Positions 1 to 64,000 of a DNA stretch of 64,000 nt are shown piece after piece. The stretch is from Fimbriosthenelais zetlandica (lineage: Eukaryota): the NCBI GenBank assembly GCA_977030845.1, contig OZ365115.1, positions 29,946,001-30,010,000 of the forward strand, read 5' to 3'. The notes under the pieces are model-generated. The model saw only the letters and a list, made by a program, of their open reading frames with translations, did no database searches and was not told the origin of the DNA. Both the position numbers and the translations under genes were made by a program. How positions within the stretch are numbered: the stretch's first letter is position 1; each line of letters starts with the position of its first letter.

Positions 1-1046
1 ACCATACCGGATGTCATGTACACGAGGAAAAAAACGAACAAAGTCTACGACCTTTGACAATGGTGCTTTGGCAAAATAATTCCCATCGCATTTAGCGCTA
101 ACAACCTGTAAGAGTCATGAAGCACTGTAAAAAGACACTTCACTTCTCTCTCTCCACTCCTTTGCCATACTCGCCTGCAATGGAAAACATCCGGGTGGAA
201 TGAAATAAGCAGACATAAATGATGCCATGCTCTGACTCCCAAGAAAGTAAGATATAGATTTGCACCAGGCAAAGTTGAGGTTAGTGCTTCCTAAAAAGGC
301 AACATTCCGGTTATAGAGTCACAAGATGGGAGTGCACGTTTTAGTGCTTAAAGGTGAATGACTTGACCGATATTTTTTGACATTAAAAAATCACTGCAGG
401 TATTATGATGATAAAGAAGTTATCTATTGCCTCCTTGAAGGTATGTGAACGCTGATAAAAAGATTAAGGTTATCTTCAATCCTGATCTCAATATGACCAA
501 AATGGGGAATTATGTGGAGATAGCAATGCGTACATTTTACTGACTAGCCTATGTTATACTCATTACTTTTGCTGTATATATGTCCTATATTTGTTTAATG
601 TCAAGTGAATTCGGTAATTTGACATTTGAACATTTTCAGAACTTATGTATTTCTCCATGAAACCAGGCATGGACCAGCACCACAGGTCTATGTCTAGTTC
701 AAGGTATTATCTCTAGATGGCAGAGCGGAGCTCATGGTCAGCTACACTCGCTACAATGTTACTCAAAGCTCACAACAGAGGGCCCTAGTTCTGCTCTCAC
801 GCCACCACAAACTCCTGAGTACACCTATCCATCTCTCCTTCTTTTCAAATTGTTCATTTCCTGGCAGTGATGAATTAATACTGGTTCTTAGAGTTAAACC
901 TATTTCCTTGTTCTCAATCTTTACCTGATTAAATATTTCGTGGGTTGCCCTGGTCAAACATCAAAAGCTTGTTTAATAATGCTGTCACTTTATGTTCTTG
1001 CCTGCTTGCATCTAACCATACTCACAAATTTGCTTGTATTTTACAG

Positions 1047-1070
1047 AGCTGGGACCCTCGGCACTTCCAA
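1047..1070 (+). CDS. PPFIA: Putative 24-nt liprin-alpha microexon encoding SWDPRHFQ (phase 0-0)
   Basis: ttttacag|AGCTGGGACCCTCGGCACTTCCAA|gtaagt. TCTAAC branch-point motif at 1011-1016, TGC at 1031-1033, and no AG for about 80 nt before the acceptor. Length is divisible by 3 with no stop, compatible with the phase-0 exon at 24598. No homology support for the peptide itself. Confidence 0.55.
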
Positions 1071-4000
1071 GTAAGTTTGAAATATTAGGATTGCTAGATT
1101 TATGTAGATTAGTGATGCAAAATGTCCCTGGACTTATTTTACTGGGTCTTCATTTTGTTATCGTGGTGTATATCTGTGTGTATACAGTTGGTTTTGGTTT
1201 AGTGTACAAGTTCCTTTTCCTCTATACCTTTCCTTTATAGTTAGTTATAGTTCTTTTGCAAGATCTTTTTTTACTTCATTTGGTTAATATATTTCCTTAT
1301 GTGACATATATGGACCAATTTTGTTGTGTGTGCAAACTCTTAAGTGTTCTATTTAAGCGTTAATATTATATGGATTTCCTTCATATATTTTCTTTTCTAT
1401 CGGAATCAAGTGTTATGACTATTTTACGTGTATCTCTTCCACAAATACTGGACCAGATCCCCAGTTTATGACCCTTGAAATCCGCCTCAAAGGACGAGGT
1501 CTTGAAGCATCCTGGAAAAGCAAAATTCCAATGAGTCCGCGACCAACCACTTTTCCCACCTTCTCAATGAGCTAGGTGGCCAGCCTACTACCCCAGCATA
1601 CAAAACAGCCTTGGAAATTAAAAATACAAAAGCTCCACAGCCAGCAAAGGAAATGAAGAACACAGACTCCCGATGGTCTTTTGCTAGTCGACACTGCTAC
1701 TATTTGGATGATAATGTCTTTATAGCCTAGTCTGAGATACTTTATCACACAATCATATATATATTATATAGAGGTGATAGATGTGGGGAAGAGGAAAGTA
1801 ACATGTTAGTAGCGCTGATAACAAATCTGATACAATATTCATTTCTCTCCTGATGAATTCAGTGATGACGAATGATGAACCACTTCAAATGCTCTTCTGG
1901 GATTTCTTCGTAGCACAGGATGTCGACGATATATCTTTTACGTCTTCCGCTAATTGCTCAGTATTTTAACTGCCTGGCATTTATAAGCATTCTAAATGCA
2001 AGGACGAAGGGCAGATGCTGCTTTTGGCGCCAGTAAATGAATATTGGCTTATAATGACTTGCCAGGAATCTTCATAGGGATCTTTTAGTGCCTCTAATGC
2101 TACAAAATTCTAACTGAAAAACTGTTGGACACTATTTTCTTAGACAATTTCTTTTCAAACGTTTATCCAGGAATTGATCTCAGACATTTTTAGCTATTTG
2201 AAATAGCAGCCACATTGTAAAGTCTGTATCAAGTATGGCTGTCCTGTTTAGGAATATGTATAGCATGATGATTCATTGGCAGCAAACGTCTGACCAATAT
2301 TCATATCTTATCCGCCTGCATGTTCCCATTCCTCTTGGGTCTATTTACATTTAGCCCTGCTTCCAGCCAATATTCACAAACATCTCTCCCCCAATAGTGT
2401 TGTTGACCTGACCCCAGCATTGACCTTGAACTTTGGGCCCTGACCTTGTCTGGAGAAGCTGACCGGTCAGAGTGTAGTATCACCTCTGACCGTGTGATGC
2501 CCATTTCTCGGCCAGTTGCCATGGGAACCGGAAGGAATCGCAGGCGGAAACTGTTGATCATAGATTTGGTGACGCTAGAAGAGATGAGAAAGTGGCTCTA
2601 TTGAACAGGCCTTGTACAGTACTCATAGCAAGCCGTGCATGCAAAAATATATATGTTGAACATGCTGAAGCAAGGGACGAATACTTTAACGCTAATGTCA
2701 TTTAACACTCCAACGATTCTCATGTGAATTTAATTAGGAGAATAGATGTATACATAGCTATTTTTGCTAAGATCCCGTATAGAGCCGCCCTCTGTTGAGT
2801 AAACCTGAAAGTATCTATGATGAATATTCATATGATGAAAGGTACAGATACCGGATTGATCACATCATTAGATCATGGTCATATTTTACTTGTATGTGAA
2901 TTGATTTATGGTCAAATCGACGGTAAAAACACTTTACTTTAGGGATAATATATCAGAATGTGTTTACTATTATGCCTGCGAGGCCTGAAACAGTGCGAGG
3001 CACGTCCACTAAAAGCAGCCTTTGCCCCAAGCCTCGTCACACCCCGGGTGATGAATATTTAGACGTGGAAAGGCCTTCACACGTCTGAACGTTGACACCT
3101 CGTAAGGCCAGCACGTAGCTGTCTCATCTAACAAAGGAATAATGAGACATATAACCTAACTTCAACACTGCAAGCCTGTCCAAATAGCAGGCTTCAACAA
3201 GTGTTTGGATGCAGGTTTTCTCAAATTTGCAGAGTAAATGAATTATGTTCCCAAAAAGTGTCCCTAATAAGCACTTAGGTCGGTTCCTGTTGAACACCAG
3301 TTTTAATGGATAACTTCCATTCCTTATAAAAACGTGTAACGAGAGTATCATTTATCTAGCCCAGACAAGTAAAGTAGCAGATTGAATGCCCTGTCTGGCC
3401 TCCCCACCATTATTTCTCTCTAATTGTTGAGGATAATTAAGGATAATTACTATGGTAGCAGTTTAATTGCCACAAATCATGACCTACCATACGTGACTTG
3501 GTGTCTCCATGCTTAATTTGTGTCGTGGACTCTGCATTAGATTTGACAATGAGACAAAGGCTGTTAACTTAAGTTGTCTAGACTGAATCTGCAAGAGTTA
3601 TATTGCTCATCTGAGCAGCAGCTGTTGCTATTATGAGCAGCAGCTTTTACACACACTTCATATTTTCTGATTTTCATTCCAAAATTCTAATGGATTGCTC
3701 AAAGGATATAATATATTGTCTATACGGCCTACTACCAGTATATGGCACTATTTCATAGATTAGTTTTGTATTCCCGAGGCCTGCTGTAGTTTAGCTTCTG
3801 AAATGCCTTTAGGTCATGGTCGTACGAAGCACATGTTTAATCAGGGGAATAGATGCTGAATATACCAGTGAAAGTCATCACTGGTAACTTGTCATAATCA
3901 TCCCTACTTGGCAACTCCTACTCCAATACACGATCCTGAAATGATTCAGACTTAAATGTTCTACCGTATTGGAGTTGGGCCCTAATCCTTCAAGGCTTGA

Positions 4001-7000
4001 GTTTAGGCAGTAAAAACTCGTCTGTACCATATCAAGAAGAGCCAAGTCTTTAATCTGGCCTGGTTCATTTTTAGCCATCTAAGCAATGTTGCAATACGGG
4101 TCACAACCTCAATAGGCCATAATTACATCAGTGGGCAGCATGCAGCATCCCTAATGTAATTGGGGTGTAAAGACGTGCTGTTGATCATGTTGATTGGAAT
4201 TGTTCCAGACCCTGCACTAATTAATAAGTGATTAATTCAATTAACACTGATATGATTGATTGGGCCGTCGTCATTGTAAAGTCAGCTTAACAATTTTCTG
4301 GTCTACTTCGTTGTATGGAGAGCCGACTATCATATGTCCGGGAAATGGGGCCACTCTTTTCTATTTTTTTTTAGATTCAATATACATTGCTTTCCTTCAA
4401 GGCATTTCTTGTCCTAGTTTTCATTGCCATAATTCTAAGGTTTATGAATTTTCCTGCTCAAGGATCTTCTGGAATGAGTAGGTCTAAACCAAGGAACCAT
4501 CTGTTTTGGATCTTTGAAGAGCCAGGAATTCTCTAATATATTATGTCTTCTACCTGCTGTTCATGGGAGGCATACAGATCAGGCTAGGTGCTCCCCATAC
4601 CTCACCATCGCCGGCTAGCAGACACTTACCATATGTCACAAATGATCTATAAAATCATCACCCCTTCTGGAAGACATCATCTCACTTGCATTGCTTCGTG
4701 CAGGTCTGAACTAACTGATTATAACTATTTTCATCTGCATATCGAACGGCGATGCATGCAATTGTTTGTTTTCAAGCAAATTGTCTCATGTAATATGTAC
4801 CATGTATAGCAATTGTTGACTGGGCGTTGTGACGCCTGGTTTTTCTGGCTGCCGTTGGGTGGCAGCAGTAGTATTAGCTCCTGTGTCAGGCTCCTGGCCA
4901 GGAAACCCATCACCTCTCAGCCATCCTCCTCCCTCCTCCTCCTCATCCTCCGGCAAGCTACGCCAGCCACACAGACCGGCAAGCAGTCGTGCTGAAGAGT
5001 GGGCAGAAGAGAGCAGAGTGCATCACCTTTCTGCCCAAGAAAAACCTGTTCCCTGCAACAGGCTGATCAGGATGCGCCCAGAGTCCTCCCAACTGAGTCA
5101 CTCTTCTTGGTGAAAGGAGAAGAGATGAAAAGTTGAAGTCATATCTGCCAAGTGCATCGTCCCAAGGCATTATTGGATTAAAATTAGCTTTTCCCTAGGT
5201 TTACTCTCTGAAATTTGGAGCATTTTTCTTCTGCATATAGAACAAGCATTTCTTGCTGCATCCTACCTAGATTGTGTTCTGAATGTCGAAAGGATTTTAA
5301 CCAGGAGCAAGGAGCATATCTTTGTTCAGGATATTGTGAATTAAGTGCCGGAGATTTCTCCCCAGCAAATGAAACCATTGGATCTATTTGATGTTTTTAC
5401 ATAGGTGTGTGGACCCAACACCTGAAAACCAGATGTTTGAAGCGTCAGGAGCCAGCCACGTACCCTGACTAATCTCTTGTTCACTCAGACATCTGACTTG
5501 AATATGCACATCAGCCGTTTAGGCCTAACTGCTTGGAAGGAAAAATCCCCAGGCAGATGTAGCAATACAAAATAGTTGTTATTGGATAAGCGAACAACAC
5601 TGTATGAGTGATTGCTCAAGTAGCTATCGTGTCTCACTTATACATGTTCGCTGTTTTTATAACTACCTGTGATCTTGAAAGGATGATCTTGAACCAAATG
5701 TGTCTGGATCTTACAACATTGAACAGATCAATATTTAAATTACAGGTAAATGTGTGCATATCTGTGGGTCTGTTCCATTATTGAAGTCACTATGGCTCGT
5801 CATATCATGTCATATCCATAATATTTTATTGTATGACTGATGGTGAATAAGCTATGTCTTATAAAGTATCTGGATGTTAATGGCTGTGGAGATGCTATCA
5901 TGTAGTGCTAGCAGGCACATTAACCATCAGATGGCCAACTAGTATTACATGTTTGGTCTGACCAGAGCCATGATATCCTTGTTTATGTTTGTTTTAACAT
6001 CTGAGCAAATGTGAGCAGGTAGGGGTGAGAGGAGAGCGAGAATCCGATATATGCCATACTGCTGTCATGCTGGGTCCACATTCTGGTTTATTTGCGGACC
6101 CCTAGAGTTTGGAGCCATCCTGTCCTTAGCCTAATTCACAAGTGTTCTTGAAGCGATATACAACATAAGATACCAATAATTGTGAGAAATGTTGATCATA
6201 CATAACATATTATATATAATCACCGCAACAGATTATAGACCTAAATGCTAATAAGCTGCAATGTTATCAGATTCCGATTTTCATAGTCCCAGATGGAGTA
6301 TTTAAAGTTAATTACGTACTAGATTAAGCCCCGTAGAATCTGGCACAACATTAAACACTGTGTTGCTGTTGTTGTTAGGATACCTCTGGTCTATATATAC
6401 AACATTAAGGGTCTGGGTAGAAGCCAGCTGAACATTAAGGCTCTAACCATGGACCTAATCTTCCCTGAGAAGGTAATCTGTCTCTTTAATAGTTCATGCT
6501 GCACTCTAACCCAGAGGTTAAACTAATGAACAGCGGAGGCCACCTGTCAATACATAGGCCTACCAGACTGTAGACTGGGCCGCCTGATGGGATCTATATA
6601 CCTCTCCGGGATTATCCTTATTCAGAGGAAATTCTAATAAAAAAGCTGATCTCATTGTGTCAGAGTATCGATCTGCAAACGTGAATTGAAGTTTAGATGC
6701 AGAAATAGGATACGCCGAGAGAAAACACCGCGAAGCCTGTAGAGGTTTTTTGAAAGCTGTGATCTTTCATGCGTGTGTTCCGTAGACTTAATATAAGGCC
6801 AAAGTTCCAATGGTTCCTTCTCATGTCCAAGGCACACGTCTCATCTTCTCGTATCGTGCTGCGAATTTGGAGCCTTGGAAGTGTTGGCGATCTTAAAGAT
6901 CCAATAACAAGTTTAGCTTAAAAACAGAGGACATCAAAAATGAGAAGCCTTTACCTGTGCCAACAGAGATGTTAGGCTTTTTAGCTAAAAGAATCTATGA

Positions 7001-10000
7001 TCAAATGAATATCACACACCGACACCAACTACCAACGACATCCAACGGGCTCTTGATCGATTGCTTCCAGATCAGACCTGGAAGATGAACTTTTATCCTG
7101 ATCCCATTAAATAAACCTGCTCAGGCAGATTGCTTTAAAATTTAAGCAGAATCTTTGATCATTTTCACTTTTAATTCTCCAATAATGAAGCAGGTCACAA
7201 AGCCCAATTGCAGACAATTGAATCCAATAAGCAGCCAGTAGGTTTTTAACGCCAAACTTCTTTGACTGCCTTGATTGCTTGGTCAATATTTCCTTTGAAA
7301 TCCGATAAGTTTAACTTTCCTTCTCGAGTAGAGAATGGGCTTTTGGTTGCTACTGAATGAAGTTCCTACTTAAAATAATTTTCTAACACTTGGCTTCCTG
7401 TCTGAAATAGGAACTTCATATGTCTTATGAGAGCACATTAATAATATAATTGGGATCTCTGACTTTATTTTCAGAGCTAAACTGAGCTTAGATCTGTCTA
7501 CTGTAGAGATCCATGATTCTCTGGGCCATTAGATGGATTTAACAACCCAGTACATGGTCATAGTAAACCTTTTACCTGAACGAATGCTATAACCAGCCCC
7601 GTCACCTGAGGCCATGACTTCACTGATGGCTTACAGGATCTAGTTTATAGATGAATATGTATGTATACATGCCACAGACGGTCTAATGAGACCACAGTTG
7701 GGCGGCATGTGATCCCTTTATATCATGTCTAGAAGCAGCCAAACTCAACCAGCCTCCCCTACCCCCTCATCCCCCTCCTATAAAGTCACTGATTTCAGTC
7801 TGTTGTCCGCCCAAGACCCATTGATTTACACCATTGGGAAATGATTTAAAAGGCTTTTTCAAATAGGTCATGATTGGAGCAAGTATCTGGTGATTGTTAT
7901 AATTCTTGGGCCATGATTGCCCTGATGGGAATAAACCCCCTTAAATCGACCCTTCACCGTTCCCCAGATTACATTTCTCCTCATGAATTGGTCTGGACAA
8001 TTGTACCTGGATAGACTCAAAAATAGATGGTTTTTGCGTGCAAAATCGAATGGGATCGATGTCCAGATGCCCTGCTGTGATGAGCTTTCATATTCATTGC
8101 CTTTTTTAAACCTGGGTCCAATCATTTGGCCACTGAATACAATGCCAGGTTATTGACAGTACAGAATGCTGATGCATGGATATTAAATCAGAAATATCGA
8201 GATTTGTTGAGGCAGTTCCCCTATTAATCAATTAAATGGTAACAGTTGTTAAGGTATTTGGTTCTCAAACTTTAATTATTGAGAGGATAACTCTTGGGTA
8301 TAAATATGTCTATATTATTTCTCCGCTTGCTTCTGCGTTGGATCTTGAATTTGTCCTCTGTCCAATAAACCTGTGACACCAGCTGTCCATATTGGGTGGA
8401 GTTTCCGCTCCTAGAATAGATGTTATAACCTATCAGCCATCCCTTCCTCACCCTACCACCGCCACAACCACACACCGCCCACCAACTTCCAAGCAAAGCC
8501 AGCAAGCAAGCAATCAATCAATAGTTCTCTCCCGCTATCAATACTACCTTTACTGGCTTCACATCTGACCCACCTGGGAGCAGGGATGGGGCATGGAGGG
8601 AGGTGGGCAGATGATGTTCCTATGAAACAGATCAATACATGTATATCTTTACAGGACACTTCATTCAGCCAGTCAGTTGTACTATATATTTTGTATTTAA
8701 AAATTAATGGTAGGACTAATAGAATGGTTGAATAGTGTTTTAAAGCCATGCCATCAACTAAAAGGCTCTTCATGGCGAAAGCCTAATATTAAACGATTTA
8801 TCTTGGGTCTAAAGGTCTAAAGGTCTCAACAATCACAAATAATTATTGATTGCTGAGTGATCTTATGAATTTACATTTGAGCAAGACATGCATGTATATT
8901 ATATGATAGGACTACTACTTTCTATCAATATTATACTGAGTAAATGTACTTAAGTTGATAGCCTCTGATGGACTTTACCCAGTAAAGGCATCACCATGAG
9001 ATGCCCAAGCCTTAGGCGAAAGAATGAGCATACCAGCCATATAAGAGTTACTATCAATTGTACCTTGATAACATTAATGGTTGTGGTCATCTGCCTTGTA
9101 GAGTTCATGCCTCTAGGGTAGTAGCTATCAAGTAACCCATACTAGTGAGCCAGTCAACCTCCCAGACCCCCACCCCCACCCCCTCCATGGCTTGCTCTTG
9201 TTCCTCCAGGCTGGAGCCCCTTACAGTATGTCTATATCACCTCCACACCTCATTCTCTTCACGTGTTGGTGGGCGTTGAGGTGTGTGGCCATATGTTTCA
9301 GGTGCTATACTCGCCCTCAGGCTCGCCCCTCTTGGATCCCTTGTGCCAAGACTCTAGAATCTATAGGCTACCCATTGGTGGCCTTTATAGCATTCATTGA
9401 CAATTGGACTATAATGGATAAAATTGCAGTTCAGATTCAATATACAATAGGAAGTTAATATTCTAATTTCATTAATTTTGTAATGTATAATCTAGATAAT
9501 AATATATGGTGGAATGGGGTAATAGTATATATATTGGGATTTTCCTCCCTCTCGTCCCCTGTATAGCCTACGCCTACACGATCTGCTCACATTTGCTCTG
9601 GACCTTATTACATATAGGTATATTATCTACGCTCATCATATGAACAATCACCTCGTGGGATTAAGCGCTCAGTGGATTATACCCTACTAATCTCATAAGC
9701 CACCGTGTAGAGGCCAGAGGACACATACACCCACCATCAACGGATAATTATTCAACTCTTGTGCTCTGGATATTGTAATGCCATTAATTTCTTCATCGAG
9801 GATGGATTAATCATTCTACCTTTGATAATATTTCTGAAAAAAAAAGAGTTATAAGAGTTTTTCAGTTACAATATTTGCTGAATCACTGTGCTTCAGATCC
9901 AATATTTCTCCCTGAAAATTAATATCTGTCGTACATAATAGACAGGCAGCAGCAAGCTGGATATGATTCCATCCCCCACCCTTGTCATCACTGATATACA

Positions 10001-13000
10001 ATAACCCAATTGGATGATGGAGATCTTAATTAAAATGATCGATTGACATTGGAACTAATCCAGTTGTCACACGCTGCATGTGATAATCCGTAAAAGCTGC
10101 ATCGGATAAGTGTACCTATAGACAAGGAAAGTTTGTGATTAAAACCAGTTTCCTGTTGAACGATAACCTTCCCCTTGCTCATATGTAGAAGCATAGATTT
10201 TACCCTTGATGAACAGTTTATGTATGTCAGCCGTTGAACACTGCTGTAACATCATGATCTAAATCAGTCAGTTATTGAACGTGGAAATAAGTCAATAAAG
10301 TGACTGATAAGGAATAAATAGGTATCAATATGATACATAAAAATCATATATTTAGACCTGATTATCCAATACTCTCCCGGCTTTTACATCCTAATATCAA
10401 CTGGATATCCGAAGGTTAACATGTGATCAGTTTCATAGACTGATGAGTATTGTACTTTCTGTAGTTCTTCATTTTTCCTCTGTTCCAAAATTACCGATGG
10501 ACGGATGGAGGAAGGAACAACGTCTCTGACCGTACCTCTATAGATACTGTAAGCGTTGATAAGGAATATTGGTGGTATATATAAATCATAGTGGAATAGA
10601 ATGGTTCCTCAATTATAGAGGAGCTTGTTGTGGCGTCCTCATAAAAAACATTGTAGTTGGTCGGCTAAAAAAAACAGGCAATCAGCTGCCAGCAGAAAGC
10701 AGATGAAAACTTGAGGGGGAAAGAAGCATCCCCGCTTATTGTTTTCTTCTTTTTGCCATTTTAATGATATTTCTTGACCGCTGGAAATAATTGGAAGACT
10801 CTGTTGGTTGTCTCACAGAGTAATAGCTTTTCATTAAGTTATCTTTGAGTGGAGGATCTCAAAGAGTGATAAGGGCTCTCATTGCTTAAATGGCATGGAT
10901 TTATCTGTACAGAAACAGTTGAAGACATCTCCTTTAACAGAGTGCAGCCATTAACAATACTGCATTCTCATGTGTTGCTCTAACATCACACGTCCTTGGT
11001 CCCATCCATGGCCAAGGGACGCCCTGGATGTGATCTCGCTCATCTGGTGGATGGACTTTCTAAGCAATGCTTTACCTTGGCATTAACCCTGGAGGTGTTG
11101 ATGGTCCTGGCAGTCGGTGTGGGAGCACCTCAATGTGAAACCATCATCCAGGCCAAGCTCCAAGTGACTCCCCCATACGTGCCGAGCAACTCAATCCTTC
11201 TCCTCTTCTAGAGCATGCTTAGCCTCCCCCGTCCACAATCCTCATTACCGCCACCTTCTACACCACAACCGCCATCTAAACCAACACCATCACCTTTTGT
11301 TGTAAGTCCATTTACTGCTGCCTGGGTCACAGCTGACTGCTCACCTGTGATCAACAATGAAAAACGGAGTCCTACCACACCTCAACGTCCGCGTCCCGGG
11401 CATGGAAACAGTTGAGGCTTTCGTCAAAAATAACGGAGAGGAATATATAAATCGTTTCCTCCAAGTATGTACCTTAAACACTCTTGATTTTCTTATTGTT
11501 TTGCTCACTGATCTTTCGTCTGGTTATTGAAGTGTCGCTCAAGAAGAAATTATGATGAGAAAATCCTAAAAGCCAGGAAAAAAACAAGTTATAAATCCAA
11601 GAAATTTCAAATTCCAAAAACGGTTGGTCTAAACAAAACTGTACTACAGTAATCGATTTATAATTCTGTACTTTCTTCTTGGGGACCATCATAAACCGTC
11701 CTCTAGTTTTGAAAGTTAAGACACCCCGGCCTCTAAACACAAAGAGAAACTCTTTGATATTATGGATTCAGACCCAGAAAAGTTTAAAGGCAATGGATAA
11801 TAGAGTAGAGCGCAAGAAAGAGTGCATGCAACATCTGATACAACCACTTGTCATCTCTAGGTCAAAATTATTGATGCCACCTGCATTATGTATGGACTTC
11901 TAACCCATCGATGGCGTTAGAAGAAAGGTATAGTGGGATCCTAGTATACTGGCACAGCTGGAAATCTAGGTCTGAAGATTTACGTTTGGCACAGCTTTAG
12001 GAAATGGTCGAATAGGGAGTGGTCGAATGATGGTGAACAAGGCCATTACATTTAGCAGTCATGAGTTAACGACATCTCTACATGTACTGCCTACAGCGAT
12101 ATTAGTTCCTTAACACATTCAGAGAGGAATATTTAATGCATTCTGCCCTTAGAGTAGAGACCATAGACCTAGTCTGAATATGGAAGTTGAGACTCGACCT
12201 GTGTTGCTCCTTTCAGAATGCAATGATTTTAGATTCTCATTGAGATAATCCTGTCTGAGTAGCTTATGTGTAGGGCTGAGCAAAACATCAGGAAGGCAGA
12301 CATGGGATAGCGGGGTGGGTGGGCTATTTTATAGGCTTAGTTATCTTTTAACATGAGTCAGACTGAGTCAACATGGCCAAACTGGTAAAAAATTAACGCT
12401 TAACTACCATGAAATGCCCATCAATATGACCTTCATCATGTCCTCAGCATTAGGATGTTCACTATGGGACCAGCGTCCTGGTTAATAAAGATGGCGATAG
12501 TGACATTAGTGGTATAGTAAAGAAGGCGTTAGAGCCTGGCAGTGAGGGGCCTTGATATAAACTATATGATGAGTCAGATAAGAAGGTGAGGCCATGGAGG
12601 AGACCCTGGAGGAGATAAGGTGTAAAGCTCAGGTGATGGCGAGTTGTTAGCTGCCATTAGGACGACTCAACTTTACCCTCCATCTCCGTCCCTCCTAACA
12701 CCTCCATGGCATGTCTCACTAAAACCACAAGCTTCAACCGAAAAAAAAGAAAAAGAAACCTACTTCAATTGTTGGAAATAATTCTATCTACAGGTAAAAA
12801 TACCATTGCCGTGACAACCTGTAAAAATCGTAGGCGGGTTCTGATATATAAAACAGCTGAAATGATTAGCATCAAACCTATAAATAGTGCAGGGAATTGA
12901 TTATTAGCATACTTTGTTAACAAGAGGGCCTTTTAAACTACTTTTGCCTAGGCCTATATGTCATGAGCTATGGTGTTGCTTTGACATAAGTAGTCATGTT

Positions 13001-16000
13001 AGCATTTTCGGAGTAAACCATTGACATTATTTTGATTTAATCTCATTTAATATGTTTAGCCTTGTCTATGCTAGTCCTTTCACTTTAAATTTCTTCGACA
13101 TTCGTTGATCTCAATGGAAGCGGCTCTCTAAATCCCTTTGGCTTATTAGTGAAGCAGGTTCTGCTAGCCAGTGTAGTAAAGGGTTCATCGAAGGTCATCT
13201 TATAAATAAACTTTATAACCTGTGTCAGAACACAATTGTGTTTACAGGTTTTCCCACTGATATGCCGGATCGAACGCTTTGTGAAGTTTTGGCGATCTGA
13301 TTGTCCTGCACTTGCCAAATAGGGAATCTTTCTTTACTGAATAATTCAACGAGGTCAGGCTCTTAGTCCCTAGGTAGGAAATTAGATACATGTACGATGA
13401 ATATATGAAAACAATAGCAGAAAGTTTGATGTTTATGAAGGGTTCTTAATACTTTTCATGTTACCGATACTTAAGTTATTATTTTCATAACTGCATCTAT
13501 AGTTCATTTACTCAAGTGCCCTATCTAAAGGAGTGACACAACAGTTACTGATCTAATAGTGAGTTTCTAAAGTGGGTCTATCTATTGGTGACCTTGCTAT
13601 TTGTCAGTACATTAAGAAATTGCTTTTGTCTGCTCACACACTCCACTTAAATCAATGAACAATCTGTGTATTGTTTTTCCGGTTGCACAGCCCCCATAGC
13701 TGCATATGGCCTACGTACACACTCTGGTCTCTTACATATAATTTCTCTCCGCTTTACCATTGCTTTAAACACATCCCGTGCCTGAGCCTCAGAATAAAGC
13801 TTCTTGGCTGATATGCGTTCACTGTCAAGATGGACGAGACCTGGTCAGTCCAGCTCCTGTCTGGGCCATAAGTATTAGACCACAGACTGTGCTTCCAACA
13901 AGCCCTGCCATTGAGATGGGACCTCTGCTTGTCTTTATGTCTCTGAAGAGCCCTGGTCTATGCTAGATCTGAACTTGGTAGATAGGGCTTTCACGGTAGG
14001 GAGCCCATTGAGGGTTTTTGAAGATAAACCACCATGAGTCAACTCAAGCTCTGTCTTTTATTGGACTCTTTGTCTGTGGAAGGCAAGAATAATACTCAAG
14101 TCATCTTTTGGGTCCCTTAAACTGCCTAGTAGATCTTTAATGGGGCCAAATACTTTTGTTTGGTTCTGCAGAACGTCCCTAGCTCCATAAATTGGATATA
14201 TTATCTGTGCACATGAAGAAACGTGATTCGTCTATATGTTATTTAACCTTTTCATAGACTCATTCTATGGTGTCTCAGAGGTATTGTCGTATTGCTTATT
14301 GTACTTGTTTACATAAGTAGTTGGGCTTATGTATTGCTATAGGGCATTTGACTTATCTTTTTCTATTGAACAAAGACCGGCCATAAAGATGTTGTCTACT
14401 GTCTAACCATCACTTGAGAAAGTTTTTTGCTAAACCTATTCCCAACCGCAGCTGTGTTATATCTTGGGAGTTTTCTGTTGTACAGATGCCGTAATAGGCC
14501 TATAGATCTGTACAATAGTTGGGTTGTTAAATTTCAGTTATGACAAGGCTAGCTCATTGTCGGTGACCTTTTGTCAGCCTTGTTCCATGTATTAAGGCCT
14601 ATATACATCTTCGTCCACCGAGTGCAGTATCGCTGCTGGCTTCTCTTGAGAGTCCAACTATCCCCCCATCCCTGATTATTCCTGTATGAAGGCCCTGGCC
14701 ACCTAACAGTTTCCCATGATCATCAGCTCTGTTGTACCTGGTGGAGGGACAACTGGTTATAGGCAATACCGGTATACCTAACTTCAGAGATATACCTACC
14801 AGTTTTTGCTCAACTGCATGTGAAGCGCCTGATGTATTGCCACTCACTTGACACCCACTAACGTACTTCTGGGCCGGCCCGCGCCACTAATCTAATGTCC
14901 TTGCAGCAAGAAATTGACAGCGGCATGCTATGGGAACATTCAATATAGGCAGCAAGTTCTGACCATCAGCCCAGGCCGGACACTCCCTGATAAAAGCCAC
15001 TATAAGACCTGGTGGACAGCACCCCACGCAACCTGATTCACTATCAATAGCTCCTCGATTGATGGAATATCACCCGTGGTTTATTGTAGATAACCCATCA
15101 TGGGTAGGCTATGACTATTTCTTAGTGAAATGGATGTGTTGTGTCTGGCCAGGGCAATATGCCCAGATCCAGGATTGTGCCCCTTTGCTGGCAAGTCAAG
15201 CAATTAAGTGGCATAGTGAAACGTGCAGGGACTATAAGCTGCATCTATAGAGATTATGGCAGAAGGAACTGATAAGGGTTGGGCACCATTCATCAATAGA
15301 TTTGTGGTATTTTGGGCCAGTTGATATATAACCTGAGGGAACTATTGTGAGGTTGTATGGCTCTGGGGAGACTACATATTAACCAAGAAAACTGCCTCTA
15401 CAAAGTCAAGATCTCATAGTGTGGCAGTATTATGACAAAGCTTGATTGCTCTTGTTTTCCTAAGTAGGCCTAGGCCTACACTTTCTTATGACTGATTGCC
15501 AACACTTTTAATAGTTATTAAATATTCAATCGGCCATCTTTCTTCCGTACTAGCCAGCACAAATCGAAGCTGTGTTCCACAAATGCAGAATACCAAGTAT
15601 ACTTATATGATTTACCTCCTTTCTCTATAGCTCTGGCCTTCCCTTTGATAATTATAACAACGCTGGTTGAATTGCTTCCCTGTTGCTGGAGCCTGATTTC
15701 CCAATAGAGTCATTATGATATGATTTGATGATAAGAAGTTTGGGGCCTTGCCAAAATATGTAACACTCATCTTGGAGATTGCACCGTCTATAGACATTTG
15801 TGATGAAAGGAGATAATCGTAGATATTTAAAGCACGGCTGGAATCTTAAACCCAACGGAGACACCGATCAAAGTAGATTAGAATCAATCTCATTTCTTCT
15901 GTGGATATCTATCTCTCTCTTTTTCCCATTAGGTTGAAATACAATCTCCTCTAGAGTGGACCAAGGGAATACTATATATGAAAGCCCTCGTAATGGTGTA

Positions 16001-19000
16001 ATATACATAATTCTAAATTAGAATGGTGGATGGTCCATTCATTGTGAGATGTCTATCCTTCACCAGTCTTGTTAATGATTCCTCACTGGTTTACAGGAGA
16101 ATGAACACAAATTGATTGTCTGATGGGTTCAACGTCCTGTCCAGTAGGCCCTCCTGGTTAAATTCCCACCTTAACACCTCTTTTCAACTCTTACACATGC
16201 CAATGCTGTCTATCAAGGATGATAGAGCCTAATGAAGTCTAGGTGGCCATATTATAATAGATGCTTCCAGCTCCAAGCCTTGGCGACTGCATAATTAATG
16301 AACGTCTATGTGTTGCTTTACCCACTGTCTATCGACGGAGCGTTCCCATAGGAAATCCGGCTCTATACCGGACGGTGTTGTATACCAGCGCTATGCCGAG
16401 TTCGCACACTGGATATCAGTAGGTTCATAAAATTGCTTTGTGAAGGCAATCTAGGAGCAGGGCCATATTTCTCTCAAGAATGGCTCTCAGTGTTTAATAA
16501 TGCACGGGATGCTGTAAGGGATGTGTAGCCGCTCAAAAGGCAGCTCGGTAAGGGATGGGTGGAGGCTTTTCCCCACCTTCGTGGATGGCATGGGTTGGCT
16601 TATATGCCCATGAAACAGATATATTTATGTCCCTCTCCTTCCGCCCCTCCACATCTAAGTGCATTCTCAATTCTTGTGCTTATCTTCCTAATCACTCCCA
16701 TGTTCTGATCGCAGTGAAAAGTAACCCACAGTAAGCTAAGTAATTGTTTAAATAATCGACTATTTAGCAGAATTACTAATGGGTTTCAACGTCTAGGCTA
16801 CCTGCATGTTTCTTTAGTCTAGTATTATTTGTTTACAAGCCTATATAGGCTAGACATGACACATCCATCAAATGTTGCATGTCACTGTTGCATAAGTGGA
16901 GTCTCACCCGGAACTTTTAATTCCTGAAGACAGTTTCCGCCTTCACGCTTTTCATTAATGATAATGAGTTTTTTACAATTAAAAATAAATGAATTTCGCC
17001 CCTGATTCACTCCTGCTAATTATCCCAATCACCACTCAGTCTCTCTTCTACACTCTGCCCCAAACTATTCCCACCAGCCCCGGGCAGACGCCCCTCCAAC
17101 CCTCCACAAACACACAGGTGTCTGTCTCTGCCAGTATGGGTGTTGCATGATACTACTGAAGTTGTAGCGCATCTAGGTTGCATCAAATATTTACTCTCAT
17201 CAATAATTACTGAGTATTTGACTGTGGCCAAACCAGAATAGCACGAAGCGCTGGTGGGCAGGGAGGAGGGCGTGAGGCCAGGCTTCCGTGCAGACAGACA
17301 GAGAAAGGACATCCCTACATGCATTGCGTGCGCCTCCATCTTTAAATCCACCGGAAGGGAACTTTTACCTGAAGAAAGATCAGCCAAAGAGAAAATGTGG
17401 CAAAAGAAATCAATAAATTAACGGGGATCCCTGGGTCTAATGTCGCCAACGAATTTAGAGTGTGCTCTTAGAATTGTTTGAAGATATTGATATTTATTTT
17501 CTTAACCATTATTTCTTTGTTTTACATATTTCCTTACCTGTAGGACTTTCCTTTTGAAGATATTTCCAAAAGTTAAGAAAAAGCCCCAGTAGGACCCAAT
17601 CATTTCCTATATAGGCCATCCTTGTTATGAGCAGAAATATAACGGGCCATATGTAAAGGAGATTAGCTAACCTAGTTTCATATTCGTATCCTCTGATTCT
17701 ATGTAATTCTGGACCAATTAAAAGTACATTTTTCAAAGTTTTTTTCTCATCTGGGAACATGAAGTGGCTGTCAGAAGGTATGAGACAGGGGATAATGCAG
17801 TTAATGGCTGGAGATCAAAAGTAGGCGAGTGGCGGGCGGCCTGTCAGATCTGGGCTCACCACTCCCTGACACAACCCTCTGTGCCTATCGATGGAGTTGC
17901 CATCCAGAAAAACTGCACCGACTGGCACAGTATGCCTTCAAAGTGAAACCTCCTCACAGCTTTTAGCTGATCTCAGCATATAGCCAAAGGTGGGGTTGAT
18001 GGGGAAGTATGCATCCTTACCCGGCTTGAAAACAACTAATTGGCCTGAAAAAGTCCAGACTGTCTTTTAAGAATCGGCTTCCAACTAATATACCCACAGC
18101 TTCCCATGTACCTCGCCTCTTTTCTATTATAAATGAACGAGGTTTGTCGATTGAATCTAATGAAATGTTTGTTACTTGGTTTTGATATTGATCTTTTCCA
18201 TGTTTCCGTGGATGAAGCCAGATGAATTATTCAATTTTATTTGGATGAGATAAAAAAAAAAGAAGAGATTGTCTGACCTCGAACTTCAGCGTGCAGGAAA
18301 TTCCCAGGCAAATTGTGTGCTCTTGAGTGATTACAGGCATGAAACCAACCAGCCCACCATTGTAACATGTGACTAAAGGTTACTTCACTGGATGAAACTG
18401 GAGACTTCAATGAAACGTGAGAATAACTTGAGAGTTATTTAGTACAATAAGTTTAATTTCTGCAAGCATAGTCCACGAAATTGTGATGTATTTGCCTAGT
18501 CTGCAGAAAAGGAGAAGTTTTCAACTTGCTTAGCATATAGGCTTATAGGAAATGACATTTTGCCTTAAGCTGAGGACAGAGGTTAATAGCTTGATATAAT
18601 GATATCTAAATGTAATGTCAAAGGTGACAGAAACAATATGACATGCCTGGGTGTTTGTATTAGTTTTATGAGACCATGTATGGATTCATTAGACCACAAC
18701 TCTGGTACATTAACCATGCATTATATGAACGCCATTTCACACCCTCGTGGCCCGGGGCAGCAACCTCAGAACTATAGGAACAAGATAATCGATATTGGTA
18801 TGGCAAATGCCATTCAAATATGTATTGAACAATTGTGACTGTCGGTCTTTCTGTGGCACTATTTGTCATCTACACACATTTCTACGTGTCTCAGTCGCTT
18901 TGACTGAGAGTCTGGCTTTATGGTGAGGCCAGACGAGTGTTACCATTGCTGACATTAGGGAAATATAAAATGCCCTCGACTGCTGTCTCTCCTAGTTTTG

Positions 19001-22000
19001 TATAGGAACACTCCATCCTTAGGTATCATCTCTAATCTATATTGATGGCTGAACTAGTTTCTCCCTTCTGCCTTATAGGCCATCATGTTGCCTATACCAT
19101 TGGACCTACCTGAGTAGGCCTACTATTGCCTTTACAAACATCCTTAGATGGCCATTTATCTTTTTTACAAAGCTTATTTGCAAAACCTTTTGCAACTTCT
19201 TTACATAACCAGCATCCTTGATCTCCCATTTTATTGACTGCTTAAAGGTTTCTCAGGAAGCAATCCTGAGTCAGCAACGACATGCAGGTAGAATGTGATC
19301 GTTTGCTGGCAGTGTCATGGTGGCTCTCACTGTTTAGTCTATATAAGGAGGTGTGATAGGAGCTGTGAAGAGGGGAGCAGGGCTGAGGTAAACAGTCACC
19401 AACCACACCCCCTCCCTCTATTGTCTGCTTAACAAAGGTTGATGCAGGGACCCAGGCGAGGCATTTACGTTCTAACTTCCACACCTCTCTGGTCGCTGTG
19501 TGGGGGGTTCAGTAAAGATGCCAATCAAAAGAATGTTGTATTGATCGCTTCTCTTTTACCTCATCGCCCGATTCTCCCACCCATGGATTCACCCTCTCAT
19601 AGTTGCTATTTATACGTATATATAGGAGGTGGGGTACTGGTGGATTCGCTCACCGCTAAATGGCGCTAAACTGATTCAAGGTCTAAACCACTCCTCCCTC
19701 CTGGATTTTCAGCCGAGGGTGGTACCAGCTAACCCTGATGATCTAGAACCTCTAGTGGGGGATAGATATTACAGCTAATTGGCAATATATTCTCTCCTCC
19801 CCACACTCTCTATTAGCTGCTTCACCGTGTTTTCATTACTGATTACCTACAAGATAATGAGCTGCAACTAATTGATTTTGGATCTTAAAATGCAGCTGAA
19901 AATTAATATGATTTTTGTTTGGAATTAAAAAAAAGAACTTTTCAGCGAGCAATGGTGCCATATTTCCATGCAGGGCCTGCGTTCGGCTCCAACCTTACCA
20001 AACAAAGAGACTTATAACCAGGACAAGTACTACATACACAATATTCCCCACTCCTACTCACAATGCTCCATATATCGTTTTCTACCCTTCCCACCGACAA
20101 TTGCTTCCCATATTCTTGCAGCGATGGAGGCCAGTCGGCAACATTTTCTGCCTGATCCGAAAGCTTTATTGTCACCTTGCTGACCGTTTTATTGGTCCCT
20201 TGTGGGAGGTGGGATATATCCAATAATATTTACGAGCATGAAGCTCCTATTCGGATGGCTTAATTTCCCCTTGACCTTTTGTCTAGGCTTCCATGGCAGC
20301 TTTCTCGGCTACTCTGTGGCTTGCTCTTCATTACCACCTTTTCTGATCTTCAATCCTATTGTCTCATGTAATAGGTCACCATTGCTTATTTACTAAAAAT
20401 ATATACAAAGGGAGTGACAATGAATCTCCCACGTGAAGTCTGCCAGAATTCAATAGTCAAATGCAAAATAATTATAAACTTTACCTCTGGTAAACTTTGT
20501 CCTCTTGCCTGTATAGACCTTATGATTAAATTGATGCAACATGACGGCCATCAATAATGGGAAACATGTATAATGAATATGATGGGTGGATGTCTTCCCT
20601 TTTAAAAATCAATTCTCATCGATAAGGCACTAATGGCGTGCCCGGGCCTATAAGATCATAAATCAATTGGTCAATATGATCGATGTCATTCAAAGTGTTT
20701 GTGGTCAATGGGGATGTCATGATAAACATCCATTCTGACAGAACAAAAATGAACTCCCTCAGTCGGACACGCCCTTGTTTGCTCTTACTTACTAAAACTT
20801 TCATCGGCACCTTGGAAGATTACCATGCCTCTATGCTATGGTGTCAAATGGTCTATCAAATAGCATTGCCATCCCATTTGTCCTCCAGAGTGTATGGGCT
20901 AGTCTTCTGTAAAGAAGTATTATTCTGTAGCTTCCTTTAAAAATCTGAGAGTAAAGCACTTGATGTACGCATTTAAGAGAAGATGCATCACCTGTTTTCT
21001 CTGGATCCATTTAGTGCCATGCCGTGTTTTCAAGGTGATCAAGGTCAAAGAGGTCAATAATTGCCTCAGGTAGACAAGCACCACCTAGAAAAACACCGAC
21101 ACATTCACGCCAACATAACAATACTTACCTGTAGGCTGTTCTTGAAAGTGTTACCTAAGAAGTAACTAATATTATGTTAGATAATACAATCACATTAATG
21201 CATAGAGCAGAAATGAATAAGCAGAAGTCTTCACCTGCCAGTAATGGGAAAATAGACTCTTTTTTTTTTAAAGCAGAGGCAAATCGACGTTTGTGTACCC
21301 TGGCTTGCTAATAGGGCTGCCTGCTTTGTTCTGCATTTGATCGATTTAAAATGGAAAAAATAGGCAGGCTGAATCTAATATACATGTTTGCAGTCGATAG
21401 GATGATTATTATAGCGTTAGCACAAAGGCAATTTACTCCGCCATAAATCCCGGCGTGGGAAAGATAATTTAGCACGAGTTTCCACGAGTCGATGGCCCGA
21501 TCTGCTCTCGCCCTGTGTGATCCATTAGCCTTAGGTAAATATAGGCATTAATATGGAATTATGGATGACAGACAAGCATAGGACCAAGATTGGATTAGCT
21601 CAAACCACTTAGCTCTTTAATCTTGGCTCTGGGTATTTATGTTAGCACTGATTCAATATGCCAGGCCAGTCTAAAGCCTGACATGATAGTGTATTTAATC
21701 AATTTTAATCAGTTTTACTGGTGTCTACTGTGAGAATTGGCCTGATCACAAGCATAGTGGGATCCAATCGAAAACTGTCTTTGAAATTAATGAGGGAATG
21801 GTAAAACGTTTCCTCATAATGAAACGTGGAAGGTATAAGAGATGTGGGTTTGTGAGGGTTTCGCGATCAGAACATCCGCTCCATTGTGATTGTTCGGGAC
21901 CCTGCGGCCAGGACTAAATAACATTCAAAGGACACTGAATAACAATTCCAGGTTTCTAAGTTGGAAGAATGATACAATGGAATATATGCCAATATAAAAT

Positions 22001-24597
22001 GAGATGTGAGAATATTATTTTTAATTCCTCTGTGTGAAAAAGTCATTTTAACATGAGCATCACGGTAGAAAAATGGCATTTTATACCATTCTCCGGGGCC
22101 TATCTTGCCTTGATTGATTACTTCAGGTCTGCAGGACAATTACAAGAGTTAAAATGATGGATTGAGGCCTCTAACCAGTACTTGCTATCTGATGCCTGTA
22201 CGTAAAGCCCATAGCGCCAATATGTCATGAAAAGACCGCTCATAAAATGAAACTCGCTGTTGGCAGTCACTTCAAATCATACACAATGTAGGCATATTCC
22301 CAACTTAAAGTATTACCAGCAGGTCGTCACATTGTCTGAATTTCGCAGATCTGCTTGTTGACTTCTTAAAAACAGATAAGACAAAGATATGAGTGACATC
22401 CTTTGAAAGCCTAATCGACTAATCCATTAAGTTTATCGCCACCTATAGGTAAACTGTAGATTCGCTCTGTTACAGGGCTTGGAGTTTCGCTGATTGCCTA
22501 GTTTTCCACATTGTGCAATGTCTTCAAAGGTATTTGTACTCAGTAATTGCTATGGCTGCGATTAACATCTAGAGGTACCAACGGACTTTAAATTGTTGTT
22601 GCATCCATCAGATGTCAGATAAGATGTATCATCATGCCCATGTGACGTGTATGTCTTGTGTAATAAATGTGTTTGTACTCCACCAACCCTGGCTTTAGGA
22701 CATTTTACTGACAGACTTTGACCATGCCTGTTTATTATAACTTAATTGGAATTCATTTGGCAATTTGCTCTCATGATATTTGCTTCCGCTCCTGCTTTAA
22801 TTGCGTAATTTAATATGTTTATAATTATCATTGTGGGTCATTAAAGGCCCACAGTGGTGAAGGATACGCCATCTTTTTCATGGTCTTAATCAATCTTGTA
22901 CTTCTGTGCATGCAATATCTATCTGTTTGCCCCGCGGGCTGCTTTCAGGCGGGGAGAGACATAAAAAGAATCCATTCCCTTGGTTCTGTAACCTGCCCCA
23001 CCAGCTCAACACATACAGAAAGGCCCGGCTAGACATTCCTTTCAGCCCCAATTCTCTGCCTCAACTTTGCTTTACATTGGCCAGAGGGTGAAACCTTCCT
23101 TTAGGAAACGATTTCTTCTTTGTCTTCTTCTGAATGTCTCTCTATTTGGTAATGCAAAAATATATGTCATTTGCTACCTATATATATGTATAGGCTATTT
23201 CTCCTCTATATTATAGAGGTGATATATGCTTTATGAAATACTATTGAATGGGAAGTTTCGTCTTTCCTGGATCATCATAAATGGCTTGGATCTCGGATGT
23301 CTTTGTCCTCTTGTTGCTGCCCTTAGTACTGGGGGTTTCCGTTGATACTGTGGATGATGGATCTGAAATGAATGTCAAAACAAGATGATGTGCACACTCA
23401 TGAAAAAGAAGTCACTGAAAGCAATATTGTGCTGGCAGACTGTTCAATTCTAGCAGTTGAATAGCAAGCCTTGGATTGAGTGGTATTGGAAGAGTTCTAA
23501 AACAGGCCCACCTCTCCCCCCCCCCCCATCCCCAGGAGAGGATGAATCTATGGTACAATTGAGGAAGAAGTATAAGAGCAACCTTCAGACCATGAAGAGG
23601 GCCTCCCTACCCCCAGGGCACTACTGTAAGTGACCATCTCAAGTCTGGCCCGCTCACTGTATGCCAGGCTCCCAGGAGGTGGCTAGAAAAGGGTGGTATT
23701 ACGAGAAAGGCCAGGGTTGAAAGTGGCCAGTACACTAGTGGGTGGTAGACGAGTGGACACCCTTCATTAAATGGCCTATATGTATGCTACTTGTATCTCT
23801 TCTATCAAGAGGCCATGTTGGCTATCATACAGCTTATTCATCCTTTTATTTATGAGTATTACGAAGTGGTGATTGTGTGATATTAATTCAGCAGGATGTT
23901 GCCAGTGCTGTGTATGTAATGATGCAACGGTAAAACCTCTCCAAGTTTATGTGTTGTAAACTAAAACTAAAATGGAGAATACTTCTGGGTGTTATAGATA
24001 AAGGTTATCTGACACTGGTGTTCTTTTTCTAAATCAAAAGGACTATTAAGAAAGAAAAAGTACTTCATTGCCCCCCCCCCCCCCGCACAGAAGAAGAAAG
24101 CAAAAAGAAATCTTTTCCACTTTGTCATGCATACCCCGTACGTAGCTATTTATAAAGAAGACCCTGGGAAGGGTTCATCAAATCCAAGGCCGAATTCCTT
24201 TCCCGAGATTATTTTGGTGATTCCAAGATCTCCCCTGACCCCATTTCTCATTGTTATTCTTGCTCTCTTCTTATGACCTCCAGGCTTTCCATTTAATTCA
24301 CAATTGCTCTGTAAGGGGTCTTACCGGATTGCTTTCATGTACGTTATTACTTGTACATCTCTGTTTGTATACCATTGTGTTAGCCTGATTTTGAATTTGC
24401 ATGATTTTGTATGTGAAAAGCCACGCCCTATATTACTTGCACTTACCACAAGTGTACTTCCTGCTGTATAACATATTATCATATACCCATGTTTGAAATA
24501 TTCATATCCTACTGGCTAGGGTTTTGTGTTAACAGGTAGAATAGATAATGCCTTGTGTGTTGCACATATCACTAATTAATTTCCTTTGCTTTTTCAG

Positions 24598-24699
24598 GAG
24601 TTTTCACAGCTAACGAAAGAATACAACCAAACGCGGGAAACCCTGCTGGCCAGGGAGGAGGAAATATCCGAATTAAAAGCAGAAAGAAACAACACAAGG
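24598..24699 (+). CDS. PPFIA: Liprin-alpha coding exon, [34 protein letters not shown] (34 aa)
   Basis: Hand translation matches the liprin-alpha motif EFAALTKELN...EEEI(S/A)[10 protein letters not shown]. Boundaries ttttcag| and |gtaagt, 102 nt, phase 0-0. Confidence 0.96.
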
Positions 24700-27600
24700 G
24701 TAAGTCTGGCTTATATTTAAAAAATATTAATTTCAATTCGGTAGTGTCTTTATCAAGAAACTTTGGACGAAGTCGTGTTTTGCAAGGCAGTTGATGAAGA
24801 AGCTGTGGGAGTCCATGTCATGAGATGTTGCCTTCCATTCATTAGTGAGATTGCTTGATAATTCTACCCTCCCGTGTCATATTCAGTGTTTGCCTTGCAA
24901 AATGGATACTGGACAAACATGATTCGCATCAATAAATAATAAGCTTCGGTTCTATAGTCGGAAAGTCCGGACAAATATCGAGAATTTTCACTTCTGGCTT
25001 ACAATATTTGTGGAGCAGCAAGTGAACAAATACTTAGAAGTCTGAGACATGATGAACTAAATGAACGAATTGTCGAGGAGGGAAACTTAGTTTATTGCTA
25101 TAAGGACAGCATCCTATTGCTACATACAAGAAACAACAAATGTCATCAGCTACTTAATTTTGTTTACAACCGAGTCAGGGACCTCTTTTTACTACCTACA
25201 CAAAATATCACTCGCTTATAGAGTCTCCTTTTCCGTCCTTTCTCTTGGATCAAATAATTACCTGATTAGAAATTACTAATTGACTGTTTAAGTACATCAC
25301 AAATCTGTCTGGACGTAAGTGGTGTTTAAGATGTATACAGTAACCCACCATGTTTCGTTTGAGGCAGGTCTACCTGAGGCTTTCCACATCTTTGTCATCT
25401 GAGAATACATTCAGTCGTCTATAGATATCTCAGCTAGTGATTTGGTCTTATTTAAACTGTGTCCCAAGCTTCCGATCAGACCAGCCGCCTGGGCTAATAT
25501 TTGGTACTAGTGTAAGTAATGTGTGAGCAAAGCCAAGTCCCTACCGAAAAGTATGGCCGGTGTGTGTATAAGCAATGTTCCCGTGTTTGACTTCTGCTTT
25601 TAGTCAACAGAGCAATCCCAGTCGGCATAAATCTGGTAGCAGCAGGGTCTAATGCAATGGGCGATGTCATTGGTTTAGCTAGACCTAGTGGGAAGGAGAT
25701 GATTGGACATGGGAATTAGACCTATGTTCTCATCTATAAATGCGCACAGCTCATGCAATCTGGACCTGAGTATAGATGGTGAAAAATACTGATATTACAT
25801 GTCAGGACAATTAAGAACAATACACTATGAAATATACTCCATTCAGTTTAATATAAATCTTGATACAGATTCTATGGACCCAACGGAAAAATATATTGCA
25901 ATATAAAAGTGTATCCGACACTATATGGTATGAAAATACCTTCTATACTCACTTCTGTACCATTATAATGTTTTGGTAGTAGTATAGGTCAAAGGCCCAT
26001 AAATGCAGGCGATGAATGAAGTAGTATACAGAAATGGTTCTTTGTCAAAGGCTTAAATGAAATTTCCCATGTTGGACATGTTCTTTCAAAAGAAATGGTC
26101 ATGAAACTGTTTATGAAGTTAGTGAATCAAATACATGTATACATATATTATGATATTGTGTTGAAAGCTGGTGAATAGAACTCTCCCTCATGGTCAGTTG
26201 TTCCACCGCTGGCAGACCCATGAACTGCATTTTAATGCTATGTATTGTATGTTTGGCGTGTTCAGGGCCAGGATAATCCTTCAAGCCATTGACACTGGTC
26301 GTGGCATGGCCTGCCACTGTATCAGTGGGATGAAGTGTAATCCCTCTTGCTTATTGACATGATTACCAGCTTTCTACCTGGGTAATAGCGCATCCATAAA
26401 TAGCAGTGGGAGAGCTGTTGTGAGGACAGGAGCGCCTCGGCCCCGCTACTCACCGCTAAATTGCTCCTCCTTCTGCCTGATAGTCTGCTCACAGATTGAG
26501 AGCTGTGACATGACATTTGCAAGGTGCATCACCACCGGGGTTTGATGTTAATGTAAGGATAAATGTGTAGTCATCCGCTGCTTCTGAGAGCTGGTCTACA
26601 ATACATGTGGCTGTATAAGCCACTCATATACATGTATTTCATCTCATGTTTTATTCATGCAAATACCTCCACAGTCCAGCTACATGGCTCCTATAATGTC
26701 CATCCATTTCTGAATTATATACTCCAATGTTCTAAAACAGTTAATCAAATTAAAGGGAATCGTGGATTAAACTTTCATCCGAATGGGATACACCTCCATT
26801 GACATGTACCCCTCTCTACAGACACCAACAATAGTGTCTGTTAAGAGTGTTAAGCAGTGAACATCTGTTAAGCTGAGCCTGGTAAAATGCCTTTGTGGAC
26901 AGTACATGTCCTAGAATTGAGGAAGGTAATTGGGAAGCCCGCTGTGCCCTGGCCACCCCCAACCGCCCGCTTGTCTCTTCTGTTTGTGAGAGCACGTCCC
27001 TGTATCTACAGACCCGGAATAACTGACAATAGACCGACAGACAAGGTAAGACCAGGTTTTATACAGCAATCACAGCCAGAACTGTTACCTTGGTCTTCAC
27101 ACAGGTGAACTACACAACTAGATCTTGTTTCCTATATAACTGATCAAACGACTGTCATATTTGGTTTATCACAATAAGTTGACGCTTTTTAAATAACAAG
27201 GGATGGACTAGCTCATGCCATAATTACTTTTCCGGGCCTGCAACATTTCTAATACTAATGCAGCCTGACTTGCCCAGCTGCTCTCGCATACAGTGGGACC
27301 CTATAGTGTGAATGGAATTTATATCGAGTGAAGTCCCTGAACCATTCTACTCATACTATCCGTTGAGCCTACCCATTATTAAACTTGTCTAAGCATTGTA
27401 TTTGTCATGTCACATTAAGATATTAAATAGACTGGGTAACCAGTTTCAGAGTGGTTCAGGACTGGTAGATTCGGATACTTTGGTCGCCGCAGTCCTCCAT
27501 CTAAATGTTTTGAACTGCTGTTTGTCTAGGGTGCATTGACAAGCACAATGAACCTATCTGCATGTCATTCTCTTTGCTTCTCTGGCTAGCTTGTTGGCTG

Positions 27601-30128
27601 GTATTCGAGACAGCAAGCTTACCTCCTGGCAAGTTTAAATTTCCCTTCTTTGTGGTGACACTGGAATCATGTCCATTACATAGTAATAAAGACTTCCTAC
27701 TTGGCAAAACATGCCGGGTCAGGAAGGATTGTGACTGATTCCTGGAGGAAAAATGACTTCAAACCATGCAAGGTTCTCATTTAGTGTGCAAGATTGTTCA
27801 AGTACTCTATTCCCACCCACTGACTGAGGGAAGTAATTACCTACAGATTAAAACCACACTTCTACATCTTTTTTCACACTCCCACCTCTCTTTTTTTTAC
27901 ACATCCCTAATAACTTTAACCCCCTGAAGCATATGGAACCCTTCTCTATTCCTTCCATAAGTATTTGCAAGATCTGATTCCGAATCAGGTTATAATGGTT
28001 ACAGATTTGGAGTCAAGTAAAATATGGCTGCCAGTAAAGTTGACAGACAGGCTGCATGTATTGGCTAATCTTTGAATGCAATCTTGGGCTCTTGCCTACT
28101 GAACCATCAAACCATCCTTGGCAAGGAGAAGTCAGATAATAATGTAATATTCAGCCACCCACTGCCACCTTCATCCCCAACTTGATGTGATTAAGTTCAG
28201 ACATGCCAAAATCTAGCTTTCCTGTCAGTGTTATCTTGACTACCATCATCAGTTCTGTTTACATCTGTCTACCTTTTTCTCATTGTCTAGCTGAGAAGGA
28301 TCTCTTAGTTCTATGGTAGAACTTTGGTAGTTTTCTTTCTTCCGGACTGATTTATCGGTCTCAGCATTCAGGGGAAACCCTTGCACTTCTCACCAAGAGC
28401 TTAAAGTATATTGGTCAGTTTTTAAAATCTATAAGGTCAGGGGACTGACCGGCCCTGGTTTCTAGGTCCCTGGGGAGGGTTGCCACTTCAAACGTGTAAT
28501 TGTGATCAATTTAAACAGAAAGGAAAAAGATAAGAACTTGGCAATGATGGAAGAGATGCCATTGTTCTGAGTTTCAACCTACGGGAGCCAAGTTTTTTTT
28601 CACAATGCAATAAACAGGCGGTTTCTCTACTGCTATAATTTTAAATATTGTAGGTATGAATGTTGCAGAAGAATACAGAAGTGCATGGTATATTTGCAAT
28701 GCTGTCAATATTGCATTCTGGGAAAGTTAAGTAGTGTCTGAGTTGGTTGAAAATAAATACACGGACATGTATGATACAAGCTGTCGAGGTCCCTTTCAGA
28801 TCAGTTTTAACAGAGAATACAATCATGCAAGCCCGTTTATCATGAATGGTGCAGTAAACCAACTCCCATCGTGGATATTAAAAACATACCCCATCACGAC
28901 ACCCCGCCCGCCAATAATGGCAGTTGTCTCTGGGAATTCCATTTGACAGGCCCAGACCGAACTCTTCATGTACTTCATCAGAGTTTCACAGGAACAAATA
29001 GACTTTCAGAGCAAGATGTCATGTTGTGTGTTGCGGAGAAAGCAATCTATCATAGTCGGAGTGGGGACTGCCTCTTATCATCTATTGGCTTGAACACCGC
29101 TGGCCATTCTATGCAGATTGGCAGTCCGTAAACAAATTCCGCATGCCTCTTTTCTGACTAGCAGGCCTACCACCCATATTGTGGTTTGATTTTCCTGTCC
29201 CAGCCAGCGTTTGAATTTAGACCAATCCTTTCAGCGGCCTGTTGAATTGACAGTTTAACAATAGACCAGTTTGTTATTAATTTGTTCCATTAGTTTTCGT
29301 GATTGATTATCTAAATTCTTCTCAGACGCTCTTGTAACTTTCTAAATTATATAAAAGCTACTGGCAGGTGATCTCAGTTTCTCAGTTAGCTCTTCATATT
29401 TGGAAGCATTAGTGAAAAGGAAGTGGCCTCTGGAAAATTATAGCTCTTCCACCAGACCTATAGGCTCTGCCATCCCTATAATGCTTCGATATCACCCATA
29501 CCATTAGTGAACAAAGAAAGCCTATATGAAATTTAAAATTTATAGATCACCACATTAATCATTAGATGTATAAGTTACTTTGGATGAATACAATATTTAA
29601 ATTTACAAGTGATTGTGCCATTCAAATCTATACAGCATGTATCAACACTCATCCAATCTGTAATCTATTATTAATTCCGCACCATATAGTATGGATTGTG
29701 TAACATTTCCACAGTGTATGTATATGTGACAACTCCTTTTGTGTTCAGATGAAATAAAAGAGATTGTGTTGTCTGGCTGCCTTCATAGCATGTATAGAGA
29801 GGGGAACACGGTGCTGCATGGCTTGCCTCAATACCAGATTGTCCCATCCAATCAATGGTCTTAGCAAGGTTCATGAAATGTTGAGTGTTGTGGTGGTTGT
29901 GGTCATATAGGCATGTAAGAGCACTCAGGTCACTCCACAAATGATCAAACTGACAACACAAAAGCTCTTCCTGGTTGTTTAGCTGCTGTATTGATGACGC
30001 TTTTTTCATTTACAATGGTCTCATGCAATCTCCTCTCCCATTTCCACCATGATATAGTGCCAGCAGTACTTTTATTTTATCTACAAGTCCTCAAAGATAA
30101 AGTTCTCTAATGATAAAGATGCGTTTAC

Positions 30129-30330
30129 TTTAGTATACTTTTGTACACCATGCAAAGGATACAGACTCATTGTATCATCTGCCAATGGTTATTTCTTGGC
30201 CAAAGCTTGTAGCAGTTTTAATATTGTGTCTGCATTTACTTTTATACACGATTTAGTATACTTTAGTATATCATGCAAAAGATACAGACTGAGTGTATTA
30301 TCTACTGATGGTATTTCTTGCATGGCCAAA
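30129..30330. repeat. Diverged direct duplication of about 76 bp, period 123 bp
   Basis: 30129-30204 (tttagtatactt...catgcaaaggatacagact...atttcttggccaaa) aligns with 30252-30330 (tttagtatactt...catgcaaaagatacagact...atttcttgcatggccaaa). Confidence 0.85.
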
Positions 30331-33300
30331 AATATCACGAAAATGTCAAGATAGGAGAGGGTTCACTGTACGTCAGTGACCTGATCCCTTCACATGTCAC
30401 CATGCATTGGCTGCCTGTCAGTGACCATCATGTGAGGCCATCCTCTAAGCCAGGCAATGTCTGTGACGGAGAGTAGTTAGGCATTTTACAGAGAAGCCAG
30501 GAACTGAAGCCACACGCGCTGTAGGCACATAAAGCCCTATTGTAATGGAGCCCCGGGGATGTCATTCCTCCTGCTACCAATGACATCCAGCCTCTTTGCT
30601 CTCTGTGTGTGCACCTGTCAGAGTTCTGCCATTTTTGGTCTATAAAAATAAGGAGGTTATAATTGACAAGCTTAGCCCTTCTTATACCTTGCGACAGGCT
30701 TTTCAGTGGTCATTCATACATATACACAAACAGTTTAGAATGGTGATGTACACTAAGATTTTCCCATTCCGATGGTTATGCTATGTAATGTGAAGCCATG
30801 GTTCTGCCATATAATGTGAAGCCACTCAAGGTTTCTGTTTTATTAATTTTTATTTTTTTTGGGGGTGGATCAAATGTAAATATTATATGCTCGTTCGGTT
30901 GTTCAGGATTGCAGCCAAAACACAATGCAGACGGTAAAATCTCGCTGTCAGTTATTGCTGTTAGGAAACCCAGACCAGAATAATATTCTTTTCGCATGTT
31001 TTATAACATTTGGCAAGCGACAGGCCAAGGTAGTGGTTGTCTCCCCAAGATGTATCCTGTCCCTGAAAAAGCATCCATTGAAGATTTATGATGTGTGACA
31101 GTGGTTAGGGGACGTAGTCAGACGGCTTGAATGTGTCCAAAAAGTGTAACAACGCCCGCCTACAAGTGGTTAAAATTTGCATAGATCTTTATGCAAGAAC
31201 TGGGAATGGCCGGGCTCTGATTTATTTATCACTGAGAGCCACGACACATGCTTCATTGGTGCAAACACAAAACACAGGCCTCTGGGCTTGTCTCCCATTT
31301 CTGCCACGGAAAGAAATTAGCCCTGAATGCTGGCCAAGTGGAGAAAAGGAGAATCTACAGTGGAGGCCGATGGCGGTAGAGCAGCAGAGATGTTGGTGGG
31401 TTTTGTCGAGGCAATGTGGACGCCTCAGGCCTAATGGAAAAACTCTGTGTAGAGTTTCTACTGAGAAAAAGAATCCAACATGTCCGTTTTCTTCATACTG
31501 CATCATACCTTTAATAGACGCGGGCTGAATAGAGTGAGAATGTTACTCTGGTATTTTGAGAGGATGAACCTGAGTAGAAATGTTATCGGTTATAGTGAAC
31601 CTTATCACAAATATTGTCCTCACTGAATGCTTTCATCTCATTGAGTTAATAAATACAGATTTATCATGGCCATAATTGAAACCCAATCACATTGATGTTC
31701 TAATTGATTCTGAAATTGCTATGGGTATCAGATACATGAAGCTTAATGGAAGACACCTTCAGTCGATGCATCATTTTGGCAGGGAAAATTTGCCTTTTCC
31801 CTCTGTACACATCACCTTTAATACAGCCATACCACCATGCGCCCAGACCAAAAACAGCCCTGGATGATGCTTGTAGGAAGGCCGATTTCTCCCAATTAGC
31901 TGAGTAAACATGAGACAGCACAATTTTAATTTCCCATGGTCAATATTCTTCTCCGGACGGGAATGAAAGAGGCAGGGTTGGTCAGCCGGTGGGTGGTTGA
32001 GATGATTATGGTCTACAGTGTAAGATAACTCCTGCTATTTACTCCCATTCCTTACCACCCACCTCTAATATGATGTTGCTTCAAACATTCTTCGTTGTCT
32101 TACGAGGTGAAGCAAAAAGTATTTGATTAAATAACTTATACTATTCTTGAATTATATTTAGTAGTTTAATGTCCTATATGTTAGCCTATGATACCTGAAA
32201 GATCTTAAACAAATCTGAAACAAAGTCTTCACATGTGTCTAGAATCACAGACCCAATTTAAATCTGCAGTAATGCAGGCAGAGAGCCAGTATTGTCTTGA
32301 GACAAACTGGCATGATTGTCTTGAGCCATTCTTGCTGGGAGGATCGACTTCAAATTTAGATGTTGCATGTCAAGAAGCAATGTTAAGAATCAGTCAGGTT
32401 TGCAAAGAAATCAATTGTGGTTCATTAAGCGTGTCTAAAATAATCTAATGGTTATCATGGCATGCTTTGGTGACAAATGACTCAGTGGGTCCGACGCATG
32501 TGCTCTTTCCTGGCAATAAGTCTTCAAAATTAGTTTCATTTCCCCTGAGATACTTTAGTCTCGTTGCAATAAATGTATTCTGCCATTTCCCCTGACAATG
32601 AAGCGATGCGCAAGATGAACAGTGATTATGAATCTTTTCCTGTGAATTGTGCATGCCTCATCTCTTTAGGAAAGTATTCCTATGTCATTGTCAACATGTC
32701 TGGACTCTTCTAGGCCCTTAAATTTGTGAGTTTTCTGAAGTCTTCTTGTGTGTGATGGTTGCTCTGATCGTTGTTGCATGTACCAACCACTACTTAACAC
32801 CACCTCGGTAGCAGCAGGACTTACTCACCCAAATCAACCTTGTTAAAGAGACCTTTCATCGTGCCTCTAAGAAGTCTTATGCTCTAGCCCAGCCTTCTGA
32901 AGGATCAGACCTTCCTTCCCTTCCTGCTAGCCAGTACTATAGAAACCAGAGGTTACCAAAGGCGACTATGATCACTAGCTCAACCCCCAACCCCAACTAA
33001 AAAGGCCTCATGGTAAACGGTCACTGTCTATTTTGTTATTTGAAACCTGTTCTTTCTGGGTTGAAACGATTAACTAAAATGTATAGGTTTAGACCTTTCA
33101 TTTCCTTGCCAGGTCAGTACAACCATCTGTCACTTGCATCAACCATTGACTCGCCTTTTGGTGAGGTTTACTGGTTTTGCGTGGTGCTGACATCAGTATC
33201 TTTGCTCCGATTCATATGCTGACTCAAGTGGAAAGTGTTGAAAAATCATTATATTCTCTACACATGCAAGCCTGGGGCAGATTTCTGGTGACAGAGCATT

Positions 33301-33479
33301 ATTGAACACTGGATTGTTTTCTCCTGCAGGAAAGGGTGTGCTACCTTTCAGCTCTGCTACGTGGGACGGTCTGCCATATGTTAAAGATGACCTAGGAGAA
33401 GACGTTTCACTGGGAGCCTGTTTATGACTCCCGAGGCCTGGGTTTAGACTTGTCTAAGTCTCTCTGGTTTTCTGGCCGT

Positions 33480-33520
33480 TCTTGCTGTCCATCTTGCTGT
33501 CCCGTCTTGCTGTCTTGTTG
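33480..33520. repeat. Short tandem repeat of TCTTGCTGTC (3 copies plus a partial)
   Basis: tcttgctgtccatcttgctgtcccgtcttgctgtcttgttg read directly from the sequence. Confidence 0.75.
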
Positions 33521-34334
33521 CAGTTGACATTGGGTGGACCCCAGGCTTGGATGAGCCTAATCTGACTGCCCTAGCTAATATCCCCCCATAAAGTTCATGT
33601 CCTTTTTTCCTCTGGGCCAACCTCGGTTCTTTTAAAAAGTCTAAGCAGTCCGCTATTATAAAAGCCTTCTGCTCGTGTCCTTGTTTTTCTCCAGCACTGA
33701 TATGGATACTTTCTGATGAACAGGACAGGAGAGGTCAGGAAAGCCTTTAAATCTAATGGAAGCTGCTTGTGTGCTATAGTTCTCATCCGTACCAGAGCCC
33801 AGAAAAAGGATCTGCGAGTCCGGGAAATAAAAGGATTACTATTGATTCCAAGAATTGTTAAAGAGAAGTGACTAGCATTAATCGCATGAATGATCTGATG
33901 TATTGATGTTTATCATGGACGGTATAGTGACTGCCATGGCCAATAGGACATGTTATGACATTCGTCCAGGGAGCAATGATTCTCCACTTACAAGCCCCTA
34001 CTTCTCTGTGTCAATATTGGTGTGTATCCCTAACTCTGTTCCTCCTCTAGTTTGCCTACCTTCCTGAGTTTACAAAAGGACTAGGTATCATGTTTATCTT
34101 CTGACCTTATCCTTGCTTTCGTCTCATCCTTCCCCTACCACATAAGGTATGATAGAGTATGGCCTGCCCATAGAATGGGACCGTGGCTTCATCACTTATG
34201 TATAAATGTGAGGCTCAAGATGTAAAATCCTACATGCAAAAAATGTCTATACCTTTTGTACTGAGGCACTGATATATTGCCAATGTTCAGTGAGATGTAT
34301 AGATCATTTAACTCAGGGATATGATATCAGTTGG

Positions 34335-34837
34335 TCATTTAATCAGGTGAATGTACATCATCTAATGCAAGGAGGCAAAGGGAAATATCCACTGTCTGCA
34401 TCTAATATGATGGATGAATAAACTATTTATTATGGTGCATTGGACATGTTGATATCGGGTAAAGCATGGGTCAAATATCCACTGTCTCCGCTGTTCATTT
34501 AATCAGGTGAATAGACTTTAATAGGACGAAACATGTCGGTTATCCCTCATTGATTCTGTTGGGTATTTAGCTGGGAAAATGCACCATTTATTGGCATGTA
34601 TTCGCATGTAAATTCGAGTATATCCACTGTTTCATGTAATCAGATGTATAGACAATTCAAAACGGAGGTAATCAAATGTCCCTACTGGAACATTGAATAT
34701 GATTAATAGATTAAGGGAATTGGTGGAATTATATCAACATTTGGCTTGTTACACAACTGTGATAAATACACCATAATTTGACTTAACTGTGTTGAAACGT
34801 ATATCTGTTGTAATTATGAATATATCAACTGCCTCCG
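34335..34837. repeat. Degenerate minisatellite-like array built from ATATCCACTGT and TCATTTAATCAGGTGAAT modules
   Basis: Identical 18-mer TCATTTAATCAGGTGAAT at 34335 and 34495. Identical 15-mer AAATATCCACTGTCT at 34383 and 34473. Diverged copies near 34620-34653 and 34822-34837. Confidence 0.75.
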
Positions 34838-36169
34838 TTGGGCCAATGTGTTTGTCCACACATTTTCTTTAATTTAAAAGGGAGTAAAATCGTCTGTTAG
34901 TGTGCTGAATAATGGTAAAAGGCCTGAATGATTGGTTTTACCTCATGCAATGTGTATGTCTGCTTGTCAGACCTGTTGGTTTTGGGACTGGCCTGAGCCA
35001 GGATTAATACTTCTAGCTTGGTAAATGTCACTCATTATTATTTCTAGCCAGACACCAGGCCATATGCCCAGATGACATGGTAGTGTGACATAGTATAGAT
35101 AGCTGACTCTATATCACCCCAAGAATAGCCTTAACATTACCATCATCCAAATTAAATGAATATTGGTGACGTTATTGATGATCTTCATTGACTCCTTCAC
35201 TCTGTCCTCGTTATCATGACGTGTGTTCATTATTTTCCCACTCAGAACCTATTGTAGATAATGCCATTCATCTCCTCTTGCTTTGTTTTCAGCAGCTCGC
35301 TAGGAGCAAGCTGAAGTACATATGATATGCATTAATTCCCCCCTTTTTAACTGGAATAAATGGATATGTCTAATGGCACAAGCAAATCACAATTCAGGCA
35401 TGAAATTGAGTTAGATTATAGATTTCCCCCATGACTGTGGTGATACGAAGCGGACTTAATAGGACGTGGGGAGGCAGAGTCTGGAGCAAAAAGAAATTAA
35501 TTATTCTGTAGTCAGGTGCTTGTGCAAGCATTTTTTAACTGATCAGCTGAATCATCTTCTGCCTAAACAAAAATATATTATTTCTAAGAAACCATATATT
35601 ATTCATTGTTGTGGCAACTGATGACTAAGCATTAAATGATTTCAAATCATTCCTAAAAAGATCCTTCCTAAAATGACTATTGGAAAGAATTGCAGTCGAA
35701 GGTTATCTATCATATTCTCCAAAAATATTATTGTTGTCAGGGAATAAGGAGTGATAAAAAGCTTCCCAAATTAGGAGGCAGTCAAAAGAGAAGTTCAAAG
35801 AAGGAAGCGAAACAAGAGAGACAAGGACATGTTTCTTTAGATGTAGTCATGTTTCGCTTTTAGCCAGAAGCTACCGATAAATCACCTTACAATTGCACAT
35901 TTGGTAATGATAAAGGGGCCATGGATCTTCCCGGCCTGTCATGAACCAAAGTACCTTTTATTGACAAAAGTCAATAAATTAAGCATTATGCAACAGTGCA
36001 AAGCAAGAATTGTCTTTCTATGACCATTCATGTCTGTCTGACTAACATTTATTTGTAATGCTGTAAACATATAAATATATTACATGTATTCTCTGTCTTA
36101 ACATTATTAGGAAGCTTTTGTTTTTGAGTATTTTCGTGAATCTCTTCAGTCAACGCTTCCTTATATTGA

Positions 36170-36580
<411 letters not shown>

Positions 36581-37869
36581 TAAATTGTTGGAAAATATAT
36601 TTACCTGTTGACTATGAAAGTTTTTTGTGAGAATTCATAACACAGAATTTAGACAGTAAACAGATCGAGAACTTGTTTAGACAGTAACCGTGTAGATTCC
36701 TTTCTTCATCACTTGTCAGTAGCCTTATTATTTATCAGCAAATAGGACATGGTTCTACTTAACAACATGTAACCCTATCTCCCTCATTATGTCCATTTCC
36801 ACATTGGTTGTCCTCTTCAGGTATTGTCTGACGATGGCACACCCTTTCTCAACTCCCCGCCATGTCATCGTCTCGTCTTTCTTTTTCAAAGTTCTCTTGT
36901 TTCCATCCACAACTCCTGCCAAATTACCTGGTAGCTTTGCGAGAGAATTTAACAGAACAATGTAATCCTGCCACCACGAGAGGGGTATTTTATTTTGTAA
37001 GGAAAAGAAACACATTTAGCCTAATATCCCATTTGTGGACATTGACTTAATCTATTTATTGGAACTAAGAAATAGTCTTTTCCAAACTATTGAGTATCAA
37101 TTATCAATGTAAAGGTTGAAGTGTTTTTTGGGGCTGAACGTAATCAGCTCATTAGTGTTCTTTACATATGAGGAAAGTAAAATGAGGAGTTGTCTGGTTG
37201 GCATCTTTCTGATTAAGAAGGCTTGGTTCCTGTTTCCTCCATTCAATGCAGGGATTCAGGTGCTCACTATATGAGACATTTATATTCCAGAAATAATGCA
37301 GCCCCTTTGAGACTCGGTTTCTGTTGGGAGCATATTTCCGACTGCTAAACCAGTTGCCCACATTTTACCATATAGCCCATTGTTCGCATGATGCATGTCA
37401 TTCTTGTCAGTCGTTGGAATTATCCCCGATTTGCGACCAATAAGAGGTGCAATTGTACCCACTCCCTGCCTGAGGGGATGTGGGAGGGTGGCAGCCATTG
37501 AATAACTATGAAGACCGTTGTCATAATTCCCCTAGCGCGGATACCTATGGAATGAATCCAGCATTCAGTTTGGTGCAGGGATTTACCTCGATTACCTCCA
37601 CATTCCTATACATAAGCTGTGAATTATATATTCACATCAGCAACTTTCAATTGTCTCTTTTTGGACAAAGAAATTATTACTTAGCCCTAACACTTTCTCA
37701 TCAGTAGATCATTCTCTCTGTAGATGAATATCCCGCACAATTTGATACGTCAATACCACGGGGAAAAAATGGACGCCTCTTCAGCAATTTGGGAATGTGT
37801 TTTTGCCCGCTTCATATTTCCAGAACGAATTGAATTGGATTGAAATGAAGAAGCTACTTGCTGCTGTCA

Positions 37870-38070
37870 GCCTACCTCCCCGTACCACCCACAGCCTCTC
37901 ACCTATAAACTTACACCTCCCTGTATCCACACCTCCCCTCCTCCCCACCTCCCCCACATCCTCTCGCCTCCAACCCACAACCCACCTCCTCATCTCCCCA
38001 CCTCCTCATCTCCCCTGCTTCCCACCTCCCCATCTCCCCTGCTTCCCACCTCCTCACCTCCCACCTCCCT
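37870..38070. repeat. C-rich low-complexity tract with a 24-bp tandem unit (cccacctcc(t/c)catctcccctgctt)
   Basis: Near-identical units at 37997-38020 and 38021-38044, with partial units on both sides. Confidence 0.85.
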
Positions 38071-41000
38071 TATATATCTCTCTCATACGTGATTCAGTCT
38101 GAGTCAAAGTAAGTTACACAGTGCCTGGTCTAGGGTGTGGCTGCAAATATGGCTAGGATTCAAAATGTGCAAGGCCATGCTTGGCCTGGAGTGGAATCAT
38201 CTGTGCATTTTCTGTGCAGCTTCATATAAAAGTAAAACACTACAGTTTTCTTTTGTATAATGAAACTTATAATAAAGCGGGATCTGCCTCTTGGATACTA
38301 TGACTGTAGTCTATGTCATTGAGGTTTGAAATCTGCTCGATTATGCCTCCATATTACGTATGTGGACTGACTATACTACATTTGAGATTTGACTAGATAT
38401 GAGAATTTTCAGAGCTGTCTAAAGTCAAAGGCCTCCCTGCATCTTTATCTTCGTAACTACCAGTATGAAAAAACCTTTTTGAATGCACATATTATTTAGG
38501 ATATCACAGTATTTAGGCTGACGTCGGGGAATATTTTCCTTCCACAGTGACGGCCCATCCATTGTTCGATACAGCAATGATTCATAACCTGTCTTGGTTT
38601 TACCAACAATCAAATACACAGGTCTGGCCATAACTGTCCGGTACATGTCTGTAAATAATGGATGCACCATGGCATGTTCTCATTCACGCCTTACCCCGCC
38701 GTTAGGGGCCCTGATAAATTAATACCACTTCTCACTGTGGTACAGGTCCGAGTGGAAAATACATACCACTTTATTACAGCAATGGATTCACATTGCCCTC
38801 TTAAATCCAATGATTAATAACACTTTATGGCATCGTCTGATTTACGTTGGAGTCTTATCCATAAAATGAATGGGTTGTTCTTGGCGCAATGCTGCCCTTA
38901 TCGACCTATAGCTTGCTTACCATGCTTATCAAATATTATATAGAGACTCTTTTTTCTCAGTTCTTTGAACTCATTCTGATCAATTGCTTTCGATTGGGTT
39001 TTGTTACCAAGGCTTAAAATATAAATACTAAAACGCCTTTAAAGCCTTTTAATGCTTTTATCTGTATTTAAGTCAATTAGTGTTTATAGTTCATTTGGCT
39101 GTTTAAACTGAAAGGCTTCCTCTGGTATCGTATCTGAAGGCGATGTTCTGTATTTTCACTGAGGCTTTCAGCCTGCAGCACAAGGCTAAGAAGCAAATCC
39201 AGCGCTGCAGGTCGCGCACCTGGCTGCCTTGTGTTTTGCTGAGGAGCTGGTTTTTGTAATGCACATGACAAGGGACGCATTCAGGTGAAAAAGACTTGTC
39301 AAGCTAGGCTCCATGTCAAACTACAGCCCCGATCACACTCCCAGGAAGTCCCTGCAGATAAAAGCTGTTGGTGCTGAAACAAAAAGCTCTCGTCAAATGA
39401 AATACATTGCCATAGTGCCTCATTCCTCGACTTGCGCTTCAGTAGTTCTTTCTAATGCATATTTCTACTCTCGTCACTGGCAGTCTTCATAAGACCTATC
39501 TCGTATATCATGAGTAACTGCATTCCAAACATGAAATAAATTTGACAAATTAAGCCAAGCGCATTTCCAACAGTGATTTCTGGTTGAGACTGTTAGGTTA
39601 CAATGAAATAATGAAAAAATTAAGGTCGGAACAGTGCAAGTCTGTCTACTATTGACCCTGGTGGTATAGACATCCGCCACAGGGGTGAAAGGAATAGGTG
39701 GGGGTTGGGGTGGGGGCAATATTTGATAATGATGGTAGTAAACGTGTGGAGAGTTGAGAGAGGTGTTTGCCTGTGTGATGTTTCAGCCCTGAGTGTAAGC
39801 CCTTGGATCCCCCCGGCCCCCCACCCACCTCGGCCGTCCTTTCTATCTCTCTAATCTTTGATCTGGCCTCTTTGATGCCCTTACTAAGAGCCTGAAGCAT
39901 TTAAATGAGCCAGAGTGGGGGTCTTTGAATTATAATAGCCTGGTATCTATACATCCATGTATGATATACATTCAGTCTGTCTACATGCAATCTTCTGAAC
40001 ATTATGATGTTCTGTCCTTTTTAGTGGATAGGTACGTAATTAAGCATGGAAATTGAAACTCTGTATCTGCATATAAAATATGAATATAAATATTATAAAT
40101 ATGGATTAACTCTAGAAATGGATACTGCATTTAACTCTAAGAGGCCATCTCTGCACATACTCTTCTCTTATAGCTCTTCTCGGATTGCTATTAGATGCAG
40201 AAGTATCTCAAGACATGCTATGCTCCCTTGGCCTGGGACAAATGTTATATATGTCTTTAGGTACTATTTCAAACCAAACATAGCATCCTTTTGTCCTATT
40301 CGAACTTTGGTACATGTATACTCATGTCTGTTTTGAATGAAGAGTAAAATAAATATGTACAAAAATAGTGTTGGAGTGACTAAGACCTGTTTTCCCGACA
40401 ACTACATGGAAAGTGATAATAAGAATGCCACAGTAGGTGTTAGATGAATTACTACTTGCATGTGTTCTTTGGATATTGGTAATTCTACATTAGATATCCA
40501 CTCTTCCCCAGTATTAGAGATTGCAATAACTCTGTTTCAATTTACGGTAAAGACGGCGGCTTGAAGTACTATATGAATTTGGTCCATCCCTTCAGGTGAC
40601 GACCATTTTAATCAGGGTAATAGACATAAAACATGAAACCTAGACAGGCTACTTGATAAGCCCTTCAACGAGGCAAGCCCTGGATGATTATATATGCATG
40701 AGACAAGAAAAGTGATAAGACGAGTTGAATGCCTGGATATATTTTTCCATGGCTGAGAAAGTCAGTGAAAATGTCAGCTAACAACAGGATGGTTCAGTCA
40801 TTACCTCTCATCCTCACCCCATCTCAGCTTCATAAGGGGTCGAATTTCATCACAAGGAAATTACCTCAATTACTTTAATTGATTGGAATGGTTATTTATT
40901 ATTTTATCTAGTTTGATAATTATGGAAAATGTAATAAATCTGAATATAAAATATATTCCTTCTGATCTGTGAAGTCCCTTTGATCATGTATGGATAGCAT

Positions 41001-42307
41001 CCTTTCAATTCAGACTGAACGCCAATGGGTCTACCAAAAATGCAGCGTGCCTCCTTTAAATAAATGGGGTAATAAATACTGAATGGGGTCAGAAGACTGC
41101 TGCAGAAGTCTGAAGTGATCTTCTATTGCTCTGTGCCTCCCATCATGCCTAGCGGGTTAGTGAGTGATAGTGAAGAGATATGAGTGATAATAGGGGATTT
41201 TTCCATAGGCCCCAACACTAATGGCCACATTCGGATGCTATCATCGCACCATCTGTCTTCGTCTGGGTCACATGGTGTTACAGACAATAGCTCTGTACTT
41301 CATTAAATATGGTCAGTCGCTGCACCCATCCTCAATATATGCTTGCTCTTCATCCAGTTCACCCTATAGTCTGACGACCCTGCTGTCTCATTGCTCTCAT
41401 TACCATACATTAGGCCTATAACCTAAGTTTACTGCCTTGAGGGTTGCTCTAGCTTATACCATCTATGTATAATGGACCTATAATGATCGAGTTCTAGATC
41501 TGATAGATTACTCATTGGATCCCTTCCACTTCCCCCGACTTTTAAAATGGAAAATTATTCCTATTCAGTGTATAATTACATTCCTTATTGATAGAAATTG
41601 AAGGTTATTTTGGTTGCTTTCAGTACTCGATGCTATTATTTCCTTTCTCTATTTTAGAGTGTTAATTACCTATTGATTTAGTCTGGATGCCTTATAATGA
41701 CTATGTGAGATGAGACAGTAAAGCATAGCCTCGCGCCATTCTATGAAATGTATTGGGCCTGTTGATTATAAACCTTGGAGCCCTCCTGTGTAAAGAACAT
41801 GGAGGGCGTCCCACGATATGCCAGCACTTGAGGTTCATTTATCTTGGAAGCACCGAAACCAATGCCATTCCAAAACTACAGTGCTGTGAAATGGCTTATA
41901 ATGGAGTTGAACAGCAATGTCATTGTCTGCTTTGACTTAGGCGACAAGGAGTATATATGTGCCACTGAAGTGTTGCAGGCACCCAATTCAGAATAACATC
42001 CATAGCCACAGTGGCTGTAGTCATGTGCCAGTGTTAAAAGCCAGGCTGATAGATCTCCCTTTTAGAAAAACACATTCGAAATCCAAATGGGTTGTCAGGT
42101 CGATTATGTATATGCTTTGATGAAAGCGTATGAACTGGATGAATGGTGACCACATGTTTATATTTGGCAGTTATAGAACAGAAGCAATGCGTTGTTTCCG
42201 ATGTGATGCTTCTATGGAAGAAGACATCTACGCAGATAATCATTGATCTGTATTAAATTATTGAAATATTATCTCTCTTGTCTTAAATTATTTCCATTTA
42301 TTTGCAG

Positions 42308-42382
42308 GTGCGAGAACGGTTACGGGTGTCACTAGAACGAACTGCTCAGCTAGAGGAAGAATTAGCAGCTGTCAATCAAGAA
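42308..42382 (+). CDS. PPFIA: Liprin-alpha coding exon, VRERLRVSLERTAQLEEELAAVNQE (25 aa)
   Basis: Matches the family motif VRERLRVSLER..LEEELAA.NQE. Boundaries tttgcag| and |gtgagt, 75 nt. Confidence 0.96.
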
Positions 42383-42590
42383 GTGAGTTCAATCCTGATC
42401 TATTCAGTTATCCTAATCTTTTGTTAGAGGATATGTGTAACATTTTAATGTCATTTCTCTATTAAACATTATAAACAAGACATTATTTCTGATATTGTAA
42501 GTTACCTCCATGCAATTTGTACTGTAAACAGTTTGACTACATATTAAGTGTCATTTATGTACGGAGCAAATGACAATAAATATTTTCCAG

Positions 42591-42737
42591 CTATTCCAAT
42601 CGCGGGAGAGGGAGGCCAAGTTGCGCCAGCAATCAGGGGAAGATAACAAAGTAAACAAATCAGGGTCCAACGATGGAGCTACGGGAGCTGAAGGGGAGTC
42701 CAAGGACCAACAACAACAGGCACAACAACATCCAAAG
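42591..42737 (+). CDS. PPFIA: Liprin-alpha variable linker exon, LFQSREREAKLRQQSGEDNKVNKSGSNDGATGAEGESKDQQQQAQQHPK (49 aa)
   Basis: Boundaries ttttccag| and |gtgggt, 147 nt, phase 0-0, inside ORF 42570..42797. Occupies the divergent linker between NQE and RLSNGSID and keeps the frame. Confidence 0.87.
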
Positions 42738-45700
42738 GTGGGTACAAGTCTTGGCGGACTGCAGCACAAGTTCTTAGTGCACGGTTTCCACTGCTAAATT
42801 ATTCAATACTTAATGCACTCTCTTTCTGTAACTTAAGCATTCGAATGTATTTACCGTTTGTCCATAAAACAGCCATTACGTTATCGGCTTAACATTTAAG
42901 ATTATATAACCATTAATATACAGTGGCATTCTGTAGCCAGAAATCCATTTTCATGGCTGATCTCAATTGTATTAGAAGCCTCTCCTTAGTCTGAAAAAAT
43001 CTTGCCAAGGAAGAGGCAATCATGCACGTGACCACTCATCATCGTTTTACTATTCAGTACATGTATATATATCATAGAAAACATGACACTTAAATAAAAA
43101 AAAAAATAAGTCCCCAGAGCTGGCTTAGAAGAGCAGCATAGGGACTTTTTTTAGAAGTGTTTTCTTTCTATATGGCTTGCATGCCAACAAAAGCCTGTAG
43201 CGGCAAAGCATTCCTATATCGCTCTCTCTGAATGAGCTCTAATGTGGATGGTGCGTCAGAGAGGTTGAGTGACTATAGATCTGCTGTGACATATTTGCTT
43301 CACTTAATGGCGGATGGAATCCTCCTGACGGCTACAAAACAAGGCGAGTAGAGCCGCTGATGTATGCTAATGGCGGCATAAACCCACTACTCTCACTCTA
43401 TATGATACCCTCTTTGTTTCCTTAATAACTCCCCCGTCCGTGCGGTGTAGGATTATCCTTTACTATCCAGGCCAAGAGTTATCTTTATCTATTGCTCCAT
43501 CGGGCGATAATGATACTGATTAGCCATGAATATGCTTGCTTCTTTCTCTTTCTTCTGGCCAATAAGGCAGATACTCGATGCTTTTCTTTTCGCAGAGCAA
43601 GAACATTGGCGTGACTGGTATTGCTCTTCAAGACTTGTAGCTTTCCAGTCATTATTTTCCTTGGCTTTTCTTATCAATTTATCTCACTTTGTTAGAAGCT
43701 TCATTTTTGTGAATTAGAAGCTATGAGATGGCAGGTCGCATAATTGAATGGTTTATGACCATTGGGGTGGTTCGAACTTCCCATATAAAATATTGAATTA
43801 GAAGGCAGTCTAACACAAGAGCATATAATATATAACTGTGGATCATGTACATGATCATGACGAATTGTCTCACTAACTAACGATTGAAAACGATATTGAA
43901 AAATGCATTGTTGAAGATCAAGTATTATAGGATTTCGAAGTAATTATGTTCTGAGAAACCAAGTCAATCTTGTCATGAGATTCTCCACTGATGCTGTTAA
44001 TATAACCCCAAAATCCAAATTCTAGTTCATGCCAGTAAATGTCCCTCGCCCCTATTGATGGACTGCTGATTTCTATCTTTAACCTGCTCTTGTCACTTGT
44101 TAACATGTTATCATCTGCCTGGTGGATCTAAGCCATGTCTCTAACAGGTGGGCGTGCGGGAGTGATTATGATTTCACTTTGGTAAAACAGCTCTTATTTT
44201 GTAAAACAGCCCTCATTATGACGCCGGTTTGAAAAGTCAAGTGGTGCCCTCTTGGCCTTCTCAACTTGGTAACAATTATCTCAATCGCCTACATGGCCTC
44301 TCCTCGTCTCTCCCGTGATTAGGAGCGGGAGTTTGGATTACCACAAAAATAACCCCCAACTTTTAAGTTGACAAACACACGGCCAGTGTGTCTGATTCTC
44401 TTGAGAAGCCAATCTCTCCCTCTGGGATCAAGCAGGAGAGATAGAGATCCAGGGTTGTGAACATGCTATTTGCTACTCTTTCTTTCCATATTTAATCTTT
44501 TCCTGGAACTGAAAGTTTGATTCATTCAACAAAGCTTTATTCTGGGGCATCAAAAAGGACTTCCTATTTAGTTTGGGGACCATGCTTCATTGAAATATTC
44601 ATTTCCTCTTGTATTCTCTATTTCCCTTATTTCATGTAAAGTTTATTGAGCCGTCCTTCAGATATCCCATTGCAATTGTCCTTGCATTTTTCAAAGCCAC
44701 AAATTTCAGTTATTGCCAGGGCATCCAATATATGAAGAGAGTGTTATGAAACTCGGCCTAATGATTCGGATATTGAATGTCATTAAAATATGACCTTCCT
44801 GTACAGCGATACTGTATGAGCGATATCGATAAAACGATGGCCCTGAAAGTGTTTGTTGAGCACATATTAGTGTATGTACCAAAAGCAATACCATTGATCC
44901 CTAGCTGGTGGGGGACTATGGAGGAAGTGTGGCTGTGCCATGTTCCCTCGAGCCAACTTGTCAGTGTGCATATGTTTCCAAAACTCTCCCACGGGTGCCC
45001 AGCACATGCCATGCTCAAAGTGCAGGGACACTCTACCCTATGTGAACTGAGACAAATTGCCAACAGTTACTCTGCATTTGCTAATATAAGAGACTGTATG
45101 GTTTATCAGTCACTCAGCTGAATATCAGCATTACAGGTGCGATCTCTCATACAGCAGTTACTTGTACCAAATTTTTGTTTTGCTTGAGACCTTGTTCTAA
45201 TGCTGCCAGCATGTGGATCCAATTTTGACTTCTCAAAAGAAAATTTTTCCTTTGGCCTTAAAGGTCAATGCCAAAATCTCCTTACATGGTTATAAGACCC
45301 TGATGATGGCCCTCAAAGGAAATTGATGTAAATCGATTGTGAAGTTGCATAGAAGCCTAATTTATACCCTCCAGGGAAAAGCGCTGTATTGGCAGGGTTA
45401 TTGGCCTGTATGTGTATATATAATATGTAGCTGTATTCATAGGTATAAGTCCCCAGTACCAGCAGGATTAGCTGGACGCATATATATATGTATAGGGTGG
45501 ATCTCAGGGGAGGATAGTCCTGGCCTGACATCTATCTGCCAAGAGGTGCAACCAGACTAAGTGGCGCATTGTAAAGCACCAAATTCTATCCCAGGCTGAG
45601 GCTTCTGTGCTCAAATATTAGTTGTCACTCTGATCCAATATACCTCAGATCATTCAGGCATTTCCATTATCCTCACCACTGATTTAGTCTTAAAGTTTGG

Positions 45701-47356
45701 AGTCACATCAAAAGTTAATCAATGTTATGTATACTGCCATCGGTCTTTCTCCCTATCATCTAAAATTAAAATCAGCTCAGAAACACGGCACCTTTGAGAA
45801 ATGAATATGATTTGTTTTGTGAAGAAAAACGCCTGTTGATTTGACATGACTTCGGCTCCACTATTACATTGTGGTCAAAGTTGATTTTATTGAGAGATTG
45901 AATTTAACAAGTTAATCCTGATGGGATGGTGGTCAAATAATATTGCTGTCATAAAAAGAGCATGTCCTCCAAGTCAAAAAGTCACATCCTTTCCCAAATG
46001 GAAAAAAATGTCTATTAAATTTTCTCACACAAATATCTTAAGCTGTCATTATGGTGGAGTTTTCAAAGCTGAGGCCTTACTTCTTGCCTTGTAACGAATT
46101 TAATCAGACGATCGTGGGCCTTTTCCCTTCTCCGCAGGATCCAAAAAACCTGAGCAATCCAATTATCTGGAAATAGCAGAATCAACAAGCATGGAAAAAC
46201 ACTCTGAAGGTGTCTCACTGAATTAGAAAACATCCAATGATTTGGTGGCCTTTTGTCGTCCAGCTGTCTGTGGCTTAAATGCCATCATGAAGGCAGTTCG
46301 TTTGCGGTTTGTTAAACCAGCATGCTTGGTTTAATTTCCACACTTGTGAGATTCACGAGGTGTTCTGCATGGTGTCCTGCTGTATTGTAAAGTGATGAGA
46401 AGGAAATCTGACAGCGAAAAAAAAACAAGGAATTAAAGAATGTCTCAGTATCTCACTGTATTGCACATTAAATGCCTACAATGGCGTTTGTTTTTCTTGC
46501 CTAACTGATTTGATGGAAATTTTCCAAAGAGTTATCCCATTTATTAAAATACCTTATCCACTTAGGTTAATAAAGGCCTATTTGATACAGAGATTATAAT
46601 TTAACTTCATTAGATTTCACATTTGTAAAGTGGCCTTTCCCTTGACAGTTCTCCTAGCCATTGTCTCAGCCAGTGCTCCCAGTCTTGGCTCAGTCCCAGC
46701 AGAGTTTTCTGCCCCCTGCTTGTCAATCATCACTAGTTAGATCGATATACCATTGTAGATAGTCAATACCCTCCTCACCCAAGAGCCCTATATACCCCAC
46801 CTCCTTCCAACTCCCATCTCTTTAACTCTAGTCAGGGTATTTATATATATATGCGGAATTGGAAGTTGTAATTTAGGAGCTTTGGGCCAGAGGCTAATGC
46901 CTTGGTGCAAATTGTCCCCTGTGCCTATGATATGCTTGAGTCGTTGGGATGTTGAGTCTGAAGTGAGGCCATCATAAATAAAGGAAGTGAGAATATGCTC
47001 GTCTTTTTAACACCCAGGCCCTGGATGTTTACATAATGGCCGTCCAGGTGTGGCCAAAGAAGTACGCCTGAGTCTCTGCAGACTATTAATTTCCAGTTTT
47101 TCTTCATCACTTCACGAGTTATTATCCCTGTATCTGGCATATGATCATCTTCATTGGTTAAAAATATTAATAGGACATCATTTTGTTTTGCAAATTACAT
47201 TTTGGTTATGAAATGTTAGGAGCTTATTTCCCTCTCCCATTTGGAGCAATATTCGCTGAAACTGCTCTTGCGATGCATTAGATGTACATCATAAGTAATT
47301 GAGAAGGAGAAATTATGCGTATTGTCTGATGTTATTGTGTTTTCTCTCTCTTTCAG

Positions 47357-47578
47357 CGCCTCTCAAACGGCAGCATCGACCCTGACTCAGATGTCAACCG
47401 AGTCATTGAGCTTCAAGAAACAATAGAGAAACAGAACACAGAAGCCACGGCAGCAAGAAACAAAGTACAAGAACTGTCAAACAAAATAAATGAACTGGAA
47501 GAAAGTTTATCCGTTTCACAAAAGGAACTTATCAAAATGCAGGAGCAAAATGTCAAATTGCAGAGAGATCTTAGGGAG
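47357..47578 (+). CDS. PPFIA: Liprin-alpha coding exon, RLSNGSIDPDSDVNRVIELQETIEKQ...QKELIKMQEQNVKLQRDLRE (74 aa)
   Basis: RLSNGSID, ELQE..EKQ and KLQRD.RE are family motifs. Boundaries tttcag| and |gtaagt, 222 nt. Confidence 0.95.
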
Positions 47579-49731
47579 GTAAGTTGATTAAAAAGCAATT
47601 ATTCAAGTTGTCTAATTAAAAGATTTCCTAAACAGACAAATCTGATCTTTTGGGATGGTGGAATGATTCAATCTTTTCTGTTAACCATGTACGACTAGCT
47701 GACAGTATCCCAAAAGTAATAACATGAACATGTCCTATATTTGGAGGCTTCCTTATTTATGGAACAAGCTAATATTGATCAGTTCTTTTCACTCACCTCA
47801 AACATCCAAGCTTGGTTACTCTAAATTTAGTACAAAGTCCATATTTAAAAATTCAATGATAGCTTATCAGCCATTCGGTGCCACAAGTCCCTCGAACTGA
47901 TATGACTGATTTGGCTCCACTCTGACCTTTTGTTTCCCCGCGGAAGCCGAGTTAAAAACGGTCACTTCCCAACAAAGATCACAATTCATTTTCCATTTTA
48001 TCTTCCTTATGAGTATTTTTTTTTCTATCTCAAAGCCATTTCAAAATAGCACATGAATGCGCATAAAGATTTTTGTGATATGCATGGTTTAATGAGTCGT
48101 ATATATTAGCTATGAATTCGTTGGGTACTGTATATGGCATTGGAAAGGACATGTATTGGCTCTGCCTATACTAGGCAGATCGTGGTCTTTATAATAGGAG
48201 ATTGGATGTGCGTTGGATGGTCAGTTATCTGTTGGAAAAAGGCAAAGGTCCCCTTTATGTGCTGCTAATTGATGTTGATTCATTAACTCTGTTCCGAGCT
48301 AGGTAATGAGCTCAAGAACTAATTAGAAGTTATGTCAGGAATCGGAGAGACAGGTGTCTCCACTAGGCAGGTGATTTTTTTCTTATTAATTATCTGAATC
48401 ATATCCTTTTTCTAAGGATGACTGGATTTGTTAATCTCAGCGGACGGAGGTGGCTTAAAGGTGACTGGCCTTCCATGATTTCCAGCACTTCCAATTGAAA
48501 TTATTCTGGAAATATTTCTTCATACATTCATTCCAACATTAACCTAAATTAAAATTAATACTGGACATTGGTTTCTAAAATTCTCTATCAAAATACTACT
48601 AATAATCAATTCCTTCATCCCTGTTGGTCTTACAACATATTCTAGTCTAGTCTCAGAGAAATAATCCTATGTGAGTGGAAAAAATCCTTTGAAATGCTTG
48701 AGTCTGATTCCCCTGCTGCCACCCTCAATCCTCCTTACCTCTGAACAACATAAATAGCATAGTCACCACTAGCTGGCCTGTCCAACCCTCCAACACAAGC
48801 CAGTAGATTATAGCTCACCTAGTCATCAGTCCAACTGTGGTCAAGCTATTTGCCACCCACCGTTAGCTTTTCCTCGGTGCCACTGGTCATAATACTTTAC
48901 AGCAATATCGATGTTATCGACCTACATGTTGGTCCTGCTCTCCCCTCAGGCCTGGACCTGTATGGTGGACCTTAGGACTCACCCCGTCCTCCCTCCTTGC
49001 CCTCCTAACGGCTCTCCCTCAATCAATTTGTCCATGGTGTCGAGGAGAGGGAGCTGAAAGGAAGCTGATGGTAATGATATTAATGTTTCTGCCAGACATG
49101 TATATTTCTGACCTGAATCCTATTAACACTGCTGAGAGGGCCTCAAGCTAGACTTCCTTGCCACATCATTGACACCAACTGTCCTGATTACTTATATGGT
49201 ATTTCATAGCACATAATCCTTCCTATCCTTACGACATTTATTCCATGTTCTTATCTTTCTTGATATAATGTCGTTTCCAAACTAACTGGAAGGGAAAAAT
49301 AACTTTCCAAGTTATGATTAGTGAGATTGAGCCATCTCATCTTGTCTTCATATTGTCCTTATCTGTCTGTCTACTTTTGACCTATGGCTCGGATTTACAG
49401 TCAAGCTATATATGCTGTCGTTGATTTGCTGCAAGTCACAGATTGGCAGACATAATCAGTGCTATTGGTGCACTCTGACCCTGCAACAACAAAAAAGACA
49501 GCTTACATTTCACTCTGTGGCTATTGTTGAGAAATGAGCAGCCATTCAGTCTCCAGCAGATTGTTTGATACCTATTAGCAGATTGATATATCCCCCTATA
49601 GAGTATATTGAGGGTGGAAAATATAGAGTGGTGAAAAGATTTTGAAAAAGCTTCAAAACACACTGAATGGGAAATTGAAATATAAATTTGCGATGGATCT
49701 AAAATTAATTTGTGTTTCTGATTGATTACAG

Positions 49732-49878
49732 TCTATAGCTCAGAAGGAGGACCAAGAAGAACGTATAGCAACATTGGAGAAACGCTACCTCAACGCCCAA
49801 CGTGAATCTACATCACTTCATGACCTGAACGACAAACTCGAGTCAGAACTGGCCATGAAGGAAGCTCAACTAAAGACG
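49732..49878 (+). CDS. PPFIA: Liprin-alpha coding exon, [49 protein letters not shown] (49 aa)
   Basis: [33 protein letters not shown] is strongly conserved. Acceptor ttacag|, donor ACG|gtagtg (weak), 147 nt. Confidence 0.95.
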
Positions 49879-49888
49879 GTAGTGGCCA

Positions 49889-49907
49889 TCTCTCTCTCCC
49901 TGTCTCC

Positions 49908-49943
<36 letters not shown>

Positions 49944-49990
49944 GTATCTCCCTCTCTCTCCCTGTCCCTCCCACTCCTTCCCTCTCTCCC
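49889..49990. repeat. Imperfect (CT)n microsatellite / polypyrimidine tract just after the exon donor at 49879
   Basis: tctctctctccctgtctccctctctctctctctctctctctttctctctctctc... read directly. Confidence 0.92.
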
Positions 49991-50219
49991 ATTCTATCTC
50001 CTGTTCCTTAACTTTTTCTCTGTTCCTTAATCCCTTACTTTGCCATTTTTCATTAATAAAGTACTCCATACAAGTATATCTTTCTTCAACTATTTCTCTG
50101 GAGTACCTATCCCGAAGATATTGCATTCTAACAAAGTTTTATTCGAGATAATTGTGAGAAGCAAGCTGGTACAAATGCCGAGCAGTAAGTTCTAAACCTT
50201 GGTTTCTACTTCCTTTCAG

Positions 50220-50354
50220 TCTGAAGAGAAAACGCGGGCCATCCAAGAAAAGCTGGAGCTCTCCGACCAGAAGTTGTCACAATACCTGCAGAAAGTCGAG
50301 GCTCTGCCCACTGTGGAGGCAGAGCTCGCGCAGCGCATGGAGGCGCTGTCGCAG
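50220..50354 (+). CDS. PPFIA: Liprin-alpha coding exon, [45 protein letters not shown] (45 aa)
   Basis: Matches EEK.R..QE.LEL..QKL.Q...[14 protein letters not shown]. Boundaries ctttcag| and |gtaacg, 135 nt. Confidence 0.95.
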
Positions 50355-52716
50355 GTAACGACGGTAAACAAACAACACACACCTTTCAGCATCCAACGTT
50401 AGGTAGATAGGTTTTAGCAGGGGCACACCAACCCACCTGAGGAGACCTACCTGAGCCTGGGGTTCCATTGCTACCCCGGCTCACTGGCAGAACGCATGTA
50501 CAAACCAAGTGCCCCAAGTTTCATTCACCATTTTCTCTCCTCTTTCCTTTTTTCTTCCATCCTACCATTTTTGTGTAACATTGCATTGGATATCTATTGA
50601 AGGCGTAGCTTCCACTGCTTTCCATATTGTATTGGTGACTTATGTGGTGCTATGTATATGAATATATAAACGCACATACCCACTCTAAGGTTGGTTTTGG
50701 GGTTTAAACTAAGACTCCTAGATCATAACCAAAATACCCATTGTAGAGGTTAATGATATTAGACGATTATTCAAGCCACGATTTCTTTTAATGAAAGATC
50801 TTTTGGTAAAGAATAGTCTATAGATTAGATAATATCAGCTTGAAACTAACCTAAAGTAGAGATAAACCTTTGACTCTCAATACAATTTCAGGGCATTGGA
50901 ATCTGCGCCAAATTGAAGTTTTTGGGAAGGCAATTTTACAGTGCACACAATAAGTGTTTTCAATAATTAATAACAATATCGCTGTACCTCTATCTACCAC
51001 CTTTTTCCTCCTTGCATCCAATTAGACTGATAATTACCAAAATCCTATCTCTCCTGGTCATTTTGGACATGGTTTTAAGGGGTAATCTCTCACTTTCTTG
51101 TTCTTAGTGCAAAGTCTCCGGGAGTTGGTCACCCCTGTAGCTGTGTGGGTGTTGTTCTAGAGAAGTTTTAACTAATCAGAAAGTTTTGCTACTAACACAC
51201 ACCAAAAATCTAAAATTTCACCCTTCCATAACCTTTGGAAACTAGGGTATCGTAATTTGCAAAAATCACCACAAAGCATATCAAATCTAAAATCACAAAT
51301 CGTTTAAGTTGAAATAACTTGAACTAACAAACCAGCCTTGGAATTAATCAGCTGTATTCCAAAATGCATAGGATTAATTAAAATGGCTGCATTATCGTAA
51401 AAAAATGCAAGATCTCTTCGAATGAGTGCCTAATTTAACAATATTATGGGGAAGATTTCATGAAAGTATTGTGAATTTCACTTCAATTCAGCTCTTGGTT
51501 AAAAGAAATTTAGTCCCCTTTCAACAAACAAGATGGCCCAATTTCTGTATGATTTTTTTCGGGGACGGGGAAAAGCCAGCCTACACTGAAGTTTTGTAAA
51601 CGAATTTTTGTGTGCCACTAACTGCTCGCAGCGAATAAATAATTGTGACTAACCAGAGTAATTAGACATGCACTCGTTTAGATGAGAAGAACCGTTATTA
51701 ACTAATTATTGCTCTGTTTTATGGCATCGTTGAGCGAGGCCCTTGTTGGTGGAATGACAGTGATGGAGCTATCCTCTCTTCTCTGTTGGTTTGAGTACAC
51801 TAAAACGGGTTTTCTACAAATCCGTCAAAACATCTCAAAACCAGAGGCGAATATTCAGAATTGTGTTTCATTTTTGAAGATTAGTTTGTTTCCAATGGCA
51901 TACCGAAATCAATCTGATGGGTTTCTTGATATTCCCAGCCGAATATAATCAGTGCTGACGTAATGGATAATTCACCACAATGTGCCCAAGGCTTAATGCC
52001 GAACAATGCAGACGATTGCTTACTAGTCGAATGGCTAGAGAAAAAATGGGGTTTCTATTTTTGTCCGGGCCTCGTCAGGAATTGTGGGATTGTTTAGGGA
52101 TTCTTTTAATTTGGTTGGTCAAATGGGGAGGAGGAAGACCTTGAAGTCTAGCATGCTACATCTGTTTCATTTTTTTCTGGTCTAAGGTTTCTTCTAATTT
52201 GCTGGCTGTCTGGTGGGCGATATTCTTATTTCTGCGATAGAAACTGCAGCTGACGCCAATGATCACTGCTCTGAAAGTTTCTATCCAGTTTATACATTAA
52301 ATTGTATAAGAAAGCTTAATTAATTTAAGAGAAAATTGGGTTGATTTTCGTTCTATATAGCTTCATCACTTTCATTCCAGTTTGTTTAAGACTTTTTCCC
52401 TTTCGTTCACTCAGTTTATCTTGCATTGTTAAGTAAGGTTATTGATCACTTGTTTCTCGCTTATCCTGGGGCTATATTTTACATGATAAAGTCAGGAATT
52501 TTAAGTAATGACTTCGCTAATACTCAGCTCTGGTATTTGACGAGTGCTTAACAGAATAGATCGGTGTTATATATCTTGTTACATTCTAGCTATGAACAAC
52601 ACGTGTTTACCAATCAGACTTGAGGAAGAGGTAAAATATGGCCCCTGGATTAGCTAGTGTGTAATCAGAAGCAAATCTTTTTTTTCTTTTTTTCTTGTCT
52701 CCCTTGGTGTATCTAG

Positions 52717-52800
52717 GCTGAAGAAAGACATGTGTCTGCGGAGGAGAGACTAGGTCAACTTGAAGCACAATTAGACGAAAAGAATGCAGAATTGACAAGG
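52717..52800 (+). CDS. PPFIA: Liprin-alpha coding exon, AEERHVSAEERLGQLEAQLDEKNAELTR (28 aa)
   Basis: Matches the vertebrate [28 protein letters not shown] segment. Long pyrimidine tract then atctag|, donor |gtaatt, 84 nt. Confidence 0.95.
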
Positions 52801-53658
52801 GTAATTATTCCTCTTCTTATTCATTTTGTATCGCTTGGAATCATTAAACTAAAATAAACCAAAAAATACAAAAATGACTATTGGTTTACTCCATCTGATA
52901 TTGGACTCAAATGAGGTATTTTTGTAGCTTAATTCAAAATCCAATTTCTGTGATATATCATATGGGGGAAGTAGTGGTAATTTCATTCCACGGACATACA
53001 TTATGATGCCCCTGGGGAGCTGAAGGAACATAGGTCCATCCCAGTGACCTTCTGAATCTCCTGAGGGCAGGGAGGGCAGTGTGTCTTCACTCTGTCCAAT
53101 GTTACATAGCCGGAGAAGGCCAGCGCCGAAGAAATGTGAGACAGTGTCATTCGTGGAAATATATTATCTAAGACTATCAAGTGTAACTCTGGTTCGTGGA
53201 AGTGAAATGTCAAGCCGCCCAGTAGAAAGTCACGTCCGTGCAGGGTAATCTGTCAGATCGAGTCCTCATTTATAAACTCACAGGCAATGAGAAGATAGTA
53301 TTTCATTAGAACAAAGGCTTTTATATTGACCTTATTATTACTATTACTCGGAGGCCATGATGATGTTAACTATTTGCTGTCAATGGCTTCCAAGGTAAAG
53401 AGTATAGTCTTGGTGCTGTTGAAATTATAGGCCATATAGTGGAAATCAATGATGTTCATATATTCATTACTATATGTTTAAGGCAACTTTCAGCCATGAT
53501 AAAACTGTCACCTATACCCGTGTCTCTCTTAAATCTCCCAGCCGACCTCACACCTTCTCATTACTCATTTAAATCTCATGCCCCGAGTTGTCCTCATTAC
53601 TCATTTTCTATTTGTTGGCTCAGCCTCTTACATTTATTGTCCTCTGCTCTGTACACAG

Positions 53659-53853
53659 GCTCGCCAACGAGAGAAGATGAACGAGGATCACAATGCTCGG
53701 CTCTCTGCCACCGTTGACAAGTTACTCTCTGAATCCAACGAGCGACTGCAGCTCCACCTGAAGGAGCGCATGCAAGCCCTGGAGGAGAAGAATCAACTAA
53801 CTCAGGAGCTGGAGCGCATACGGAAACAGATGGAGGACTACTCCTCAGATAAA
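53659..53853 (+). CDS. PPFIA: Liprin-alpha coding exon, [65 protein letters not shown] (65 aa)
   Basis: Contains the highly conserved block [35 protein letters not shown]. Inside ORF 53578..53946. Boundaries tacacag| and |gtaagc, 195 nt. Confidence 0.97.
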
Positions 53854-54132
53854 GTAAGCTCCTCTCAGGCGCCTTTCTTATTTATAATCTTCACTGACCT
53901 CTCAATCGTATCAGCTGGTAATGATATGCTTTTGTTAATGAATTAAATGATAAATAACTTATAAAATATGTTACATTTTCAGAGAATTTTTAATTTACTT
54001 TGACTCTAAAGTGTATTCTATTGCAATGTAAAGTTCGAGGATGCATTCTTGTTCATGTTAATGGATTGCACTTTATTTTATTATGAGATTATGTTATCGA
54101 TATCTCAAACTGAGTGATTCTAATCATTTCAG

Positions 54133-54233
54133 GATAAAGTTTCACATCAACTGGATCGGTCTAACAGAGAAATTAAAGAGCTGAGGACTCAGGTTGAATC
54201 CCTACAGATGCAGCAGATTCATGCAATCACAAG
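54133..54233 (+). CDS. PPFIA: Liprin-alpha coding exon, DKVSHQLDRSNREIKELRTQVESLQMQQIHAIT(R), phase 0-2
   Basis: Boundaries catttcag| and AG|gtaagt. Coiled-coil-like open frame of 101 nt that joins the phase-2 exon at 60646 (AG+A = Arg). Confidence 0.87.
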
Positions 54234-57047
54234 GTAAGTCTTCAATCCCAAAGTCCCTACCCTTGGCTGCCACAGTTAAATTGCATTGTCATTGATAAAA
54301 GCTGCTCATTTCAGTTGAAAATCACTAAACTATAATCCTTAAATAGTAATCTCATTATCATGGTACATCTTTGCCTCAGTGTCTGTATTTCAAATACCCT
54401 GTAGCCAGGGATGGATTGTCACGAATTCCTACTGCAATGGACCATTGCTATAGCACATCAAGCTGCAGTGCTATTAAAATACTCTCATTTGCCTCTAAAT
54501 TCTGGAGCCCATAAAAGAGCCCATTGTCATCATGCATATTTAACATGCAAGCATTATACCTGCAGCACATAAGATAGCATCCACAGCTTTTCCTTCCGGC
54601 CGGAACTTTTTTATCCCTCTATACTTTTATTGCCCCCAGAGTACATTATGCTACTTGCAATGCAATGGAGGATTGCTCAAATTGGTGCAGTATCTCAGAA
54701 ATTATCACAGGTATAAAGCACTTCAATTGAACCATCTGAGTTTAATGGCTCTGCACCATTCAATGTCTGATCGGTGCTTATCAAATTAATCAGGGATAAG
54801 CTGTCCCCCTCGTACCACATAGGATGGGGGCATTGATGATTTATTATATCTCAAACTTACATCGAGCTTCTATCTGGCGATTGTACTGGGGACAATTGGT
54901 GTATTTTCACTGGCATTATCAACTGGTCACCTCTTTTCCACTTTTAGCGTTTAATATATCTTGATATTTTTTGCTGTCTGGAACAGCCAACTGAACTGAA
55001 ACGACCTTCCTATCGCAATATCGGCGAACGGAATACTGTCTATTTTTGTATTGCTTATCAATAGTGTGGACCTATTTGATTGTCAAAGATTGCACTTCAG
55101 TATTGATGACTAGAACATAATATTTGAACCAGTCACCCTGTCCTCATCTTCAGGCCATATATCGAGCCTCATCCACAGTTGAAGTTTTTAATCAATATTC
55201 CATAGTTGGCTGTCTGAGCAAGAGCAATGAAAACATTTACTGACTCTGAACTTCTAGGACTATATAACTTTCATAAAAAATATTGACTGTGTCTGATAAA
55301 AAAACATTGATGTTCCTCTACTTTCACTTTAGATCATTTTGAATATCGGTGCTTGACTACTTCCTTGCTCTAACCTTGTCTGCAACGGAAATATAAAAAT
55401 CTGAGGAATGGTAGAAAATAGGGAAAAACTGTTCCCAAGAAAAGCATATGGATGCGAAACCTTTCACCCTTTTCACTCTAGTGACAGACTTACCACTTTG
55501 GAATCAAGGGATCCTGAGAAAACTTGAGTTCAGATGCTACTGGCAGTTCAGTGATGAAAGCTATGGAAATTAAAGAGCCATTGGTATGCATTTGGCAGGA
55601 GGAAGGGAAGGGACTCCCTGGGTTCCCCTCCTACATTAGGCACTTAAGCTTAAAATGACTTGGAACTCAAGAGATGTGAATGCATTGACTGGTCAATACT
55701 TTGAGTGGATTGCACATTTCAAGAAACCTTTCAGTTCTTCGTTTTTTTGTTCTAACGAAAGCGTAAGTAGGTTTCCTTTCCTCTCCACATATACATTTTT
55801 ATGATTACGTGCATACATAATTCGTTTCAAGTTGAGGTTTTTGGGGTCTGTAATGGAGTGGGTTGCTGGCCCTGAAGTAGCCTGATGCTGTCTCTGTTAG
55901 GTCGTTGCCCTCTGGCTCTACTTCTGATATTCTACATATAGTCATTTTTATCTGAGTTTCATCCGGGAAACTAGTGCCACATTAGTGACAGAATGTCTCC
56001 AGGGTACATAATAGAGCCTAATTAATAAAATGCAGTGATACATGTATGTTCATCGATTCCAAAATCTTATATGAGACCCGAGGGAAGAATGTATGTTTCT
56101 AAATAGGAAGATAACTGCACTGAGTGCCTTCAGATATCAATGGAGTCATTGATGGCGTGTGTAAATAACTCAGGCTCGTGTGTATCATCATTTAACCCTC
56201 AGTTGCCTGTATAGTTTGGCCTTTGTTGTGTGGCCCAGTATTAAACCCGTCAGGCGTGCCTGGTGATGATACAAGGAAGGAAGGCTGAGCTTTGAAGGTC
56301 TGAGAACAAACCCTTTACCCTCGACGCCCTGCCAAACCGCTCAGTTATCAGACTGGAACAGAGAAAGCTGGTACAAAAACCTCCCCCCATCCTTCCATCC
56401 TCTGGCTGAGGTAAGATGCATCACAAAAACAAACGTTGCTCCAAAGAAAATACCGGAAGGAATTCTCAATATCTTTTGTTACTATGGTAGAAACCGACTT
56501 GTTGCAGAGTTTTCAAGGTCCTATATTCTGTAAATCTGTTATGAGATTCATTAGAGAATAATTTTAGCCCCTTTATTCAGATCAAGTTGTATAACATTGG
56601 ATGCAGAATATAGGCTATATATAGAAGAAGCTGGCGTATTGAAAATTTAGAGCTGACAGCAGACATGTAGAAAAGCTCGGGGGAGGAGGAGAGTTGCTCC
56701 TCAGACTTATGACATGGGAACTGCTCGCTCATCTGACGGGATTAAACATGAGGTGACTTCAAACTTCATCTTTTCTGGAATATTCCACCACTGGGTGCCG
56801 GCAGAGGGGGTGGTGTCTGTCTAATAAAGAGCAAATCAAAGTTTGCTTCAAGAAGATTGAACCTCTTGTCTAGTCTGTGACAAGCCAGACTTGGGCGACT
56901 TCCTACTCTGCATTGTCTTATCACGTGGCTTGTTTCTGCCACAGTTCTGCTTATGGATTTCTGTCCACCTAAAATATGATCTAATCAATAAATTCCTCGA
57001 TCATTTCTTTGTCGTCAGCTATGAATGTAAAATACCTGGTTCAGCTC

Positions 57048-57921
57048 AAGCTATGGCCCAGACTGTGCCTCGAACCCGCCACCAGCTACCCTCACTACTA
57101 CACCCCTCAGGCAGTGCTGCCAGTGTGTATCTATAGCAGGGATGATGGAAGTTTGGGTCGGGGGGGGGGGGCGGTTTAGGCATACACGGAAGAGCCACCA
57201 GGGATAGTGTGAGAACATACTTGCATAAAACCAGTGAAGCGTGAACCACCCCCATCTGGGTAAAAGCTTAGAGTCGGGGGGCGGCTGTGGGGTGGGAGCA
57301 CTTGGTGGTGGGTTCGGTTCACTGGACGGACCTTAGCTTTCACACCTGCAGAACATGCTCTGCCGAGCACCTATTACATAGGGATTGGGGGTTTGGGGGG
57401 GGGGGGTTATTGTGGAGAGGCACTGTGGTAGTGGTACTAGTAGGTGGGGGGGGGGGGGGTGGTTGTTACTGATAGTAGCTGGTGAGAGGTTCGAGGTACA
57501 TGACAGGCATTAGCTTTCACACCTACAGCAGACGCTCTGCTGTGTGTCAGTTGGAGAGGAAGTGGGGAAGGGGGGTGGGGGTAGAGTTGGAAGCTACAAG
57601 CCAACCAATCAGGTGAACATGCATTGTATTTCAAAAGCACACGGGCAGGTACAAAGCTTCCCTGGGGGTCAAAAGTTAGGACATAACCACTGCCCACTGG
57701 TTAGTCACAAGCTGTGGTGCCTCAGCAATCATACACAGGGTGAAATCTTCACTCAGTTCAAACCGCCCCCCTTCACCCTCCGCTGTCCATAGCGAATAAA
57801 AGCTAAGCCCAGACCTGAACCCCGATCTCTCAAACCTACCCACACTGTCTCTATCCCTCTCCACTGCCCACTGGTCAGCCACAATCACTGGTGTAGGGTT
57901 AAATCACAGGGGTCAAAATCT
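57048..57921. repeat. Cluster of diverged direct and inverted 40-60 bp repeat modules interleaved with G-runs
   Basis: 57301-57363 vs 57478-57540 match at 45/63 ungapped positions. 57048-57089 vs the reverse complement of 57475-57516 match at 31/42. A second direct pair (ccactgcccactggt) starts at 57687 and 57861. Confidence 0.75.
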
Positions 57922-60099
57922 AATTACTATCATGATTAACAGAGTGAAAGTGGCCAATAATCCACCAGCAATAGCCCAATAGTCAAAAATGAAATATATT
58001 AACTTTTAGTCTCCCCATGGCTAATCCTTTCATTCTATGTCTAAATCATGTAGAACAACAATAGTCCGGCTTGGCTAAATCTATATATCGCATGCTACAT
58101 AAACCAGAAGGTCCATTTTATATCTGAAACTATAGTGTCAGCTGAAAATCCCGACTATCGTGTGATATTATAACGATATTCAAGATGGCCAGATTTCACA
58201 TTAATATTCTCCCCTCTCCGAGCTTAGCAAATCAAGAGGAGGTCCATGAAGTGAAAGGGAGGCTAATAAAGACCTCTTCTCACATCCCAGGCCCTCGTTT
58301 TAAGAGGTGCAGATTGTGCTATTGAGAGACCAATGCTTGCCAGATGCTCATATTATCGTGCCACGAACTACAGACACATGAAAAAGCTGCTGTCATTTCC
58401 TTGCGGGATCACGAGTAGAAATACCCTCGTCTGGAGCAAATCAAAGCTGCTCTCCCATTGCCCATCTCACGTGCCCATCAGCTTTTCATTACACCTTAGC
58501 TTTTAGAGAAGACTGTTTACCAAGCTTCTCACGAAAGTGGAAAGTTGATATTCAAAAGTCAGATATTCAGAGGAATTGGTGGTGGATGTATAACTGGCCC
58601 GTTGTACAACTGTCGTCTATGCTGACTCAATGGACGACAGTTGGTTGTGCAATGGGAATATACTGTAATATGAAGCATTTTCCACTTAGAAAAGGAGCAA
58701 CCATAGCGAAATTTTCCTCCCAATCAAGGCATGTATATGCAATATAGATTTCTATTAGTATATTAATTACATAGCAAACTCGAGTGATGGGTTCAAAATG
58801 AATTAATCACTGAAGACAATGGAGGTGTGTCGCTCCGGGAAGCTATGCAATAGAGGCCTCTAACGATAGTGATAGTAGCAAATATTGATTTTACACAGGT
58901 CATTGCTCCGTCCTAAACACTGCCTGCTTCACGCCATCATAGCAGTGATAAAACCCATGGCTCGGCCTCTGCTCTTTAACTCTTTAATCACCAGAAGGTT
59001 TGCTTGGCAAAATAGCCCCATCTTCAATGAATCAACCCAGATTTTGCCCCTATTTGGTGTCATATGTCATCCTGGAGTTTTGATAGCAGTTTTATGTGAC
59101 TTTGGTCTTGGTATAAACCTTCTGGTGTTACAGCTTTAACTTTGGGTTGGTTGTATAAATACAGGCTTGAAGCCCATGGGTTTAGCTGACATTTCCTGAA
59201 TAAGTATCAGTCTTGCCCTCAACTAATTCTCAAGTGGGACCAACCCGGTATAGGTGATGGACAAGGCTACTCCACAGGGGTTTTAAAGGACTCTCTGTTT
59301 TCATCTGTTTCCTGTACTGCTCCCTTAGGTCATTTTATGTTGCGGCAATGGCATCTGCTCTTTGATTGTGAGACAAGATTTAGAAATTGCCACGGTTTCA
59401 TTAGATCAAATAACAGACAAAATAGACAACCGTCTATTCCGGAATCGACGAGGGACATATATACCTGGCAATAGACCATCATACCCATGTATTTAAAACA
59501 CATATTTTTGCCCTTGATCAGTTTCTTCAGTAGCTGTCCACAACATGATGGAAACAATTGATGATCTGACAAAGAGGGTCATCCTATTGCAGACCTTTCC
59601 TTAGAGATGGGTGCTTATACAACACAGCCACCCTTTGTCCCTGCAGACACCTCGATATTGCTCAAATAGATCTGCTTTTCGTTTTTTACACTCCTGAGTG
59701 ATGCAAAATAACTGGTCTGCATTGACCGGTTATAAAATATGCTATAGTTTAGAGATGATTATACCATTGTGCCTAGTCATCTTTCCAAGCTTGAGGCAGT
59801 TACAATGGACTGTCAGTGCAAAGTATTCTGAGGTGTACTGGTCGCACACTATGATTGCATCGGTCTCATAAAATATTCAGTGGCAACACTCAATTCGCAC
59901 ACTGCCTGTGTGTTCGACCGAGCTCAAGGGACTGATAGTCTGAACACTTACTGTATTGGCTAGTGAAGGAAGCAATTAGTTGGAAATTAGTTAGAAACCT
60001 TCACAATGCCCCGGAGGTTCTAGAACCAGACAGAGATGTTAAGTAATCAAGGATGGGAATTTGTCCCATCCTTGTATCAAAATAAAGATAGCCACATAA

Positions 60100-60151
60100 G
60101 CTTGTAACTGTCTACTTCTGCTGTGTGGCTTGTAACTGTCTACTTCTGCTG
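60100..60151. repeat. Perfect 24-bp tandem duplication, period 28 bp
   Basis: GCTTGTAACTGTCTACTTCTGCTG at 60100-60123 and 60128-60151. Confidence 0.95.
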
Positions 60152-60645
60152 ACCATCTCTAGGCTGCTTATATGTCTCAAATAGAGCGCTATAATAGACA
60201 TAATAGTTATATGTCTAAAGTAGCTATAGTATATCAGAGTATGTAATATGATGTTTCCCCTTCGTTCCTCAATACAATGGCAGTATTTTCTCAAATACTG
60301 GCTTGTAATTGGAAATAGTTATCAGCTGCAGCAGCCAGTAGAAGATCTTGCTGCCTTCTGACTGATAGGCCACCTACTGGGGAAACCAGGAGGCAACAAT
60401 CCTCCTTTGTTAATACTCTTCCAACTAATTCCCTACCAGCAAAAAGACATGCAAACTAAAGATCTCCATTAACCATAATCACTCATAACCCCACCAATAA
60501 ATCCACTAAATCTTGTCATTAAGGTTGGACATTCTATTAAAGATGGTTCCTGTGAATTGCCTCCTTCAATTGACACCTCATTGAAATAAAACTAGTGAAT
60601 GATAGGGTGATACGGTATTTATAATGAGGTATTTTATGTTTTCAG

Positions 60646-60775
60646 ACACGGAGGCAGCAGTCACTATCCTCTCACACCTAATGTGGTCGTCCAGAACCCA
60701 AGCGAGATGTCCGATGAGATACTTCGACGTCAAGAAAGAGGGCGAGAAAGGGCCGTCCTCGAAGACCCCAATAAG
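60646..60775 (+). CDS. PPFIA: Liprin-alpha coding exon, (R)HGGSSHYPLTPNVVVQNPSEMSDEILRRQERGRERAVLEDPNK, phase 2-0
   Basis: Boundaries ttttcag| and AAG|gtaata, 130 nt, restores phase 0. The C-terminal LRR..RGR.....EDPNK resembles the vertebrate LRRPQKGRLAALRDEPSK. In frame with ORF 60683..60880. Confidence 0.86.
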
Positions 60776-62410
60776 GTAATATTAAACCCTTTTCATTTTA
60801 CAATCGTAATCCAGATTTTATTGCCCTTCAAATTTTTCAGTCAGGGTTTTAATGTCCAAAAGAGTAATATGAATGAGTAATATTTCATTGCTAATGTATA
60901 TTAAACAGGTGATATAATATAAATTTAAAAACATGTTTCCGCTATATTCTTATCTTAAGTTGGGAATAGCATGTCAGAAATAAACATACTGAGTGTAGGA
61001 AAGACTCCAGTGGTATGAGCTTCCAGAAAAACACATTCAGCCAGCTGACTAACAGAAAAATATCATGCATGTAAGCTACTAAAACACCTAAAACGATCCA
61101 AGAGCTTTAACTAACTGTATATTATCAGTACTGGGCAGAAGTAGCACTTTAGTGTGTAGATACTGTTAAAGGTCCAATGGCCTGTGTACAATGTTTCCAG
61201 TTCAGACCTTGTATATATATGTGCCGGTCTGGTCAAAATGTCCCCTGTTGGTTGTGACCTTTGGATAAGTATCTTCCTTGAAGATAAAGAATAAAGACTT
61301 TTCGCAGAATACTGTTGTACGTTACCGAGAATGGAAATAATTGAAGAATGGCTATACCTGCTTGCATACCAAGAGCTTTCGGGATGTACTTGTCAATATT
61401 AATCCTTGTTTCGGTGGTATGCCTTGCCTTACAAGTCAGGAGTTGGCTTTGGTGTATGGCTTCCAGGAAAAGCTTTGGAAATGTCTGACAAAGCTGATTG
61501 AATGTCAGGTTTATTTACTTCAGATTTTGATTGCCTTTTAGTAGGTTTGCCTTTTCCATGGTACAATACATTCGTGATACTGCTAACGTGTTCACAGGTA
61601 ACAATCTGATGATAATTGCATGTCAGAGAAAAAGAGAGGAATGCTTTCATTGAGGAGACATTGATAACCATACTGCAACAATGAAACATCTTTATTTGAC
61701 TGACCAGTCAGTCCTAAAATGAAGAATCTTAAACAAACTACACGTTTTATCTTGCCATTCTCTTGCCTTTAGTATGGTCTTAATGTTAAAACATGTGATA
61801 TTGGCAGCTAAATTATGTTGGAGCCATATAGATGCTCATCTGTGATTGTCCTGTCATTGTTTTTGTGATTGCTTGTCCATTGTTCCACTTGCTATTGTTG
61901 ATTACCTACTTTTCATAGTGTCATTTGTGATTGAGTAAATGGATAACCTATTCCTGCGATTCAATGAAAAAGTACTGCAAGCAATGACACTTCGTTTATG
62001 ACGTATGAGGACCTTTAGATTTATCTTTATTTGGTGAAACAAGTTGTGGGTTGATTTTCATGTTTTCAAGGATAGGTAAAGTTATAATGGCACTATCTGT
62101 GGGCGGCAGTCCATGGCAAACTTGAACAGAAAATGTAGTGTCTTAAACTTCTGCTTGGAATATGTGGAACACTTATTATGAAAAGAGGAGATTTATTGAG
62201 TCATATCCTGGCAAATAGAGAAATTTCTATGTAAAATTAAGCAATTAGGGCAATTTAATAGGTCCTCACTTCCGTATTCGTCACCCCATATAAAGTATGT
62301 TATAAAGAGAATGAAGGTTGAAAAATTATCAATTGGGAACAAAAGACCATACAGCCCTGGGTACCCTTGTTCTGACTCTGCCTCTTGTTGGTTGGTGCTG
62401 TTTCCTGCAG

Positions 62411-62542
62411 ATGTCTCTCATGACTGAACAGGAATGGGAGCAGCTCCAGCAGGCTCACCTGCTCGGCCTCCAGGCTCAGCAGCCCGGAGAAGCCGGGGAC
62501 GCTGTGAGCGCCGCCGCCGCCGTCATGAGCGAGGAATATATT
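62411..62542 (+). CDS. PPFIA: Liprin-alpha coding exon, MSLMTEQEWEQLQQAHLLGLQAQQPGEAGDAVSAAAAVMSEEYI (3' end uncertain: 62503 or 62542)
   Basis: EQEWEQLQQA matches the family EQ(E/D)WE..QQA motif. Acceptor tttcctgcag|. Two in-frame donors: GCT|gtgagc (intron from 62504) and ATT|gtgaga (intron from 62543). Confidence 0.85.
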
Positions 62543-62598
62543 GTGAGACCCACTTTCATCATACACTACTTTCACTTCTCTCCTGTGGAATCCCCCCT

Positions 62599-62620
62599 TA
62601 TATAATATAATATAATATAT
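62599..62620. repeat. Short (TATAA)n microsatellite
   Basis: tatataatataatataatatat read directly. Confidence 0.7.
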
Positions 62621-64000
62621 CCTATAGGTCCAACCTTAGCCCACCACTTGACCTGGTACTGCTCTCTTCTGACTCCAGTCTCAACTTTCTCGGTTTTGGT
62701 AGCCATTAAAAAGTATTCAGTAACTTTAACTGAGTGCAGAGCAATGGACCTAAAGCAGGTGGTTTAGACTACAGTTGGAATGCAGTCCCAGTGCAAGCAA
62801 GTACAGCTTTGCTACCTGGGCTATAGTACTCACCTACTTCATCCATCCCCTTTCAGTCATTAATTTCAATAATTCATGTTTTTCCATTAGATTTATGTGC
62901 AATCCATGTGATTTCATCTTCTCCATGGCTTTTTCTTAACCATTTTATATCTGTTCATCAGTGTGGTTTCTGTTGGAGTTCATGTTTGAGTTGATAATCT
63001 TTCAGGCTTGTAGCCTATTTGAATATTATTGTCTTGCAAAAGCATTTGAATTTTCTCCCCTGGTCATATTGCTTTTAGGACATCTCCTTCCTTAATATCT
63101 CTTAATCCATGTTGTAAATCAAGAACGCATTTAATTGAATTTTATATTCAATAATCGTCCATGTCCTACAAATTGGTGTGAACATAATGACTACATCATG
63201 CTTCTAACTTGTCCTCTTGGAGTCAATTTTAGTGGAACATAGATCTATACTAATGCATGTCTAGAATCAATTCATTATTGGAATTACATATACAAGTTTA
63301 TTTGATTCCTATTTGAGGCCCGTCAGGAAATGTTCTGACCCTGAATTTGAATTATTATTAACAAATTTTCTTCCTTCTAAACACTGTCTTTCCTAAAGAT
63401 AGTTCGAAAAAAGAGTGATTACTTTCCAACGCCATCAATGCTAAAAGCGAAACGCGTTTTGGATTATATTCCTTCTGAACAGTTAATGTAGTTAATTTTC
63501 TTTAGCCACAACTAATTGTTTGCCCCATAGTGTTTTATAAATACCTATTTTAAACTTTGTTATGCCCTATGTCAGGTCTTTTTCTATCCCTATTCTGTAT
63601 TTAATTTAGTTTCATGTCACTCCCAATTTCCACAACTATCAGTCCAATTTCCCTGCACTTTAAAACCTTGAGAATGAAGTGTTATAGAAAATAGAATGGA
63701 TGCTGCAGGCTTGTTATATGATGTGATATCAGGTTACTGAAAGGGACATGTTGAAGCGGGGCACGGATGTATGGAATTAGACGAGCACACATTGCCTATT
63801 TCACTAGTCACTAGATACAGGCCCAGGTGACGTGTTTGATATCACAGTGTATGACAATTTATCGTGTGTGGCAGTCTGTCGGACCTTGGGGACTTCGTAT
63901 GGTCTTGGTAGAGACGGTTTTTCTCCCATTGAATGACCCTTTTTGTCTGGCTGCATTGCTCCATTGCAATCGCATGGCTTTTCGTTGGAGTCTCTGCATA

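Follow-up and report, generated by a model that had tools for sequence, protein, structure and literature searches.

The liprin-α locus and the candidate microexon

We analysed a 64,000-nt stretch of Fimbriosthenelais zetlandica DNA, hereafter the window. The host gene encodes liprin-α, a scaffold protein of the synapse. Its first coding intron is 68,714 nt long and contains the candidate microexon. Exon 1, encoding …STNAPQ, is located 44.4 kb before the window and ends CCT CAG/GTAAGA in phase 0 (G000:C25:29901883; slashes mark junctions). Exon 2 begins at position 24598, behind the acceptor tttttcAG. The gene tree places the species among spiralians, outside molluscs and clitellates, and does not group it with nemerteans. 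The relevant features, numbered from the first letter of the window, are listed below.

968–1044, + strand: 77-nt AG-free zone leading up to the acceptor; the preceding AG is at 966–967
999–1009, + strand: cluster of three TGC (UGC) motifs, at 999–1001, 1003–1005 and 1007–1009
1011–1016, + strand: branch-point-like TCTAAC (CUAAY consensus); CTAAC begins at -35
1031–1046, + strand: proximal TGC, short pyrimidine run and acceptor ttttacAG; the acceptor ends at 1046
1047–1070, + strand: 24-nt candidate cassette microexon in phase 0, with translation SWDPRHFQ; unique in the genome
1071–1076, + strand: consensus donor GTAAGT; 8 of 9 positions agree with CAG/GTAAGT
24598–24699, + strand: liprin-α exon 2 (EFSQLTKE…AERNNTR), the downstream splice partner, where helix H2 starts

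The candidate exon, AGCTGGGACCCTCGGCACTTCCAA, translates as SWDPRHFQ with no stop codon. Its length is that of a cassette microexon (no more than 30 nt, a multiple of three, open in the host frame). Because exon 1 ends in phase 0, the 24 nt preserve the reading frame. The preliminary description had proposed a frame-preserving insert at the liprin-α PQ/EF junction; this holds, both neighbouring exons being phase 0. The splice layout that it gave (acceptor, 24-nt exon, GTAAGT, TCTAAC and TGC) is exact to the base. Together, the ttttacAG acceptor, CTAAC at -35 and GTAAGT donor are the splice signals expected of a cassette microexon. The AG-free zone, put at about 80 nt, measures 77 nt. The downstream intron, said to be U-rich, is indeed enriched for T but modestly so (42% over the 100 nt 3' of the microexon).

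Further TGC motifs lie at 980–982 and at 1031–1033, the latter being -16 to -14 from the exon. The 80 nt before the microexon hold five such motifs, against a background mean of 1.19 for 80-nt intron windows. Five or more are found in just 0.8% of 80-nt windows of the intron. The pyrimidine fraction at -25 to -3 of the acceptor is 0.64.

An exon of 24 nt within a 69-kb intron is likely to be overlooked by gene predictors. The spliced junction between microexon and exon 2 was used as a search pattern in JGI metagenomes, with 0 matches. The databases contain no protein from the window's species. A search with the exon 1 protein fragment returned 831 matches. Nearly all were genomic read-throughs (…PQ, then V… from the GT), which are uninformative on splicing.

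Chance signals and a mini-exon in a related species

The first alternative is a chance pseudo-exon. Here, an open AG…GTAAGT pair, spaced by a multiple of three within the 69-kb intron, would be spliced never or negligibly, and a similar peptide in a related species would be coincidental. We consider this unlikely. In its favour, the liprin-α intron contains 15 open AG-GTRAGT pseudo-exons with a length divisible by three. Among these, 1047–1070 has the longest AG-free zone. Our composite signature required 50 nt or more free of AG, together with CTAAY, a nearby TGC and a GTRAGT donor within 51 nt. It occurs once in 288 kb, both strands scanned. By rough count, chance expectation is ~0.9 sites in 288 kb, falling to ~0.05 for an open exon of suitable length on the sense strand of the liprin-α intron; such expectations also leave room for chance. 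The sequence signals of 1047–1070 alone exceed chance only moderately.

We turned to related species. In one relative (ENA contig ctg37973_43x_l), exon 1 is 91% identical to that of the window's species at the amino acid level and 76% at the nucleotide level. The same intron contains, 25.5 kb in, a phase-0 mini-exon on the same strand. This has the form aatAG/21 nt/GTGAGA and encodes WEPRRFG. WEPRRFG shares W, P, R and F with SWDPRHFQ. The R and F codons differ synonymously, which argues against coincidence. The two peptides are reciprocal best matches, and the pair ranks top of 52 x 41 (2132) pseudo-exon pairs compared all-against-all with no prior, again contrary to the chance reading. The alignment score is 31. 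In 1000 simulated introns the maximum was 29 and the 99th percentile 23 (p <0.001, with a strict donor definition that was chosen after the relative's site had been seen). In ~400 kb of real control sequence, also with strict donors, the best peptide score was at most 16. Hence, the observed score lies above all strict simulations and all real-sequence controls. Once any GT donor is allowed, p = 0.02, which is kinder to chance.

Other features of the relative also favour a pseudo-exon. Its acceptor is poor: the AG-free zone spans ~19 nt, pyrimidines make up 50%, and TGC is absent. In a third species, with exon 1 85% identical, the initial 35 kb of the intron, a span that does not reach exon 2, showed no counterpart. 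The preliminary description had looked to related introns for conservation of the exon and its splice sites. In outcome, a coding mini-exon is conserved, in one relative only, and the UGC and AG-free signature is missing there. By blastn, the relative's 53 kb aligned to 144 kb of the locus solely in the exon 1 and TMEM183 regions. Because the introns are unalignable by this means, nucleotide-level intron conservation is unusable as evidence.

Three side observations concern these sequences. A second match in the relative, NIPRHEQK (score 22), was dismissed; its acceptor is purine-rich. The relative's haplotigs are locally ~98% identical and the mini-exon region is identical between them, so this comparison has no discriminating power. 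Logan contigs L010–L012 (~90% nucleotide identity) span exon 1 ± 2 kb only.

The size of the intron suggests another alternative. The candidate sits 45 kb into 68.7 kb and could be a stepping stone, of the recursive-splicing type, that permits stepwise removal of the giant intron and does not persist in mature mRNA. Recursive splice sites have a 3' splice site followed directly by GTRAGT. The candidate exon instead begins AGCTGG. Joining exon 1 (…CAG) to AGCTGG regenerates no 5' splice site, and the AG/GTRAGT juxtaposition is missing. Nor is peptide-level conservation expected of a non-coding element. We regard a stepping stone as highly improbable.

Small inserts at the same junction in other spiralians

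The PQ/EF junction takes small inserts elsewhere. In the ribbon worm Lineus longissimus, RefSeq liprin-alpha-1-like isoforms occur with and without six residues, IYPQLK, at exactly this position. The insert is present in 13 of the 14 isoform models compared; isoform X5 is without it. In XP_064635124 and other isoforms, the 18-nt insert gives …APQ/insert/EFATLTKE, with the same junction and phase as in the window. Like the SWDPRHFQ exon it is short and contains proline, and it is alternative in the Lineus annotation. However, it adds 6 rather than 8 amino acids, and IYPQLK has no clear homology to SWDPRHFQ. Since the gene tree does not group the window's species with nemerteans, common origin and parallel gain are both possible. 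Liprin-α isoforms of Mercenaria occur with and without four residues, VNQN, at the PQ/EF junction. Independent annotations from two further spiralians thus place short alternative inserts precisely at this junction, which counts against a chance pseudo-exon.

Outside Lineus and Mercenaria, an insert at the PQ/EF junction was found in none of ~330 annotated liprin-α proteins. None was found among ~85 fish and elasmobranch representatives of liprin-α1–4. The preliminary description had placed such an insert in human liprin-α2. The ~85 fish and shark sequences surveyed do not bear out a vertebrate insert of this kind.

Three results raise 1047–1070 above a chance pseudo-exon: the relative's mini-exon, the Lineus insert and the Mercenaria insert. 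We conclude that 1047–1070 is probably a real, lineage-restricted microexon. Taken whole, the explanation we favour, with reasonable though incomplete confidence, is that the sequence is a genuine and evolutionarily maintained cassette microexon of liprin-α. When included, the 24 nt would be joined between exon 1 (…STNAPQ) and exon 2 (EFSQLTKE…), adding SWDPRHFQ to the protein.

Possible regulation and position in the CC1 region

In synaptic genes, microexons that are conserved and no longer than 27 nt are mostly neural. The candidate resembles the neural microexons controlled by the eMIC domain (SRRM3/4, or Srrm234 in invertebrates). It is frame-preserving, of no more than 27 nt, and lies in a gene for a synaptic scaffold. 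Briefly, the cis code of eMIC-dependent exons (PMC8797185) combines an extended AG-free zone with a CUAAY branch site and with UGC in the vicinity of the 3' splice site. The acceptor of 1047–1070 shares all three elements, as had been claimed for it: a 77-nt AG-free zone, five TGC in 80 nt (the nearest at -16 to -14) and CTAAC at -35. The genome also encodes a regulator of this type, with a match to PF15230 SRRM_C of 31.8 bits (cut-off 27) at G000:C11:15909256-15909330. The ORF of this SRRM_C/eMIC terminal exon ends …GSPSHLDRRRITR followed by a stop codon. From the eMIC cis code at the acceptor, together with the eMIC domain encoded in the genome, we infer that inclusion would occur mainly in neurons, via the eMIC form of Srrm234.

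There are differences from known eMIC exons. The window's donor is strong, whereas donors of fly eMIC exons tend to be weak, and the cis code of the candidate is not kept in the relative. Among vertebrates, mouse Ppfia2 is one of the genes with nSR100-regulated microexons (PMC4387716), and Ppfia1/2/4 are among genes with neural microexons (PMC7821500); the surveyed fish and shark liprins differ in having no insert at the window's junction.

The candidate could be a real coding exon that is not an eMIC-dependent neuronal switch, being constitutive, broadly alternative or under the control of other factors. The lack of the UGC and AG-free signature in the relative fits this alternative. So does the Lineus insert, whose presence in nearly all isoform models is compatible with high general inclusion, and the window's donor and branch site are strong enough for recognition unassisted. 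Conversely, no part of the eMIC cis code is missing from the candidate's own sequence, the regulator is encoded in the genome, and the size and host gene are those of predominantly neural microexons. We judge an exon of this other kind to be quite improbable, and retain the cassette microexon with neuronal, eMIC-driven inclusion as our working model.

The preliminary description placed the insert in the N-terminal oligomerising coiled coil of liprin-α, and structures agree. The CC1 region comprises helices H1, H2 and H3, linked by short loops, of which H2 and H3 tetramerise (PMC8044993). The PQ/EF junction is the H1/H2 boundary, at the N-terminal edge of H2. Constructs of liprin-α2 H2 in PDB entries 7D2H and 7D2G start at EFAALTKE, homologous to the first residues of exon 2. 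For Lineus residues 1–215 with the insert, AlphaFold2 predicts a continuous helix from 24 to 144 with a pLDDT dip (71–79) at the junction, which is compatible with a loop or none.

The insert would be placed at the H1/H2 boundary of CC1, the driver of liprin-α self-assembly. A proline-containing linker here may alter the placement of H1 against H2, and this could shift the balance between dimer and tetramer forms of the scaffold. By self-assembling, CC1 nucleates the active zone of the presynapse; what regulates the dimer-to-oligomer transition is described in reviews as unknown (PMC8044993). If regulated, an insert at the H1/H2 boundary would be a simple candidate for control of this transition in invertebrates. 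A precedent for small alternatively spliced inserts in liprin-α is the SAM1–SAM2 insertion of vertebrate liprin-α2/3/4 (the CASK-binding loop), which tunes a protein–protein interface (PMC8044993). That insertion differs in being vertebrate-specific and in the C-terminal SAM123 region, whereas the window's candidate is in the N-terminal CC1.

Across phyla, neural microexon programmes act on the same pathways but use different exons to do so (PMC8797185). The candidate would add a lineage-restricted example. A broader and more tentative reading, possible but doubtful in our estimation, is that the H1/H2 hinge is a hot spot at which spiralian lineages independently gained small, proline-containing, neuron-regulated inserts. 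If so, invertebrates would have a splicing switch acting on oligomerisation or phase separation of an active-zone scaffold. Vertebrates would be without such a switch at the H1/H2 site, and microexons would have evolved in parallel at one structural position. The inserts that serve as examples are of 8 amino acids here, 7 in the relative, 6 in Lineus and 4 in Mercenaria. The 8-residue SWDPRHFQ contains one Trp, one Pro and basic residues.

Locus and splice signals of the candidate mini-exon

We focused on a 24-nt segment in the first coding intron of liprin-alpha. The genome measures 447 Mb and the candidate stretch is single-copy within it. Exon 1 is located 44.4 kb before the window. Nine coding exons, starting with exon 2, lie within it on the + strand. 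Hence, from the coordinates of exons 1 and 2, the first coding intron spans 68,714 nt.

Features of the first coding intron (window positions unless contig C25 is named; candidate elements read from sequence)
C25:29901644-29901883, +, liprin-alpha exon 1 (MMCDVMPTISE…STNAPQ), ends CCT CAG|GTAAGA, phase 0
968-1044, +, AG-free zone, 77 nt
980-982 (one), 999-1009 (three) and 1031-1033, +, TGC motifs
1011-1016, +, TCTAAC
ends 1046, +, acceptor ttttacAG
1047-1070, +, candidate exon, 24 nt, AGCTGGGACCCTCGGCACTTCCAA = SWDPRHFQ
1071-1076, +, donor GTAAGT
24598-24699, +, liprin-alpha exon 2 (EFSQLTKE…AERNNTR), preceded by acceptor tttttcAG

Every element listed for the candidate in the preliminary description (acceptor, exon, donor, TCTAAC, TGC and AG-free zone) was found in place. 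The segment 1047-1070 is splice-competent and keeps the frame. A role as a splicing stepping stone is highly unlikely, and the recursive splice site reading was ruled out because CAG|AGCTGG regenerates no donor.

Chance expectation was assessed in several ways. The intron contains 15 open 3n AG…GTRAGT pseudo-exons, among which the candidate has the longest AG-free zone. Five TGC per 80 nt are attained in 0.8% of windows across the intron. We also defined a composite signature: an AG-free zone of >=50 nt, CTAAY at -55..-18, TGC at -35..-5 and a GTRAGT donor <=51 nt away. This occurred once in 288 kb, with both strands scanned. The same sequence contains 39 acceptor-side signatures. Hence, by a rough count, about 0.9 full composite matches are expected overall. 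Restricted to open 3n exons on this intron's sense strand, the rough expectation is about 0.05. Judged from this sequence alone, the candidate exceeds chance only moderately.

A second open 24-nt pseudo-exon occurs in the same intron, 10.8 kb before the window (L002:9241-9264, equal to G000:C25:29935241-29935264 in this genome). It reads ttattatAG|TCCCAATTAAAGTCACCATATAAG|GTAAGT, encodes SQLKSPYK, is splice-competent and has an AG-free zone of 52 nt. Elsewhere, a long CT-rich simple repeat (window 49870-50150) opens the intron right behind the exon ending …AMKEAQLK. In frame it reads SLSLSLS… and could mislead ORF-based exon calling.

A similar mini-exon in a related species

Relatives were located by short-protein search with exon 1. 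In one (ENA ERZ25767047, contig ctg37973_43x_l), exon 1 has a protein identity of 91% and a DNA identity of 76%. Blastn gave no match between the relative's introns and this locus. Hence, neutral sequence has reached saturation between these species. The 53 kb of contig walked held just one site similar to the candidate: aatAG|TGGGAACCTAGACGTTTTGGC|GTGAGA, 21 nt encoding WEPRRFG. The site shares the candidate's intron, strand and phase (0) and lies 25.5 kb from the start of the intron. Its acceptor is fixed because in-frame stops lie directly upstream. The 43 kb read beyond exon 1 did not reach exon 2. Aligned with SWDPRHFQ, WEPRRFG has the same W, P, R and F and a conservative D/E change. The Arg codon (CGG/AGA) and the Phe codon (TTC/TTT) show synonymous differences. 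A second haplotig of the relative is identical at the mini-exon and adds nothing.

Among 30 strict pseudo-exons of the relative's intron, WEPRRFG scored 31 (BLOSUM62, ungapped) and the runner-up 22; the strict donor, GT[AG]AG, was defined only after the relative's site had been seen. None of 1000 Markov-simulated introns reached 31 (maximum 29, 99th percentile 23). With strict donors, no score above 16 arose in real control sequence totalling about 400 kb. When any GT counts as donor, the simulation gives p = 0.02. We also compared 52 pseudo-exons of this intron with 41 of the relative's, all against all and without reference to the candidate. SWDPRHFQ/WEPRRFG was the first-ranked pair. SQLKSPYK had no counterpart among the relative's candidate mini-exons.

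The anticipated conservation in orthologous introns therefore stands in part. One relative has a similar coding mini-exon; in a third species (ERZ21781341, exon 1 85% identical), no counterpart was found in the first 35 kb of the intron, where exon 2 was not reached.

Upstream of liprin-alpha, about 47 kb before the window (L006/L007), there is a TMEM183-like gene in head-to-head orientation. The pair also occurs in the relative (L013:4736-5380) and in Lineus longissimus, a case of conserved microsynteny.

Inserts at the PQ|EF junction

The PQ|EF junction, where the candidate would be inserted, was inspected across some 350 liprin-alpha proteins. Thirteen RefSeq isoforms of Lineus longissimus (Nemertea) read …QSTAPQ-IYPQLK-EFATLTKE… and isoform X5 is without the six residues. 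These models annotate an alternative 18-nt insert precisely at the candidate's junction. In Mercenaria mercenaria, VNQN right at the PQ|EL junction distinguishes isoforms P0606/P0610/P0613 from P0611/P0612. Because it begins with Val, this insert may be a 12-nt alternative donor instead of a separate exon. A constitutive extra Q (TPQQEF) is present in many bivalves (pteriomorphs, including oysters, mussels, scallops and ark clams). No junction insert was seen in gastropod, chiton, cephalopod, brachiopod, Dimorphilus, echinoderm, hemichordate, arthropod, fish or elasmobranch sequences. The vertebrate liprin-alpha2 insert named in the preliminary description thus found no match in the fish and elasmobranch sequences examined. 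In the gene tree, the window's protein falls among spiralians, outside molluscs and clitellates, and not demonstrably with nemerteans.

A chance pseudo-exon would have to coincide with the relative's WEPRRFG mini-exon and with the alternative junction inserts annotated in Lineus and Mercenaria. We consider this rather unlikely. Taking the readings as a real exon together, the candidate is probably real.

Two models are probable gene-model artefacts. The 21-aa junction insert of Ixodes hexagonus P0649 starts with V, ends FFQ and resembles a retained short intron. The 458-aa Equus caballus P0464 has H3-type sequence ahead of an exon-2-like segment. Separately, an alternative first coding exon replaces H1 and joins exon 2 directly in the annotated isoforms Pomacea P0415, Haliotis P0461, Acanthaster P0435/P0431 and Dimorphilus P0436. 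Pomacea and Haliotis share a conserved gastropod version (MANGFNVHL…LDY[IV]V…KF[IV]Q). We also saw …DSASESEQ|GTGAGT 14 kb before the window. SQLKSPYK and the Lineus insert IYPQLK weakly share QLK (score 14).

Possible regulation and effect on the coiled coil

Synaptic scaffolds are well known to contain neural microexons. The nSR100 targets include mouse Ppfia2 (PMC4387716), and neural microexons are present in Ppfia1/2/4 (PMC7821500). The candidate would belong to this class, and its junction position is not reported for vertebrates. In flies and mammals, eMIC-dependent exons have a long AG exclusion zone, UGC near the 3' splice site and a strong CUAAY branch site (PMC8797185). The acceptor side of the candidate presents exactly this combination, as first proposed, with its AG-free zone, TGC near the acceptor and TCTAAC. 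A Pfam SRRM_C match (31.8 bits, cut-off 27) was found on contig C11 (C11:15909256-15909330; L023:1480-1581). The matching terminal ORF ends …GSPSHLDRRRITR / …RSRSPYRDSRSPSIRRRRGSPSHLDRRRITR and, from its sequence, is likely the exon that encodes the eMIC domain in the Srrm234 gene of this genome. We lean towards the candidate being a real, neural/eMIC-type exon, which would be included chiefly in neurons via the eMIC isoform of Srrm234. At the relative's site the acceptor is poor: the AG-free zone spans about 19 nt, pyrimidine content is 50% and TGC is absent. That the candidate is real and regulated otherwise seems improbable.

The N-terminal coiled-coil region, CC1, comprises H1, H2 and H3, connected via short loops (PMC8044993). 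H2 and H3 alternate between an H23 dimer and homotetramers, driving scaffold oligomerisation, and regulators of this switch are described as unknown (PMC8044993). The crystallised liprin-alpha2 H2 helix (PDB 7D2H, 7D2G) starts at residues homologous to the first of exon 2; H3 (7D2E) follows. Hence, the insert would extend the H1/H2 hinge by eight residues, including Pro and Trp. The placement in the oligomerising coiled coil is upheld, the junction being the H1/H2 boundary. Inclusion of a neural/eMIC exon here may alter H1-H2 geometry and, in turn, liprin-alpha self-assembly. When the Lineus N-terminus was modelled with its insert as an AlphaFold2 monomer, a single long helix resulted; confidence dipped at the junction, so that the model is compatible with a loop there as well as with a helix. 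The candidate would give a concrete way into CC1 regulation, and it may be one of several inserts gained repeatedly at a single hinge.
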